Below are positions 1-64,000 of a stretch of DNA of 64,000 nt, in pieces. The notes beneath the pieces are model-generated. The model saw only the letters and a program-made list of their open reading frames with translations, searched no databases and was not told the DNA's origin. A program made the translations under genes and the position numbers. Every line of letters begins with the position of its first letter. Within the stretch, counting starts at the first letter, position 1. Source of the stretch: an uncultured Acidobacteriota bacterium (GTDB taxonomy: Bacteria > Acidobacteriota > Blastocatellia > RBC074); contig CAWCKY010000006.1 of assembly GCA_963796275.1 (NCBI GenBank), forward strand, positions 1,952,001 to 2,016,000, read 5' to 3'.

Positions 1-23
1 TAGTCTAAATTCAGGTAATTTAA

Positions 24-509
24 ATGAAACACACTATTTATGTTTTGTTTATGTTGAGTATCGTGTTGACAGGATTATCAATGTCCTGTTCCAGGATAAT
101 CTCACCCAGTAATTTCCTGGAAAGATTCTCTTTCGATGATACGATTAAGGAGTTGAACGGTTCAGGACTCCGACTGTCTATATCCGGCTCAGGTACAACG
201 CAAGCAAGTGCAGGTGACCCAAGCCCACATCGACGAGAGGTTATAAGCGAGTATGAAATAAATGAGACAGTTGGTGAGAGCTTTGACGAGAGGACATTTT
301 TGGATAGGTTAAGTGAAGCGATCCAGCAGCAAGCTAGAAATTCAGGGGCAAAGGTAAATGGAAGCGGCAAAATTGGAGGGGAAACCTTCTATATCAATTA
401 TAAAAATGGATCGCATGTTGGTGGAGTTGACGTGATAGGCATCCGGACAGGGAAGAATAAATACAAAATGTGGTGTGTAATCAGAGAGCTTGCAAGTGAA
501 CCAAAGTGA
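24..509 (+). CDS. Hypothetical lipoprotein-like protein (cassette gene)
   Basis: 161 aa ORF with a hydrophobic N-terminus and Cys (LSMSC), AT-rich, followed by GTTAGGC at 517-523. Confidence 0.65.
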   Translation: MKHTIYVLFMLSIVLTGLSMSCSRIISPSNFLERFSFDDTIKELNGSGLRLSISGSGTTQASAGDPSPHRREVISEYEINETVGESFDERTFLDRLSEAIQQQARNSGAKVNGSGKIGGETFYINYKNGSHVGGVDVIGIRTGKNKYKMWCVIRELASEPK

Positions 510-774
510 GCTCGATGTTAGGCTGTCGGTAGCGAAAGTAACGAGCGACGAAAGAGAAAGACCATTAAAGCGACTCGTTGAGATGAAACAATAGCCGAAG
601 TGTGTGGGTGAGATCGAAAAGAACTACAAAGGAAATGAGTCCCAGTTAGGGACGCGCTTACAGAAATATCTACTGATACCTGGCTTTACCACAAAGTTTT
701 CCTTCTCCGATGCCTTCACGACGGCCGACAGTGACGATCTCACTCAGGTCCTCGTTAGGCAGATTTGATGAAAC

Positions 775-1227
775 ATGAAGCTGGATAATGACAAAATCGA
801 CAACGCAGTTTTGGCGCTCCTTTTATTGGGGGTGCACGATGGCGCACGTGCCTGGAAGGGATTCGACTGGGTCTCAATGAATCGGCTTCATGCGAAGGGC
901 TTCATTTCGGACCCACGTGGAAAGGCGAAATCCATCGTCTTCACGGAAGAGGGGCTTCGGCAAGCTGAGCGTCTGCTTGAAGAGTTGTTTTTTGAGCACG
1001 ACAGCGCTGCCGGTCAACCAAGTGAACGTGAACACGTTTACGCGATTGTTCGGTACGACCGGTTTCAAGAACCGTCAGAGGATTCGTTTACGGTCAAAGA
1101 GATAGTAAGGACGCAAGCTATAGCCGAAGCGGAAGTCAATCGACTTAATGAACTCAGCGCTGACAAGAACTGCACATACTCCTGGCAAGTGACGCGCTTA
1201 TTTACTGAAGGGAAAAGCCGCGGCTAA
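775..1227 (+). CDS. DUF6429-like winged-helix protein fused to a small C-terminal domain
   Basis: RAWKGFDW...L..KGFISDPRGKAKS.VFTEEG motif. Preceded by GTTAGGC at 754-760; stop lies in GGCTAAC 1222-1228. Confidence 0.7.
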   Translation: MKLDNDKIDNAVLALLLLGVHDGARAWKGFDWVSMNRLHAKGFISDPRGKAKSIVFTEEGLRQAERLLEELFFEHDSAAGQPSEREHVYAIVRYDRFQEPSEDSFTVKEIVRTQAIAEAEVNRLNELSADKNCTYSWQVTRLFTEGKSRG

Positions 1228-1379
1228 CCGAGGCGTCGAGAATCCTTAATCACCGACTAGATATTGAAGAGAGTGACAGTGGCTATATGAGTCTATCGGA
1301 GGCAGGATCAATTATACTCAAGAAGGTAAATCGAAGCGAAAAGGCGCCAAAATAAGGCGCTTGGTTTTTTTGAAAACAC

Positions 1380-1469
1380 GCCTAACAATTGTTGCACCGG
1401 AGCCGCTGAGCGCGGGGTTTTATTGAGAACCGAGGTCAGACGGCGGCCCGGTGAACACTGCCGTTAGCC
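1380..1469 (+). repeat. attC site (family A, intact)
   Basis: GCCTAAC-AATT-GTTGCACCGGAGCCGC...GCGGCCCGGTGAAC-ACTGCC-GTTAGCC, with two extrahelical bases in the L'' arm. Confidence 0.92.
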
Positions 1470-1486
1470 CGCTTCAGGAGAATGTA

Positions 1487-2046
<560 letters not shown>

Positions 2047-2052
<6 letters not shown>

Positions 2053-2104
2053 CAAATCGGTCCAGCCGACCGCCTCCGGTGGCGGCTGACCTCCACCGTT
2101 AAAC
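2047..2104 (+). repeat. Short attC (58 bp, classic 59-base-element type)
   Basis: GGCTAAC...GTCCAGCCG-ACCG CCTC CGGT-GGCGGCTGAC...GTTAAAC. Confidence 0.85.
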
Positions 2105-2118
2105 GCCAAGGAGACATC

Positions 2119-2559
2119 ATGACGGTCAAGCGTATGGACAACGTCGGCATCGTGGTAGAAGACATCGATGCCGCTATTGAATTCTTCACCGAACTTGGCC
2201 TCGAGCTCGAGGGGCGCGCCCCAATCGAAGGAGATTGGGCAGATGGCGTCACTGGATTGCGCGACATGCGCGTCGAGATTGCCATGATGCGTACGCCGGA
2301 CGGTCACGGCCGGCTCGAGATCTCCCGATTCCTCGCGCCACCTGTGGTCGCCGATCACCGCAGCGCCCCGGTGAACGCTCTCGGTTACCTACGCGTCATG
2401 TTCACCGTGGAGGACATTGACGATACGCTCGCCCGGCTCGGCAAACGCGGCGCGGAGCTCGTCGGCGAAGTGGTCCAGTACGAAGATACGTATCGGCTTT
2501 GCTACATCCGGGGCCCCGAAGGGATTCTCATCGGGCTCGCCCAAGAGCTAGGGCAGTAG
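2119..2559 (+). CDS. VOC/glyoxalase family protein
   Basis: MDNVGIVVEDIDAAIEFF.ELG...YIRGPEGILIGLAQEL, with an AGGAG RBS. Confidence 0.9.
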   Translation: MTVKRMDNVGIVVEDIDAAIEFFTELGLELEGRAPIEGDWADGVTGLRDMRVEIAMMRTPDGHGRLEISRFLAPPVVADHRSAPVNALGYLRVMFTVEDIDDTLARLGKRGAELVGEVVQYEDTYRLCYIRGPEGILIGLAQELGQ

Positions 2560-2657
2560 ACTTCCCGATGAGCACATGTAAAGACGCTCATCGAAATATG
2601 CGAGTCTATTTGAGCCGTTACCACAAATCGCTGCCGCAAAACCGCGATTTGCATCGT

Positions 2658-2749
2658 CTCCAACAGCTCCGCCGCGCATGCGGCGGACTCGCCATGAGCG
2701 GCCTTTATCCGTAGTCGCGTGTGCGAGCCGCCGAAGCACAGCGTTAGAC
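2658..2749 (+). repeat. Degenerate attC
   Basis: CTCCAAC...GGCGGACTCGC...GCGAGCCGCC...GTTAGAC. Confidence 0.55.
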
Positions 2750-2757
2750 TGTCCCTG

Positions 2758-3050
2758 ATGAGTAGAGATGATGATTAAAGTAGCCTCTGCACGGATGAGG
2801 ATATATTGCGAGCAATCGAATCTTGGGCTGAGCTATTGGCCATGATGCGATTTGATGAGGCATTTTCGCAAATCCTTTGCCGCAGCGACGTTGGGTGGAC
2901 TCCAGAGTTAATTCGATAGTGATTTCGATTTACGGCTCGCCTGAACCTCGGCAGGATGGAAAAAGGTTTTCCGCGTGACGTCTATCTTGTGTGAGCAGCC
3001 GCGAAGGGATAGATATTCTACCGTGTAGAGCAGTATGGAGACGATCTGAA
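2758..3050 (+). pseudogene. Decayed hypothetical cassette gene
   Basis: Protein-like segment TDEDILRAIESWAELLA...GWTPELI broken by stops and frameshifts, lying between two attC-like sites. Confidence 0.4.
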
Positions 3051-3085
3051 CAGGCCCCGGTAGTACGTCGACGCTGTCGTATATA

Positions 3086-3126
3086 ACCGAGGCCACACGG
3101 CGGCCTGGTGAACACAGTCGTTAGGC
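3086..3126 (+). repeat. Right half of attC (family A)
   Basis: ACCGAGGCCACACGGCGGCCTGGTGAACACAGTCGTTAGGC; the left arm is missing. Confidence 0.8.
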
Positions 3127-3149
3127 CGCCGCGACTGGCTGTGAGTTCT

Positions 3150-3650
3150 ATGACAATGGATTTGATAAGAAAAAGAGCGCAACTCGCCTTCATGCCTCTT
3201 ACCGAGTGTCCTGATGCCATTCCTCAAGTGGCGCGTTGGTGGTGTGACGAGTGGGGACTACCTAAACGTCATCAATCAATGGAATCTTATTTGAGCGAGC
3301 TAGCGAGCCTAGAACCATGTAAGCTACCCATTCATTTGCTGGCCCTCAGCGAGAGAAACATCGTCGGAGTTGCAACTCTCAAGGACCAGAGCGAGTTTCG
3401 CAAACTGTTCCCTGACTTTCAATATTGGCTGAGCGGCGTATACGTCCCGCTAGCGCTCCGTAGGGGAGGTATAGCAACATCTCTCTGCCTCAAGATGGTC
3501 GAGATCGCAAAAAGTAGAGGGGTCACTAGGCTACATCTTATGACAGAAGTCCTCGACGGAGGGCTCTATGCCAAGATTGGGTGGGACCCCATCGAGCAAG
3601 CTCGTGTAAACGACCTGGACTTATTGGTAATGGCAAGAGACACTTGTTAG
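3150..3650 (+). CDS. GNAT family acetyltransferase
   Basis: WLSGVYV..LRRGGIATSL...LY.KIGW. Start placed after the attC; the ORF-track start lies inside the attC. Confidence 0.88.
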   Translation: MTMDLIRKRAQLAFMPLTECPDAIPQVARWWCDEWGLPKRHQSMESYLSELASLEPCKLPIHLLALSERNIVGVATLKDQSEFRKLFPDFQYWLSGVYVPLALRRGGIATSLCLKMVEIAKSRGVTRLHLMTEVLDGGLYAKIGWDPIEQARVNDLDLLVMARDTC

Positions 3651-3661
3651 CAAGGAATGCA

Positions 3662-3751
3662 GCCTAACACGCGTTCAACCAGAGCCGCTCGAGGGAAGCT
3701 TTGGCTGCCACCAACATCTCAGGCGCGACCCAGTTAACATCGTCATTAGGC
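3662..3751 (+). repeat. attC with mutated core (ATTAGGC instead of GTTAGGC)
   Basis: GCCTAAC at 3662, GTTCAACC...GTTAAC arms, ATTAGGC at 3745. Confidence 0.75.
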
Positions 3752-3976
3752 GTCGATCGACACGTAGAAAGTGAACAAGGTAGCGACCAATCAAGCAATG
3801 AACAACATGCCAGAATCGAAAGATACTTGGTTTAATTGAAAATAGAGAGCTCCGCGAAACCGAGACCATAATTTTGAGCGAAAGAAAATAGCGACGAACG
3901 AACGAAAGACGTAAAAGGATATATCCTTCCGAGCAAGAGCGCTCCGCGAAGCCGAGGCCATATGGATTGAAAATGT

Positions 3977-4066
3977 GCCTAACAATCGTTGCGGCGGAGC
4001 GCGCGAGCCGGGTTCTCGCTTTCCATCGAAGGGACGTCGTGCGCCGGGTGAACACGGTCGTTAGGT
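3977..4066 (+). repeat. attC site (family B)
   Basis: GCCTAAC-AATC-GTTGCGGCGGAGCGCGCGA...TCGTGCGCCGGGTGAAC...GTTAGGT. Confidence 0.85.
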
Positions 4067-4145
4067 CCCCGTAACGAGTTAGCGAAGGCGTCGAGTTACG
4101 GCCACGTGTGTAATCGGGTTAATTGAAGGGAACAGGGTTGAAATA

Positions 4146-4544
4146 ATGAACAACTTCTTTGCAAGGAGCGTGTTCTTCGTGAAAGACGCTGAGGGCTCCT
4201 TAAGGTACTACACGGAAACGCTCGGATTCTCACTGGAGTGGAACTATCAAGAACAAGGCAGGGCTTTTGTATTTGAAGTGAGCCTGCTTGGGTTTCAACT
4301 GATCCTGAATCAGACTGAGCCTGGGACGGAGGATCGGGCGGGTCACGGCCGCTTGTTCATTGGCCTCGATGAAGACCAGGTAAATGCATTTCGCAAACAC
4401 ATCGAGGAAAAGGGCATCAAGATAACCGTCATCCAGTGGGGGGCTCCAACACTTGTAATACGCGACCTGGATGAGAACGAATTGTTCTTTGGATTGCCGG
4501 AGAGCGAACGAGAGAGCCTGCAAGCGCAACTCGCAGACGCCTAA
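4146..4544 (+). CDS. VOC/glyoxalase family protein
   Basis: FFVKDAEGSLRYYTETLGF...WGAPTLVIRDLDENEL; stop lies inside R''. Confidence 0.88.
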   Translation: MNNFFARSVFFVKDAEGSLRYYTETLGFSLEWNYQEQGRAFVFEVSLLGFQLILNQTEPGTEDRAGHGRLFIGLDEDQVNAFRKHIEEKGIKITVIQWGAPTLVIRDLDENELFFGLPESERESLQAQLADA

Positions 4545-4628
4545 CAATTGTTGCACCGGAGCGCGCGAAGATGGTTTGACGATCTTCGGCCGAGGCGCAT
4601 CAAGCGCCCGGTGTACATGGCGTTAGGC
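4539..4628 (+). repeat. attC site (family B, intact)
   Basis: GCCTAAC...GTTGCACCGGAGCGC...GCGCCCGGTGTAC...GTTAGGC. Confidence 0.92.
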
Positions 4629-4712
4629 GCTCTGAATGAAGGGGCGCGTTTGCTGAAAGATAGTTAGGCGACAGGGCTGCAACTCTACTTTTTTATTGGG
4701 GCCAACGCCATT

Positions 4713-4741
4713 TTGCCGAAGGGGCTCTGTGCTTCTAAAAT
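4713..4741 (+). promoter_or_regulatory. Candidate sigma70 promoter inside a cassette
   Basis: TTGCCG-17 bp-TAAAAT upstream of the GGAGG RBS and ORF 4811. Confidence 0.4.
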
Positions 4742-4810
4742 TATGAACTTACAAACCTTAGAATTCGTAGGTCAACAGGATTAAGTCAATCAATAACAAG
4801 GAGGAGCGTT

Positions 4811-5368
4811 ATGTTCTGTCCGACTTGTGGTAGAGAAGACTCCCAGGGGCGGAGATTCTGCCCAACGTGCGGGGCTAACCTGGAGAGAGTGACAAGGGCG
4901 TTGTCGCCGGGAGGTGACAGTCTACTCGCAAGAGCTGACAAGGCCTTTGACAGGTTGGTTGCGCGCTACGCCGGACTTTTCTTCGGCGGGGCTCGGGACA
5001 GAGCCCTGGACTGGCGAGTGAGTCATTCGTGGACGCTTTGGGCGCAGGCTTTTTTGGCGTTGCCCGCCAACTTTATTCTATTCTGGATCGTTCTCTTCGG
5101 CATTCTCCCACTCAGGCTGTTTACCTTGTTGCTTAGCAGCCCTTTCCGCTTGCTGTCTGAACGCAGCGCCCAACAAGACGCCGCGCCGTTGCAAGATCAC
5201 GTGGATGGATACGGGCTTTTACTGGGAGCGGCTGCGAAAGAGGAAAATAAGCGAGCGCAGTTGCAAGCGCCGCACCCCGGACAATGGTCGCTGAGTTCCG
5301 GTCCCAGCGCAGTCGAGCACACCACAAAGAATTTGCAGGATACGGCTGCGACAGAGCGTAAAAGCTGA
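4811..5368 (+). CDS. Zinc-ribbon domain membrane protein
   Basis: MFCPTCG...RFCPTCG, central hydrophobic segment, strong RBS. Confidence 0.8.
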   Translation: MFCPTCGREDSQGRRFCPTCGANLERVTRALSPGGDSLLARADKAFDRLVARYAGLFFGGARDRALDWRVSHSWTLWAQAFLALPANFILFWIVLFGILPLRLFTLLLSSPFRLLSERSAQQDAAPLQDHVDGYGLLLGAAAKEENKRAQLQAPHPGQWSLSSGPSAVEHTTKNLQDTAATERKS

Positions 5369-5582
5369 GGAGATGAGTTATCTCGGCCGTTGATTGAAAC
5401 CGCATATAGTCTAGGCGCTCGGTTGCGCGAGAGAATGCTTCAACTTCTGCCGATGAACGAACGAGAGCGGCTACAAAGTCTGGACAGATAGGGCCGAAAC
5501 AATTACACATTTCGTGTCCTTGCGGTGACACCGTATAGGTAAGAAGCCAGATGCGCCGCCGCGCTGCCGCAAGGACTACGCT

Positions 5583-5969
5583 TTGTCGACAGGAGCAGTT
5601 CATTTGTTACGAACCATAGACGGTAGCCATACCCCCGAAAAGCCGATTGCAGAGCATTTGATACCACATTGTGGACATTTCATGTACATCAACGAAATCA
5701 GCGGACGCCTCGAGGCCATCGGATGCCCCAGCGGGCTAAATTGGTGGGTACGTTATGATAAGGAGGAAGTAAAACTTGAATTCTCTCCCGAGCAGAAAGT
5801 GGTAGTACCAATCGAAGTGTGGTGCCAAGCAGTGATAAAGTTCTCGGATGATATAGCATCTTTCTATTTTCAAGATTGGCCAAAGACACTGACCGATGAT
5901 TTTGATCAGGAATGGTTATCATTATTTATTGAAGAGTGGCGGCGCCGTCGCACGCAATGCGGAGCCTAA
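5583..5969 (+). CDS. Hypothetical protein, probably 5'-truncated
   Basis: 128 aa protein-like ORF ending inside GCCTAAC (5964-5970); weak TTG start and an in-frame stop at 5526. Confidence 0.55.
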   Translation: MSTGAVHLLRTIDGSHTPEKPIAEHLIPHCGHFMYINEISGRLEAIGCPSGLNWWVRYDKEEVKLEFSPEQKVVVPIEVWCQAVIKFSDDIASFYFQDWPKTLTDDFDQEWLSLFIEEWRRRRTQCGA

Positions 5970-6166
5970 CAAACATTGCACGAAACACTCAAATGCCGGT
6001 GACTTCCAGATGCAAGAAAACCGACGGTTCAATAGCGACAAGAACTATTTGAGCTTTCGGCAACGAGCAAGATAGCGCGCTTTGACAAAGAATCAATATA
6101 TGACGGAGCGTGCAGGTCGGACGGCGGGCCAAAGGATAGGAAATAAACCCCAGCTCCGATCGAACA

Positions 6167-6255
6167 CCTCTATTAAATGTTGCACCGGAGCTGCTGGCCA
6201 GGGTTTTATTGAAATCCGAGGTCACACGGCAGCCCGGTGAACACAGCCGTTAGGC
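6167..6255 (+). repeat. attC (family A) with eroded R''
   Basis: GTTGCACCGGAGCTGC...GCAGCCCGGTGAAC...GTTAGGC; the TAAC box is lost. Confidence 0.85.
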
Positions 6256-6285
6256 GCACTTCCTACCTGAGTTGAGGATAAACTT

Positions 6286-6601
6286 ATGGAATCAGCAATC
6301 CAAAAACTCGCTATTATCTGCTTCTTTTGTCATCGGTATGTCACACATCATTCAACCGCGCTTCTGGGCACAATTCTTCGTCGACATACGCAGCAAGGGT
6401 GAGATAGGTGGCTTTATCAACGCGTTCATACATTTCCCGCTAGGTGCTCTGGTCATTGCCTTCCACAATGTCTGGCAAGGTGTCCCGGTGGTGGATAGAG
6501 TGAGTAATTTTATGGAGGGAGTTGCCAGAGTAGAATTCAAAGACGAAAAAGTCGGCTACCTTGATAAATTGGGCAGGTATATTTGGGAGCCCACAAAATA
6601 G
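6286..6601 (+). pseudogene. Chimeric, frameshifted gene: membrane protein N-terminus joined to a WG-repeat C-terminus
   Basis: MESAIQKLAIICF/VIGMSHIIQP...FHNVWQG followed abruptly by FMEGVARVE...GYLDKLGRYIWEP. Confidence 0.6.
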
Positions 6602-6625
6602 TTGGTAAAAATTGCTCGAAAATGC

Positions 6626-6713
6626 GCCTGACAAACGTTGCACCGGAGCCGCCGAACCGGGGTTTTCTTGGAAGCCGAGGCCGCACGGCGCCCGGGGAAC
6701 TCTGGCGTTAGGC
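6626..6713 (+). repeat. attC site (family A)
   Basis: GCCTGAC...GTTGCACCGGAGCCGCC...GGCGCCCGGGGAAC...GTTAGGC. Confidence 0.88.
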
Positions 6714-6720
6714 GCATTCA

Positions 6721-7332
6721 ATGATTCCGCACCTGACAAATATGAATATGAGAGACCAAGAATACTTAAACCAGCCAGCGGTCTTAAAACAAATTTTGCA
6801 GGAGTCTGAGGCGTTAAATTTCCAAATGGCATCTGATCTACTGACCGGATCTTTTTTGCGTACTCTTGCAGCCAGCAAAGCTGGCGGTAAGCTCCTTGAA
6901 ATTGGCACCGGCACAGGTATCGCCACCTCATGGCTCCTCGATGGCATGGATCAGGAGTCGCAGTTAATCACTATTGACCAAAATGCGGATACTGTCTCTA
7001 TAGCGAAAAGGTACTTGGGACATGACAATCGAGTCTCCTTTTACACAGAAGATGCAGGCCCATGGCTGGAGAGATTCTCTGATCACTCATACGATCTGAT
7101 TTTCGCAGATGCATGGCCGGGGAAGTATAGTCACTTGGACGCAGCGTTGCGGTTGCTCAAGGTAGGCGGGTTGTACGTGATCGATGACATGCTACCGCAG
7201 CCAAATTGGCCTGAAGGGCATTGTGATCAAGTCGACCGACTTATTGCGATGTTGGAGAAGAGAAGCGATTTATTACTTACGAAGATGGTCTGGTCAACGG
7301 GGTTAATTGTTGCAGTCAAGGTTGGGGTATAG
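6721..7332 (+). CDS. SAM-dependent O-methyltransferase
   Basis: LLEIGTGTG, DLIFADAWPGKY, LLKVGGLYVIDD. The start may be 6742 or 6748. Confidence 0.9.
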   Translation: MIPHLTNMNMRDQEYLNQPAVLKQILQESEALNFQMASDLLTGSFLRTLAASKAGGKLLEIGTGTGIATSWLLDGMDQESQLITIDQNADTVSIAKRYLGHDNRVSFYTEDAGPWLERFSDHSYDLIFADAWPGKYSHLDAALRLLKVGGLYVIDDMLPQPNWPEGHCDQVDRLIAMLEKRSDLLLTKMVWSTGLIVAVKVGV

Positions 7333-7392
7333 AGGAACGGGAACGCCCAACATGCGATCATCCGGACCCGTAATTATGTAGCGCTAAGCCTT

Positions 7393-7479
7393 GCCTAACA
7401 AATGTTGCACCGGAGCCGCCGAACCGGTGTTCTTGTAAGTCCAGGCAACGCGGCGGCCCGGTGAACTCATCCGTTATTC
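7393..7479 (+). repeat. attC site (family A)
   Basis: GCCTAAC...GTTGCACCGGAGCCGCC...GGCGGCCCGGTGAAC...GTTATTC. Confidence 0.88.
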
Positions 7480-7514
7480 GGCTAGAGGGGGAGCCGGGAG
7501 TATAGGACGCTGAG

Positions 7515-8456
7515 ATGACGATTCCAAGCATACTTGCAGCCACCTGGAACGACGGGGTGTTCGTCTTCACCGGCGAAACGCGACACCAGGAACTTGCCGG
7601 CAAAGTGGTGAGAGCCCTTGCTCCAGATCAGAATGGAGGCGCTCTCGCCATCGTCGATGGACACTCGCTTTGCCGTCGTACCGGCGAGGGCGTGTGGAGT
7701 ACGATCGCCACCAGTCAAGTGGACCTCGCATGCCTGGTGGTAGTCGGCCATGTGATCTATCTCGGGACGGACGATGCGCGTGTCCTCCGTGTCAGCGAAA
7801 ATGGCGAGATTGAACCTCTAGGCGGCTTCGAGGCTATTCCGGGACGAGACAAATGGTACGCAGGTTCGGCGCTGATAAACGGTCAACTCGTTGGACCACC
7901 GCTTGGGGTTCGTTCGATGACCGCAACCTCAGACGATGCTGTGCTCTTAGCCAATGTCCATGTCGGAGGCATTCCGCGCTCCACTGATGACGGTATGACC
8001 TGGCAAGCCACCATTGACATCGACAGTGACGTTCACGAAGTTTGCGCTCACCCGGTTCATCCCGGCATTGTGATCGCGGCGGCTGCGATTGGGCTCTGTA
8101 TCAGCCGGGACGGCGGCGCTACTTGGACCGTTGAACAGCAGGGCTTGCATGCATCATATTGCTCTGCGGTAGCCTTTTCGGAAAACGATATTCTCGTGGC
8201 TGCATCTACAGACCACTTCGCTAGCCAGGGAGCCGTCTACCGACGGCCGATAGACGGGAAATATCCGCTGGAACCAATCGGTGGTCTCCCCAAATGGCTC
8301 GAAGGCATCGCCGATACGGGCTGCATCGCGACACGCGGATCGGCGCTTGCGGTCGCCGACAAGGCCGGCAACCTGTACGTATCAGCAGACGCCGGGGACT
8401 CTTGGCTGCGTCGCGACAGCGGCCTTCCAACGATGAGCAGCGTTCTCCTTTTTTGA
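7515..8456 (+). CDS. BNR/Asp-box beta-propeller protein
   Basis: Repeated S.D.G.TW boxes (STDDGMTW, SRDGGATW, SADAGDSW). Confidence 0.85.
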   Translation: MTIPSILAATWNDGVFVFTGETRHQELAGKVVRALAPDQNGGALAIVDGHSLCRRTGEGVWSTIATSQVDLACLVVVGHVIYLGTDDARVLRVSENGEIEPLGGFEAIPGRDKWYAGSALINGQLVGPPLGVRSMTATSDDAVLLANVHVGGIPRSTDDGMTWQATIDIDSDVHEVCAHPVHPGIVIAAAAIGLCISRDGGATWTVEQQGLHASYCSAVAFSENDILVAASTDHFASQGAVYRRPIDGKYPLEPIGGLPKWLEGIADTGCIATRGSALAVADKAGNLYVSADAGDSWLRRDSGLPTMSSVLLF

Positions 8457-8499
8457 TGGCTCATCGACGACGGCAATCAGAAGCTCGTGGCCTTAAGCC

Positions 8500-8586
8500 G
8501 CCTGACAAATGTTGCACTGGAGCTGCCGAATCTGGTTTTATTGGAAGCCGAGACACACGGCGGCCCGGTGAACGTGGCCGTTGGGC
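8500..8586 (+). repeat. attC site (family A)
   Basis: GCCTGAC...GTTGCACTGGAGCTGCC...GGCGGCCCGGTGAAC...GTTGGGC. Confidence 0.88.
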
Positions 8587-8611
8587 AGATTCCTGAAACA
8601 CCGCAATATCT

Positions 8612-9352
8612 ATGATTATTCACCTAGGATGTGTTCAAGAACTCGTGCGGTATCCTGTCAAATCTATGGCTGGTATCGCAATGGGCTCTGCCTTTCTTGG
8701 CTGGCACGGTTTGCAGGGGGATCGGCGCTTTGCATTTCGCCGCCTCAACGACAATAGTGGCTTTCCTTGGCTTTCTGCAAGTCGGCTTCCTGAACTTCTT
8801 TTGTACGAGCCGCTGGGTCTTGATGAGAATGCGGAAGAGCCTTTGCCTACACATGTCCGTACACCGGATGGGACGAACCTCGCGCTCGGAAGCGCGGAGT
8901 TGCAACACCTTATCGCAGGAAAGTTCGGAAGTGCGGTCGAATTGATGAAACTCAAGCATGGAATTTTTGATGAAGCGAGCGTGTCGGTGATCAATTTATC
9001 GACAATTTCTGCAATTGGCCGGGAAGCAGGACAGAGCTTGGATACCAGGCGATTCCGGGCAAATATTATAATTGCGACAGATACGACAGAACCATTTCTG
9101 GAGGATGGATGGATAGGCGGCAGGTTGGTGTTTGGCAACAACGAAGTGGGGCCAATGATTAGTATGACGATGTGCGATCCGCGATGTATGATGATTAACC
9201 TGGACCCGGATACGGCTCAACAAGACCCACGCGTATTGAAGGCGGTCGTGCGTCTGAACAAGAATAATGCGGGAGCTTATGGAACGGTTGCGCGCACAGG
9301 CCAGATCAGCGTGGGTCAGTTAGTAAGTTTGATTATTGAAACACAAACCTGA
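8612..9352 (+). CDS. MOSC domain protein
   Basis: RYPVKSM, GDRRFA, RRFRANII, RC.MI..DP. Confidence 0.92.
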   Translation: MIIHLGCVQELVRYPVKSMAGIAMGSAFLGWHGLQGDRRFAFRRLNDNSGFPWLSASRLPELLLYEPLGLDENAEEPLPTHVRTPDGTNLALGSAELQHLIAGKFGSAVELMKLKHGIFDEASVSVINLSTISAIGREAGQSLDTRRFRANIIIATDTTEPFLEDGWIGGRLVFGNNEVGPMISMTMCDPRCMMINLDPDTAQQDPRVLKAVVRLNKNNAGAYGTVARTGQISVGQLVSLIIETQT

Positions 9353-9374
9353 ATCCCGTGAGCCTACCGATACT

Positions 9375-9464
9375 GCCCAACATCTGTTACAGCGAAGTGC
9401 GCGAAGCTGGTTTGTTGCGTGTCACCGAGGGGCGTCGCGCGCCCCGTGAACATAGTCGTTAGAC
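9375..9464 (+). repeat. attC site (family B)
   Basis: GCCCAAC...GTGCGCGA...TCGCGCGCCCCGTGAAC...GTTAGAC. Confidence 0.82.
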
Positions 9465-9542
9465 CGCTTTGTCAGCACACCAGAGATAGTATTATTGGAA
9501 TTCAAATGTTTTGCTACCGAAACTAAGAATTGAGGTTCCTGA

Positions 9543-9950
9543 ATGAGCGTAGAAGAAAACAAGAATCTGGCACACCAACTCATTGACCGTTTCACCGCTA
9601 ACGATATTGCAGGCGCATTAGACCTGATGGCCGACGATGCCACTTGGTGGATCGCTGGCAAACCCGACCAGCTACCGGCAGCGGGCGTATACAATAAAGA
9701 TCAGATTGCCCGGCTCTTGTACAATATGGTCGGCCAGTTACCGAACGGGCTGAAGATGACAGTGAAAAATCTTGTCGCTGAGAATGACAAGGTAGCTATG
9801 GAAGCTGAGAGTTATGGCGAGCTTCGAAATGGGCGAGTTTACAACCAACAATATCACTTTTTGTTAACGGTTCGGGAAGGAAGGATAACCGCGATCAAGG
9901 AGTACCTCGACACGCAGCATGTCTACGCGACATGGTTCCAGACGATGTAG
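9543..9950 (+). CDS. SnoaL/NTF2-like protein
   Basis: MSVEENK...ADDATWW...YNQQYHF...EYLDT. Confidence 0.9.
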   Translation: MSVEENKNLAHQLIDRFTANDIAGALDLMADDATWWIAGKPDQLPAAGVYNKDQIARLLYNMVGQLPNGLKMTVKNLVAENDKVAMEAESYGELRNGRVYNQQYHFLLTVREGRITAIKEYLDTQHVYATWFQTM

Positions 9951-9955
9951 GCAGG

Positions 9956-10028
9956 ACCGGAGCCGCCGATCCGGGGTTTTATTTTGAAATCCGAGGCTAT
10001 ACGGCAGCTCTGTGAACTCTGAATAGGC
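9956..10028 (+). repeat. Degenerate attC (both cores lost)
   Basis: ACCGGAGCCGCCGA...TTTTATTTTGAAATCCGAGG...GTGAACTCTGAATAGGC. Confidence 0.75.
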
Positions 10029-10041
10029 GTATTCACGACCT

Positions 10042-10395
10042 ATGAAATACGAAAATATTCAAGTATTGACCAAAAACGAGATTGAGTCTGCGATTTCGCG
10101 AAATTATCCAGAAGAATTATTGTGCGCGGTTCTTTCGGCGGCGCTTTATTCCGATGACCCATTGTGGGCAGAAGATGTTTGCTTGCGTCTTTCAAATCAT
10201 GAGCATTCCAGTGTCAGAGGAAATGCTATTCTAGGATTTGGACATATAGCACGTATTCATATGGAACTTACAGAGAGCAAGGTCAAGCCACTAATTGAAA
10301 CTGCTTTAAAAGACAATAGTGATTTCGTGAGAGGCCATGCTAATGATGCAGCAGATGATGTAGAGTCCTTCTTGAAATGGAAGATCAAACGTTAG
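10042..10395 (+). CDS. Small HEAT-repeat protein (immunity-protein-like)
   Basis: H..VRGNAILGFGHIAR...D...VRGHA.DA HEAT-like helices. Confidence 0.7.
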   Translation: MKYENIQVLTKNEIESAISRNYPEELLCAVLSAALYSDDPLWAEDVCLRLSNHEHSSVRGNAILGFGHIARIHMELTESKVKPLIETALKDNSDFVRGHANDAADDVESFLKWKIKR

Positions 10396-10421
10396 GGTTA
10401 AGGTTTCTGTTATCACTGCGC

Positions 10422-10588
10422 GCCCAGCAATTGTTGTACCGGGAGCGCGCGAAACCAGGTTGTCGCTTGCCGCGTAAGGACGTCGCTCGGCGCCCGATGA
10501 ACACAACCGTTAAGCACTGGAGTCGCCGAGCCGGGATATTCTTGGAAGCCGAAGACAGACGGCGGCCCGGTGTACTCTGACTTTATGC
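10422..10588 (+). repeat. Two fused attC sites (family B 10422-10515, then partial family A 10516-10588)
   Basis: GCCCAGC...GTTAAGC immediately followed by ACTGGAGTCGCCG...GGCGGCCCGGTGTAC...TTTATGC. Confidence 0.78.
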
Positions 10589-11121
10589 CGAGTATCTGTA
10601 ATAGAAAGCGCATCTTAGTCATTGGATCCGGAGGGGCCGGCAAGTCGACGTTCTCACGCGCTCTCTCCGTCCGAGGCGGATTGCCAGTGATCCATTTGGA
10701 CCGCTACTACTGGAGATCAGGGTGGCAGGAGACGCCAACCGAAGAGTGGAACGCGCTCGTTACACAACTCGCTGAGCGGGATAGATGGATAATGGACGGC
10801 AACTATGGAGGGTCGCTGTCGATTCGATTGGAACGGTGCGATGCGGTTGTGTTCTTTGATTTTCCGAGGCTCAAATGTCTTCATGGTGTGATCAAACGGA
10901 GGCTCTCCACAAGAAATCGCACGAGGCCTGATATGGCAGCGGGCTGTCCGGAACGCCTGACATTGGAGTTCATCCGTTGGATATGGAACTATCCGAGTGC
11001 ATCACGGCCGCGAATCACAGCCGCTTTGCAGACCGCGAGTGAGAATATCGAGGTTGTAACCGTATCCAGCAGGAAGGACGTCGAGAATGTCTTGCTTGCT
11101 TGCGACCCACCGCAGGCATAA
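10585..11121 (+). CDS. P-loop kinase, DNA topology modulation protein (FlaR-like)
   Basis: RILVIGSGGAGKST, HLDRYYW..GW, WIMDGNY. Stop lies in GCATAAC, a left-half attC at 11116. Confidence 0.88.
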   Translation: MPSICNRKRILVIGSGGAGKSTFSRALSVRGGLPVIHLDRYYWRSGWQETPTEEWNALVTQLAERDRWIMDGNYGGSLSIRLERCDAVVFFDFPRLKCLHGVIKRRLSTRNRTRPDMAAGCPERLTLEFIRWIWNYPSASRPRITAALQTASENIEVVTVSSRKDVENVLLACDPPQA

Positions 11122-11409
11122 CACTCATTGCACCGCCGTCGCCCACCCAGGGAGGACAAGGAAGGGATGGCATCAGGGGGATCGCTTAGATAATTCAAGC
11201 AACTTATAAGTCTCCAGCGTAACTCAATCTACCGATTTTCCGCTGAAACCCGCTTTAAAATAAGCTGAGCGTCAGATGTGTTAAGCTTCCCAAATCTCAA
11301 TGACACGTTTCATTAATTTCAAGCACCTGAAAGCGGGAAGGGAATTTGATTGAGTCAGGGTTGCCCTCCTAAAGTGCCTCCACCAACAAAATAGAGAAGG
11401 GGAAATAAA

Positions 11410-11892
11410 ATGTTTCAGAGCATGAATACAGTCGGGCGCAAACAGCACTATTCAGCGGCTTCAATGATCGATCAACTTTGGGTCATGGTGGAAATGCCCG
11501 TGAGGTTTGAGGGCAGGCCAGTCTCATCGCGCGCTGTGATGATATCACTCTTTTGGCAGCAATACGGCCTCGATCTGCTCCATCCCAAATTCAGTCGATG
11601 GCTGGAACAGAATGCGCCTGATGTGAAATATGCAGTGGCACAAAACAGTGTCAGAAACGGCGTGAATGCAGGTATGAGAGTGGGATCAGACGGAAAGGTA
11701 AAAGTGCAACTCCCGCTGGAGCTCGACCAAAGACTGAGAGAGGTCTCATCGCAATATATGATGTGGCAAATTGAACCGGAGATGGAGCAAATGAAACCGG
11801 AGATGGAGCAAGAGGATCAGATTGCGACAATCGTGTATTTGAATAAACCCGCGGTGAGCCAAAAAATGGACTGTTACAAACTCGCGTCTTAA
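11410..11892 (+). CDS. Hypothetical protein (orphan)
   Basis: 160 aa ORF with a purine-rich RBS and an internal PEMEQ duplication. Confidence 0.6.
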   Translation: MFQSMNTVGRKQHYSAASMIDQLWVMVEMPVRFEGRPVSSRAVMISLFWQQYGLDLLHPKFSRWLEQNAPDVKYAVAQNSVRNGVNAGMRVGSDGKVKVQLPLELDQRLREVSSQYMMWQIEPEMEQMKPEMEQEDQIATIVYLNKPAVSQKMDCYKLAS

Positions 11893-12174
11893 ACTCACCA
11901 CTCTGTCCAAGAATAATTGATCTCTCTGACTTTTAAGCATCGCAGGCAAATAAAAAGAATATTTCTGCTAACTACGCCAGCGGCATTATCCAACAATATT
12001 CATCAGAACGTGTGGGAATGTTCGATTGCAGAATCTCATATTAAGGGAAATGTTCCGGACGAGATTGATCTAGAAAATTTCCTCGTTATAGACTTAGACT
12101 TGCAAACATATTTCAACAACTCGACAAGAGAGAGGGCTAAGTGACAGGCGTGTTGAAGGGAAAACGAGGAGTTG

Positions 12175-12906
12175 ATGAGTAGCCTTTCCGGAAAGGTCGC
12201 ACTGGTCACTGGAGCTTCGCGTGGAATTGGTGCGAGCGTTGCACGAATGCTAGCCGACCGAGGAGCAGACGTAGCAATTAACTACCACAGTAAGGCCTCA
12301 CGTGCGGAAAGTATAGCTGACGATGTGCGTGCGAGGGGCCAGCGTGCCCTGTTGGTGCAAGCAGATATGACAAAGGCGTTTGAGGTTACTGCAATGGTAG
12401 AGGCCGTGCGACACGAGTACAGTCGATTGGACGTATTGGTATTGAATGCAAGCGGTGGTCTGGAGAAAGATAAACCTGCAGATTACGCGATGCAGCTCAA
12501 CTTGACAGCGCAAGTACAGCTGGTAGACGCGTCATTACCGCTGATGCCAAGAGGCGGGCGCATCGTTTTTGTCACGAGCCACATGGCGCATTTCTATGGT
12601 GAAAGGCCTATTGTCGGTCCCTATGAACCGGTAGCGGCGAGCAAGTATGCAGGCGAACAAGCGCTGCGCGCACGCTCTAAGGAATTCGCGAATTGTGGAA
12701 TCGGATTTGTCGTAGTCAGCGGCGATATGATCGAAGGAACAATCACCCCAAAGTTATTGGAGAGAATGAATAAGGGGACAATTGAGTTACGTCGGAGTCA
12801 GGTCGGTGCCCTTCCTACCGTGGAAGAGTTTGCACACGCCATTGCCGAGGCCGCATCATCCACCGAGATCGGCAGTCCGACAATATTTATTGGAAGTACA
12901 GAATGA
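12175..12906 (+). CDS. Short-chain dehydrogenase/reductase
   Basis: TGASRGIG, LDVLVLNASG; followed by an orphan R'' GCCTAAC at 12913. Confidence 0.92.
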   Translation: MSSLSGKVALVTGASRGIGASVARMLADRGADVAINYHSKASRAESIADDVRARGQRALLVQADMTKAFEVTAMVEAVRHEYSRLDVLVLNASGGLEKDKPADYAMQLNLTAQVQLVDASLPLMPRGGRIVFVTSHMAHFYGERPIVGPYEPVAASKYAGEQALRARSKEFANCGIGFVVVSGDMIEGTITPKLLERMNKGTIELRRSQVGALPTVEEFAHAIAEAASSTEIGSPTIFIGSTE

Positions 12907-13063
12907 AGTTTAGCCTAACCCCGCGCCGCACGCGGCCACGTGCGAACACTGTCCGTACTATCGGCAGGCGCATGCTCATTGGCCGACATGGCCTTTGAAA
13001 TTACTTTCCGCTATCTTGAAATTGCTGAACCTTCCGCAGTTCAGGGCCAGGAGTGCCGCTTCC

Positions 13064-13798
13064 TCAACCGCGCGTCGCTTGGACCCTAGTCCCGTACTCG
13101 AGCGATGCCACCCAATCCCTTCGTCCCTGCGGCGTCAGGTCCAGTATGTTCCAAATAGGGTTAGACTCATCAATGCCGCGCTCTTTGATGTCTTCGGCCA
13201 GCTGAGGATGAACACTGTAAAAATGGCGCACCGTGCCATCACCGTCTCGTGTGAAAACCGAAATCGTCGAGTCCTGATTTCCCTCGCGATCCTCGCTGCC
13301 GAGATCGTACTTAAAAGTGCTCTCGCCAGCGCTCAACAAACGCACTTTATCCCAACCTCTTTTTCGCGCGTGAGCGCGCAGGGTAGACGGATCAGCCGCA
13401 GCGACGATCGCCAGGTCAATATTTTGCACCAGGTGAGGAGCAACACCGTTGATGCTATCGATCCAGGCGGTACACATTGGGCACGGACTGGTTTGTTTCT
13501 TTCCGTACATAAACTGATAGATCAGGAGCGAACGATCCGGCGCAGTGAACAGTTCGCTCAACCGTACCTTTCGTACCGGCTCATCGCCTTTATCGAGAGA
13601 AGCCGGGCCTTCAAGAAATTCGTAATCACGAATCGTCGCACCTTTTGGCAAGCCCCGCCGCAGCTCCGCGCATAGTTCGCGTTGTTTCAAGAATTCAATT
13701 TCTGCCAGCCGCAGCTCCTCGCGCTTTGCCAGATATTCCGGCGACTCATTCGCCAGATTAGTTTGACGATACGTTCCATCAATCATTTCATGAACCAT
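13064..13798 (-). CDS. DUF899 thioredoxin-like protein
   Basis: AELRRGLP, LSELF, CPMCTAW.D, LDLTPQGR; GGAGG RBS before MVHEM. Confidence 0.88.
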   Translation of the reverse strand: MVHEMIDGTYRQTNLANESPEYLAKREELRLAEIEFLKQRELCAELRRGLPKGATIRDYEFLEGPASLDKGDEPVRKVRLSELFTAPDRSLLIYQFMYGKKQTSPCPMCTAWIDSINGVAPHLVQNIDLAIVAAADPSTLRAHARKRGWDKVRLLSAGESTFKYDLGSEDREGNQDSTISVFTRDGDGTVRHFYSVHPQLAEDIKERGIDESNPIWNILDLTPQGRRDWVASLEYGTRVQATRG

Positions 13799-14288
13799 TA
13801 GTATCACCTCCAGTAAAGAATAGCTCTCCCTCTTTCCAATCGATCGAGAACATCGAAGGAAACCAGGTCGGAAATCTCTTTGTGGGAATGAAAGAAATAT
13901 ACCACGAACTCCATTCGTGGACATAGAGAAGGCTGCTCGATAGAGTCGTCGTAAAATGAGCCGCCACTTGCCGCCACATGATTGCCTGGACAATTTCACT
14001 CTAACCATAACTAGTTAGGCGTCATGGATCGCGCGCAGTGGCGACGTGTCGTGGAACAGCTTCGAGACGTCCCTGATGTTGATTAATCGTCTGTCGCTTG
14101 AGCGCCGTCGTCGGCCAGGATATTCGCCTGCGTTCAGAAAGCCATAAAACATCGTAATGAAGCTCAGCGTAAAGTAACAGAACCAAGCGGTAACTTGTCC
14201 AGCCAAACTCTGGCTTGAAGGAAACATCCGTCTGTCGTAGAGTCTTGTGGAAGCGCTCGCAGCGATCAGCTTATCGCACGCGCGCGCA

Positions 14289-14357
14289 GCCTAACCAGCG
14301 GTTTCAGCCGATCTACTCCGCTGACGCTCGGCGAACGCCTGAACCGCAGCGTTAGGC
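14289..14357 (+). repeat. Short attC (69 bp)
   Basis: GCCTAAC-CAGCGGTTTCAG...CTGAACCGCAGC-GTTAGGC. Confidence 0.85.
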
Positions 14358-14420
14358 AGTCCAAGATAATGCTTATTATGCATAAATAACCAATAACCGA
14401 TTTTACAGGAGAAATAAACT

Positions 14421-14879
14421 ATGGCCGATTCTAGTAATACCGTCCGCCTTCACCGCGTCCTTCGCGCGACGCCCGACCGAGTCTATCGGGCATTCCTCGA
14501 TCCCGACGCGATGGAAAAGTGGCTTCCGCCTCATGGATTCACGGGCAAAATCCATGAAATGGACGCACGTGTCGGTGGCGGCTATCGAATGTCGTTTACG
14601 AACTTCGGGACAGGCAAGAGTCATTCTTTCGGGGCGAAATACATCGAGCTTACCAAGAATGTGCGGATCAAACATACCGACAAATTTGATGATCCCAACC
14701 TGCCGGGAGAGATGCAGGTCACGATCTCACTACAAAAGGTCGCTTGTGGAACTGAGTTGACGATAGTTCAAGAAGGGATTCCGCCGGTGATTCCGGTCGA
14801 GTTCTGCTATCTTGGATGGCAGGAGTCGTTGGCATTGCTGGCGTATCTTGTTGAACCGGAGATTCCGGATGGCGCATAG
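14421..14879 (+). CDS. SRPBCC/AHSA1 domain protein
   Basis: RVYRAFLDPDAM.KWLPPHGF...DARVGG.YRMSF...CYLGWQESL. Confidence 0.92.
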   Translation: MADSSNTVRLHRVLRATPDRVYRAFLDPDAMEKWLPPHGFTGKIHEMDARVGGGYRMSFTNFGTGKSHSFGAKYIELTKNVRIKHTDKFDDPNLPGEMQVTISLQKVACGTELTIVQEGIPPVIPVEFCYLGWQESLALLAYLVEPEIPDGA

Positions 14880-14979
14880 CTATTTCATTAATTACCGCGA
14901 TACCGAATTCAGAGTTAAAAGAAGAACGATGATAACTTAAAAAGTGATTTGGTATCGATTGAGTTTTGCAATGGTCAGT

Positions 14980-15060
14980 CCGTTCGACCGGAGGCGCCGC
15001 TGCTTTCAGATTAAACCTTTGAGAAATGGCGGCGCCATTATGAACTTTTATCCGTTAGGC
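14980..15060 (+). repeat. Degenerate attC
   Basis: GTTCGACCGGAGGCGCCGC...GCGGCGCC...TGAAC...GTTAGGC. Confidence 0.6.
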
Positions 15061-15173
15061 TGTTATCAATATCAATGAAGGAAAGGGGAACTGCTGGGCA
15101 CGAATCTGCTGACCTTCAATGGTTTCGCTCGTAGCGCTTCGGGACCGAACGGTACTGGTGAACATGTAAATGC

Positions 15174-15261
15174 GCCTAACCATCGTTCCGGCAGAGCCGC
15201 CGATCCGGGAATTTATGGGAAGCCGAAGCAACATGCGGCCCGATGAACTCTGACGTTAGAC
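15174..15261 (+). repeat. attC site (family A)
   Basis: GCCTAAC...GAGCCGCCG...GCGGCCCGATGAAC...GTTAGAC. Confidence 0.85.
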
Positions 15262-15285
15262 TGCAGATACTGGAAAGGAGGACTG

Positions 15286-16539
15286 ATGAATCCCGCGGAA
15301 TCTTTCGATGCCAACCGCCTGGGAACTCTCTTTGATCCCTTCCATGATCCCTACCTGGCCGATCCCTATCCCTTCTTTTCAGAGGCTCAAGCAGCGACTC
15401 CCGTCTTCTATAGCCCGCTGCTTGATTACTGGGTTGTCACTCGCTATCACGACATTCGGCAAGTGTTCCAGAAGCCCCAGCTCTTCTCTGCTGTCAATGC
15501 CTTGGCGCCGATCCAGCCGATTTGCCCTGCCGCAAACCACATCCTGACGGAAGGCAACTTCCGCCCGGTGCAAACGCTGACCAATAACGATCCCCCGGCT
15601 CATACCCGGGTCCGGCGGCTGGCGAACGTAGCCTTCACGCCACGCCGTGTCGCCGCCATGGAATCGTTTATCCGCGAGCTGACCGTGAGTTTTGTCACCG
15701 AGCGTCTGTCGCGTGGCCGGGCCGATCTCGTGCGCGACCTCGCGTGGGAGCTGCCAGCCTTCGTTATCTTCCGGGTCTTGGGCATCCCGGACGATGATGT
15801 CGCGCGGGTCAAAGCGGGATCAGAGAGCCGTCTCTTGTTCATGTGGGGCCGTCCAACGGAAGCCGAGCAGATCCATTTGGCGCACGGCATGGCGGCATTC
15901 TGGCAGTATGCAGAGGCACTGGTGGCGGACCGCGCACGGGAACCCCGTGACGACCTCACAAGTGATCTCCTCCTCGCCCGCGATGGGGACGAGCCTGCAT
16001 TGACTCCGCCGGAAGTCACGACGATAGTCTACGGCCTGCTGCTGGCTGGTCATGAGACAACCACCAGCTTGCTCGGCAATGCTTTCCGCCAGTTACTAAC
16101 TGAGCGCCTCACCTGGGAAGCGATTTGCCAGGACCCCGGGCTGATTCCGAACGCGATTGAGGAAGTGCTACGGTTGGACTCGTCTGTCATTACGTGGCGC
16201 CGGAAGACCACCCAGGCAGTGGACATCGGGGGCGTGTCGATCCCGGCCAACGCGAACGTGCTTTTGCTCTTGGGCGCAGCCAATCGTGATCCGACGGTCT
16301 TCGACAATCCCAACCGATTCGACATTCATCGGGCGAATGCCAAGGACCATCTCTCCTTCGGGCACGGATCGCACTTCTGCCTGGGGGCACCTCTGGGTCG
16401 GTTGGAAGCGCGCGTGGTACTGGAGGAGTTGAGCGCACGGCTACCACAACTGCGTCTCGTGCCAGGGCAGACGCTGCACTTCCAATCCAACACGTCGTTC
16501 CGTGGTCCGCTTTCATTGCTGGTCGAGTGGGATGTTTGA
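15286..16539 (+). CDS. Cytochrome P450
   Basis: DPPAHTRVR, AGHETT, EEVLR, heme motif FGHGSHFCLG. Confidence 0.97.
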   Translation: MNPAESFDANRLGTLFDPFHDPYLADPYPFFSEAQAATPVFYSPLLDYWVVTRYHDIRQVFQKPQLFSAVNALAPIQPICPAANHILTEGNFRPVQTLTNNDPPAHTRVRRLANVAFTPRRVAAMESFIRELTVSFVTERLSRGRADLVRDLAWELPAFVIFRVLGIPDDDVARVKAGSESRLLFMWGRPTEAEQIHLAHGMAAFWQYAEALVADRAREPRDDLTSDLLLARDGDEPALTPPEVTTIVYGLLLAGHETTTSLLGNAFRQLLTERLTWEAICQDPGLIPNAIEEVLRLDSSVITWRRKTTQAVDIGGVSIPANANVLLLLGAANRDPTVFDNPNRFDIHRANAKDHLSFGHGSHFCLGAPLGRLEARVVLEELSARLPQLRLVPGQTLHFQSNTSFRGPLSLLVEWDV

Positions 16540-16572
16540 CCGGTGGCGCGAGGAGACCGTTCACGAGCAACA

Positions 16573-16651
16573 GTCTAACAAACCCCTGCATCCGGCCTAT
16601 AGCGTCAACTCCGCTCCCGTTTTGGGCAGCGTCTGAGTCGCGGCCTTAGGC
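16573..16651 (+). repeat. attC with mutated core (CTTAGGC)
   Basis: The R'' GTCTAAC is complementary to the upstream R' GTTAGAC; the R' here reads CTTAGGC. Confidence 0.7.
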
Positions 16652-16758
16652 GCGCTGAATGATTGTTACGCTGGCAATAAGAACGATCTACGGGGGACTG
16701 GTTTCATCACAATAGCCCGCGTCGAGTGCCGCGACAACACCGGATAATGCGACGCCGG

Positions 16759-18342
16759 CTACTGCAAGTCGGTGTTGCTCACAAACGCAATTTTCTTACC
16801 GTCCGGCGACCACGACGGCACGTTGATCGTACCCTGGCCGCCATAAAGATAGGCAATTACTTTGGGAGCGCCGCCGCCAATCGGCATCAGACGCAGGTAA
16901 ACGTGTTTGTAAAAAGGGTGATCGCCTGGAGCGATGTCTTTGGGGAACGAGATGAAAACGATCCATTTGCCATCGGGCGAGATGTGTGGGAACCAGTTGT
17001 TCAATTCGTCGTTGGTGATCTGAATCTGCTCACTGCCATCGGGTTTCATCCGCCAGATTTGCATTGTACCTGTGCGGAATGAATTGAAGTAGATATATTG
17101 GCCATCTGGCGTGTATTCCGGCCCGTCATCCACTCCTTTCGTGGTCGTCAGTTGAATCTCTTCGCCGCCCTGCGCCGGGATTTTGTATATGTCGAATTCA
17201 TTGTTGCGTCCGCCCGTAAACACGAGAAACTTTTTGTCAGGCGACCAGCCGTGCAAATACGATGGGCCTTTGCGCGTTACTTTCACAGGCTTGCCGCCCC
17301 CACCGGGAACCGTAAATATCATCGAGACGTTGCCGTCTTCCGCGCTCGAACTGCTAATGCCCAGCATCTTACCATCGAAGGAAAACACGTGATCGTTGTT
17401 ATTGCGCTTCACATCGCCCGTATCGAAGACCTCTGGCGTGTTGGTGTTCAGAGCGAAGCGGTAAAGCAAGCCGTTGTGGTTATAGAGGAGATACTTGCCA
17501 TCAGTCGTCCAATTGGGCGCTTGCAGCGAATCTTTGACCCGGTACAAAACCTTACGCTGATGTGTGGCCAAATCCAACACTTCCAGTTTGCTGCCGATGT
17601 ATTCACGGTACGGCACAAAACCATCTCTGGCAGGCACAGTGATTTCGACATCGCGAAAAACCGCTGTCTCGGAAACATCTTTGTTGTGTGAACAGACGTA
17701 AAGGCCCAGATAAACTTCATCACCCAAAGCTACCTCGGATACTTCCGGTGCTGTGAACGTTTCTCCAAAATTGGCGACGGACATTGTGTATGTATTGCCC
17801 TTTCGTTCAAGCTGAATGACATCCGGGCTTTTCGCCGCAAAATTCACACGCCCGGTTTCCGCGCCTTTCGCTCGCCGGATTTGCAATGAAGCATGGCCAT
17901 CTCCGTGAACAGTGGCGTTGACGTGGGGCGAGTCCGCATCGAGGCTCGAGCGAACGATCCAGCCGATTTTGCGATGAGGATCAACGCCTTTGCCGAGAAA
18001 TTCCACCCGAGCGCGCAGAATGAAATTGCCTTTCATCCGCTTCCACACGAAATGAAACTCATCTCTTCCCGCCCACATATTCGCGCCCGATCCGGTGATG
18101 GTGTAGCTCTGCTTCCCGGCGTCGTAAACAACAGAACCTGGCTTGGCTGGATTGCCCACGTCTTCGTGACTATCAAATTGCCCCACGGACTTTTGTTGAG
18201 CATAGGCAACGGAGCACAGAGGCAATGCCAGTATGGCCGCCAGCAGAATTGACGTCGCAAACGATTTCGAAAACAACGGCGAACTCCAGTTAGTACGGAG
18301 ACCTACTATTGGTAGGATGAGCAAAACGAATATGTCTGACAT
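16759..18342 (-). CDS. Secreted TolB-like PD40/WD40 beta-propeller protein
   Basis: Repeated P.WSPDGK/PD40 motifs and a signal-like N-terminus. Confidence 0.9.
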   Translation of the reverse strand: MSDIFVLLILPIVGLRTNWSSPLFSKSFATSILLAAILALPLCSVAYAQQKSVGQFDSHEDVGNPAKPGSVVYDAGKQSYTITGSGANMWAGRDEFHFVWKRMKGNFILRARVEFLGKGVDPHRKIGWIVRSSLDADSPHVNATVHGDGHASLQIRRAKGAETGRVNFAAKSPDVIQLERKGNTYTMSVANFGETFTAPEVSEVALGDEVYLGLYVCSHNKDVSETAVFRDVEITVPARDGFVPYREYIGSKLEVLDLATHQRKVLYRVKDSLQAPNWTTDGKYLLYNHNGLLYRFALNTNTPEVFDTGDVKRNNNDHVFSFDGKMLGISSSSAEDGNVSMIFTVPGGGGKPVKVTRKGPSYLHGWSPDKKFLVFTGGRNNEFDIYKIPAQGGEEIQLTTTKGVDDGPEYTPDGQYIYFNSFRTGTMQIWRMKPDGSEQIQITNDELNNWFPHISPDGKWIVFISFPKDIAPGDHPFYKHVYLRLMPIGGGAPKVIAYLYGGQGTINVPSWSPDGKKIAFVSNTDLQ

Positions 18343-18762
18343 TCGTGTGACTCCAGTTAGAATTTATGAGGTATTACAGTTTCAGTTAGTGGATAAAGGT
18401 ATCGCTCATCTATTACACCATGTTTCGATCTATTGTCAAAATTCGTCAAAATTAAACAAGTTCTTCGACCTGAGCAAATCCGATAGCCCGTAATTCCATC
18501 GGTCAGGTCATCGCGGCGTTGGCTGCGGCCACAAACGTGTCGAGTCGAAACGGCTCCATTTGGTCGGGTTGTCGCCGAGAAGTATGGGGCACCGACATAG
18601 ATGGCCGTCGGTCTCGGCCACTGATGCTCGCGGACGTATAACCCAAAGCTGTCTAACAGAGGTATCAAGCCGCCTAAGGAGCCTAAGGAGCCTAAGGATA
18701 AGACGCGCCGCGGATGAGAGGCCTTGTCTAGCAATCGCGAACTCTTGTAATCTTCATCGGCG

Positions 18763-18818
18763 GCCCAACAAAGGTTGCACTTGAGCCACCGGACCGATGT
18801 TTTATTGAAAGCCGAGGC
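18763..18818 (+). repeat. Left part of attC (family A)
   Basis: GCCCAAC-AAAG-GTTGCAC...TTTTATTGAAAGCCGAGG; the right arm is missing. Confidence 0.75.
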
Positions 18819-18925
18819 GGAAGACTGACCGATATCGCCCTTATCGATCGGCGCAAAAGGACTCGGTCAATGGGTGGAGTTTAAGATTGACGCTACCGAT
18901 GAGGCGGAAGCGCACGGGAGGGAAC

Positions 18926-19726
18926 GTGCCAAACTTTCAATCGAAGCCGTTGAAGAGCGGTCATGCCCCGATCAACGGGATCAAGGTATATTACGAGGTG
19001 CATGGGCACAGAGACGGGCTTCCGCTCGTTCTGCTTCACGGTGGTGGGTCCACCATTGAGGTCACGTTCAGCAGAGTTCTGCCGGTTTTCGCCCGCAACC
19101 GCAGGGTCATCGCGGTCGAAGAGCAGGGGCATGGCCGGACGACCGATCGCGATGCGCCAGTCACATTCGAATCCTCTGCGGATGACATCGCGGCTCTCCT
19201 CGGCTACCTGACGATCGAGAAGGCGGACGTCTTTGGATTCAGTAACGGCGCCAGCGTCGCTCTCCACGTCGCTATGCGACATCCACAGCTCGTTCGAAAG
19301 TTGGTCTACGCTTCATCGATGACAAAGAGGGACGGCGCTCATCCGCAGCTCTGGGAATTCATGAAGCAGGCGGACTTCTCCAACATGCCGCAACCGCTCA
19401 AGGACGCATTCCTTAAGGTGAACCCGGACGTGAATCGGCTCAAAACCATGCATGACAAGGATGCCGCGCGGATGCAGAATTTCAAGGACATCCCGGAGGC
19501 ATTGCTAAGGTCGGTGAGTGCACAGACGCTGATTGTTATTGGTGATCAAGACATCGTGAAAGTTGAGCATGCGGTAGAGCTGACTCGCCTGATTTCAGGC
19601 GCACGCCTGCTTATCTTGCCCGGTGGGCACGGTGACTATCTTGGCGAAGCCGTGATGACGCAGAGAGATACCCGCTACCCCGAGCTAACCGCGCAGCTGA
19701 TCGAAGAGTTCCTCGACTCTAACTGA
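18926..19726 (+). CDS. Alpha/beta hydrolase
   Basis: LLHGGG, QGHGRT, GFSNG nucleophile motif; GTG start after GGAGG. Confidence 0.9.
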   Translation: MPNFQSKPLKSGHAPINGIKVYYEVHGHRDGLPLVLLHGGGSTIEVTFSRVLPVFARNRRVIAVEEQGHGRTTDRDAPVTFESSADDIAALLGYLTIEKADVFGFSNGASVALHVAMRHPQLVRKLVYASSMTKRDGAHPQLWEFMKQADFSNMPQPLKDAFLKVNPDVNRLKTMHDKDAARMQNFKDIPEALLRSVSAQTLIVIGDQDIVKVEHAVELTRLISGARLLILPGGHGDYLGEAVMTQRDTRYPELTAQLIEEFLDSN

Positions 19727-20280
19727 TAACTGCGCACGTGGGTCCCAAGCCGCTTTACTTTATGGGTTCGCCTGAATAGCCTACTGTGCCCAACAAATCG
19801 CTCCAGCCAAAATGATATTGTAGGAGGTCTGACGAGGTAAGAAAAAACGCTCACCCAGTGGCCTGCTATACTAACCGAGGATTGAGGATTGCGCAGTTGT
19901 TCATGAGACAGCCAATAAAGCAATGGACTACCAACGGTACCAGGCCAGGCTACCGCACTCCAAAAGCTCCGCCATCCTCTTGATATCAGTTTAATATCCA
20001 TGGGGCTTGTCTCGATTTCCTAAGAAAATCGAGGAGTTTTATGACATGCAATCTCTCCGATTATCAACCCTGATTCTATTCGCTCTCGGAAAGATTTCCG
20101 AATTCTGACCGCTCACCGATGTTTGGCTTCATTCGACAAGGAAACGAAACCGTGTTGGAACAAGTCGACCGCGAATTCGATTTGATTGGCAAAAAATGGA
20201 GCGCAGAAAGACATTTGAACCTTTGCGAGATAAAAACGTAATCAATTCAGCCGAGTTTTCGCAATACAACTGAGAAAAAT

Positions 20281-20388
20281 ATGTTCTGCCCTACATGCGG
20301 ACACGCCGACCAAAAGCCTGAAACCTTCTACCGTCGATGCGGAAAAGGCGCGCTTACGGACCGTCTCGCCACTTGTAGTTGTGATTAA
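20281..20388 (+). pseudogene. Zinc-ribbon gene remnant
   Basis: MFCPTCGHADQKPETFYRRCGK, then the frame is lost; same start motif as the 4811 gene. Confidence 0.45.
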
Positions 20389-20431
20389 CTACCGTTTGAA
20401 CTTTTTAGAACCTGGACTGGAGAGTATTCCA

Positions 20432-20809
20432 ATGAAAATGAATCAGATCATACCAATGCTGCCTGTGATGAGCATGATCGCGAGCATCGAGTTCTATCAG
20501 AAGTTGGGATTCAACGTCGAGCGAAAGAATGATGAATGGGGTTGGGCGATGCTCTGCTTTGACGAGTGTCGTTTGATGTTGGATCAATCGATCAATCTTC
20601 ATCCAGATGCGCCTCGCCAATCCGTTCTATACCTATATCCCGAGAACATAGTGGAGTATCACCAGCAGGTGAGAAGGAACGGGGTAGATGTTCCCGACTT
20701 GGATGTCACCTTTTATGGGATGGCAGAGTTTCGCCTCGATGATCCAGACAGCAACCGATTGTGGATCGGACAAAACACACCTCCCGGAGCCGGTAACACC
20801 AGGAATTGA
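20432..20809 (+). CDS. VOC/glyoxalase/bleomycin-resistance family protein
   Basis: IPMLPV...SIEFYQKLGF...TFYGMAEFRLDDPDSN. Confidence 0.88.
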   Translation: MKMNQIIPMLPVMSMIASIEFYQKLGFNVERKNDEWGWAMLCFDECRLMLDQSINLHPDAPRQSVLYLYPENIVEYHQQVRRNGVDVPDLDVTFYGMAEFRLDDPDSNRLWIGQNTPPGAGNTRN

Positions 20810-20861
20810 GGTGTGAAGAGAAGAACGAAAAATTCTGCATCACCTCTATCAGGTGCACGAG

Positions 20862-21347
20862 ATGAACACCAAGTCGATTTATAAATCGCCTGCGGGCGAA
20901 AGAGCGATAATGGCCTGGTATGATGCTCTGTTGGCTCGTTGGCCAGTACCTTGCACAACGCTAGACGTAGCCTCACGCTTTGGCGCCACCTTTGTCATCG
21001 CCAGCGGAAACGAATCGGCCCAACCGCTGGTACTCATTCATGGCGCAGGCTCGAACTCCGCCATGTGGGCAGGCGATGTTGGCGAATACAGTTGTAACTA
21101 CCGGGTGTATGCCGTTGACCTTCTCGGGGAACCCGGCAAAAGTGCGTCGATACGCCCGGACTGGAATAGTCCCGCCTATGCCGAATGGCTTGGCGATGTA
21201 CTCGACGCCTTGAAAGTAGAAAGGGCCACCCTCATCGGCCTGTCGCAAGGTGGCTGGACAGCGCTCAAGTTCGCTACTTCCCAACCGGAGCGGGTAGACA
21301 AGCTTGTGCTTTTGAGTCCTGGCGGTAGGTCTCTAGAACATGCCTAA
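20862..21347 (+). pseudogene. Alpha/beta hydrolase, C-terminally truncated
   Basis: LIHGAG and GLSQGG are present, but the ORF ends after LVLLSPGG, before the catalytic Asp/His; stop lies in GCCTAAC. Confidence 0.75.
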
Positions 21348-21729
21348 CAAACGTTGCGCCGCAGACGCCGCCAGCCTCAGCAGCAACAGCGACGGCGCAC
21401 AAGATCGCACGGTTGTATTACAGCCTGGTGAAAAACGGAAGAGAGTATCAGGAGCAAGGAACGCGTGCGTACGAAGAGCGAGAGCGGATCGTGGCTAATC
21501 TGGAGAAACGCGCGAAGACGCTCGGGTATGAGCTCGTCGCGAAAGCAGCATAAGAAACGCGGCGGCAGGAAATCGGAGGAAAGGTAGTGAGAAGGAAAGG
21601 GTCGTGGGAAAATTGCAGGAGGACGTGTACCTTGATCTGTAGAATCCAAAGGGCTGTTTCTTAAGAGCCGCCGGGCCTGAGTATATTGAAAACCGAGGAT
21701 AAAACGGCGGCACTTCATACGCATTAACC
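21342..21729 (+). repeat. attC split by an IS110 remnant
   Basis: Left arm GCCTAACAAACGTTGC (21342-21357); right part GAGCCGCCG...TATTGAAAACCGAGG...CGGCGGC...ATTAACC (21665-21729). Confidence 0.75.
21358..21667 (+). mobile_element. IS110-family element remnant (transposase C-terminus plus non-coding right end)
   Basis: 21371-21553 translates as PASAATATAHKIARLYYSLVKNGREYQEQG...VANLEKRAKTLGYELV*, the typical IS110 transposase tail. The element ends at GTTTCTTAAGAG. Confidence 0.82.
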
Positions 21730-21749
21730 ACTAACGCAAGAAAGGCAGC

Positions 21750-22379
21750 ATGGCAAAACTGGTTCACATTCAAACCTCACCACGAGGTAGTCGCTCGGCG
21801 TCGCAAGCGGTGGCGGCGCACTTCATCAAGTGCTACTGTGCGGCGCATCCCGGCGACGTCGTGGATACGCTCGATATCTGGCAGACCGATCTTCCTGAGA
21901 TCAACGGCGCCACGCTTGACGCTGCATATGCCGTCAAGCACGACCAGCCGCATTCGCCGGAACAACTCCACGTCTGGCAGGCCATCGTGCGCATCGCCGA
22001 CCACTTTAAGTCAGCCGACAAATATCTAGTCTCGCTGCCGATGTGGAATTTCAGCATCCCGTATAAACTGAAGCACTATATTGATCTGCTCGTGCACCGG
22101 GGGCTGACCTACAGCTTCACGCTGGAAGAAGGTTACAAGGGGCTCGTCACGGGCAAGCCGCTTACAATGGTCTGTGCACGCGGCGGCGCGTATGGCCCCG
22201 GTTCCGGTGCAGAAAGTTACGATCAGCAGAGCGTGTATTTGAAGAATATCTTTGGGTTCATCGGTTTCACCGACATCCGGGAGATTTTCGTCGAGGCGAC
22301 GGAGGCGAGTCTCACCTCCAAGGATGAGGTCGTGGCAACTGCTAAACGTAAGGCGGCGGAGATGGCCTCGCATTTTTGA
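21750..22379 (+). CDS. azoR: FMN-dependent NADH-azoreductase
   Basis: SPRG..SAS, PMWNFSIPYKLKHYID, ARGGAY, FGFIGFTD. Confidence 0.92.
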   Translation: MAKLVHIQTSPRGSRSASQAVAAHFIKCYCAAHPGDVVDTLDIWQTDLPEINGATLDAAYAVKHDQPHSPEQLHVWQAIVRIADHFKSADKYLVSLPMWNFSIPYKLKHYIDLLVHRGLTYSFTLEEGYKGLVTGKPLTMVCARGGAYGPGSGAESYDQQSVYLKNIFGFIGFTDIREIFVEATEASLTSKDEVVATAKRKAAEMASHF

Positions 22380-22435
22380 TCCGACTTTCATGCGCTGCCG
22401 AAGCAAGGTAGAAATGACTCGAGAGAATGATTGAA

Positions 22436-22513
22436 GGGACAAATGTGGCACGGAGCGGGGGAGTTGCTTTAAAGTCGATGCCAAACGGCGGCCCGGTGAA
22501 CTCCTGCGTAGAT
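22436..22513 (+). repeat. Degenerate attC
   Basis: ACAAATGTGGCACGGAGC...CGGCGGCCCGGTGAACTCCTGCGTAG. Confidence 0.65.
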
Positions 22514-22567
22514 GACCATTCACAAATATCGAAAAAGACCGCGGCCCACACGCCATGAGGTGCATAG

Positions 22568-22996
22568 ATGAGTGATACCGATTATCGAACTGAGCAGGAG
22601 ATTAAAAAGTTAGCACACGAATGGCTCGACGCGGCTCGGCGGCGGGATCGGGCGACACTGGACCGCATTCTTGCCGACGACTTCACGATTTCAGGTTGGC
22701 AACCCGAGGGGCAGTTGGCTGACAAACTCTACTATATCGAGGACTGCCTAAAACCCGTGGATATTCAGGATGGGTCTTATCAATATGATCGGTGGCGGGT
22801 ACGCCAGTACGGCGAGACTGCCGTGGTCAACTGCACTTTGGAGATACAAGCAATCGTTGAGGGCACGAAGTGGGGAGGAGAGGTGCTCATCACGGATGTA
22901 TGGGTTCGCGAGAGGGGCCAGTGGCGGGTAGTGACGCGCCACACGAGTCCGATTGTGAGAGAGGAAAAGGGAGAAGACGAAGCCGCGCCCATCTGA
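22568..22996 (+). CDS. NTF2-like/DUF4440 protein
   Basis: RRDRATLDRILADDF...TDVWVRERGQWRVV. Confidence 0.88.
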   Translation: MSDTDYRTEQEIKKLAHEWLDAARRRDRATLDRILADDFTISGWQPEGQLADKLYYIEDCLKPVDIQDGSYQYDRWRVRQYGETAVVNCTLEIQAIVEGTKWGGEVLITDVWVRERGQWRVVTRHTSPIVREEKGEDEAAPI

Positions 22997-23148
22997 CGAC
23001 CGCAGGCGTAGTAGTCGCCGCTACTCAATCCTAACCCGTCGTTGGACCGCAGCGCGCGATGAATGATTCGGGCAGCACCTCGTGGTAGCACGAGGTGCTC
23101 CCTGATGCTTGACGTCCTGATTGTCAGCTGGCGAAAGGAGCAAAGGGC

Positions 23149-23595
23149 ATGATTAAACACTTCGACCACGTAACCATTGTGGTAAGAGATGTCGAGGCGG
23201 CCAAGCAGTTTTTCGGCCTGCTAGGGTTCAACGAAGACAAGTCTGTCGTTATCGCGGGCCCACAGTTCTCGGCCTACATGGGCGTGGACGGCATCGAAGC
23301 CGAACATGTCACGCTTGTCCTCGCCAACTGCTCGCCGCGAACGGAGGTGCAGTTACTGAAGTACCGTCACCCGGATACTCTCCCCGACCCGGCAATTCGC
23401 AACCTCACGAAACTGGGGTTCAACCATGTCTGCTTCGCCGTGGATGACCTGGAGGCCGAAGTGGCAAGGCTGAAAGCCATGGGCGTCCAACTCCGGAACG
23501 AGATCATGGTATTCCATAACCGAAAGCTAGTCTTTTTATCCGGACCGGAGGGTATCACCGTGGAACTGGCTGAATGGGATCGAAGCCGCGGGTAG
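23149..23595 (+). CDS. VOC/glyoxalase family protein
   Basis: FDHVTIVVRDVEAA..FF...HVCFAVDD...GPEGITVELAE. Confidence 0.9.
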   Translation: MIKHFDHVTIVVRDVEAAKQFFGLLGFNEDKSVVIAGPQFSAYMGVDGIEAEHVTLVLANCSPRTEVQLLKYRHPDTLPDPAIRNLTKLGFNHVCFAVDDLEAEVARLKAMGVQLRNEIMVFHNRKLVFLSGPEGITVELAEWDRSRG

Positions 23596-23732
23596 CGCCG
23601 AACCAACTGCTTACCAGGCACATTACGAAACGGCGGGGAAAAAGGATAGCCATAATAATTGATCGCGATCCTTTGCGTCACCCGGAAATAACAGTTCAGT
23701 TCCGAGCTAGCATCCACGACGGAGGATAATCC

Positions 23733-24137
23733 ATGGAAGCGAACCAAGTGCGTGAAATTATCGAGAAGTGGGCTGAGGGAGTTAGGGCGCGAGACATCGA
23801 TGCTGTCCTGAGTCACCACTCATCGGACCTACTCATGTATGATGTTGTGGGACCCACCCGCTTGCAGGGACTGGACGCGTATCGCCGAACCTGGCTCGAG
23901 CAGTTCTTCCCTTGGCATGGTGGGATAGGCCGTTTTGAGGTAGTCGATCTAAAGGTGTCGGCAGGGGCTGATGTTGCCTTTGCCACGGCGATACTTGAAT
24001 GCGCGGGAACTGAGAACGGAAAGCAGGTCGCATTCACGTTGAGACTGACGATCGGTATGGAGAAGCGCGATGGGGAGTGGATGGTCGTTCACGAGCACCA
24101 CTCGCAGCCCTTGGACTTCGACGCTGCCCGCATCTGA
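23733..24137 (+). CDS. SnoaL/YybH-like NTF2 protein
   Basis: RARDIDAV...LRLTIG..KRDGEW.VVHEHHSQP. Confidence 0.9.
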   Translation: MEANQVREIIEKWAEGVRARDIDAVLSHHSSDLLMYDVVGPTRLQGLDAYRRTWLEQFFPWHGGIGRFEVVDLKVSAGADVAFATAILECAGTENGKQVAFTLRLTIGMEKRDGEWMVVHEHHSQPLDFDAARI

Positions 24138-24143
24138 GCGGGG

Positions 24144-24324
24144 TCTGAGAGCGCTGGCCGTAAGGTGAGCAAGGTGAATCCGTCCTATACGTCGCAAGAT
24201 TGCTCGAAATGTGGGGCCAGGGGGGGGCACTCGCTTCGGGGGATGGTTCCCGATGGGGAATCGTGAGAACCAAGAATCCGCCACTATAACGCCCAAAGCG
24301 GCGTTATAGTGGAGGGAGTGTCAA
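24144..24324 (+). mobile_element. tnpB: IS200/IS605 remnant: TnpB C-terminal fragment and right end
   Basis: 24147-24221 translates as ESAGRKVSKVNPSYTSQDCSKCGAR. A perfect 13-bp hairpin at 24281-24312 is followed by GGGAGTG-TCAA. Confidence 0.8.
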
Positions 24325-24390
24325 ACAATCCAATATTTTCACCGGGCTGCCGGTAGGCCAACAGCGTTCTGCAGACAAGGAGTGCGCTCG

Positions 24391-24765
24391 ATGTTCGATT
24401 ACGATGGCCGGATTTTTCGCTCGATATCGAATTCAGATGGAGGCGATGTCAGCGGAGAGACGAATTTCCACTATCATCAGCGAGGCGATCTCGTCTGGGC
24501 GATCTACAATGGCGGATATGTATTATTCGGCACGCTCTTAGCCAGGGTCGACGCCTTCGGAAACCTGGACATGCGCTACCAGCACATATCGGTTGACGGC
24601 ACTTTCAAGTCGGGTCTTTGTCAATCCCGACCGGAGAGGTTACCCGATGGTCGTCTTCGGCTTCATGAGCGCTGGCAGTGGAGCGACGGCGCCGAAGGCG
24701 AAGGTACCTCCATTATCGAAGAGATACCAAAGGATGACTTACATAATGAATATTTTGACGTATAG
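24391..24765 (+). CDS. Small beta-barrel protein (family often annotated 'n-acetylglutamate synthase')
   Basis: YDGRIFRS.SNS..G.VS.ET.FHYHQ...PDGRLRLHERWQW. Confidence 0.75.
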   Translation: MFDYDGRIFRSISNSDGGDVSGETNFHYHQRGDLVWAIYNGGYVLFGTLLARVDAFGNLDMRYQHISVDGTFKSGLCQSRPERLPDGRLRLHERWQWSDGAEGEGTSIIEEIPKDDLHNEYFDV

Positions 24766-24868
24766 CTATTATTCCTTCAACCTTCCTGACATCCGTTTCA
24801 TCTGAACGCGCCCAACATATGGTTTGTTTACCAGGAATTCACATGGCAAACCCCAGCCAAAAAGCTGC

Positions 24869-24977
24869 GTCTAACACTTATTTCGCGGAGTGCGGGTGCG
24901 CCATATCGGCGGACAAGTGTAGACCTTGTTTTTATAGCCGAGATCACGCGAGGGCCTGTGGGACTCTGACGTGCCGG
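24869..24977 (+). repeat. Highly degenerate attC
   Basis: GTCTAAC...TTTTTATAGCCGAGATCACGCG...GGACTCTGACGTG. Confidence 0.5.
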
Positions 24978-25169
24978 GCGAAATCAATTTGCAGACAGGA
25001 GTCGTATCATGGTTCAAGATTCAGGATGTGAACCATCCATTCTGAATTTCTGTTATTGATGTTTGCCAATGAAGTCGTGCATGAAAATACGATAAGCATA
25101 AGGACGAAGTAGGAATTCCGCGCTATGCAAATGTATAAAGCGACCGGAGAAGGCCGAGGAAAACCCGTT

Positions 25170-25610
25170 ATGAAAGAAAAATCATTGATGATACTGATTG
25201 CCGGGCCATACCGATCAGGTACTGATGATGATCCGGCAAAGATGGCTGCAAACGTGAGGGCAATGGAATCATTCGCATTACCTATTTATCGGGCAGGACA
25301 TCTCCCTGTCTTGGGTGAGTGGTTTGCTCTGCCATTGGTCGAGATGGCTGGCTCAAAGGAGGTGGGAGACGCACCATTCAACGAAATCTTTCACCCTATT
25401 TCTGAGCGACTCCTTGATAAGTGTGACGCTGTACTGCGAATCGGCGGGGCGTCAAATGGAGCCGACGTCATGGTTGAAGTCGCACAAAAGAGAGGGTTGC
25501 TGGTGTTTTACTCAATTGAAGATATAGTGTCATATAAATCATCCAAGAAGACGGGGAAGACGAGTAGAAGCATCAGTCCGGGGCAAGACAAAAAGCGTCG
25601 CATAATATAA
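25170..25610 (+). CDS. DUF4406-like protein
   Basis: ILIAGPYRSGT...GEWFALPL...CDAVLRIGGASNGAD. Confidence 0.8.
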   Translation: MKEKSLMILIAGPYRSGTDDDPAKMAANVRAMESFALPIYRAGHLPVLGEWFALPLVEMAGSKEVGDAPFNEIFHPISERLLDKCDAVLRIGGASNGADVMVEVAQKRGLLVFYSIEDIVSYKSSKKTGKTSRSISPGQDKKRRII

Positions 25611-25659
25611 GCGACCTTGCTTCTGCATTTTTAAACTGCCAGCGTATTAGTAGTAAATT

Positions 25660-26118
25660 ATGGCCAGAGCACCGTTTCAGATCCTTGTCTATCCATATCG
25701 TCAAATCAGCAACGGTGAATACAGGTATGTTTTGTTGAAACGGTCGGATGTGGGTTGGTGGCAAGGCATCGCTGGCGGCGGTGAAGATGGAGAGATTCCA
25801 CTCGATGCTGCCAGGAGAGAGGTGAGGGAAGAAGCGGGGATAGCGAGTGAGTCACATTTCTTAACATTGGATACCATAGTTTGGGTTCGTGTGACAGAAT
25901 TCAGAGACAGCTATCTCTGGGGCGAGGACGTCTATGTAATCCCGCAGTATTGCTTTGGGGTGTTAGTGAGTGATGAGAAAATAACACTGTCTGGAGAGCA
26001 CAGTGATTATAGATGGCTCAATTATGATGAGGCAGACAAGCTCACGAGATACGATGAGAACAAAACAGCGTTGTGGGAGTTAAATCAAAGATTGAAGGGC
26101 AAAGGCCCAAGAGTCTGA
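25660..26118 (+). CDS. NUDIX hydrolase
   Basis: Nudix box GGGEDGEIPLDAARREVREEAG. Confidence 0.93.
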   Translation: MARAPFQILVYPYRQISNGEYRYVLLKRSDVGWWQGIAGGGEDGEIPLDAARREVREEAGIASESHFLTLDTIVWVRVTEFRDSYLWGEDVYVIPQYCFGVLVSDEKITLSGEHSDYRWLNYDEADKLTRYDENKTALWELNQRLKGKGPRV

Positions 26119-26276
26119 TGAGTAATTGGCAGCCTATGCGCAAAGCCGCCGATGGAACAATGGATAAGTCGGATGAGCATCTGTTGCTCAAGGGTTGAGT
26201 ATAAGGATAAATATAGAAATATAAATCTTGCATAATGAACATGGATTGTTAAGCACCAGTTTGTCGGGAGGTACGT

Positions 26277-26786
26277 TTGAATATAATTGAGACAGAAAGG
26301 TTAATACTACGAGAACTCACGACAGAGGATGCATCATTCATATTTGAACTTTTGAATGATCCTTCATTCATACGATACATAGGGGATAAAGGTGTGAAAT
26401 GTGTTGAGGATGCGCATCAGTACATATTGACTGGGCCGGTCGAGAGTTATCATCAGAATGGGTATGGCTTGTATTTAGTGATATTGAAATCTATAGAAAA
26501 ATCGATCGGATTATGCGGGTTAGTTAAAAGACCCACTCTACCGGATGCGGATATTGGATTTGCCTTTCTTCCGACATATCGGTCAAAGGGTTATGCATAC
26601 GAGGCGGCGGCTGCCGTCCTGTCTTATGGGCAAGGGGTTTTAGGATTGAAGCGAGTGCTTGGAATTACGTTACCGGAAAATAACAGTTCGATAAAGGTGC
26701 TAAGAAAAATTGGGCTGAGATATGACCGGATGGTGAGATTGAAAGATGAAGAGAAAGATCTAATGCTATTTACGACTGAAGCCTAA
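26277..26786 (+). CDS. GNAT acetyltransferase (RimJ/RimL type)
   Basis: IETERLILR, DIGFAFLP.YRSKGYAYEAA, N.SSIKVL.KIG. Confidence 0.92.
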   Translation: MNIIETERLILRELTTEDASFIFELLNDPSFIRYIGDKGVKCVEDAHQYILTGPVESYHQNGYGLYLVILKSIEKSIGLCGLVKRPTLPDADIGFAFLPTYRSKGYAYEAAAAVLSYGQGVLGLKRVLGITLPENNSSIKVLRKIGLRYDRMVRLKDEEKDLMLFTTEA

Positions 26787-26933
26787 GAGGTATGGGTACT
26801 TTAATTTGAGCGAGTCTGTGACGATTCATCAGATCATCCATACATCAATCTTTGGACGTACGATCGGATCCGCCATCTCAGTATCTGTATATTCATCTCA
26901 TCACAGCTAAAGCTCCGACGGAGCTTTGAACCT

Positions 26934-27314
26934 ATGAAGAAGTCAGCACCTATATCAAGTCCTGATGCTTACGTCGCCACTCTTTCCGGGTGGCAACGTG
27001 TTATGGTGGAAAAACTGCGCGCGGCTGTTCTTGCCACCGCCGATCTCGACGAAGTCATCAAGTGGGGTAATTTGGTCTACCTCTCAAACGGCCCCGTACT
27101 ACTCATCCGAGCTGAAGAGAATCGGGTCCTGTTCGGCTTTTGGCGAGGAAAACTCCTGCGCGAGATCGAACAGCGCCTGAAGCCCGGAGGGAAATACGAG
27201 ATGGCCACAATCGAATTGCGCGAGAACCAAGAAATCACGCGAACGGTGGTGCGTCGCCTCGTCAAAGCGGCAGTCGAGCTGAATAGGACCCTCGGCGATC
27301 CCACGAAAATCTAA
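26934..27314 (+). CDS. DUF1801 (YdhG-like) protein
   Basis: LR..V......EVIKWG..VY; stop lies in ATCTAAC. Confidence 0.85.
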   Translation: MKKSAPISSPDAYVATLSGWQRVMVEKLRAAVLATADLDEVIKWGNLVYLSNGPVLLIRAEENRVLFGFWRGKLLREIEQRLKPGGKYEMATIELRENQEITRTVVRRLVKAAVELNRTLGDPTKI

Positions 27315-27334
27315 CGAACATAAGGAGGGCAATA

Positions 27335-27799
27335 GTGGCGTTGTCGGTGATCATCATCCTTTATATATCCATCGGGGTGGTGTCTGCGATCGGATCGATC
27401 GCCATCTCCAAGAAGATGTTTTCTGCAAAGGCTGAGCAGATGTTCTTCGGTATATTCCTCGTTCTGATCGCTGTTATTTATCTGGCGTTCACCGCTTATT
27501 TTGGTTCTGGCAATGCCTGGCGGATTGAAGGGGTGGCCGTGATAATTTTCGCGGTACTTGGCATTCTCGGTATGCGGATACCTGTTATTCTCCTGCTCGG
27601 CTATGCATTGCACGGCGTTTGGGACCTGCTCCACGAACTGCAGGTACACGCAGGAGTTGAGATCGATGCCACCGGAACATTATCGGATATCCCACTGGCT
27701 TATGGATTCTTCTGCGCCACCTACGACTGGTGCATGGCAGCGTACTTTTATACCCGGCGTGATTCGTGGAATGCCGCTTGGAGAGCACCGGCAAGATGA
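27335..27799 (+). CDS. Membrane protein (DUF6010-like)
   Basis: Several TM segments, LHGVWDLLH, YGFFCATYDW. Confidence 0.78.
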   Translation: MALSVIIILYISIGVVSAIGSIAISKKMFSAKAEQMFFGIFLVLIAVIYLAFTAYFGSGNAWRIEGVAVIIFAVLGILGMRIPVILLLGYALHGVWDLLHELQVHAGVEIDATGTLSDIPLAYGFFCATYDWCMAAYFYTRRDSWNAAWRAPAR

Positions 27800-27904
27800 G
27801 CGGCGCTCCCGTCTGTTTCACGCTGCCGAACAACTTTGTAAGTAAACTGGGAGTGTGCGGCGAAGATGTGGTGATGCTAGCGGGTACCGGGAAAGGAAGG
27901 TTAG

Positions 27905-28864
27905 ATGACAGGCGACGTAAATAGTCGGAGTGTCGATCCGATCGCTTTGCGTGGTCGTATCGCGGTTGTTGCCGGGGCGACTCGAGGAGCCGGTCGTGGT
28001 ATCGCAGCCGCCCTGGGAGAGGCTGGCGCCACGGTCATCTGTTGTGGTCGCAGCAGCCGCAATCGCTCTCTGCCATCCGACTATGACCGTTCCGAGACAA
28101 TAGAAGAAACAGCTGAACTCGTTTCATTATTGGGCGGTCATGGCATTCCGGAGGTTGTCGACCATCTCGATGCCGACCAGGTCAAGCGTCTGGCGGAGCA
28201 AATCGGAGATTCGTATGGTCACATCGATATTTTGGTGAACGACATTTGGGGCGCAGAGAAGCTCAAAGGTGGACCGCCCGACTGGAACAAGCCAATCTGG
28301 CAGATCGATCTCCAGAAAGGGCTCCGGATTCTTCGCCTCGCGGTCGATACACACTTGATAACCTCCCACTATCTCTTGCCTCTTCTGATAGCACGCCCTG
28401 GAGGCCTCCTGATCGAGGTAACCGACGGAACATCTGACTACAACGCGTCGCGATACCGGATCTCGGCGTTCTACGACCTGGCTAAGGTTGCCGTGAATCG
28501 GCTGGCGTTCTCTCAAGGGCACGAACTCGCGCCTTACCATGCGACGGCGGTGGCAATAACCCCGGGATGGCTTCGGTCGGAGATGATGCTCGAGGCCTAC
28601 AAAGTCACCGAGGAAAACTGGCGCTCCGCCACAGCTCCGCCCGGGTTCGCGGTATCCGAATCGCCTCGTTACGTGGGACGCGCCGTTGTGGCGCTCGCAA
28701 TGGACCCTGGTCGAGAACGATGGAATCAGCGGTCCGTGACATCGGCGGAACTCGCGTCCGAGTACGGCTTCACAGACGTTGATGGTTCTCGCCCTGACGT
28801 GTGGCGATACATGCAAACCGTCGAGAATGGCGATCAAAACGCCAACCCGAACGACTATCGCTAG
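27905..28864 (+). CDS. SDR family oxidoreductase
   Basis: VAGATRGAGRG, YDLAK, TPGWLRSE. Confidence 0.92.
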   Translation: MTGDVNSRSVDPIALRGRIAVVAGATRGAGRGIAAALGEAGATVICCGRSSRNRSLPSDYDRSETIEETAELVSLLGGHGIPEVVDHLDADQVKRLAEQIGDSYGHIDILVNDIWGAEKLKGGPPDWNKPIWQIDLQKGLRILRLAVDTHLITSHYLLPLLIARPGGLLIEVTDGTSDYNASRYRISAFYDLAKVAVNRLAFSQGHELAPYHATAVAITPGWLRSEMMLEAYKVTEENWRSATAPPGFAVSESPRYVGRAVVALAMDPGRERWNQRSVTSAELASEYGFTDVDGSRPDVWRYMQTVENGDQNANPNDYR

Positions 28865-29005
28865 CACCGAATCGGTCATTGCGATCCGGCGTGCAACAGT
28901 GTTTGCGCGGCAATTCGCTTTTTGGCCAATCTGGTGCCCCTCTCAGTGCGAACATGAATTTTGTGACATGAACTTTGTCATAGGATTAGTGAAGGGGGGT
29001 ATGGA

Positions 29006-29126
29006 ATGATCATTGTATCGGGTCGCATCTACGTTTCGAGGCCTCGGCCCGGGACCGGAACTGACTGGATTCATCGAGCGAGCAGAGGGAAGCCGGCATC
29101 AAATCTCTTCGACCGGGCCGCCGTGA
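29006..29126 (+). pseudogene. Antibiotic biosynthesis monooxygenase-like gene with internal deletion
   Basis: N-terminus MIIVSGRIYV joined out of frame to C-terminus GPELTGFIERAEGSRHQISSTGPP*. Confidence 0.55.
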
Positions 29127-29133
29127 AGAGAGA

Positions 29134-29194
29134 GCCCAGGCATGCTGTCCAAGGGCCAAATGACAGCATCTGCCGCTGAAACGAGACGTTGGGC
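29134..29194 (+). repeat. Last recognisable degenerate attC
   Basis: GCCCAGG...GCCGCTGAAACGAGAC-GTTGGGC. Confidence 0.5.
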
Positions 29195-29314
29195 GACTAT
29201 TTTAATCCGGTGACGATAGACCGGCTTTACCGGCTTTCTAAATGAAACAAATTGAGCTAAATAAGTTGAGGACCGTGCAAATTAAAGTTGATTGTTATCA
29301 GTAGTTTCTGGTTG

Positions 29315-29463
29315 GCTCCGGAGGAGCCCGATGTTTATAGCTTAGATGATAATGTTCATCGCAAGCTCCAGAGGAGCGACACTGAACGCCTATATACCGC
29401 TCCTCCGGAGCTTGCGAGGTTTGGATGATCGAGTGCTATAAATATTCCGCGCCGCTGGCGCTC
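29315..29463. repeat. REP-like nested palindromic element
   Basis: GCTCC(G/A)GAGGAGC twice, inverted copy CGCTCCTCCGGAGCT, and ATGTTTATAGC/GCTATAAATAT arms. Confidence 0.7.
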
Positions 29464-29682
29464 GGGACCAAAAACATTGATTCCAATGATCTTTTATTTG
29501 CACAGTCCTCAAATAAGTTGCTGATCGCGGGCTGAGGAAATCTACCAAATGTATAAATGAAATTTTCCGGGTTTGTCTTCGGTGGTGGAATATCCGGGCG
29601 GTGACGTAGGATAACCTTGCGGCGTCGCACGTTCCGGTCGTTGCACCAAATCCTCTTTTTTCCCGGTCAACTAAGGGAGTGA

Positions 29683-30522
29683 ATGATGGAAGAATTCAGA
29701 GATAAGGTTGCTGTTATCACAGGCGCTGCTAGCGGCATTGGTCGTGGATTGGCAGAGCGATGTGCTCAAGAAGGGATGAAAGTCGTTCTCGCCGACATCG
29801 ACGAAACGGGTTTGGCCCAAACAGAGCGGGAGTTGAGAGAGGCGAAGGCCGATGTTTTAGCCGTGCGGACAGATGTTTCCAAATTCAATGACGTTGATGC
29901 ATTAGCGCAAAGAACGCTCGATACTTTTGGTGCCGTGCATCTGTTATTCAATAACGCGGGTGTCGGCGCCGGGGCGACTGTCTGGGAAAGCACTCTGGCG
30001 GATTGGCAATGGGTGATGGGCGTCAATTTATGGGGCGTGATTCATGGCATACGGACGTTTGTGCCACTGATGCTGAAGCAAGCGGACGAATGCCACATCG
30101 TCAACACCGCTTCGATAGTGGGATTGGTTTCTGGACCTGGTCTCGGAGTATATAAAGTTACCAAGCAGGGAGTAGTTTCGCTGTCGGAAACGCTCTACTG
30201 CGAGTTGGCAGCGATCGGTGCGAAAATCAGAGTTTCCGTTTTATGCCCAGCGGGTGTGAACACCCGAATTATGGATTCCGAACGTAATCGTCCCGTAGAA
30301 CTACAAAACGCTGCGGCGGAAGTGTTGCTTAATCCAATATTCGTGCAGAACGAAGCGATGCTTCGTCATCTCGTCGAAACCGGTTTGTCCCCGCTGCAAG
30401 TCGCCGACGCCGTATTCGATGCTATTCGGGAAGAGCGGTTTTACATCTTGACGCACGAGGATTGGAAGCCGATGGTGCAGAAACGTATGAATGATATTCT
30501 ACAAGAAAAAAACCCTTTCTAG
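29683..30522 (+). CDS. SDR family oxidoreductase
   Basis: TGAASGIG, NNAGVG, YKVTK. Confidence 0.95.
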   Translation: MMEEFRDKVAVITGAASGIGRGLAERCAQEGMKVVLADIDETGLAQTERELREAKADVLAVRTDVSKFNDVDALAQRTLDTFGAVHLLFNNAGVGAGATVWESTLADWQWVMGVNLWGVIHGIRTFVPLMLKQADECHIVNTASIVGLVSGPGLGVYKVTKQGVVSLSETLYCELAAIGAKIRVSVLCPAGVNTRIMDSERNRPVELQNAAAEVLLNPIFVQNEAMLRHLVETGLSPLQVADAVFDAIREERFYILTHEDWKPMVQKRMNDILQEKNPF

Positions 30523-30559
30523 TCCAATGTAATCTAATACTATTTAAACTTGGAGGCAT

Positions 30560-31732
30560 ATGTCATTAACGATCATATACGACGATCGTTCGTTGTCAGT
30601 CGCAAGCGCTAAATCAGAGGGTAACAACCTATGGCTCTCACTCGATGATTTACGAGCTACGACGGGTTGGGAACTCAAACCTCAGGGAATATGCAAAGGT
30701 GAGGTCTGCGTGCCGATACCAGCCGGACGCGAAAAAGATTTTGTCAGGGCAGATGGCAAACAGTTCAATCTTTCCGCGCTCGCCCGGCAGCTCAATCAAC
30801 CCTCTGTCCACGATGACGTCCACGCAGTGTGGTATTTCGGCGAGGCGGTAAATTCAAAAGATAATTCCTGGCAGTCCCTGCAAGCGCCTGATTTTACGCT
30901 CCCCGATCTCGATGGCCGATTGCATTCACTCTCAGAATATCGCGGCAAGAAGATTCTTCTGGTTTCGTGGGCTTCCTGGTGAGGTTGTCGTTTCGACCTG
31001 CCAGTGTGGCAGGGACTCTATGAAGAATTAAAAGACAGAAATTTTCTCATCATCTCCGTAGCCTTCGATACTGGCGGCGTTGCCGCTGTAAAAAACTGGA
31101 TCCGCCCGTCGACGCCAGCCATGATTCCTAAGGAACTGATCGATATTATGGGCTGGGAAGAAACGCTGAGCAGCAGATCGGCAATTCCTGCATATCCTTG
31201 CCTGATCGATGAGAAACACATAGTTGCTGAACGATTCAACATGTTGAATGTGCCAACCGCGGTGTGGATCGACGAATCCGGTCGGATCGTCCGCCCCGCG
31301 GAACCAGCCGGTGCGACTGATGGATTCCGTTCGATGGACCGGACTACGTACAAGATGCCAAAGGAGATAGCAGTCGCCGGCAAACAAATGCGCAGACGAT
31401 ATATCGATGCGATTCGTAATTGGGTCGAGAAAGGCGATGCCAGCATATACGCTCTCCCGCCCGACGAAGTCCAACGACGTATGCGCGGCAAGACGGAGAA
31501 CGAATCCCTGGCGGCAGCCAATTTCCGTCTGGGCCAATACCTGTATGAGCATGGCCAGCACCAAGATGCGCAAAAATACTTTGCTGAAGCAAAACGATTA
31601 CATCCGGAAAATTGGAGTTACAAACGGCAGAGCTGGGAGTTAGAAGCGCTGGGGAAAGCCTCCGGCCCAGAATTCTGGGCGGAGGTGGATGCGTTGGGAG
31701 AAAAACCGTACTACCCGCCGGTTAATTTGTAA
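30560..31732 (+). CDS. Selenocysteine-containing TlpA/ResA-like redoxin (WASW-U-GC), 390 aa via UGA read-through
   Basis: ORFs 30560-30982 and 31004-31732 are in the same frame. TGA 30980-30982 sits at the redox-Cys position of APDFTLPDLDG...LLVSWASW*GCRFDLP. Confidence 0.9.
30983..31016 (+). promoter_or_regulatory. Bacterial SECIS-like hairpin
   Basis: Stem-loop CCTGCCA-GTG-TGGCAGG (30997-31013) with a G-containing loop about 21 nt after the UGA. Confidence 0.75.
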
Positions 31733-32282
31733 CCGCTCGAAAATTGTTCGCGTGTGTCGCCGCGAAAGGGATGAACGCACCTCATTGTTGCCATCATCCC
31801 ATTCTGCGGCAATCATCTGGATAATCGCGAGACCTCAAAACGAGCACTCTTATGCGATTAAACGTGATCAAGATTTATTATGCATAATTTATTATGCGTA
31901 AATTATTATGCGTTATATTGCTGAACAAAGGCCGTAATCGAGCTAATGAAAGCAATCAAATCATGCCCGCAGTTTTTCGTCCAAAACAGCAGGTTACAGC
32001 GCGAATTGTTAGTGTGAGATCGTCTCATAGGTAGTGCTCGCGCAAAATCTTCCTAGTGGATCGTGTAAGAATTGCCCGGAGGTATCCGATGGAGTTTGCG
32101 CTCGGAAGGCGCGAAAGCGGCTGAAAGGCTCGATTTTACTGGGTGTTGGCGTTTTGTTCCGCCGTTGAAATCGGTGGCGCCAATTTTGCAATAGAAGGTG
32201 TGGGGCAACGAGATACCAGTTGGTTAACTCTGTTGTACGGTGTCAGGCGGCAGCTGAGTTGGGAAGGCAGCCGCCAAATTTC

Positions 32283-32324
32283 AAGCGCTTGCGGTTATTC
32301 TATGGCTGCAAGCGCTTTTTCTTT
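32283..32324 (+). terminator. Intrinsic terminator-like hairpin
   Basis: AAGCGCTTGCGGTTA/TGGCTGCAAGCGCTT stem followed by a T-rich tract. Confidence 0.5.
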
Positions 32325-32493
32325 GGTATCGAGCTATTCAGATTGGGCTTGCCGTGGCCAGAGGTTCAGTTAGAATTCGAACAAGTTGAATTCGAGCAAA
32401 CGATGGGACGTCCAAGAGGAACGCGTTTATCCTCTTGTCGATGATCCGGAGTTCCACTTGGTGAGAGCTGAATAGCAAAAACGTTGATTATTG

Positions 32494-33543
32494 ATGCGTG
32501 CGCTTCTTTACGACAATTTTGGCGCCCTGCCGAGGGTCGCGAATGTTCCAGAGCCAGTCGTCCCGCGGGACGGTGTGGTAGTCCAGGTGAAAGCCGCAGG
32601 CCTGTGCAGGAGTGACTGGCATGGGTGGCGGGGACATGACGCGGATATTAAGACTCTTCCTCATATTCCCGGCCATGAATTCGCCGGAGTGATCATGGCG
32701 ATCGGTCCCGAGGTACGACGATGGAGTACAGGTGCGAGAGTTACTACTCCATTCGTGCTCGGTTGCGGAACCTGTATTTACTGTCGGGCGGGTGACCAGC
32801 AGGTATGCGAAAAACAGTTTCAACCGGGGTTCACCGGACCCGGCTCGTTCGCCGAATACGTCGCCTTACCATACGCCGACGTCAACCTCGTGCGTCTTCC
32901 CGACGAGATGGAATTCGTCAACGCCGCAATGCTCGGATGCCGCTTTGTCACGGCGTTTCGCGGCATCTCGAAGCAGGCGCGTCTGCGAGCCGGCGAGTGG
33001 GTCGCGGTGTTTGGCTGTGGCGGTGTCGGCCTTTCGGCGGTGATGATTGCGCGCGCCCTCGACGCGAATGTCATCGGTGTCGACATAGCGGATGAGAAGC
33101 TCGATCTCGCCCGCGAGGCAGGAGCCGAGTACACGTTTAATGCGGCCGGTATACATAATGTCCCGCAAGCCATCCACGAGCTCACGGATGGTGGCGTTCA
33201 CGTTTCCGTCGACGCGCTCGGTAGCGCAATTACCTGTCGCAATTCGATCCTCTCGCTCCGGCGGCGCGGCCGGCACGTACAGATCGGATTGCTTCTCGGA
33301 GATCAAACCGACCCTGCGCTCCCGATGGGAAAGGTGATTGCGCACGAACTGGAGATATTTGGCAGCCATGGTATGCAGGCACATGCCTATCCGGAGATAC
33401 TCGACCTGATCGACGCGGGGAAATTGCCGCTCGATAAATTGATTGGCCGGCGCATCTCCCTGGATGACGCAGGGGCTGCCCTCGCAGCTCTCACTTCTTC
33501 CAATGGCGGAGGTGTTACAGTGATCGATCGCTTCACCGTCTGA
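32494..33543 (+). CDS. Zinc-dependent alcohol dehydrogenase
   Basis: GLCRSD, PGHEFAG, CGTC.YC, GCGGVG. Confidence 0.95.
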   Translation: MRALLYDNFGALPRVANVPEPVVPRDGVVVQVKAAGLCRSDWHGWRGHDADIKTLPHIPGHEFAGVIMAIGPEVRRWSTGARVTTPFVLGCGTCIYCRAGDQQVCEKQFQPGFTGPGSFAEYVALPYADVNLVRLPDEMEFVNAAMLGCRFVTAFRGISKQARLRAGEWVAVFGCGGVGLSAVMIARALDANVIGVDIADEKLDLAREAGAEYTFNAAGIHNVPQAIHELTDGGVHVSVDALGSAITCRNSILSLRRRGRHVQIGLLLGDQTDPALPMGKVIAHELEIFGSHGMQAHAYPEILDLIDAGKLPLDKLIGRRISLDDAGAALAALTSSNGGGVTVIDRFTV

Positions 33544-33612
33544 TCGGCGGCATATCTTTCTTTATTTGGAACTGTTCCGACCGACCTGCCTACATATGGT
33601 CTCGGTTCCGCG

Positions 33613-33954
33613 TCATTCGCAAAACCCCGGCTCGGGCTCATCCTTCAAATCAGAAAGCAGCGCCTCCATGTGTTGCCGCGCCTTCCACGCTCCCGTGCGA
33701 TTGGCTACCTCGATGCCTTCCATCCACACGCGACGAGCTTCGGCATGCCCTTCCTGTTTGATCAGCGCGGCGCCGAGCAGTTGATATGCAGAAGTGTATT
33801 CGGGTTTGATGCGGATGACGTTGCGGAACGCCTCAATGGCCGCAGGCCAGTTCTCCATCTTCATGTATTCGTTCGCCAGCCCATACCATATCATTTCGTT
33901 GTCAGGCTGATCGTTCAGCATCGTTGTGAATGCGTCTATTCGCGATTGTGCCAT
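33613..33954 (-). CDS. Tetratricopeptide repeat protein
   Basis: WYGLANEY...AYQLLG..L TPR pattern. Confidence 0.85.
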   Translation of the reverse strand: MAQSRIDAFTTMLNDQPDNEMIWYGLANEYMKMENWPAAIEAFRNVIRIKPEYTSAYQLLGAALIKQEGHAEARRVWMEGIEVANRTGAWKARQHMEALLSDLKDEPEPGFCE

Positions 33955-34256
33955 TCCCTATCTCTCCGTAGATTCTTAAAATCTCCTGTAAGGGAAAAGA
34001 ATATCGTTATGAACGCTGGCGTCAAGCGCATTCCGTTCTGGTGTGGGAGCCACACCTGGGACACACCTTACAGACCTCGATCACGGCTCCCCTTTTCTTC
34101 ATTCTCCACTCACGCTTTAACCTGACTGATATTCGTCCCGAAGCTGCGCCGCTGGCGGGCGATGCGCCTGAGCTAGTTCTGGATTATGATATCGGAGCAG
34201 ACAGATTCATGTACCATTTCCCGAGAGTCAAGCGACGCGCTCGATGCGGAGATAAA

Positions 34257-34817
34257 ATGAAACTTATAATTCGCCCGCTAACGCCAGCCTTCTGGACTGC
34301 ATTCGAGGACCTTTTCAGAGACAGTGATGTATGCAATCGGTGTTGGTGTATGTACTGGAGGATCGGAGCTGCATTTCGAAAGAAGCCGGGTGAGACTAAC
34401 AAGGCGGCGTTTCAAGAGATTGTCAAGAACGGTCCCCCTCCGGGCCTGCTCGCCTTTGATTCAGATGCGGCGGTTGGCTGGTGTCAGCTCACTCCGCGCG
34501 ATCAGGTGCCTGAACTTGATCGAGCCTGGCGCCTCAAACGCGTGGATGACTTGCCGGTGTGGTCGATCTCCTGCTTCTATGTGCGAAAAGGTTATCGAAA
34601 GCGAGGCATCACATCCTTACTGATCGCCGCAGCTTTGAAGGCAGCGAAGAAAGCCGGGGCCCCCGCGCTCGAAGCTTATCCGCTCGATAGAAACCTGTCG
34701 CCCAGCTCGACATCCACGGGGTTAGTTTCGACGTTTGAGCGAGCCGGATTCAAGACGGTTGCCTGCCGTGTACCACCTCGCCCGATAATGCGGCACGATT
34801 TGAAGATCATTGACTGA
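34257..34817 (+). CDS. GNAT acetyltransferase
   Basis: CWCMYWR, VGWCQLTPR, WSISCFYV...RKRGI, LEAYP. Confidence 0.9.
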   Translation: MKLIIRPLTPAFWTAFEDLFRDSDVCNRCWCMYWRIGAAFRKKPGETNKAAFQEIVKNGPPPGLLAFDSDAAVGWCQLTPRDQVPELDRAWRLKRVDDLPVWSISCFYVRKGYRKRGITSLLIAAALKAAKKAGAPALEAYPLDRNLSPSSTSTGLVSTFERAGFKTVACRVPPRPIMRHDLKIID

Positions 34818-35151
34818 CTGGTCGTTCGGTTGAGCGGCAAAACCCGATCCGCGGTTCCACCGACTTTACCTCTGCTGCTAGAGGCCGGGAAAAAAGGTAT
34901 TACACCGTCAAGTAGCGTCTTGCATTTTCTTAATTGCGATTTGATCAGTAACGCGAATGACCGCTGCCCCGCTGCCCCGCCACGTAGGGAACAATCTGAT
35001 GATCATTGAAAGTCTCGGTAACCGAATCGCGGATGGTCGCGTCTGAAGGAGAGTAGCCAGGTTGTTTCCCGGAATCCAGGTGGCCAGGGAGTCCCGCCGG
35101 CACACCGGATTAGTTGTCATAGTTTCCAAACTTCCAATATAGAGAGAACCC

Positions 35152-36753
35152 ATGAAAAATATCTTTTTCCTCCTGCTATTGTCGCTGCCCATAGCGGCAC
35201 AACCACCACAGTCCCGGCAATCCCAGACACCACCGGCACAAACACAACAGCAAGCTCCCAGGCCACCAGCACAGCAGACCCAAGGCCGCCAACGTAACAC
35301 CGACGCGGCCATGCCGCAGAGTCTAAGTGGCGGGGCAGTCGCGGAGAATATCGATGAAACGCCGGCCATCACGCGTCACGAGATCAACATCAATGGCAAA
35401 ACGTTGAAGTACACAGCGACCGTCGCACAAATGCCGATCAAGGCTGCGACTGGAGAGACGGAGGCGCACATCTTCTATATGGCTTATACGCTGGACGGGG
35501 TTACCGATCCGGCCAGCAGGCCGCTGACATTTGCCTTTAACGGGGGGCCCGGCTCAGCTTCGATCTGGGTGCATATGGGAGCAATGGGACCGCGCAAGGC
35601 GAAGCTGCTGGACAACGGAGATATGCCGCCCCCGCCTTTCAAATTGGTGGACAACGAAAGCACATGGCTGGATCAGACCGACCTGGTCTTTATCGACCCG
35701 GTCGGCACCGGTTATAGCCGCGCGAAGACAGCGGATATCGCGCGCCGCTTCAACGGGGTTCAGGGCGATCTGCAATCAGTGGGCGAGTTCATTCGGATGT
35801 ACGTGCACCGCAACAATCGCTGGACATCGCCGCTCTGCATCGCGGGCGAAAGCTATGGCACATTCCGGGCCGCTGGCCTCGCCGGCTTTCTGATTGACCA
35901 GGGCATTGCGGTCAATGGCATCGTTTTGATCTCGACCGTCCTCAACTTCGCCACCATCCGCCCCGGACTGCAAAACAGTCTGGCGTACGCGCTTCACCTG
36001 CCCACCTACACAGCCGACGCCTGGTATCACAAGAAGCTGCCGGCGGATTTGCAGAAGGATTTAAAAGCCACGCTGAAGGAGGCGGAACAGTGGGCAATGA
36101 CCGGCTACATAGAAGCCCTCGATAAGGGCGACCTGCTCACACCAGGTGAACGCAAATCGGTGATCGAGAAGCTCGCGCGTTATACCGGTCTGGAGCCGCG
36201 CTACATAGACAATAGCGAGTTGCGATTTGACGTGGCCCATTTCACACGTGAGTTATTGCGCGACCGCCGGATGACTATCGGGCGGCTCGATGGTCGTCTC
36301 ACAGGCCCGTCGCCGCTGAACGCGGGCGAGACGGCGGAGTTCGATCCATCCGGGACGCTGCCGCGACCGCCTTATCAAGCCGCGTTCTTAAATTACATAC
36401 AAAATGAGCTGGGTTACAAAACCGATATGGTCTATAACGTATCGGGGGGAGTTATGCCCTGGGATTGGAACATCCAGAACGGTTATGCGGACACCAGCAA
36501 CCTGTTGCGCAATGCGTTCGCCAAAAATCCGCATATGAAGGTGCTCGTCTGCCAGGGCTACTATGACCTGGCGACGCCCTACTTCGCCGCTAAGTACACG
36601 ATGAACCACCTGGGCATTCATCCTGATATGCATAAGAACATCACCTGGGAGTTCTACCAGTCAGGCCACATGATGTATATAGATAAAGAATCGGCTATCA
36701 AGTTGAAACGGGACATCACCGAATTCATCAACAAGACCGTTCCACAGCCGTAG
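35152..36753 (+). CDS. Peptidase S10 serine carboxypeptidase (secreted)
   Basis: FNGGPGSAS, IDPVGTGYS, GESYG, GHMMY. Confidence 0.95.
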   Translation: MKNIFFLLLLSLPIAAQPPQSRQSQTPPAQTQQQAPRPPAQQTQGRQRNTDAAMPQSLSGGAVAENIDETPAITRHEININGKTLKYTATVAQMPIKAATGETEAHIFYMAYTLDGVTDPASRPLTFAFNGGPGSASIWVHMGAMGPRKAKLLDNGDMPPPPFKLVDNESTWLDQTDLVFIDPVGTGYSRAKTADIARRFNGVQGDLQSVGEFIRMYVHRNNRWTSPLCIAGESYGTFRAAGLAGFLIDQGIAVNGIVLISTVLNFATIRPGLQNSLAYALHLPTYTADAWYHKKLPADLQKDLKATLKEAEQWAMTGYIEALDKGDLLTPGERKSVIEKLARYTGLEPRYIDNSELRFDVAHFTRELLRDRRMTIGRLDGRLTGPSPLNAGETAEFDPSGTLPRPPYQAAFLNYIQNELGYKTDMVYNVSGGVMPWDWNIQNGYADTSNLLRNAFAKNPHMKVLVCQGYYDLATPYFAAKYTMNHLGIHPDMHKNITWEFYQSGHMMYIDKESAIKLKRDITEFINKTVPQP

Positions 36754-36767
36754 AGTATCGCCCGTTT

Positions 36768-37116
36768 ATGTCATACATCCGAAAAAAAGCTAATGCAGGC
36801 TTGAAACGAGGTGACTCTTTACTGTTTCACGTACATTCAAGGAACAGGATACGATGGCTTTTGCGGAAATCAGTAGGCATCGGGAATGAATTTTCGGTTC
36901 AAGAAGCCGGTATATTTTGGTGACACAATAGAATGTTGTTTTACCGTCACTGAGATTGATGACCGTAATAGAGCCAAAGCTGAGGCGGTATTCAAAAACC
37001 AGCAAGATGAGGTTGTCATAGAGGTGCATTTAACTGGTGTTCTCCCGGACTTCTCAGAAAAGCGTGTCATGGAGGTCATGGTGGCGGAAGGATATCCGAC
37101 CAATAAATGTCGGTAA
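36768..37116 (+). pseudogene. MaoC-like dehydratase with internal deletion
   Basis: GDSFTVSRTF...AFAEISR joined out of frame to MNFRFKKPVYFGDTI; the D.NP.H core is missing. Confidence 0.65.
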
Positions 37117-37250
37117 AATCCGTCAAAAACGGATTTAGTAGAGTCCACTACCACATACTATCAAAGCGTGAAGATGGGCCGTTTTCTTCATTTTATGAAA
37201 ACGATCCCTGGGAAGACTTTGGTGGTGCTATTTTTGCAGGATTATCTTCA

Positions 37251-39429
37251 ATGAAAAAACTGATTCTGTTTTTCGTTTTTGTGACAGCACTCCCGCTCAG
37301 TTTTCATGCATCAGCGAGCGGGCAAAACTCTGATCTCCAGCGATGGGAGAGACAGGCCCGTAACATCACGATCACCCGTGACGATTGGGGGATTGCGCAT
37401 ATCGATGGCAACACGGATGCAGATGCGGTATTCGGCGCTATCTACGCCCAGGCCGAGGACGATTTTAACCGGATTGAGACGAACTACCTCAACTCGATGG
37501 GACGGCTCGCAGAGGCTGAAGGCGAGTCCGCGGTATGGCGAGATTTGCGCATGAAGCTTTTCATCAGATCCTGCTATATTGAAATCGCAGTACAAGGTGA
37601 GCCCCTTGTGGTTGAAGACGCTGATGAACGCCTGGGCGGACGGTCTAAATTTTTATCTGGCGAAACATCCCCAGGTAAAACCTAGGGTGATCAAGCGCTT
37701 CGAACCCTGGATGGCGCTCTCTTTCTCAGAAGGCAGCATCGGCGGCGACATCGAAACTATAAAGCTGGAATGGTTGCAGGCTTTCTACGGGAACATCCCG
37801 GTTGAAGTCAAAGGCAATGACGATAACGGACTTTTCGCTGACCCTGAGCCGAGCGGATCGAACGGCATTGCCATCTCGCCGTCGCATACGGTTGCGCGTC
37901 GCGCGCTGTTTCTGATCAACCCGCACACATCTTTCTTCTTTAGGTCAGAATTGCAGATGACGAGTCGTGAAGGGTTGAACGCCTACGGGGCGGTAACGTG
38001 GGGACAGTTCTTCATCTACCAGGGATTCAACGAGCGATGCGGTTGGATGCACACATCCAGTGCAGTTGATGCCATAGATATGTATCTCGAAACAGTTGTC
38101 AAGAAGGGCGATCGCTACTATTACGAGCATGGTAAGGAAGAACGGCCGGTCACTACATCGGTTATCAAGATACCGTACAAAACTGACAAGGGGATGGCCG
38201 AGAAAACATTCACCGTCTATCGCACCCATCACGGCCCGATCATCAATTCAAGTGAAGGCAAATGGATCAGTATTAGCCTGATGCAGGAGCCGGTTAAAGC
38301 GCTGACGCAGTCCTACCAGCGTACCAAGTCGAAGAATTATGCCGAGTTCAAGAAGACGATGGAACTGCACACCAACTCGTCGAATAACACGATATACGCG
38401 GATGCTGACGGAAACATCGCTTATTTCCATGGGAACTTTATTCCGAAGCGCGATCCCAAATTCGACTGGACCAGGCCGGTGGATGGGAGCGATCCGGCAA
38501 CCGACTGGCACGGCCTGCTGTCGGTCGACGAGACGCCGAAACTGCTGAATCCGGCGAGCGGCTGGCTTTACAATGCCAACGATTCGCCGTGGTCGGCGGC
38601 CGGTTCGAGCAGCCAGAAGAAAGCCGACTATCCGGTATATGTCGATTCAGGCGTAGAGTCTGCACGAGGGTTGCACGCAGTCAGAGTTCTGCAAGGGAAA
38701 AAAGATTTCACGCTCGACTCGTTGATTGCGGCGGCTTACGACAGCTATCTTCCATGGTTCGAAAAGCCGATCCCCGCATTGGTCAAGGCGTGGGACCGGG
38801 CGTCTGCTTCCGACCCTCTAAAGGCGAAAACGTCGGAACAAATCGCGCTGCTGCGCGCGTGGGACCTGCGGTGGTCGGTGACTTCGGTTCCAACATCTCT
38901 CGCTGTGTTCTGGGGAGACGACATTCAACGGAAAGTGAAACGTACGGGCTTGTCCGCCGCGGAATATATCGCAAACGAAGCCACGGCGGAACAGTTACTA
39001 GAGTCGCTATCAACAGCATCCGATAAACTCGCGGCCGACTTTGGAACGTGGAAGACGCCCTGGGGGGATATCAATCGCTTTCAGCGTCTTACCGACGACA
39101 TCGTTCATCCGTTCACCGACGACAGCCCCAGCATTTCGGTGGGCTTTACGTCCGCGATATGGGGATCATTGGCTTCGTTCGGCGCCCGGCCTTACAAGGG
39201 ATCGAAGAAGATTTATGGCACCAGCGGCAACAGCTTTGTGGCCGTCGTCGAATTCGGTAAGACTGTGCGGGCAAAAGCAGTGACCGCAGGCGGACAGAGC
39301 GGTAATCCGTCGTCCCCTCACTTCAATGACCAGGCGAAACGGTACAGCACAGGTGATCTAAGGGATGTGTATTTCTACCGCTCGCAGCTTAAAGGCCATA
39401 CTGAGCGGGTATATCGCCCGGGCAACTAA
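37251..39429 (+). CDS. Penicillin acylase family Ntn hydrolase (one frameshift near 37567)
   Basis: ITRDDWGIAHI, YAQAED, GSNG, INPH; FI(a)DPAILK reads as a single extra base. Confidence 0.88.
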
Positions 39430-39514
39430 ATGATGATTACCGCACTCGATCGCTCTGGCAATGGTTAACTGAAGAGTGCAAATAATAGGTTACTGAATCG
39501 ACATTATCGGTCCT

Positions 39515-39595
39515 GAGCGCCAGCGGGGCGTCCTTTTCATATTATTATATAGAACTCGTTCTCCTAAATCTCGCTAGCTCCTATAAGGAGCGACA
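39515..39595. repeat. Partial REP-like element related to 29315-29463
   Basis: GAGCGCCAGCGG (reverse complement of 29452-29463) and AGCTCC-TATAA-GGAGCGAC. Confidence 0.5.
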
Positions 39596-39939
39596 GATGA
39601 ATACCTATATCGAAAAAGCTCGCTGAATCAGTTCCCGGCATCATTGGAGATTTTTGCTTTTGTCTTTTTGTTTCTTTATGGTTAGTCTCTTCATGGGGGT
39701 TTTAGGTAGAAATATCAATACGAATGAAACAATCAGGCCAATAAAAACGGAAATCAACACAACCAACTGCTGTCTACTCATACTAACCTCCATTTCATAC
39801 TTACCATCATCAACTGTATTTGGCGCATGCAGGCGACGGATTATATGCTGGGAAACAACGATTTTTCATCGTATGCCGCGCTGCGTTTGCACGCTACTCA
39901 TTGGATCCGGAACGGAATGACGCCACCTTGTTCGATAAA

Positions 39940-40050
39940 GTCATAAACAGTATTGTGATAGGCAAGCTGTAACCTCCCCGCTTGATTGGCTCGCCGATCG
40001 AGTTCAATGTGGCGGCTAGCCGCTTAAAATCATCGATCGTTTTGTATTGA
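39940..40050 (-). pseudogene. Sugar phosphate isomerase/epimerase fragment
   Basis: TIDDFKRLAATLNSIGE..K.GG, then frameshifted LQLAYHN. Confidence 0.45.
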
Positions 40051-40103
40051 GGCGCCGCGGTGCTGCAAGGACACAATAACCCTGTGAGTCTATGTGAGTC
40101 TAA

Positions 40104-41000
40104 ATGATTGTATTTAGTGAAGCATCACTTGAAAGGCCAACATCCCCGAGCGCTCAGGATAATGTTGACATGACCGATGCCGCCAGGCTTGCCGGTTGCA
40201 GCGTCTATTATATCCCTAAAGATTTTTCTGTCTGTGAAACTGCTGAGAACGCACTCTGGCATATACCTGAACAGCCCTCCGAGGCCATTGCCATCTGGAT
40301 AGGCTTTATCCCTGCCTTAGACCGATATACTGCGATATATGATGAGGCTCTCCGAAAGAAGATACGATTGATTAATTCACCCGAGCAACATCGCACGGCT
40401 CAGGAGTTTGATCTTGCTTATCCATTGCTGCAGGGATTGACGCCTGAGAGCGTCGTTCTAACCAGTCCCGATGAGACTATGAATGCAGTCGAGCTCCTTG
40501 GTTTGCCGTTGTTCGTCAGGGGAGCCGTTCGCTCCAGAAAGGCCGCCGGGTGGAATGCATGCGTTGCAACTACATCCGAGGAGCTGAATCAACTTGTGCG
40601 CCAGTTTTTCGAGCTCGAGTATCGATCCAGAGGACGCGTGATAGCGCGCAAGCTAGTAAAACTGAGACACAACCGTTATTCGGAGGAGGGATTCCCTCTG
40701 GGACGAGAATACAGGGTGTTCGTTTTTTGTGGAGAAGTAGCTGCTCTGGGATATTACTGGGAAGGCCGAGATTCTTTAGAAGAGCTGTTACCTGAAGAAG
40801 AGGAGCAAGTTTTGAATCTGGCCAGAAAGGGAGCAGAACTGCTCGGAGCTCCTTTTCTAGCAATCGATATCGGCCAGTTAGAGAGCGGGGAATGGATAAT
40901 AATAGAGGCGAACGATGGGCAGTTTGCAGGAACGGGAAATATTCCGGTACTGCCCCTCTGGAATGCATTGATGCGCATTCAGCAAAAACAGGCTGATTGA
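40104..41000 (+). CDS. ATP-grasp domain protein (DUF4343/R2K-like)
   Basis: PLFVRG, REYRVFV, FLAIDIG...WIIIEANDGQ. Confidence 0.85.
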   Translation: MIVFSEASLERPTSPSAQDNVDMTDAARLAGCSVYYIPKDFSVCETAENALWHIPEQPSEAIAIWIGFIPALDRYTAIYDEALRKKIRLINSPEQHRTAQEFDLAYPLLQGLTPESVVLTSPDETMNAVELLGLPLFVRGAVRSRKAAGWNACVATTSEELNQLVRQFFELEYRSRGRVIARKLVKLRHNRYSEEGFPLGREYRVFVFCGEVAALGYYWEGRDSLEELLPEEEEQVLNLARKGAELLGAPFLAIDIGQLESGEWIIIEANDGQFAGTGNIPVLPLWNALMRIQQKQAD

Positions 41001-41121
41001 AGAGGAGCTCATCTAAAAAAATGAGCGGATAAACGAGAGATACTACTGCTATCCGAAGCCTCAGTAGTATATCCTTCGGTCCCGGGATATCTCACACTTA
41101 TCGCCGGGCGTGCTTCGATCT

Positions 41122-41676
41122 ATGTCGATTCAATTGCATTTTCATCCTGTTACGCGAGAGCGATTATCAGACATTGCCCGGTTCTCCGAAGGGCACGGCA
41201 AGTTCCGCTACTGTTCCTGTATGCGATGGCGGCTTTCGAGTTCTCAGTTCAAATGTTCGACGAAGGACAGTCGCGTTGCGGCGCTGGAGCGTCTCGTCGA
41301 CGATGGCACGCCGGTTGGCGTGTTGGCCTACGCCGAAGGCGAGCCGGTCGGGTGGTGTTCGATTGCGCCGCGCGAGACATATGGGGCATTGGATCGGTAC
41401 AAGGCGCTGCCGCGCATCGATAGCGCGCCAGTTTGGTCGGTAGTCTGTTTTTTCATTGATCGCCGGATCCGACGAAAAGGAACGACCCTCGGACTGTTGC
41501 GAGCGGCGGTCGAGTACGCTCGTTCGAACGGCGCGACGATCGTCGAAGGGTATCCGATCGAGGCCGGGCAAAGGTTGTACACATATATGGGTTCGCCGTC
41601 GACGTATCGTGCGGCCGGCTTCCGCGATGTCACGCCGACGGGGCAAGCCAGGAAGGTGATGCGATATTACGTTTAG
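41122..41676 (+). CDS. GNAT acetyltransferase (same family as 34257)
   Basis: CSCMRWR, VGWCSIAPR, WSVVCFFI, VEGYP. Confidence 0.9.
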   Translation: MSIQLHFHPVTRERLSDIARFSEGHGKFRYCSCMRWRLSSSQFKCSTKDSRVAALERLVDDGTPVGVLAYAEGEPVGWCSIAPRETYGALDRYKALPRIDSAPVWSVVCFFIDRRIRRKGTTLGLLRAAVEYARSNGATIVEGYPIEAGQRLYTYMGSPSTYRAAGFRDVTPTGQARKVMRYYV

Positions 41677-42013
41677 GGCTTAAACGTATACATTCGAGGA
41701 AGCATTCCCGGTTGCAAACAACCGCAATCCAAATTGCTCCGCAATCCTCAACTTGAATATTATTGACATTCAGTATGGGCGATTAGCGCCCATGCCGAAT
41801 TACCCCGACGATGGATGCCGGTGCTGGCGTTGAAACGCCGGCCTAAACTCAAAGCTAATAAGCTATAACCAACGCGAAAAAAATTTTACCAGTCGTCGTC
41901 AATGGACGGTTTCTCTCGAATTATGCACTACAGAATATGTTGGCTGATATCGGGGGAAGTATAAATAAAACACTAACACGGCAGAGCCTGCAATAAGGGA
42001 AAGAAGGTTAACT

Positions 42014-42697
42014 ATGTACATTCCAGACCCAGACGTAATTTATAGTCCCAGTGAGCATGTAAGGAATTTGGTGGCATTTGGCGAGCTTCCGGTGAGGGTG
42101 AACAATACGCTCAGAGCGATGTCTCTCGACCCATCCGTGACGGATATCCGAATGTCACTTAAAGAAGTATATATTAAGGATACGCGAGACCCCGGTAAAG
42201 GTGACATCTATCTGGTCACGGTGGTGACGGACAATCTCTCACCAGAACCATTTACGATTACGATTAAGACCTTCGAGGACATCCACGACGAAGAAGGCTT
42301 ACAAATTGGCCCAGGCGGCCTGGCAATTTACCGCAATGAAGGCGGCAAGGTACCTCGGTTTCTGGATTATAGGATAATGGTAGTCGAATCGGACCAGGAG
42401 ATTCGCCAGGCGGCAGATGTGATAGAGCAAATTACAGCCGACGATCAATACAAGTCGTTTCGTGACAGCCTGGTTGCAATAGCCGGTGTTTCACAGCCAG
42501 CAACCGCCCTGATAACCGTGGCGGCGGACTTTGTAATGGGCCTGGTTGCCAAGGTGTTGAGGATGAACCGCGACGATCAGATTATTTATATCGCCGGTTC
42601 CTTCGATGATAAATTCGATGATCTGGGTGTGAAGTATGGCCCGGTGGCTCATAAAAACCTATATGGAAAAGTCATCTATCAAGTAGAAGCGGTATAG
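42014..42697 (+). CDS. Hypothetical protein
   Basis: 227 aa clean ORF with an RBS; no motif recognised. Confidence 0.75.
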   Translation: MYIPDPDVIYSPSEHVRNLVAFGELPVRVNNTLRAMSLDPSVTDIRMSLKEVYIKDTRDPGKGDIYLVTVVTDNLSPEPFTITIKTFEDIHDEEGLQIGPGGLAIYRNEGGKVPRFLDYRIMVVESDQEIRQAADVIEQITADDQYKSFRDSLVAIAGVSQPATALITVAADFVMGLVAKVLRMNRDDQIIYIAGSFDDKFDDLGVKYGPVAHKNLYGKVIYQVEAV

Positions 42698-42782
42698 GCC
42701 AACTTCGAGATGTGCATCGTTAGTGAACGCGGGAGGCAATTCCCGAAGCCACAGGGTGATTAAGCTCCCCTGTGCACCAATA

Positions 42783-42912
42783 AAAGCCCATTCACCGGCG
42801 AAGCGTAGATAGGCGTAGATAACAGTGCTATCGCTGAGGGAGCACCGAGGCTTTCGGTAAAACTCTCCGGGCCCCCTCTGCGTCTGCTGCTCCTCGCCGG
42901 TGAATGGGCTTT
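42783..42912. repeat. 130-bp element with perfect 19-bp terminal inverted repeats (REP/MITE-like)
   Basis: AAAGCCCATTCACCGGCGA ... TCGCCGGTGAATGGGCTTT. Confidence 0.8.
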
Positions 42913-43016
42913 CTTATATCGAACAATTAAGGCAAACTATTGGACTTAGTTCGCTTTAACTTATAAAGCTTCAGCTTCAGTTAAGCCATCGAAATGGTCA
43001 TCGGAGTTTCCAATCA

Positions 43017-44840
43017 ATGAAACAAATCTCTTTCTTTACTACGGCAGCGGTGCTTGCTGTTATCGCATATTTTGCGCTGGCCGGGGTTTCCAGACTGGTT
43101 AAAACCGTCTCTGCGAAGCAGCCGCAATCGGTCGAGTTGCGTCTCAAAAAACTACATACTCTGCTCGACGAGCAGTGGGAGTACACACTTCGTAATCAAC
43201 CGGAGTTCGCTTCGATCATAGGCGACAAGCGATACAACGATAGGCTGTCCGACTTTTCACAGGCGTCCATTGATCGCGATATTAGACAGACGCGCGTTTT
43301 CCTGGAGAAATTCGAGGCGATTGATACATCCGGGTTTCCCGATCAGGAACGGCTCAACCGCGATTTGATGGTGCGCAACCTGCGCGAGAAGCTCGAAGGA
43401 GTAAAGTTCAAGGATTGGGAGATGCCGGTAAACCAGTTCATCGGGGCTCACATCGATCTGCCGCAGCTAGTGACCTCATTCCCATTCGAGACCGTTAAAG
43501 ATTACGAGGACTACATCACCCGGCTGAAACAAGTGCCGCGCGGCTTCAACGAGTTGATGATTCAGATGCGCAACGGCATGCGTGAGAGGCTGATGCCGCC
43601 GAAAATCCTCCTGCTGCAGGTGAGCGAACAGGCTGAAGGCATCGCAAAACAAAAACCTGAAGAATCTCCATTCGCGCAACCGACGAGCAAATTCCCCAAG
43701 GATTTCTCGGAAGCAGACAGGAAACGCTTGCGGGACGGCGTAATCGCGGCCATCCGCGATCAGGTTTTACCCACATACCGGAAGTTCACCAGCTTCGTAC
43801 GCGATGAGTATGCGCCGAAGGGGCGGACTGATATCGGCATCTGGGCTCTAGCTGATGGTAGCGAGCGATATGCGCTCGCCGTTCGGCGAATGACGACGAC
43901 GAATATGACGCCCGAGGATATTCATCGGCTAGGCGTGAGTGAGGTCGAGCGCATCGAAACCGAGCAACTCGTGATAGCCAAACACTTCGGGTTCAGTGAC
44001 CTGAAGAGTTTTCGCGAATCGCTGAAGAAGAATTCGGACATTCACCCGAAATCCCGTCAACAGATACTGGATGAATACCGCAGCTATACCGATCAGATGT
44101 GGAAGCAGCTCCCGCAACTCTTTGGCCGATTGCCGAAAGCGAAGATTGAGATATTACCGGTCGAGCCCTTTCGCGAGAAGCAGGCTGCAGGCGCGCAGTA
44201 CAATCAGGGGACCCCGGATGGGTCACGACCTGGGCAAGTGTTCGTCAATACCTACGACTACGAGAATCAATTGACGATCACAAACGAATCGACCGCTTAT
44301 CACGAGGGCGTGCCGGGACATCACATGCAAATCTCTATCGCGCAGGAGCTGCCAAATCTCCCGCCGTTCCGCCAGCAAGCCGGCTATACGGCATTCATCG
44401 AGGGGTGGGCTCTCTACTCCGAGCGCCTGGGCAAGGAGCTCGGCTTCTACCGGAACCCCTACAACGACTATGGGCGGTTGGAAGATGAGATATGGCGTGC
44501 GATTCGGCTCGTGGTTGACACCGGCATCCATTATAAAAAATGGTCGCGCGAGCAGGTGGTCCAGTATATGCGCGACCACTCCAGCGCGAACGAAGCTCAA
44601 ATTCAGGCCGAAACCGACCGCTACATCGCGTGGCCGGGCCAGGCGCTGGCATACAAGATCGGCCAGTTAACGATCTTGCGCCTCCGCGAGACGGCGCACA
44701 GTGAGTTGGGCGAGACATTCGATATTCGGGGCTTCCACGATGAGGTGCTAGGTGACGGAGCGCTGCCCATGGACGTACTCGAGCAGCGGCTAACATTATG
44801 GATAGAACGAAAGAAAGCGAGCGAGAAGAAGACTGGTTGA
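43017..44840 (+). CDS. DUF885 family protein (putative metallopeptidase)
   Basis: HEGVPGHHMQ, EGWALYSE, RLVVDTGIH, PGQALAYKIG. Confidence 0.93.
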   Translation: MKQISFFTTAAVLAVIAYFALAGVSRLVKTVSAKQPQSVELRLKKLHTLLDEQWEYTLRNQPEFASIIGDKRYNDRLSDFSQASIDRDIRQTRVFLEKFEAIDTSGFPDQERLNRDLMVRNLREKLEGVKFKDWEMPVNQFIGAHIDLPQLVTSFPFETVKDYEDYITRLKQVPRGFNELMIQMRNGMRERLMPPKILLLQVSEQAEGIAKQKPEESPFAQPTSKFPKDFSEADRKRLRDGVIAAIRDQVLPTYRKFTSFVRDEYAPKGRTDIGIWALADGSERYALAVRRMTTTNMTPEDIHRLGVSEVERIETEQLVIAKHFGFSDLKSFRESLKKNSDIHPKSRQQILDEYRSYTDQMWKQLPQLFGRLPKAKIEILPVEPFREKQAAGAQYNQGTPDGSRPGQVFVNTYDYENQLTITNESTAYHEGVPGHHMQISIAQELPNLPPFRQQAGYTAFIEGWALYSERLGKELGFYRNPYNDYGRLEDEIWRAIRLVVDTGIHYKKWSREQVVQYMRDHSSANEAQIQAETDRYIAWPGQALAYKIGQLTILRLRETAHSELGETFDIRGFHDEVLGDGALPMDVLEQRLTLWIERKKASEKKTG

Positions 44841-44966
44841 CGGCAGCAAGAGCTTTGGGGTAATTCAATACCGGACCTATTTTTAAATCTCCGGCAAGTC
44901 TGGGGACAACTAAGCGGATACTTTTTATAGCGATCCCTTTTTTATAGTTTTCATAAAGGATATGAG

Positions 44967-45362
44967 GTGGCTGACGTACCGAAATTATTCCGTTTAATCC
45001 TGCAGGTGACTGACTTGGATAAAGCGACCGACTTTTACTCGGAGTTGCTTGGGACCGAAGGTAGGAGAATTCATGGAGCCAGACATTACTTCGATTGCGG
45101 CCCCATGATTCTCGCGCTGGTGGATACAACGGCCGGCGGAGCGAAGCCCAATCCCGACTATATCTATTTCTCGGTGGATGAGCTCGAGAATATTCATGCG
45201 CGGGCGCAGAAGCTGGCGTGTCTCTCGAAGGGTGAGGTACACGAGGAGAGCGCGGGCGCGATTGTAACGCGGCCATGGGGGGAGAGGTCATTCTACGCCG
45301 AAGACCCATTCGGGAATCTCCTATGTTTCGTAGACGAGAAAACTATCTTCACAGGACGCTGA
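44967..45362 (+). CDS. VOC family protein
   Basis: VTDLDKATDFYSELLG...RPWGERSFY.EDPFGN. Confidence 0.9.
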   Translation: MADVPKLFRLILQVTDLDKATDFYSELLGTEGRRIHGARHYFDCGPMILALVDTTAGGAKPNPDYIYFSVDELENIHARAQKLACLSKGEVHEESAGAIVTRPWGERSFYAEDPFGNLLCFVDEKTIFTGR

Positions 45363-45373
45363 AGCCGGGACGC

Positions 45374-46057
45374 ATGACAATCTACCGAGCAATTGTCGGC
45401 GTCATTCTCAATGTGGCTATCTTCGGCGTTTTGATATTTGGGCCGGCACGCACATTGAACTGGTGGCGCGCCTGGGTATTTCTGGTCGTCGTGTTCGTCC
45501 TCGCTTTGACCAGCACGGTGAGTCTCTTTCGCGCCAATCGGGAACTACTCGAAGAACGCTTCAAACCGCCCATACAGAAGGGACAGCCGCTTTCGGACAA
45601 GATCATCGTGATGCTGGTTATCGTCGAGTTCGTCGCTTTGATCGTCTTCACATCTCTGGACGTCTTCCGATTTCATCTCTTGCCCCGCCCCGGAACACTG
45701 GTTTCGTTTATCGGACTCGCTCTCTTTGTGGCGGGTTGGTGGATCATGACGCTCGCTATGAGGGAGAATGCATTTGCTGCGCCGGTGGTGAGGCATCAGG
45801 AAGAAAGGCATCAAACGGTGATCGATAGCGGGGTATACGGCGCGGTGCGACACCCGATGTACGCGGGCGCCATCCCTTTGGCGGCCGGCATTCCGCTTTG
45901 GCTGGAATCGTATGCCGCTGCGATACTGGTAATCATATTCGTCATGACGCTGGCTGTACGGATAATTTTCGAGGAACAGTTCTTGAAGCGTAAACTTGCG
46001 GGCTACGATGCCTATGTGGAGAGAGTCCGTTATCGGCTGATTCCGTATCTCTGGTGA
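45374..46057 (+). CDS. Isoprenylcysteine carboxyl methyltransferase family membrane protein
   Basis: GVYGAVRHPMYAG, EE.FL...L.GY..Y...VRYRLIP. Confidence 0.9.
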   Translation: MTIYRAIVGVILNVAIFGVLIFGPARTLNWWRAWVFLVVVFVLALTSTVSLFRANRELLEERFKPPIQKGQPLSDKIIVMLVIVEFVALIVFTSLDVFRFHLLPRPGTLVSFIGLALFVAGWWIMTLAMRENAFAAPVVRHQEERHQTVIDSGVYGAVRHPMYAGAIPLAAGIPLWLESYAAAILVIIFVMTLAVRIIFEEQFLKRKLAGYDAYVERVRYRLIPYLW

Positions 46058-46091
46058 GATGGGATGCATGCCCAGAATGGGATGGAGTGTT

Positions 46092-47873
46092 TCAATTACT
46101 GCTCGGGCGGGCTTTGGGCGCCGTCAATTTCCCCTTACCTTCCTCCAGTACGATCACCTGATTGGCCTTCAGGTTTTCAAAAATTTCAGATCTTCCGCTC
46201 GGCCATAGAACTTCCGCGCGATCAATTTTTGTGGCATCTCCGATACCGAAATGAAGGCGCATATCGTTATGTGAAATGTAGCTGCCGCCGCTGCGGACTT
46301 CATCCATTTGTTTGAGGCGTCCGGTGAGCAGGGTCACCCGGGCGCCGATTCCATTGCGGTTGGACTTCTGACTTGAAAGTTTGAGCGATACCCAGTTTTT
46401 CCTCGCTCCCGAATTTTTCAGCAGACTTGGCCTGTCATTCATATTATTGACGACGATCTCCAGGCCTCCGTCGTTGTCCAGGTCGCCCACGGCCGCCCCA
46501 CGCGAGGCCCATCTGGCCTCGATCCCGGGACCTGCGTGAGATGAGATATCCAGAAATTTTCCGTTTCGCAGATTCCAGTACAACAGGCGTTCCTGTTTAT
46601 ACAAGTCGTCGGTCTTTCCTTCCGCTTCCGGATATACGTGCCCGTTGGCCATGAAAATGTCTTTCCATCCATCGTTATCAAAATCAAAAAAACCGACTCC
46701 CCAACCGAGATACCGAGTATTTACCCCGAGGCCTGCCTGGAAGCTCATGTCGGTGAACGATCCTTCTCCGTTGTTACGATAGAGAGTGGAAATGTCGTCT
46801 GAGAAGTTGGTTTTGACCAGGTCGATGTATCCATCATGGTCGTAATCACCGGCCGAAACTCCCATTCCAGCCTGTTCCTGTCCGTCCTCGTTGAGGGCGC
46901 TTCCGGATAGCAATCCCGTGTCGGTGAAAGTGCCGTCGCCTTGGTTATGGTAAAGAATATTGGGGGTGGAATCGCAGGCGACGTAGATATCCGGCCAGCC
47001 ATCGTTGTCATAATCGGAGACGATTGGCGTGAATGCGTAATGACTGTTCGGTGCGGCTATCCCGCTTTTTTCGGAAACGTCTGTGAAAGCTCCCTTGCCG
47101 TCATTTCGATAGAGAATGTTCCTTCCGGGAGGAAGTCCGCGGGGGCCGCACATGACCGGTATGCCTTTCCACATGCAATATTGGCCGCTGCCTTTCGCCG
47201 GCGTCTTTTCGATATCGAAATCGACATAGTTGGCGACGAATAGATCGAGGTGTCCATCCCTGTCATAATCCAAAAAAGTGCAGCCCGATCCCCAGCGCGA
47301 CGATTTGTCTATCAGGCCGGCCCTTTGTGTGACGTCGGCGAAACGGCCATTAGCGCTATTCTGGTAGAGGATATTTTGTCCGAAGTAGGTCACGAAGAGA
47401 TCGTCGAAACCGTCATTATCATAGTCCCCCACGCACGCGCCCTGTCCCCAGCCTGACCTTGTCAGATTAGTCTGTTCGGTGACGTCGGTGAACTTCCCGC
47501 CGGCGTCATTGCGAAAGAGGTGATTGGTAGGCGCTTGACCCTTGGGAAATCCTTCGAGGGTCGTTCCGTTGACGAGGAAAATATCGAGCCAGCCGTCGTT
47601 GTTGTAATCGAAGAGTGCGACACCACTGCCGGCCATTTCGAGAATATATCTCTTTTCACGATCCGGCCCGGTCACATGGCGAGTCGTTAGTCCAACTTTC
47701 GGAGCAATGTCATCAAAACTAACCTGGGGAATCGGAATATCGATTTTCGCTTTGGCCGCCGTGCGCGGAGGGCGTTTGGGAACTGCCACTCCCTGCGCTC
47801 CCACTTCTTCCCCATTTTGAATGGCGAGAGCTGAAAGAATAATAATGATGAGCGAAATACGAAACCGATTCAT
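46092..47873 (-). CDS. CRTAC1 family protein (FG-GAP repeats plus ASPIC/UnbV)
   Basis: Many D.DNDG..D repeats; C-terminal GIGARV...LHFGIG...WPSG. Confidence 0.93.
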   Translation of the reverse strand: MNRFRISLIIIILSALAIQNGEEVGAQGVAVPKRPPRTAAKAKIDIPIPQVSFDDIAPKVGLTTRHVTGPDREKRYILEMAGSGVALFDYNNDGWLDIFLVNGTTLEGFPKGQAPTNHLFRNDAGGKFTDVTEQTNLTRSGWGQGACVGDYDNDGFDDLFVTYFGQNILYQNSANGRFADVTQRAGLIDKSSRWGSGCTFLDYDRDGHLDLFVANYVDFDIEKTPAKGSGQYCMWKGIPVMCGPRGLPPGRNILYRNDGKGAFTDVSEKSGIAAPNSHYAFTPIVSDYDNDGWPDIYVACDSTPNILYHNQGDGTFTDTGLLSGSALNEDGQEQAGMGVSAGDYDHDGYIDLVKTNFSDDISTLYRNNGEGSFTDMSFQAGLGVNTRYLGWGVGFFDFDNDGWKDIFMANGHVYPEAEGKTDDLYKQERLLYWNLRNGKFLDISSHAGPGIEARWASRGAAVGDLDNDGGLEIVVNNMNDRPSLLKNSGARKNWVSLKLSSQKSNRNGIGARVTLLTGRLKQMDEVRSGGSYISHNDMRLHFGIGDATKIDRAEVLWPSGRSEIFENLKANQVIVLEEGKGKLTAPKARPSSN

Positions 47874-47905
47874 TACTGCTCGCGGTTAGGTTGAATAATC
47901 TGCCA

Positions 47906-47979
47906 TTCACCGCAGAGGGCAGAGAAGAAATTGTTTTATCCACTGCGTCTCCTCACGCTCTCTGCGCTTTTGCGGTGAA
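47906..47979. repeat. REP-like hairpin (TTCACCGCAGAG family)
   Basis: TTCACCGCAGAGGGCAGAGA ... CTCTCTGCGCTTTTGCGGTGAA. Confidence 0.7.
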
Positions 47980-48005
47980 CCAGATATGTTCGATCGTTAC
48001 TACAA

Positions 48006-49328
48006 TCAATTCCGACTTTGACGGCTCGTTGTCGTTACGAGAGAGGCCAGGACTCGTTGGATCAGCCCATCGATTGCATTTCTATCTATCCACCTTGCGA
48101 CGACTACCAGATCGTTCGCCGGATCGACGTAGATCATATTCGTTCCATTTCCCATGTGGGCGAATGCCGTAGCCGGAGCGCTGGGAATAAACTTCTGCTC
48201 CGTGTTCAGGTACCAGTTCATAAATCCATATGTAGGCTGAACCGGAGTAGGAGTGAGCGCCATTCGCACCCATTCCTCGGAGAGAATTTTCTTATCTCTC
48301 CATTTACCGCGGCGCAAGGTCAAATAGCCGAACCGCGCCTGATCGCGAGCGCTGATGAACATCCCGCCTCCCCAATGTCCGCCGCCGCTGACCGATTGTA
48401 CCGCCACACCGTCGATCAATGTCCAGGAGTTTTCGTAACCGTACCAGCGCCAGGTCTGCGATGCGCCGATCGGGTCCATGACATATTCCTTGAGCACCTG
48501 TGGCAGCGGCCGGCGCCAGATGTTGAGCGCCGCCAGCGCGAGGACGTTTACCCTGACATCATTGTATTCATAGGCCGTTCCCGGCTCGTGCCTCTTACGG
48601 CTCAACCATTCAGATGGATTATTGCCCGGGCGGTCCGCCCATTCCGGTTTACCCCACAGGGTTCCTTCCCAGTCACTTGTCTGTCGCAGCAGGTGTTCCC
48701 AGCTGATCTTCCGGTTATGTTCGGTCTCGAAAAGATCGAGCAGCTCGGATTCGCCCAGTCGATCAGCCGAGTTTTTGCTGAGACCGGGTCTGATAGCCAC
48801 AGTAGGCGCCATATATTCCCGTACACGATCCTGCACGTTGCCAATCATTTTCCGGTCGAACGCCAAACCGACCGTAGTGGAAAGGAAACTCTTGGTGACG
48901 CTGTAGGTCATGTCGACCCGGTGCGGATCGCCCCATTCGGCCACGATGTAGCCATGGCGTAATACTACTCCGGTAGGGTCTCCGCGTTCTTTGAAAGGGC
49001 CGACTCCCTCGCCGAATGGCTCTCGCCCGAAGCTCTGATAATGTGCTATTTCAAGATTCCGCGGTGATTTCGTCTCACCAGCCTGGGCGAATGCTATCGC
49101 TTCATTGAGTCGAGCGGGATCCATCCCCACTTGCTGCGGAGTCCGACGCTCCCACGACTCGCCAGCTCCAGGATAGTAATAATCGCCCGACTTCTGCGCG
49201 ATTACAGCCTTCGATGTGGTGAGGGCGACAACAATATAGAATGCAGATGCGAAGAGCCCTGCCGCCATCAATGAAAGGAAAAACCTGGGTGTAACGTAAC
49301 CTTTTGTACTTGTATGCGTCTGAATCAT
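48006..49328 (-). CDS. Serine hydrolase, beta-lactamase class C-like
   Basis: SVTK (SxxK), YEYND (YxN-like), ARDQARFG. Confidence 0.9.
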   Translation of the reverse strand: MIQTHTSTKGYVTPRFFLSLMAAGLFASAFYIVVALTTSKAVIAQKSGDYYYPGAGESWERRTPQQVGMDPARLNEAIAFAQAGETKSPRNLEIAHYQSFGREPFGEGVGPFKERGDPTGVVLRHGYIVAEWGDPHRVDMTYSVTKSFLSTTVGLAFDRKMIGNVQDRVREYMAPTVAIRPGLSKNSADRLGESELLDLFETEHNRKISWEHLLRQTSDWEGTLWGKPEWADRPGNNPSEWLSRKRHEPGTAYEYNDVRVNVLALAALNIWRRPLPQVLKEYVMDPIGASQTWRWYGYENSWTLIDGVAVQSVSGGGHWGGGMFISARDQARFGYLTLRRGKWRDKKILSEEWVRMALTPTPVQPTYGFMNWYLNTEQKFIPSAPATAFAHMGNGTNMIYVDPANDLVVVARWIDRNAIDGLIQRVLASLVTTTSRQSRN

Positions 49329-49547
49329 TTTCGTTCCTCCGCAGGTACCATCGAGTGATCTCGCCATTAGTTTTTAACGGTTAATGTACGCCGTTAACCT
49401 TGATTTCATTGCTGCTGATGAATTGAAATGGAGCAATAGAGTGGCTTCTTTATAAGAGGCAGACAGATGGGTGTCAAGATGAAATCAATCACGAAAAAAA
49501 CGAAGTGATCGAGATTGCTTCGTGGTTTTATTGGCAAAGGAAAATAC

Positions 49548-51218
49548 ATGCGCCATCTCTTATGTTGTTTTCTCGTTTTAATCACTTTCTACCCCGTGGG
49601 GAACCAGAATCAACCGGCGAATCAATATGATCTGGTTATCTACGGTGGAACCGCCGCGGCGGTAACCGCTGCAGTTCAGGCGAAAATCATGGGGAAGTCA
49701 GTCATCATCGTCTCCCCGGACAAACATTTAGGTGGGCTCTCGAGCGGCGGCCTGGGGTTCACCGACACGGGAAATAAAGCGGTGATTGGCGGGCTGGCGC
49801 GCGAATTTTATCACCGCGTTTGGAAGCACTATAACCAGGATACGGCTTGGAAGTGGGAGAAGCGTGAGGAATACGGCAACAAGGGGCAGGGAACACCCGC
49901 GATTGATGGTGAGCAGCGTACGATGTGGATTTTTGAGCCGCACGTTGCCGAGCGGGTCTTTGAAGATTTTATCGCGGAATATCGGATCCCGGTGCAACGC
50001 AATGAGTGGCTCGACCGCAAGAATGGCGTCAGGAAAAGCGGCTCAAGCATCATCACGATCACGACGCTCAGCGGAAAGCGATATACCGGAAAGATGTTCA
50101 TCGATGCGACGTACGAGGGCGATCTGATGGCGGCGGCTGGCGTGGATTACCATGTAGGCCGCGAAGCGAACAGCGTTTACGACGAGAAATGGAACGGCGT
50201 TCAGACGGGCGTTCTGCATCATCGCCATCATTTCGGCGCAGTGGCAAAGAAGATCAGCCCTTATATCGTCCCGGGCGATCCGAAGAGCGGCGTGCTGCCG
50301 CGTATCAGCGCCGCGCCGCCCGGTGAATATGGTCAGGGTGATAAACGGCTGCAGGCATACTGTTTCCGCATGTGCCTGACAGATCGCGCCGATAACCGCG
50401 TGCCGTTTCCGAAACCTGCAGGTTATGACCCGAAGCAATATGAACTTCTCTTGCGAATTTTTGAGTCGGGTTGGCGCGAAACTTTCCAGAAATTCGACCG
50501 GATCCCCAACCGCAAGACGGACACCAATAATCACGGCCCGATGAGCACAGACAACATCGGTTACAACTACGATTATCCGGAAGCGTCCTATGATCGGAGG
50601 CGCGAGATCGTGCGCGAACACGAGGCATATCAGAAGGGCTGGCTGTATTTCATAGCCAACGACCCGCGCGTTCCGGAGGATGTGCGTGAACAGATGCGCC
50701 AATGGGGACTGGCCAGGGATGAGTTTAAGGATAATGGGAACTGGCCGCACCAGCTCTATATCCGTGAAGCTCGGCGCATGATCGGCTCGTACGTCATGAC
50801 GGAAAACGAATTGCTCAAGCTGCGCCCGACGCCCGATTCGGTCGGTATGGGGTCATACACAATCGATTCGCACAATGTGCAGCGGTACATCACACCTGAC
50901 GGATCGGTACAAAACGAAGGCGACATCGGAATCACTACCAAGGGCCCGTACCAAATAGCGTATGGCGCACTCGTGCCGAAGCAGGGAGAGGTCGATAATC
51001 TGCTGGTGCCGGTATGCGTCTCCAGCTCGCACATCGCCTTCGGTAGCATTCGCATGGAACCGGTCTTCATGATTCTCGGTCAATCGGCAGCCACAGCTGC
51101 CGTCCTGGCGATAAACGACAAGACGGCCGTGCAAAATGTGGCCTATGCGAGCCTGCGCGAGCGATTATTGAAGGACCGGCAAATCCTGGAGTTTTCCTCT
51201 ACGACGCCGGCGAAATGA
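49548..51218 (+). CDS. Secreted FAD-dependent oxidoreductase
   Basis: DLVIYGGTAA, GGLSSGGLG, FIDATYEGDL, REARR, SIRMEP. Confidence 0.92.
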   Translation: MRHLLCCFLVLITFYPVGNQNQPANQYDLVIYGGTAAAVTAAVQAKIMGKSVIIVSPDKHLGGLSSGGLGFTDTGNKAVIGGLAREFYHRVWKHYNQDTAWKWEKREEYGNKGQGTPAIDGEQRTMWIFEPHVAERVFEDFIAEYRIPVQRNEWLDRKNGVRKSGSSIITITTLSGKRYTGKMFIDATYEGDLMAAAGVDYHVGREANSVYDEKWNGVQTGVLHHRHHFGAVAKKISPYIVPGDPKSGVLPRISAAPPGEYGQGDKRLQAYCFRMCLTDRADNRVPFPKPAGYDPKQYELLLRIFESGWRETFQKFDRIPNRKTDTNNHGPMSTDNIGYNYDYPEASYDRRREIVREHEAYQKGWLYFIANDPRVPEDVREQMRQWGLARDEFKDNGNWPHQLYIREARRMIGSYVMTENELLKLRPTPDSVGMGSYTIDSHNVQRYITPDGSVQNEGDIGITTKGPYQIAYGALVPKQGEVDNLLVPVCVSSSHIAFGSIRMEPVFMILGQSAATAAVLAINDKTAVQNVAYASLRERLLKDRQILEFSSTTPAK

Positions 51219-51230
51219 GTCGTGAGTAGA

Positions 51231-51764
51231 TCACCGGCCGATCTGGAACTCGCCGCGGCATCCGCGGTCAACCCAGATGCCGTTACGGTTAAATCCCCAG
51301 GTTCTTCCCAGAACACAAGGCGAGTCACTCTTCTGTTTGTAAAGACGGACTCCGCCTTGTGTGTTTACATTACACCAATGGCGGCGCATATCGTTCGACT
51401 CGCAGTTGATAGTCCTGCCTCCGTACCCTCCTCCGGACCCGCCTCCAGTGTTCCATCCAGATCGACCGAGCTCGAACTCAGCGCGACAGCCGCGGTCAAC
51501 CCAGATGCCATCACGGTTGTAACCCCAGGTCCTCCCTTGAATGCACGGTGAATCGCTCTTCTGTTTGTAGAGACGGACTCCACCTCGCGTATCTACTCGG
51601 CACCAGTTCCTGCGATTATCGTTCGAGCTGCACGAGACTCTATCCTGGATGTAATTATTGGCGTATGCGACGAGATAGCCGCCGGACAGCGAGGCAAATA
51701 GCGTTGCTATAATTATCCACGTCGATCTGTTGCAGGCCGAATCCCGATTTTTGCCTGATTTCAT
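51231..51764 (-). CDS. DUF3011 domain protein (two repeats)
   Basis: Duplicated C.S...R.WC...VRL.KQ.S.SPC..G.TWG....GIWVDRGCR.EF. Confidence 0.88.
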   Translation of the reverse strand: MKSGKNRDSACNRSTWIIIATLFASLSGGYLVAYANNYIQDRVSCSSNDNRRNWCRVDTRGGVRLYKQKSDSPCIQGRTWGYNRDGIWVDRGCRAEFELGRSGWNTGGGSGGGYGGRTINCESNDMRRHWCNVNTQGGVRLYKQKSDSPCVLGRTWGFNRNGIWVDRGCRGEFQIGR

Positions 51765-51808
51765 TTGTCTTCCTTCTCCTCAGAAATTATTTCGCAGCTT
51801 ATTATTCA

Positions 51809-51943
51809 CGCTTGGAGTTCCGCATTTATGCGGTCTTTTCTGACCGCCTGAAGGGGAACTCTGAACATATTCAGCCGCGCTTGGAGTTCCGCATTTATGC
51901 GGTCTTCTCTGACCGCCTGAAGGCGGAACTCTGAACATATTCA
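51809..51943. repeat. Two direct copies of a ~65-bp REP-like hairpin
   Basis: CGCTTGGAGTTCCGCATTTATGCGGTC...GACCGCCTGAAGG(C)GGAACTCTGAACATATTCA at 51809 and 51878. Confidence 0.85.
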
Positions 51944-52313
51944 TCTTTCTGTTTCTGGACGGAAGTCATCAGGAAAGGGACAACTCTAGCCTGGAGGACC
52001 GATGTGAACTGTATCTCATACTCACTATCTCACTATCGTGGCGAGACACATGAGCGTTGAAATGAAATCTGGAGCATATTTGGGATGAGTTAAATGCTAG
52101 CAAAGCCATCCCATAGTGACAAGGTATGATCAGGTCCGAGTGTTTCCTGGTGAGTAAGTTTGTCAAGATCGTTGAGAAGTTCGAGCTGAGAAGTGGCTGC
52201 TGCGATGCTCTCTCAAATAGCAGAATTATAGGCGATGATCAGAAACGTACTCCCGTGCGCCAATGCTGACTGAATTGCATTGGCACACGGGGCACACCAT
52301 CGGGGCACGACTA

Positions 52314-52989
52314 CGGAGCACGAAAACAAATAACGAACCGAGGCACGACTTCGGGGCACGAAATCAAATAACGAACCGAGGCACGACTTCGGGGCACGAA
52401 ATCAAATAACGAACCGAGGCACGACTACGGAGCACGAAAACAAATAACGAACCGAGGCACGACTTCGGGGCACGAAAACAAATAACGAACCGGGGCAAGG
52501 CTTCGGGGCACGAAATCAAATAACGAACCGGGGCAAGGCTTCGGGGCACAAAATCAAAAAACAAACAGTGCGCGTCTTCGGGGCACGAAAACAAATAACG
52601 AACTGGGGCACGACTTCGGGGCACGAAAACCAATAACGAACCGGGGCAAGGCTTCGGGGCACAAAATCAAAAAACAACAGTGCGCGTCTTCGGGGCACGA
52701 AATCAAATAACGAACCGGGGCAAGGCTTCGGGGCACAAAATCAAAAAACAAACAGTGCGCGTCTTCGGGGCACGAAAACAAATAACGAACTGGGGCACGA
52801 CTTCGGGGCACGAAATCAAATAACGAACCGGGGCAAGGCTTCGGGGCACAAAATCAAAAAACAACAGTGCGCGTCTTCGGGGCACGAAATCAAATAACGA
52901 ACCGGGGCAAGGCTTCGGGGCACAAAATCAAAAAACAACAGTGCGCGTCTTCGGGGAACGAAAACAAATAACGAACTGGGGCACGTCTA
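52314..52989. repeat. Tandem array of 18 units of 36-38 bp with higher-order structure
   Basis: Units begin CGGGGCAC; variant order A A A A B B C D B C B C D B C B C D. Confidence 0.95.
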
Positions 52990-53354
52990 GGGCACATAAT
53001 TCAAATTACAAAATCGGGGCACCCTCACAAAGTCTTGACAGCTGTCGATCCGCGCCAACCCTCGCCTTATTCCTTTATTTCCGTTCCTGCTCTTATTCCG
53101 TTTTGAAAAGCAATTTGGATTCACGGTTGTTTAAAATTGAGAGGCTTTTTGGATAATGGCTGAGATTTCATAAGCTTGTCGGGGATGCCGGAGTATGATC
53201 AACGCCATGTACTGCTCGATCGTAACACCAGAGCCGCTTAATTTGATGCTTTATCGTTATCCGTTAGATTATCCCGCGGTGAGCAGCCTGCGGTGCTGTC
53301 AGCCCACAAGCAGATAGGCCCTTTTCTCGGCGTCGCAATCCTTGAATTCGCCCG

Positions 53355-53774
53355 TCAGCGAACAGCCCGTCTTTTACGGTGTAGAACCTCGCCCAACCAC
53401 GCACAGGGCAGGGCGGTGATCACGAGAGCGATCGGGTACCAGGCAGGACCCATGTCCATCTTGATCGAGACTATCGCGCCGGCCAGGCTCAATACAATTC
53501 CTATACTGCCTAAAGCCAGAGCGTGAGCCATCGGATTGCGAGGCGCGAGCAATGCGGCGATGTAGCAGCCAACGACGGCGTATACTAAGCGATAGGATAA
53601 TGCCAAAAGATTATCGCCGGTCTCGTACATCGGCTGCCCCCAGGGCGGATATACCTCTAGTTTGTGCAGCAGCTGGTCGGTGGCGAGCGAAAGAACAAAG
53701 ATCACGACGAGCCCTAAAAAGACGGCGGCCGCGCTTCGCAAAAGGCTACGAGGATGCGTATTCGTTTCTGCCAT
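53355..53774 (-). CDS. Small integral membrane protein
   Basis: Four hydrophobic segments, GPAWYP.AL. Confidence 0.8.
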   Translation of the reverse strand: MAETNTHPRSLLRSAAAVFLGLVVIFVLSLATDQLLHKLEVYPPWGQPMYETGDNLLALSYRLVYAVVGCYIAALLAPRNPMAHALALGSIGIVLSLAGAIVSIKMDMGPAWYPIALVITALPCAWLGEVLHRKRRAVR

Positions 53775-53868
53775 CAAAGTACTACCTGGACTTCAGGAAA
53801 TAGTTTCCAGTTTCCACTTTGTTATTATCGGGAGCCGGCAAAGGGAAACTGGAAACTTATATATAAAA

Positions 53869-54348
53869 CTATTCCGCGATCGACCCCAGTACCTCGGCGA
53901 GTTTGTCGTAACTCTCAGCCGCGCCGTGCTCCATCCCGGAGTTGATCACCGCGTCGCGAACTTCCTGCGACGGATAAAGGATCGTTGCGGTCATGGTCGT
54001 CTTTCCGCGGTCCTCAACCCAGACCGCAGTCACGATCGATTCACCCGGAAAGTCATCGAAGGACTCAGTATGGACGGTGCGCTCCGGCGGCACGATCTCG
54101 CGATATACGCCGCGCATCCCCATCTCCGTGCCGTCGGGACTGCGCAATACGAATCGCCATGATCCGCCCACTCTGAAATCGGTCTCGCAGACCACCAGCG
54201 ACCACCCCCGCGGCCCGAACCAGCGCTTGAGCAGTTCGGGCTTGGTGAAGGCGTCAAAGACTATCTGGCGGGGAGCATCGAAGACGCGCGTCAGCACGAT
54301 CTCCTGATCCGTCGGCGTTGTGACTTGCAATGTTCCTGTGTTCTTCAT
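53869..54348 (-). CDS. SRPBCC/AHSA1 domain protein
   Basis: EIVLTRVFDAPR..VFDAFT.PELLKRW, DFRVGG.WRF, GMEHGA.ESYD.L. Confidence 0.93.
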   Translation of the reverse strand: MKNTGTLQVTTPTDQEIVLTRVFDAPRQIVFDAFTKPELLKRWFGPRGWSLVVCETDFRVGGSWRFVLRSPDGTEMGMRGVYREIVPPERTVHTESFDDFPGESIVTAVWVEDRGKTTMTATILYPSQEVRDAVINSGMEHGAAESYDKLAEVLGSIAE

Positions 54349-54713
54349 CCTTTTCCTCCTCTGTGTTTGGTGTTTTCACGTTTCTTCTCCTCAGCCTTCA
54401 TCTCGACGAGCAGCTCGTCGAGCCGCTCGAAGCTCTCTTCCCAGAAACGACGATAGGGTTCCAGCCATTCGGTGGCCTCTGCGAGCGGAATCGCCTCGAG
54501 CCGGCATGGCCGCCGCTGCGCGTCGCGGCCGCGCGATATCAGACCGGCTCTCTCCAGCACCTTTAGATGCTTCGAGATCGCCGGCTGGCTCATAGCAAAC
54601 GGTTCGGCCAGCTCCATCACAGTCGCTTCCCCCAACGTCAGCCGGGCCAGTATTGCCCTCCGCGTCGGATCCGCCAGCGCCGCAAATGTCATGTCCAGCC
54701 GCTCCACAGTCAT
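54345..54713 (-). CDS. ArsR/SmtB family transcriptional regulator
   Basis: FAALADPTRRAILARL...SQPAISKHLKVLERAGLI. Confidence 0.95.
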   Translation of the reverse strand: MTVERLDMTFAALADPTRRAILARLTLGEATVMELAEPFAMSQPAISKHLKVLERAGLISRGRDAQRRPCRLEAIPLAEATEWLEPYRRFWEESFERLDELLVEMKAEEKKRENTKHRGGKG

Positions 54714-54719
54714 TTGTTC

Positions 54720-54751
54720 ATAACTTATAGGTTGCATAACTGATAGGTTAT
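54720..54751. promoter_or_regulatory. Tandem palindromic operator, probably ArsR autoregulation
   Basis: ATAACTTATAGGTTGC followed by ATAACTGATAGGTTAT just upstream of the ArsR start. Confidence 0.65.
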
Positions 54752-54841
54752 ATACAGGAAGAAGGAGGTGTTAGTCAAGTGCATTAATAGAGTTTAAAAA
54801 AGAAATCTGGAAATGAGATTTAGCGGTTGAAGCTAAAACTT

Positions 54842-55651
54842 TTACTTTCTGCGGTGATCGCGTATGTATTTTGCGATCGTTCCGACGGGCGCCACCCATA
54901 TCTTATTGGCAGGATCGTTGGTATAGCGCATCAATTTTTCCAGCATCGCCACGCGCGTGGTTTGCGTACCGTCTGGGCCGATATCATGCCCGGCCAGCGC
55001 TACCCACTGGCCGGTCTCTCTGGCTTTTTCGAGGATAGGCAGAATCTGTTCAAAATCGCGACCATCCATCTCTACGCCAGTTGTCTGCGCCAGATCGCAG
55101 AAGCCCGGGTCATTCGGCGTCTCATCCTGCCATGTTCGTCCCGAACCGAATAACGCCGCCACTACCGGAACATAGCTCCTGGTATCTACGCCGCGTCCGA
55201 CGAAAGTCTGCCCGCATGGGTATGCGAACGATAGGGGCGTCACGCCCAACAGTTCTTTGATTCGCCGGTTGGCCTGCTCCAGTTCGTCGCGCATCTTTTC
55301 GAGCGTGTAATCTTCCAGGGCCTTCTGCCGGGACCACGCGAAGTTACCGGTACAGGGATGGTTCAGAGAGTGGTTTCCGATCTCATGCCCGCTCGCCACA
55401 ATTTTCTTCCATGCTTCCAATTGTCGCTCCACCGCCGAAGGGACGACATAAAAGGTCGCTTTGACATTGTGTCTGTCGAGCAGCGCTAAGCCGTTATCCA
55501 CTTGGCTTTTGCGCCCATCATCGAAACTCAGACTCAACGCGGCGCGTCTCCCGTCGGGCCAGGTGAAATTATGGGCGGAAGGTTGTTGTGTGAGAGCGAG
55601 AACGCTCAGCAAAATTGCAGGTAGAAACGCTAGTATTGATCGCATGGTCAT
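54842..55651 (-). CDS. Polysaccharide deacetylase (CE4)
   Basis: LSFDDG, GHEIGNHS..HP, FAYPCG. Confidence 0.92.
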   Translation of the reverse strand: MTMRSILAFLPAILLSVLALTQQPSAHNFTWPDGRRAALSLSFDDGRKSQVDNGLALLDRHNVKATFYVVPSAVERQLEAWKKIVASGHEIGNHSLNHPCTGNFAWSRQKALEDYTLEKMRDELEQANRRIKELLGVTPLSFAYPCGQTFVGRGVDTRSYVPVVAALFGSGRTWQDETPNDPGFCDLAQTTGVEMDGRDFEQILPILEKARETGQWVALAGHDIGPDGTQTTRVAMLEKLMRYTNDPANKIWVAPVGTIAKYIRDHRRK

Positions 55652-55784
55652 ATCGGGATGGGATTTTATCGCGTGATGAGCTCCAGACCCAAACAGTTTA
55701 GAGATCATTAAATAATTGCTGTCGTGGGATTACAAAACATAGGGTGTATTTTTTCACACTTTTTGTGCGACTATTTCAGCCTCG

Positions 55785-55813
55785 TTGACATTCTACCAGA
55801 GCTGCCCGATACT
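55785..55813 (+). promoter_or_regulatory. Candidate sigma70 promoter for padR
   Basis: TTGACA-17 bp-GATACT, with a GGAGG RBS downstream. Confidence 0.55.
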
Positions 55814-55839
55814 CGAGTAGATTTTCCACTGGAGGCGTT

Positions 55840-56193
55840 ATGCGGAAGCAAAAAAGCGAATCGATCGACATGTTGCAGGGCACGCTTGACATGCTCATTT
55901 TGCGCACGCTGCTCTTCGGGCCCAAGCACGGGCATGCCATCGCAAAATCTATAGAACAAATATCACAGGATGTTCTAAGGGTTGACCACGGCTCCCTCTA
56001 CCCGGCGCTGCAGCGGATGGAACGGCGCGGCCTGATCACCGCCAAGTGGGGTACGTCTGAAAATAACAGGCGCGCCAGGTATTACCGCATGACGGCGGCC
56101 GGGCGCAAAATGCTGGTCTCCGAGACAAGCAAATGGGAACGCTTGACCGAGGCGATCGCTCGTATCCTCAACCCAAACCGTGAGGAAGCTTAA
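55840..56193 (+). CDS. PadR family regulator (acidobacterial type)
   Basis: [38 protein letters not shown]. Confidence 0.95.
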
Positions 56194-56621
56194 CTGTTTC
56201 TGGGACTCCTCTGCGAATAGAAATGCTCTATCGGATTTTTCATATTGAAACAGGGTGGGAGTTAGTAAAGAAAATAAATTCTTCCGTCGCTATTCTTTGG
56301 CTGAGACTTTGACCTGATCCAGTTATATCTACAAGCCTCCAACTCGACAGATGACATACTGCATCATCTGTTCAAAGGGCATTGACATACAATCTTGGTG
56401 TGATAAGTCTGCAGAACCAGAGCCAAAACCCTCACCGATGCAGCACACACAATTGTCACACTTGAGACGGTTTTGGTATCCATTCAGGCAGCTGCCTGCT
56501 CGCCTGCTCCATTCGACGAGGATTCGTGCGATAGGGACTTCAGATACATGAAAGGCCACAATTGACAAGAGGTAGAACAATGGTAATGGGACCAAAAGTG
56601 ATTCCTTACTGTCCATCATCA

Positions 56622-58745
56622 TTACGCGATGTGGCGACGACATGGGTGTGCTTGATTGGTTTCGGATAGCAAAGAATTTACAGCCTCATTATCCTCGAGC
56701 CTTGCGTTCATCATCAATGTTGCCAAATCGCGAGGAATGCAGATTGAGAACTTAAGATCGTCAAGATAGTTTGCTAAGTCAGATGCCTGCCAGGATGTTC
56801 GAAACGGTTGGTGAAGTTCGGCAATCTTCTCTCTTAGTTCAGTTTGATTGGTTGGCGTCTGAAATTTGATCTTTAAGTTATCGTATGAGACCTGCCAGGT
56901 GCTGTTGCTCTTTAGACTTGTGGCCAATTGGCTATTAGCGCAAAGACCACCGAATGTCCACCAGACAGCAGTTCCGTTTTGCTGATCAGTTACCAAAGTT
57001 GTTGCCTGCTCACTGATCCAGTCGAAATCTGATCGCGCCTCGGCGATCACAATTTGTGCGCGGTGAGACCAAGCAGGATTGGTCCGCGTGGTCGATGCCA
57101 ATATCCGGCAGATAGCCTGACAAAGTTTGAATGAGGATCGCGGTTCGGCGCCCAACCATCTCGACCGGCCTTGTTCGTCTGCAGGTTGAACCCAGGCAAC
57201 ACGTTTACTCCATTCAATGTGCGTAACCTGCCAGCTTCTTCCACCTAGCAGCAAAATCGGCTTGCTTGTATCGCGAGCGAGAAAGGAGAACTCATGAACC
57301 GAGCCAAGTTCCGTTTGGCCGTGTAGGACGCTGAAGAGTGGTGGGCTGGTGAAGACGGAAAATAGTTCCAGAAAGTTTCGCCGCCCGAATGTCGACTCAC
57401 CTTCATCCCCCAACCAAAGAATCCCTTCGTCTTCCGAGAGAATCTCCGTCTTGATCATGTACTGCAGAATGCCCTCGATTTGTTGAGTGGAGAAGTCTGC
57501 AAACCCGGGCATCCGGCCAATCCACGCGCGCCAGGTGCTGACTCCTATGCCACGCTCCTGTAGCGCCAACGCCATGATCTGTTGGGCAAATATGTGAAAT
57601 GGGAGAGGAGGGGGAATCACTGCCTCGACCATGTTCTGTTGCCACAATTCAATGATAGCTGCTGCCTGCAGCAGAGACTCGCGTGAGGTAGCTAAAAAGA
57701 AGCAGTTGCGCTCCATCCCCGCGCGCCTGCCGGTACGCCCCATCGTTGCAGAAACGAAGCGATCGTGCTGGGCGCGTCAATTTGAATCACCCGGTCGAGA
57801 TCGCCGACATCCACGCCAAGTTCAAGCGTACTGGTTGCGACGATCACACAATCGCTCGACTGGCTGAATGCCGCTTCGGCCGCCTGTCGTTCTTCCAGAC
57901 GAAGCGAGCTGTGAGAGACGTAGGTAATAACGCCTGCCTTGGAGAGCAGCGATGCCAGTTGCTCAACGCGTGCACGACTGTCGCAAAAGACCAATCGCTT
58001 CTCCCCACGATGTAAACGTGAAATCACAGTCGCGGCATTCTGCAGACTTCCGACGTAATCGAGCTGTACATTTACTTGCTGCGGGCTGATCGCCTCCGGA
58101 GCGATGACTTCGCGTTGGCCTTCGCAAACTCCCGCGAGCCAATCAAGTAGCATCTGCGGGATTACCTACCGTAGCTGAGAGGCCGACTCTCTGCAATTCC
58201 GCACCGGATAGTTTTGTGATGCGTTCGAGCACCGAGAGCAGATGCCAGCCCCGATCGTCGCCTGCGAAAGAATGTATTTCGTCCACGATCACGACTCGTA
58301 GATTCCTGAAGAAGCTCTCATGATCGGCCCGCTGAGAAAGCAGGATCACCTCAAGTGATTCGGGCGTCGTCAGGAGACAGTCGGGTGGATCTTTCAGAAT
58401 GGCTTGTTTGACTGAGTCTTTAATGTCCCCGTGCCATAATCCGCAGCGTCGTCCCGCCAAATCGCAATATTGCACCAGCCTTGTTTCCAGATTGTTCAAC
58501 AGTGCTTTGATCGGGCAGATGTAAAGCACACTCAACCCGGACCAATTCTTGGTGAGCATTTGTGAGAGGATCGGAAAGAACGCTGCTTCGGTCTTTCCCC
58601 CAGCTGTGGGAGCTAGCAGGATTGCGTGTCGTCCTGCAATCAGCGGTTCAATAGCGCGTTCCTGCAACGGTCTAAGTGAGCGCCAACCGAGGGTATCGAC
58701 GATGTGATGTTGTAGGGCAGAATGAAGCAGGTCAAAAGCCATCAC
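56622..58745 (-). pseudogene. brxHI: BREX type 2 Lhr-like DEAD/DEAH helicase, frameshifted
   Basis: APTAGGKTEA, DEIH, GLSATVGNP, ATSTLELGVDVGDLD and GRTGRR spread over at least 3 frames; directly follows brxD. Confidence 0.82.
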
Positions 58746-60065
58746 AGTTCAAGCTCGATCTCGTCAACGTTCCCCGCGCGGAGGGCATTGCGTTCGATTT
58801 CATTCAATTCAGAAGAGGAGACTGTAAGTGCGTAATGGATGCGCGGATCGAAATCGGGAAATTGCTCGATGCGGTCGAGGATATCACTGACCAGCTTCTT
58901 CAAAAAAACTCTCGGCGCGATGCCGACTCGATTTCCAAGCGTGCCCGCGATTGCCCGCGCCAATTGTTCGATATAATTGCGATCCGCAATGGTTGTGATG
59001 CGATCGGCCTCGTTGGAATAAGCCGAGAAGATGTCTCGCACTCGAACCCCGACCTCGACCAATGAATCGAGCGTGAAGCCCGGCAATCTAATCTGGATTG
59101 CCCGCGGATTATCGAATCGCGCGTCTGTCGAAAAATCGACCTGCAATCGTTGCGCAAGCGGGGAGAGTTTCTGTATTCCTTGCGGACTATCGTAAAACGA
59201 AGGTGTGCCTGTGATAAGCAGATAGAGGCCTGGGAAGCGGCTTGCATCTATCTCATCAATTAGCTGCCGCAGAGCATTTAGCCCCTTTTCACGCACGTCG
59301 CCGCGGACGCGTTGCAGTGTCTCGACTTCATCCAGAACGAGGTAATCACGCGCGCCCGGAATCGCGCAGGACAGTCAGCAGACCCTGTAAGAAGCTCAAT
59401 GCGCCGTAATGATCTACATCCCCCTTGATATTGGCCGCGCGTTTGACGGATGCCGCAACATTAGGTTGCCCGGCGATCGAGGAGAGCAACCCATCGGCGG
59501 TTGAACTTTCACGGTTGTGCTAGCTTGCAGGTAACCGCGCAGCGCTGCCGCAAAAGCTGGTGCGGTACGCGTGATTGCCGCCAGACGTTGCTCCATCAAT
59601 TCGGTAGTCAGTCAGCGGGAGTTTTTCTGCATCACTGGCATCTGCCTGGCCGCTGGCAATGACGTCTTCTTCCAGCGTGTAGAACCACCCGTCAATAATC
59701 GTCCTGAACGCCCCCTGTTCCGTATCTGAAGTCGAGAGCCTTTCCATCATCCGGCGATAGACCGTCTCCAACCGGTGCAGCGGTGTTTCAGTCTCGGATA
59801 TCTGCACTTCCGCTGCTGCAAAGCCGGATTGTCTGGCGCGCTCCTGCAGCCAACGGGCGAAAAAGGTCTTTCCACTACCATACTCGCCGCGCACTGCTTT
59901 GAAGACGCTTCCGCCGGTGCGCACGACACTCAGTTCGTCATCGATCGCGTTCTGAAATCTGTCCAACCCTACGGCGAATGCATCCAGGCTGCGCATTGGG
60001 ACTGTTCCCCTGCGCAGCGCGTCAATGATCTCGCGTCTCCGTTGCGGACTAATCATTGTCTTCAT
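58742..60065 (-). pseudogene. brxD: BREX ATP-binding protein BrxD, frameshifted
   Basis: IIDALRRGTVP, RGEYGSGKTF, QISETETPLHRLETVYRR, REKGLNALRQL, RFDNPRA. Confidence 0.88.
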
Positions 60066-62767
60066 CCAGTCCGAATTGCACCTTCAGTAGGTTAAGGTTG
60101 AGGCGGATTGTGCCTGAAGGCTCGTCAATGTCCAGCACGGCATATCCGTCCACATTCAATATTCGGCGAATGGAGGCGATAATCCCGGGGATGCGTATTT
60201 CCGGAAAACCGAGCTGTTGCGCCATCGTCAATTTCAGCGCCGTGCCATTGTAATCTGCAAGAACAGACAGAAACCTTCGCACTTCCTCCGGCTTCGGCGC
60301 TCCTCGTCCCGCCAGTTTATGCTGATGGGTGAAAACATCCGACGCTAATAACCTGTCGATCCATTCGGCGGCTTTGGGAGATGCAGATGCTTCTACATCG
60401 GTGAAAAGCGGCATGGACTTGGTCGATGTTTTCATCGTCCTTCTGACTGGAGCAAGAGATTTAAGAACATGTTCGGTTCGCAACGGCTCTGGCCGGCTCC
60501 ACCAGTCAGGCTGATAGAGCGGACGCTCATCCCAGTAGTTCAATCCTTCGTCGAAGTTTTTGATTTTATCTCACGAGCACGCGACATGGGACGACGCATT
60601 CCTGTGGCGTTAGCCCCCCGTGATAGCCATGCTTCTTCATCGAGTACCGGACACGCTCACTCCACGGCGCGATGATCTTACCCGAGATGACCCGGCTTCC
60701 GCTGACCATCAGTTCGTTGGCCTCCGGCGCGCCATTTGCGCTGCGATATCGATCGCCCGCAGATGTCGGATCCGCAGGTTGGCGTTGGATGGTTTGCCGG
60801 TCGAGGAGATGGCCGTGATCCGCAGTCATGATCACGGCGCGGCCTGCGTCACGTGCCGCGTACAGCAGATGTTCTAGCACGGGAATGTGTTTCAAGTCCC
60901 AGGGCACGTTCAATTGCCCCCCTTTGAGCAGATGATCATCAACTGCATTGACTACTACGCCGATGATCTTTCGTTTCTCCGAAGTCAACTCCTGTCGCAG
61001 ATTGGCGGCCAGTTCATTGCCGCCCGGTTCTGTGAGGCGGTTATTGTGAAAGAGAATCGGTGACTTCATCCTGGAAGCTTTTCGCAACTCTTCATTCGAC
61101 TCAAATCCTGCGGTTTCGTCTATGCCGGTTCCTTGGAGAAGAACCTCGCGCAAAGCAGACTTGCCCGTGAAACATCCGTGATTGAAGGAAGCGCAGCGAT
61201 AACGGGCATTGGCCATGCCTTCCTTTCAGGCGCAATTTCCACCCAGCCGCGGTCTGTAATCTCCTCGAGCAATTCATGAAAAATGGCGTAACTCATTCCA
61301 TCCATCACGATCAGTAGTACCGGCAGCGACTTCTCCTCCTCGGCGACCACTCGCTCCAAAACATCCTCGACTTTGATGATCTCCTCGCTGCACGAGCCTG
61401 CTTCGGTCCACTGGCCAACAATTCGCCAAAGCGCCGGTTCTCCTCTTCGCGCCGCGTGGTGACAAGGTTTGTCAGTTGTGTGTAGGCTTCCGAAAGCGTC
61501 GGTAGCATGATCGCCAATATAGAGAGCGTATCTGGCCCGATCTACAAAACCGCCGTACCTCGCATAGGCCAGGGCAGCCTCTTCAAGGCTACCCAGTTCA
61601 AGCTGTGTTTCGGCGAGCCATCTCAGTAGTCGCAGCGACATCTCTACGGTCTCCGCCCTGGATGATCGCTTGCCGCCCTCCGAACGCCTGACGGTGGCGG
61701 AAACCTCTTTCTGTCAAATGCTGCAACTCGTCAGATAATTCGGCAAATTGGCCTAACATACAATGTTTCAGCAATTGCCGGCCATACTGCTCCAGCGCCT
61801 GTTCAAATCCAAACTGGGAAAATGAGCTAAGCCATGCGTATTCGGCGATTTTGAGGTCGGCCAAAATCTACATCTGTCCGGTCCAATACTCGCATCGCCG
61901 TGTGTTTCTGTTTTCCCTCTGCCAATCGTTCGATCAGGCTGACCGCTGCGTTTCTCCATGTTTCGGCCTCTGCTGCGGTTAATGAACGACCCCCGACGAA
62001 TCGCTCCATCCGGATAGCTGCGCTGTGCAACTCCGCCTTGATCGGCATCTCCGCCGCCGCGTTGAAGACAACCTGACAGACCATTCCGATGGGAACAGCA
62101 TCCTCACCAAACCCGGCATCCAGACAATCCAAGATCGTATCCCCAACTGAGCCCACCGACTGTCGTAGCCATCCGCGCAATTCCTGTTTGATCCCTGCCG
62201 AAGCGCCCAAATACTGACTGGTATTCTCAGTATTCATAGTCCAGGCCAATAGATCGCGCGCGTCGGGACGTGCCATTTCAAACCCGAACTGTTCTTTCAG
62301 TACGATTACCCACACTGTTTCGGCATCCAGTATCCCGCTGGTGGCGGGCGGATACCCTTCCGGCGGCAGGCGTTCGAGCAACATCTCGGCCAGCCAGCGA
62401 TTCTTCTTCGACATTGGATGAGTTTGGCGCGCCTTGAAAAGTTCTTGCAGCGTCTGCCAGGGGTCGTCGGTGAAGAACTGTTCTTGGCGAATCGCGCCAG
62501 CAGGTCTTGCCCGAGTTCGTTCTCATTCAGGTTGGTCAATACGACTTGCAACACCCGGTCGCGGTCGCGCTCGACCAGCAATTCGCGAATCTGAAGAACC
62601 GAATCGCACCAATTGAAAAAGCAGTCCCGCCCGTTCACCTCCGATCGCTCAGCAACCGGCAACCGTGTGGACATTCTGATCCCGAAGACACTGTATTTTT
62701 CGTGTTTTCTATGGATCGATTCGACTTGTGCGCGAATCTGCGACAATGATGACGAGGTCAGACTCAT
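60049..62767 (-). pseudogene. pglZ: BREX-2 alkaline-phosphatase-domain protein PglZ, frameshifted
   Basis: LLIVMDGMS, LPSITDVSRASL, VVVNAVDDHL, TADHGH and GYHGGLTPQE across many fragments. Confidence 0.88.
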
Positions 62768-64000
62768 CGACTATATATCTCCCAGGTCAAACGCAGGCGA
62801 GCTGCCGCATCGGAATTCAGTTCCTCGCGAATCCACATGAATACCTGCTCCAACCTTTCTCTGTCATGTCTTCCATCGTCCCACTATCCAAAATTTTGAC
62901 CGATTGCCCACCCGCGATCTGCGAAACAGGGATCGCCGTTTGCCCCATTTGCTCAGTTTGCCCTCGATATCCCGAACTCCCCAGTTGTGCCGTTTTCTGG
63001 CCGGTTGTGTTCGATGTTGACTCAGGTTGCGTTGTTCGTTGTGGCGGCGCTGGGTGCGGCCTGGGTGGTGCAGCCAATAATCGCGTTGCGCGGGTCTTGA
63101 CCTCCTTCAATGCTGGACCGAGCTGGACCGCCAACTCATCACTTTGGAAAATGATCTTCAACCGTTCAAGAATGGGGGGCGCCGCCTGCTGTCGATCATC
63201 ACCCAGCTTTTGGATGGCCTCGAATATCTGCCAATCGCTCTTGGCCAGCTTTAGGTCGGTTAGCACTTCCGCAGCCGATTTCAAACTAGTTCCCATTGCG
63301 CTTTCGCTGGTCTCGATCTCTGACATGCGCCAGGGCAGCAACAAACTGATCGTCGCCTGTGCTCAACAAGGCATCGATTAAAACCTTCGTCGCCCGCGCG
63401 GTCTTCAGTCGATCGGTATCGACGCGTATCGTCGCCGCAGCAAATAGATGCGACGCCATCAATTGCTTTAACTTCTCCGCCAGTCTGTTGCAATCAGCTT
63501 GGGTTTCGCGTGCGACTTTGCAGACATCGGCGATGAACTTCGCGAGGTTGGACGCATTCAACAAGGGCGAGGCCGTTATTCCGAATATCGCCGAGCCTCT
63601 GGCGGTTGCCGCATCCCATTCCGCCGGCGCCGGCAATCGTTGTTCGCGGAGTTCGAGTTCATCCGGGAATGTCCTCCACTATCGGTGAGAACGGCCCACC
63701 ATACAGGGCGAATGAGCGATCTGTCTGTGCCGCGAATGTCAGGATGATCAGATTCTGAAGTTCTCTCTGTAATCCCATTGGTTGTGGTTCGTCTAATCCA
63801 CCTGCGCAACGAACCTACGGTCATGTCCGTCTGGTGCTCAGCTTCCTTTTTCAGCAAATGATTTTTCCAGTGCACGCCTAATACGAAAGGGATTTCAGAC
63901 ATCTCGCCCAACTTGAGCGGGTTGGCGATCAGGCGCATGTCCTTTCGCATCTCCCGATCCACAATCACGCGTCCATCTTCGATCTGCGTCGCCTGGTCGA
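62764..64000 (-). pseudogene. pglY: 3' part of BREX-2 ATPase PglY, frameshifted, continues beyond window
   Basis: IANPLKLGEM, TVGSLRRWI/EPQPMG segments; ends ...RLRLTWEIYSR* with an ATGA overlap onto pglZ; position matches the pglY-pglZ-brxD-brxHI order. Confidence 0.7.

What the first reader, a model, noticed from the sequence alone, without database searches (positions are those of the whole stretch)
21342..21729. IS110 (bridge-recombinase family) remnant inserted within a host-family attC site
Seen: an attC left arm (21342-21357) is followed by an unannotated 60-aa IS110 transposase tail (21371-21553; ATATAHKIARLYY...LEKRAKTLGYELV). About 115 bp of non-coding DNA ending GTTTCTTAAGAG follows, and the attC resumes exactly at its conserved GAG|CCGCCG. 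Known: some IS1111-group elements target attC sites, and IS110 specificity is set by a bridge/seek RNA encoded in the element's non-coding ends. Inference: an RNA-guided element programmed against this attC family, or against a similar GGAGC-containing repeat, later mostly deleted. Intact copies could supply a new attC-targeting recombinase.
Basis: partly seen in the sequence, partly recalled or inferred. Interest (0 to 1): 0.75.

Follow-up and report, generated by a model that had tools for sequence, protein, structure and literature searches.

The report
Dead IS110 fragment in attC site
The decayed tail of an RNA-guided jumping gene sits inside an integron recombination site, and its intact relatives in related soil bacteria insert at that same spot, pointing to a second lineage of such elements that invades integrons.

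Summary
Window 21342-21357 is the left arm of an attC site of the family used throughout this chromosomal integron array. 21370-21553 encodes the last 61 codons of an IS110-family transposase. 21654-21667 is the element's conserved right terminus. The attC resumes at 21668.

Full-length relatives (1.72-1.81 kb, 463-465-aa transposase) are multi-copy in two long-read Blastocatellia MAGs and occur in soil metagenomes. Their left flank ends in ACCGGAG and their right end abuts the rest of an attC, with the transposase gene in the same direction as the cassettes.

In these relatives the ~290-nt region upstream of the gene encodes a structured two-loop RNA. One 8-nt segment equals the left flank and another equals the element's right end, and both covary across lineages. 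A sister lineage with a changed guide sits in other DNA.

The window keeps none of this RNA. The retained 3' spacer is unstructured, and the assembled genome has no other IS110-family gene, so this is a fossil.

The clade differs from the published IS1111-attC group in orientation, insertion point, RNA location and lack of long subterminal repeats. The fragment is ordinary decay. The clade appears undescribed in the literature I could search.

The parts
20853..21347 (+). Truncated alpha/beta-hydrolase cassette gene whose attC was invaded. It has an internal deletion of about 390 bp.
   Evidence: Pfam Abhydrolase_1 covers only profile 2-102 of 245. The same-genus genome G027 has a 284-aa ortholog, 85% nt identity over window 20849-21327. 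Its stop codon lies in a GCCTAAC box.
21342..21357 (+). attC left arm: the R'' box GCCTAAC, a spacer and the start of L''. It stops 4-7 nt short of the insertion point.
   Evidence: attC profile positions 1-28 match at 21342-21369.
21358..21369 (+). Junction zone of the deletion that removed the attC bases ACCG(GAG), the IS left end and about 400 codons of the transposase gene. The origin of these 12 nt is unresolved.
   Evidence: blastn homology to relatives starts at 21370. By eye there is only patchy similarity to relatives upstream of that.
21370..21553 (+). Last 61 codons plus the stop of an IS110-family (DEDD, RNA-guided) transposase. It is not a functional gene.
   Evidence: 80% nt identity to L088 over 21370-21553. 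It aligns to residues ~401-464 of P0002, which matches NF033542 at 244 bits, and to the last helix of IS621.
21554..21653 (+). 3' non-coding spacer of the IS. It is not conserved among relatives and has no detectable RNA structure.
   Evidence: No blastn alignment to any relative. Fold z-score -0.19. No hit of RNA model R1 in the window (best E 0.34, elsewhere).
21654..21667 (+). Conserved right terminus of the IS (CTGTTTCTTAAGAG). The last AG (21666-21667) is the shared core, and GAG is ambiguous between IS and attC.
   Evidence: The same terminal motif GTTTCTTAAGAG ends the full-length copies L006-L016, L068, L086-L090 and L094. It matches the donor guide of their RNA.
21668..21729 (+). Remainder of the interrupted attC (central stem and loop), with a degenerate L'/R' end.
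   Evidence: attC profile 11-67 matches at 21655-21711. ATTAACC at 21723-21729 replaces the family's GTTAGGC.

Best explanation
What it is: a fossil. An IS110-type insertion sequence of about 1.8 kb, a DEDD recombinase guided by its own non-coding RNA, inserted into the attC of an alpha/beta-hydrolase cassette of this chromosomal integron. It went in between CACCGGAG and CCGCCG, in the same direction as the cassette genes.

What happened next (inferred): a deletion of roughly 1.5 kb removed the last 4-7 attC bases before the insertion point, the whole left end with the guide-RNA gene, and about 400 of about 464 codons. Only the transposase tail, the 3' spacer and the right terminus remain. A separate deletion of about 390 bp cut the hydrolase gene.

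How the live element works (shown in relatives, not in the window):
- The ~290-nt 5' non-coding region folds into an RNA with two internal loops.
- In the first loop, 8 nt on the 3' side have the sequence of the left target flank including the AG core. They would therefore pair with its bottom strand.
- About 7 nt on the 5' side of that loop tend to be complementary to the top strand just right of the core.
- In the second loop, 8 nt on the 3' side equal the element's own right end.

The attC-homing clade carries the guide (C/T)ACCGGAG, a string conserved at the L''-proximal stem of this attC family.

Consequence here: the split attC can no longer fold, so the cassettes on both sides are fused.
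For: Shown in the window:
- Both attC halves and the junction.
- Tail homology.
- Right terminus identical to the relatives' terminus.
- The left arm belongs to the hydrolase cassette.

Shown in relatives, insertion sites:
- Group A: 4 of 4 copies in one MAG. Group B: 8 of 8 copies in another MAG. All have open 463-465-aa frames.
- 22 loci carry an ACCGGAG-type guide.
- 20 of 21 informative left flanks carry an R''-like box 21-24 nt before the junction (17 by regex, 3 by eye).
- 17 of 19 informative right flanks run into an L'/R' end (14 by regex, 3 by eye).

Shown in relatives, RNA:
- The helix closing the donor loop shows changes on both sides in 7 of 8 pairs among 17 sequences, and 0 of 500 shuffles reached the observed score.
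- A covariance model hit 106 places in 100 loci, all on the + strand just upstream of the gene. In that alignment 16 of 17 pairs have compensatory changes.

Shown in relatives, guides:
- The 7-mer of the target guide recurs exactly 80-210 nt upstream in 64 of 102 rows, and with one mismatch in 23 more.
- 12 of 20 distinct variants match exactly, against 0 of 176 foreign-guide controls.
- The donor guide equals the right end exactly in 63 of 98 rows.
- Natural retargeting: L088-L090 carry TTCAAGAG instead and sit after ..CTCAAGAG in non-attC DNA. L088 sits inside an FtsX/MacB permease gene.
- The 5' strand of the target loop against the right flank gives a mean longest Watson-Crick run of 3.66, against 3.06 +/- 0.12 for permuted pairs. 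0 of 2000 permutations reached it.
Against: - Nothing was tested at the bench.
- All full-length copies are from MAGs or metagenome contigs.
- The window's own guide is unknowable because its left end is gone.
- By nucleotide identity the tail is closest (79-80%) to L088-L090, the lineage that does not target attC. It is 76% identical to the attC-targeting L086/L087. Only the junction itself ties this copy to attC.
- Right flanks vary among copies of one element, and the right-target-guide signal is weak.
- No guide for the element's left end was found (3.07 against 3.05; 869 of 2000 permutations reached it).
- Two copies have one non-attC flank: L013 on the left and L015 on the right. L086's right flank is ambiguous.
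- Two copies (L171, L172) were duplicated together with the upstream cassette, so some spread is passive.
- The alignment behind one search was fitted to the structure.
Confidence: 0.85

Rival explanations
1. The remnant belongs to the published IS1111-attC group (ISKpn4, ISPst6, ISPa21, ISPa25), whose seekRNA lies downstream of the transposase gene.
For: Those elements also hit the R''-proximal arm of attC sites. The family name IS110 covers both groups.
Against: - Relatives carry the structured RNA upstream of the gene. Their 3' spacer is 47-112 nt and not conserved.
- No inverted repeat of 7 nt or more lies in the first 25 nt of the left end (the longest is 3-6 nt in 13 of 13 elements).
- The transposase gene runs in the sense of the cassettes, whereas IS1111-attC elements are antisense.
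- The insertion point is 14-16 nt after the CTAAC core, against 6 nt in the targets printed for ISKpn4, ISPst6 and ISPa25.
- The transposase is 463-465 aa. No direct protein comparison was possible.
Confidence: 0.03
2. The association with attC is passive or protein-driven. Either the element rides along when cassettes are shuffled or duplicated, or the recombinase recognises the folded attC hairpin, and the RNA match is a by-product.
For: L171 and L172 are one insertion duplicated with its cassette. Right flanks differ between copies and the right-side guide signal is weak.
Against: - The 12 copies in two MAGs lie behind different cassettes with different left and right flanks.
- Guide and flank change together in 10 or so guide types across the family, including non-hairpin targets in coding DNA.
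- The family model NF033542 names an RNA-guided transposase.
- Published IS110 and IS1111 members need the RNA for movement (passages read).
Confidence: 0.07
3. Insertion and decay did not happen in this genome. The already broken block was acquired with neighbouring cassettes from another bacterium.
For: - No other IS110-family domain or R1 RNA hit exists in the 9.46-Mb assembly, which is 94.7% complete.
- None was found in the 2 same-genus genomes searched.
- The clade is patchy in the taxonomic family, at >=54% identity in 5 of 60 other genomes.
Against: - A split attC cannot itself be recombined, so a larger block bounded by intact sites would have had to move.
- The hydrolase gene next to it has a same-genus ortholog.
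- Loss of all live copies after an old invasion explains the data equally well.

This rival concerns history only, not what the fragment is.
Confidence: 0.2

Closest known systems
IS1111-attC group (ISKpn4, ISPst6, ISPa21, ISPa25; Tetu & Holmes 2008 and Post & Hall 2009, known to me only through citing papers; Siddiquee et al. 2024, passages read)
   Same: Both are DEDD-transposase insertion sequences that home to the R''-proximal arm of integron attC sites, in one orientation and at one position. Specificity is carried by an element-encoded RNA, and insertion disrupts the attC.
   Different: - Here the RNA gene is upstream of the transposase gene, not downstream.
- There are no long subterminal inverted repeats.
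- The gene is sense, not antisense, to the cassettes.
- The insertion point is 8-10 nt deeper in the site.
- The protein is 463-465 aa (the one size printed for an IS1111 member is 339 aa for ISEc11).
- The hosts are Blastocatellia chromosomal integrons, not Pseudomonadota (named hosts).
IS621 and the IS110-group bridge-RNA recombinases (Durrant et al. 2024, passages read; PDB 8wt6)
   Same: - A 5' non-coding end encodes a two-loop RNA.
- An 8-nt guide has the sequence of the left target including a 2-nt core, and a second loop matches the element's own right end.
- The aligned motifs GID, E(S/A)TG and KTDxxD are present in P0002.
- The NF033542 model is met at 244 bits.
   Different: - Sequence similarity to IS621 is weak (E 4e-8).
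- The core is AG, not CT.
- In both loops the 8-nt bottom-strand guide sits on the 3' side, whereas IS621 has it on the 5' side.
- No right-donor guide was found.
- There is a long N-terminal basic extension and a C-terminal extension.
ISEc21 (IS110 type with upstream NCR; Siddiquee et al. 2024)
   Same: It has an upstream non-coding region that is needed for movement, a linear sequence target, and no target duplication.
   Different: The paper states that in IS110-type seekRNA the bottom-strand match comes first. Here the top-strand-complementary segment comes first, the order reported for IS1111 members.
Group IIC-attC introns (Léon & Roy 2010, discussion passage read)
   Same: Another class of mobile element that targets the 5' part of attC sites in cassette arrays.
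   Different: They are retro-elements with a reverse transcriptase, inserted antisense, and use an unrelated mechanism.

Membership tests
IS110 family, RNA-guided DEDD transposase (NF033542; PF01548 + PF02371) | N-terminal DEDD/RuvC-like domain (PF01548) | tested here: not met
   It is absent from the window fragment and from the whole assembly. It is present in 30 of the 41 proteins that match the tail and in P0002. The fragment is therefore a remnant of a member, not a member.
IS110 family, RNA-guided DEDD transposase (NF033542; PF01548 + PF02371) | C-terminal Transposase_20 domain and its last helix | tested here: inconclusive
   The tail alone has no Pfam hit. It aligns over 100% of its length at up to 88% identity to the ends of full-length proteins carrying PF02371. 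It also aligns to the last helix of IS621.
IS110 family, RNA-guided DEDD transposase (NF033542; PF01548 + PF02371) | Element-encoded structured RNA with loops matching target and donor | tested here: not met
   In the window there is no R1 hit (best E 0.34). None was found in the genome either (which had no positive control within that call). In relatives it is met.
IS110 family, RNA-guided DEDD transposase (NF033542; PF01548 + PF02371) | Site- and orientation-specific insertion with a short core shared by target and element end, and no target duplication | tested here: met
   The right junction in the window is ..AAGAG|CCGCCG, and intact sites read ..CCGGAG|CCGCCG. The relatives have the same junctions.
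IS1111-attC group | Long non-coding region with the seekRNA downstream of the transposase gene | tested here: not met
   The 3' spacer is 47-112 nt, not conserved and unstructured. The RNA model lies upstream.
IS1111-attC group | Subterminal inverted repeats of 11-13 bp, set 7 bp (left) and 3 bp (right) from the ends | tested here: not met
   The longest repeat within the first 25 nt of the left end is 3-6 nt in 13 of 13 elements. A 5-10-nt repeat lies 24-41 nt inside in 11 of the 13.
IS1111-attC group | Insertion near the 5' end of attC, antisense to the cassettes, at the point printed for ISKpn4, ISPst6 and ISPa25 | tested here: not met
   Here the element is sense-oriented and 14-16 nt after the CTAAC core, against 6 nt.
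IS1111-attC group | Transposase clusters with ISPst6, ISPa21 and ISKpn4 in a tree | not tested
   No reference sequence of these elements could be obtained with the tools. Tetu & Holmes 2008 is not held.
Integron attC site | R''/L'' and L'/R' boxes forming an imperfect palindrome, repeated after each cassette, same strand, next to intI | tested here: met
   - There are 19 profile hits, all on the + strand, at 1380-24972.
- The best integron-integrase hits are 57-775 bp before the window start on the - strand.
- This particular site is split, and its R' is degenerate.
- The box names are from my own knowledge.

The most novel reading that the evidence does not exclude
A previously undescribed clade of IS110-type bridge-RNA recombinases (463-465 aa) in Acidobacteriota has evolved attC homing independently of the IS1111-attC group.

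- It is recently active. One MAG holds four copies that each match the query copy at 100% identity, and another holds eight near-identical copies.
- It inserts sense-oriented, 8-10 nt deeper in the site than the IS1111-attC elements.
- Its RNA has both long guides on the 3' side of the loops, the reverse of IS621.
- It has been naturally retargeted to coding DNA by a change in the 8-nt guide.

It would be both a natural 'cassette-fixing' parasite of sedentary integrons and a new programmable recombinase scaffold.
Probability: 0.5. Interest if true: 0.6.

Novelty: new variant of a known kind. Interest (0 to 1): 0.5.

Why it matters
- For integron biology: attC invasion by RNA-guided insertion sequences is not confined to the IS1111-attC group of Pseudomonadota. 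It has arisen again in large chromosomal integrons of soil Acidobacteriota, where it splits attC sites and locks cassettes together. The window shows the end state, a fossil in an array whose integrase also looks broken.
- For bridge and seek RNA work: the relatives offer a set of natural guide variants with known targets (an attC and a permease gene among others). Their loop polarity differs from IS621. A related element on a Citrobacter plasmid comes from a culturable host.
- The window fragment itself has no function and no engineering value.

Tried and rejected
Searches and tests that led nowhere:
- Guide RNA in the retained 3' spacer. The fold is no better than shuffles, there is no blastn conservation and no R1 hit. 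Rejected.
- Rfam. No family matches the 5' RNA of L006, L086 or L088. The only two hits were microRNA matches below their gathering scores.
- Second copies in the genome. DNA, tail protein, PF02371, PF01548 and R1 searches found only the fragment itself.
- Right donor guide. The 5' strand of the donor loop shows no excess complementarity to the element's left end. By eye, the segment 3' of the donor guide does not covary with the left end either.
- IS1111-type subterminal repeats. Not found.
- Right target guide. Only a weak, register-variable signal. I keep it as tentative.
- Idea that the left arm came from another cassette after a larger deletion. Rejected, because the last ~15 nt of the hydrolase gene still precede the box, as in the G027 ortholog.
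- Empty-site search. The only match in 20 relatives is the hydrolase gene of G027, whose attC differs. No empty or filled orthologous site was found.

Literature:
- I searched IS1111-attC/attC/IS110, the IS names, bridge RNA/attC/gene cassette from 2024 on, and integron/Acidobacteriota/IS110 (one paper, listing only).
- None of the listed titles or abstracts describes an IS110-type attC-targeting element.
- Supplements are closed, so the ortholog tables of Durrant et al. and the trees of Siddiquee et al. may already hold this clade.

Full report
OBSERVATION

- GCCTAACAAACGTTGC (21342-21357) is the start of an attC family that recurs through the first 25 kb of the window. The 12-mer has 16 matches at <=2 mismatches against 4.5 expected, and 0 of 100 shuffles reached that number.
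- In intact sites the string GAGCCGCC begins 20 nt after the box (five pairs of coordinates). Here it begins 323 nt after it.
- A profile built from seven intact sites finds 19 hits, all on the + strand. They include both halves of the broken site: 21342-21369 (profile 1-28) and 21655-21711 (profile 11-67).

WHAT THE PEPTIDE IS

- Alone it has no Pfam hit.
- Among longer proteins it matched 41 at E<=1e-3 out of 106 candidates.
  - 30 carry PF01548 plus PF02371 and are 355-480 aa.
  - 6 carry PF02371 only.
  - 5 carry neither and are short fragments.
- The best full-length match, P0002 (464 aa, 88% identity to the tail), meets NCBIfam NF033542, 'IS110 family RNA-guided transposase', at 244 bits against a cut-off of 140.
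- P0002 aligns weakly to IS621 (8wt6, E 4e-8), with the GID, E(S/A)TG and KTDxxD motifs in register. The window's ATAHKIARLYYSLVKNG segment falls on the last helix of IS621.
- The window keeps about residues 401-464.

CONTEXT

- The best integron-integrase matches of the genome lie 57-775 bp before the window start on the minus strand. They are in pieces in different frames.
- The window is therefore the start of a chromosomal cassette array whose integrase may be dead.
- The gene before the broken attC is an alpha/beta hydrolase cut to 164 aa (Pfam profile 2-102 of 245).
- A same-genus genome has a 284-aa ortholog whose stop codon lies in a GCCTAAC box.
- The window keeps the first ~158 codons and the last ~15 nt of that gene. 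Two separate deletions therefore flank a 30-nt island that holds the attC left arm, and that arm belongs to this cassette.

FULL-LENGTH RELATIVES AND WHERE THEY SIT

- Scans with P0002 returned 80 loci from species-representative genomes and 80 from metagenomes.
- One long-read Blastocatellia MAG has four copies that each match the query copy at 100% identity. Another has eight near-identical copies plus two copies of a 70%-identical relative.
- Elements are 1721-1806 bp. All 12 copies of the first two groups have open frames of 463-465 aa.
- Comparing copies fixes the ends. The left flank ends ..ACCGGAG, the element begins TT.., and the element ends ..GTTTCTTAAGAG.
- 22 loci have an ACCGGAG-type guide.
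  - 20 of 21 informative left flanks carry an R''-like box 21-24 nt before the junction (17 by my regular expression, 3 CCGAAC variants by eye; the exception is L013).
  - 17 of 19 informative right flanks run into an L'/R' end about 45-70 nt on (14 by expression, 3 by eye; the exceptions are L015 and the ambiguous L086).
- The transposase gene always points the way the cassettes do.
- The window's right junction is the same: ..TTAAGAG followed by CCGCCG.

THE GUIDE RNA

The ~290 nt between the left end and the start codon are conserved in blocks.

Structure:
- In 17 diverse sequences, three helices that I proposed are paired in 91.6% of cells.
- The helix closing the second loop has changes on both sides in 7 of 8 pairs.
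- 0 of 500 shuffles reached the observed covariation score, and slid controls drop to 24-46% paired.
- A covariance model built from this alignment hit 106 places in 100 loci. All were on the + strand and just upstream of the gene.
- On that (model-fitted) alignment, 16 of 17 pairs show compensatory change.

Guides:
- Each loop has, on its 3' side directly after a hairpin ending CCCG, an 8-nt segment.
- The first segment equals the left flank. Its last 7 nt recur exactly 80-210 nt upstream in 64 of 102 rows, and with one mismatch in 23 more.
- Among 20 distinct variants, 12 match exactly. 0 of 176 controls with guides from other lineages do.
- The second segment equals the element's right end, exactly in 63 of 98 rows. 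It changes with the right end: AAGAG, CAGAG, CAGGAG, TAGCAG and TAGTAG types.

Natural retargeting:
- L086, L087, L091 and L092 carry CACCGGAG. The three with a readable left flank (L086, L087, L092) sit behind an R'' box; L091 keeps only 9 nt of flank.
- Their close relatives L088-L090 carry TTCAAGAG and sit after ..GATGCTCAAGAG in three different non-attC contexts.
- One of those contexts is an FtsX/MacB permease gene.

Other guide segments:
- The 7-9 nt on the 5' side of the first loop tend to be complementary to the top strand just right of the core. The mean longest Watson-Crick run is 3.66, against 3.06 +/- 0.12 in permuted pairs, and 0 of 2000 permutations reached it. The match is perfect over 7 nt in L006 and L052. 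The register varies, so I call this a tentative right target guide.
- No counterpart for the element's left end was found.

WHAT IS LEFT IN THE WINDOW

- The tail is 80% identical in DNA to L088 over 21370-21553.
- Nothing between the stop codon and the last ~13 nt aligns to any relative.
- That spacer folds no better than shuffles (z -0.19).
- The RNA model finds nothing in the window (best E 0.34 at an unrelated place) or in the genome.
- The 9.46-Mb, 7-contig assembly (94.7% complete) has no other copy of the fragment and no PF01548 or PF02371 hit.
- At least six intact attC sites in the window still carry ACCGGAG at the target position: 1396, 4555, 6184, 6642, 7409 and 9956, each inside an attC profile hit. 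Targets remain but no live element does.
- In 60 other genomes of the same taxonomic family, relatives at >=54% identity were found in 5. One of these has only a C-terminal fragment (G051), much as here. None was found in the 2 same-genus genomes.

COMPARISON WITH WHAT IS KNOWN

Published attC-homing insertion sequences are the IS1111-attC group.
[quoted passage not shown] IS1111 members have 11-13-bp subterminal inverted repeats.
- They lie near the 5' end of attC, antisense to the cassettes.
- The printed targets of ISKpn4, ISPst6 and ISPa25 end in the complement of the R'' core, with the insertion point 6 nt from it.
- The clade here differs on each point:
  - the RNA is upstream;
  - there is no such repeat;
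  - the orientation is sense;
  - the insertion point is 14-16 nt from the core.

Compared with IS621, the general logic is the same. [quoted passage not shown] Here they are on the 3' side of both loops. That gives the order that Siddiquee et al. report for IS1111 seekRNAs rather than for IS110-type ISEc21.

A member of the wider family (50.7% identity) on a Citrobacter freundii plasmid also has a model hit just upstream of its gene.

NOVELTY AND LIMITS

- The fragment is an ordinary decay product.
- The clade it comes from is, as far as my searches go, not described as attC-targeting.
- I could not see Tetu & Holmes 2008, Post & Hall 2009, ISfinder or any supplement. No tree with IS1111-attC references was made.
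- All mechanism is inferred from sequence covariation in MAG and metagenome contigs. Nothing was tested experimentally.
- The box names R'', L'', L' and R' and the statement that a split attC cannot fold are from my own knowledge.

Noticed in passing
Just upstream of the window: G000:C6:1951226-1951944 (-), locus L166 1103-1878: The integron integrase next to the array is in pieces. There is a 173-aa ORF and a 68-aa ORF in different frames, and search hits with TGA inside. It is either a pseudogene or a frameshift error of the assembly.
   Followed up: partly
window 20853-21347: The alpha/beta-hydrolase cassette gene has an internal deletion of about 390 bp relative to a same-genus ortholog (284 aa). 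The deletion ends about 15 nt before its own attC box and is a second decay event beside the IS fragment. No attC lies between it and the glyoxalase-family gene at 20381-20809.
   Followed up: partly
window 21716-21729: The far end of the interrupted attC is degenerate (ATTAACC where the family has GTTAGGC). The site would be dead even without the insertion.
   Followed up: no
L088 (1215/3005), L089, L090: A sister lineage of the element carries the target guide TTCAAGAG. All three copies sit after GATGCTCAAGAG, with different right flanks. L088 is inside an FtsX/MacB permease gene, and the L089 copy has a premature stop. The 12 nt shared by the three left flanks is longer than the 7-nt guide match, which is unexplained.
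   Followed up: partly
L013 and L015 (same MAG, about 45 kb apart): These are two of the eight copies. One has a non-attC left flank and the other a non-attC right flank. This may be an off-target insertion or a rearrangement between copies.
   Followed up: no
L017 343-534 and 2478-2668: Two elements of a 62%-identical relative sit in consecutive attC sites of one contig. Their left junction reads ..CCGGAA rather than ..CCGGAG although the guide ends GAG.
   Followed up: no
Left ends of relatives, 24-41 nt inside (e.g. L117, L097, L136): In 11 of 13 elements the longest inverted repeat, 5-10 nt, links this inner left-end region to the last 4-19 nt of the right end; in 9 of them the left arm is a conserved ..GAAAC.. 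block at 34-41 nt and the right arm lies 4-7 nt from the end. The repeat changes with the right end. Its role is open: protein binding site or a further RNA-DNA contact.
   Followed up: partly
Proteins P0001, P0003, P0005, P0008, P0035; G051:C8:86746-87063: Several other truncated or internally deleted versions of this transposase lie on long contigs. Fossils like the window's therefore seem common.
   Followed up: no
L175 (NZ_OW967265.1 90110-90280), Citrobacter freundii plasmid: An IS110-family gene 50.7% identical to P0002 has a weak hit of the same RNA model (19.7 bits, E 7e-5) just upstream. The same element is on many Citrobacter and Enterobacter plasmids.
   Followed up: partly
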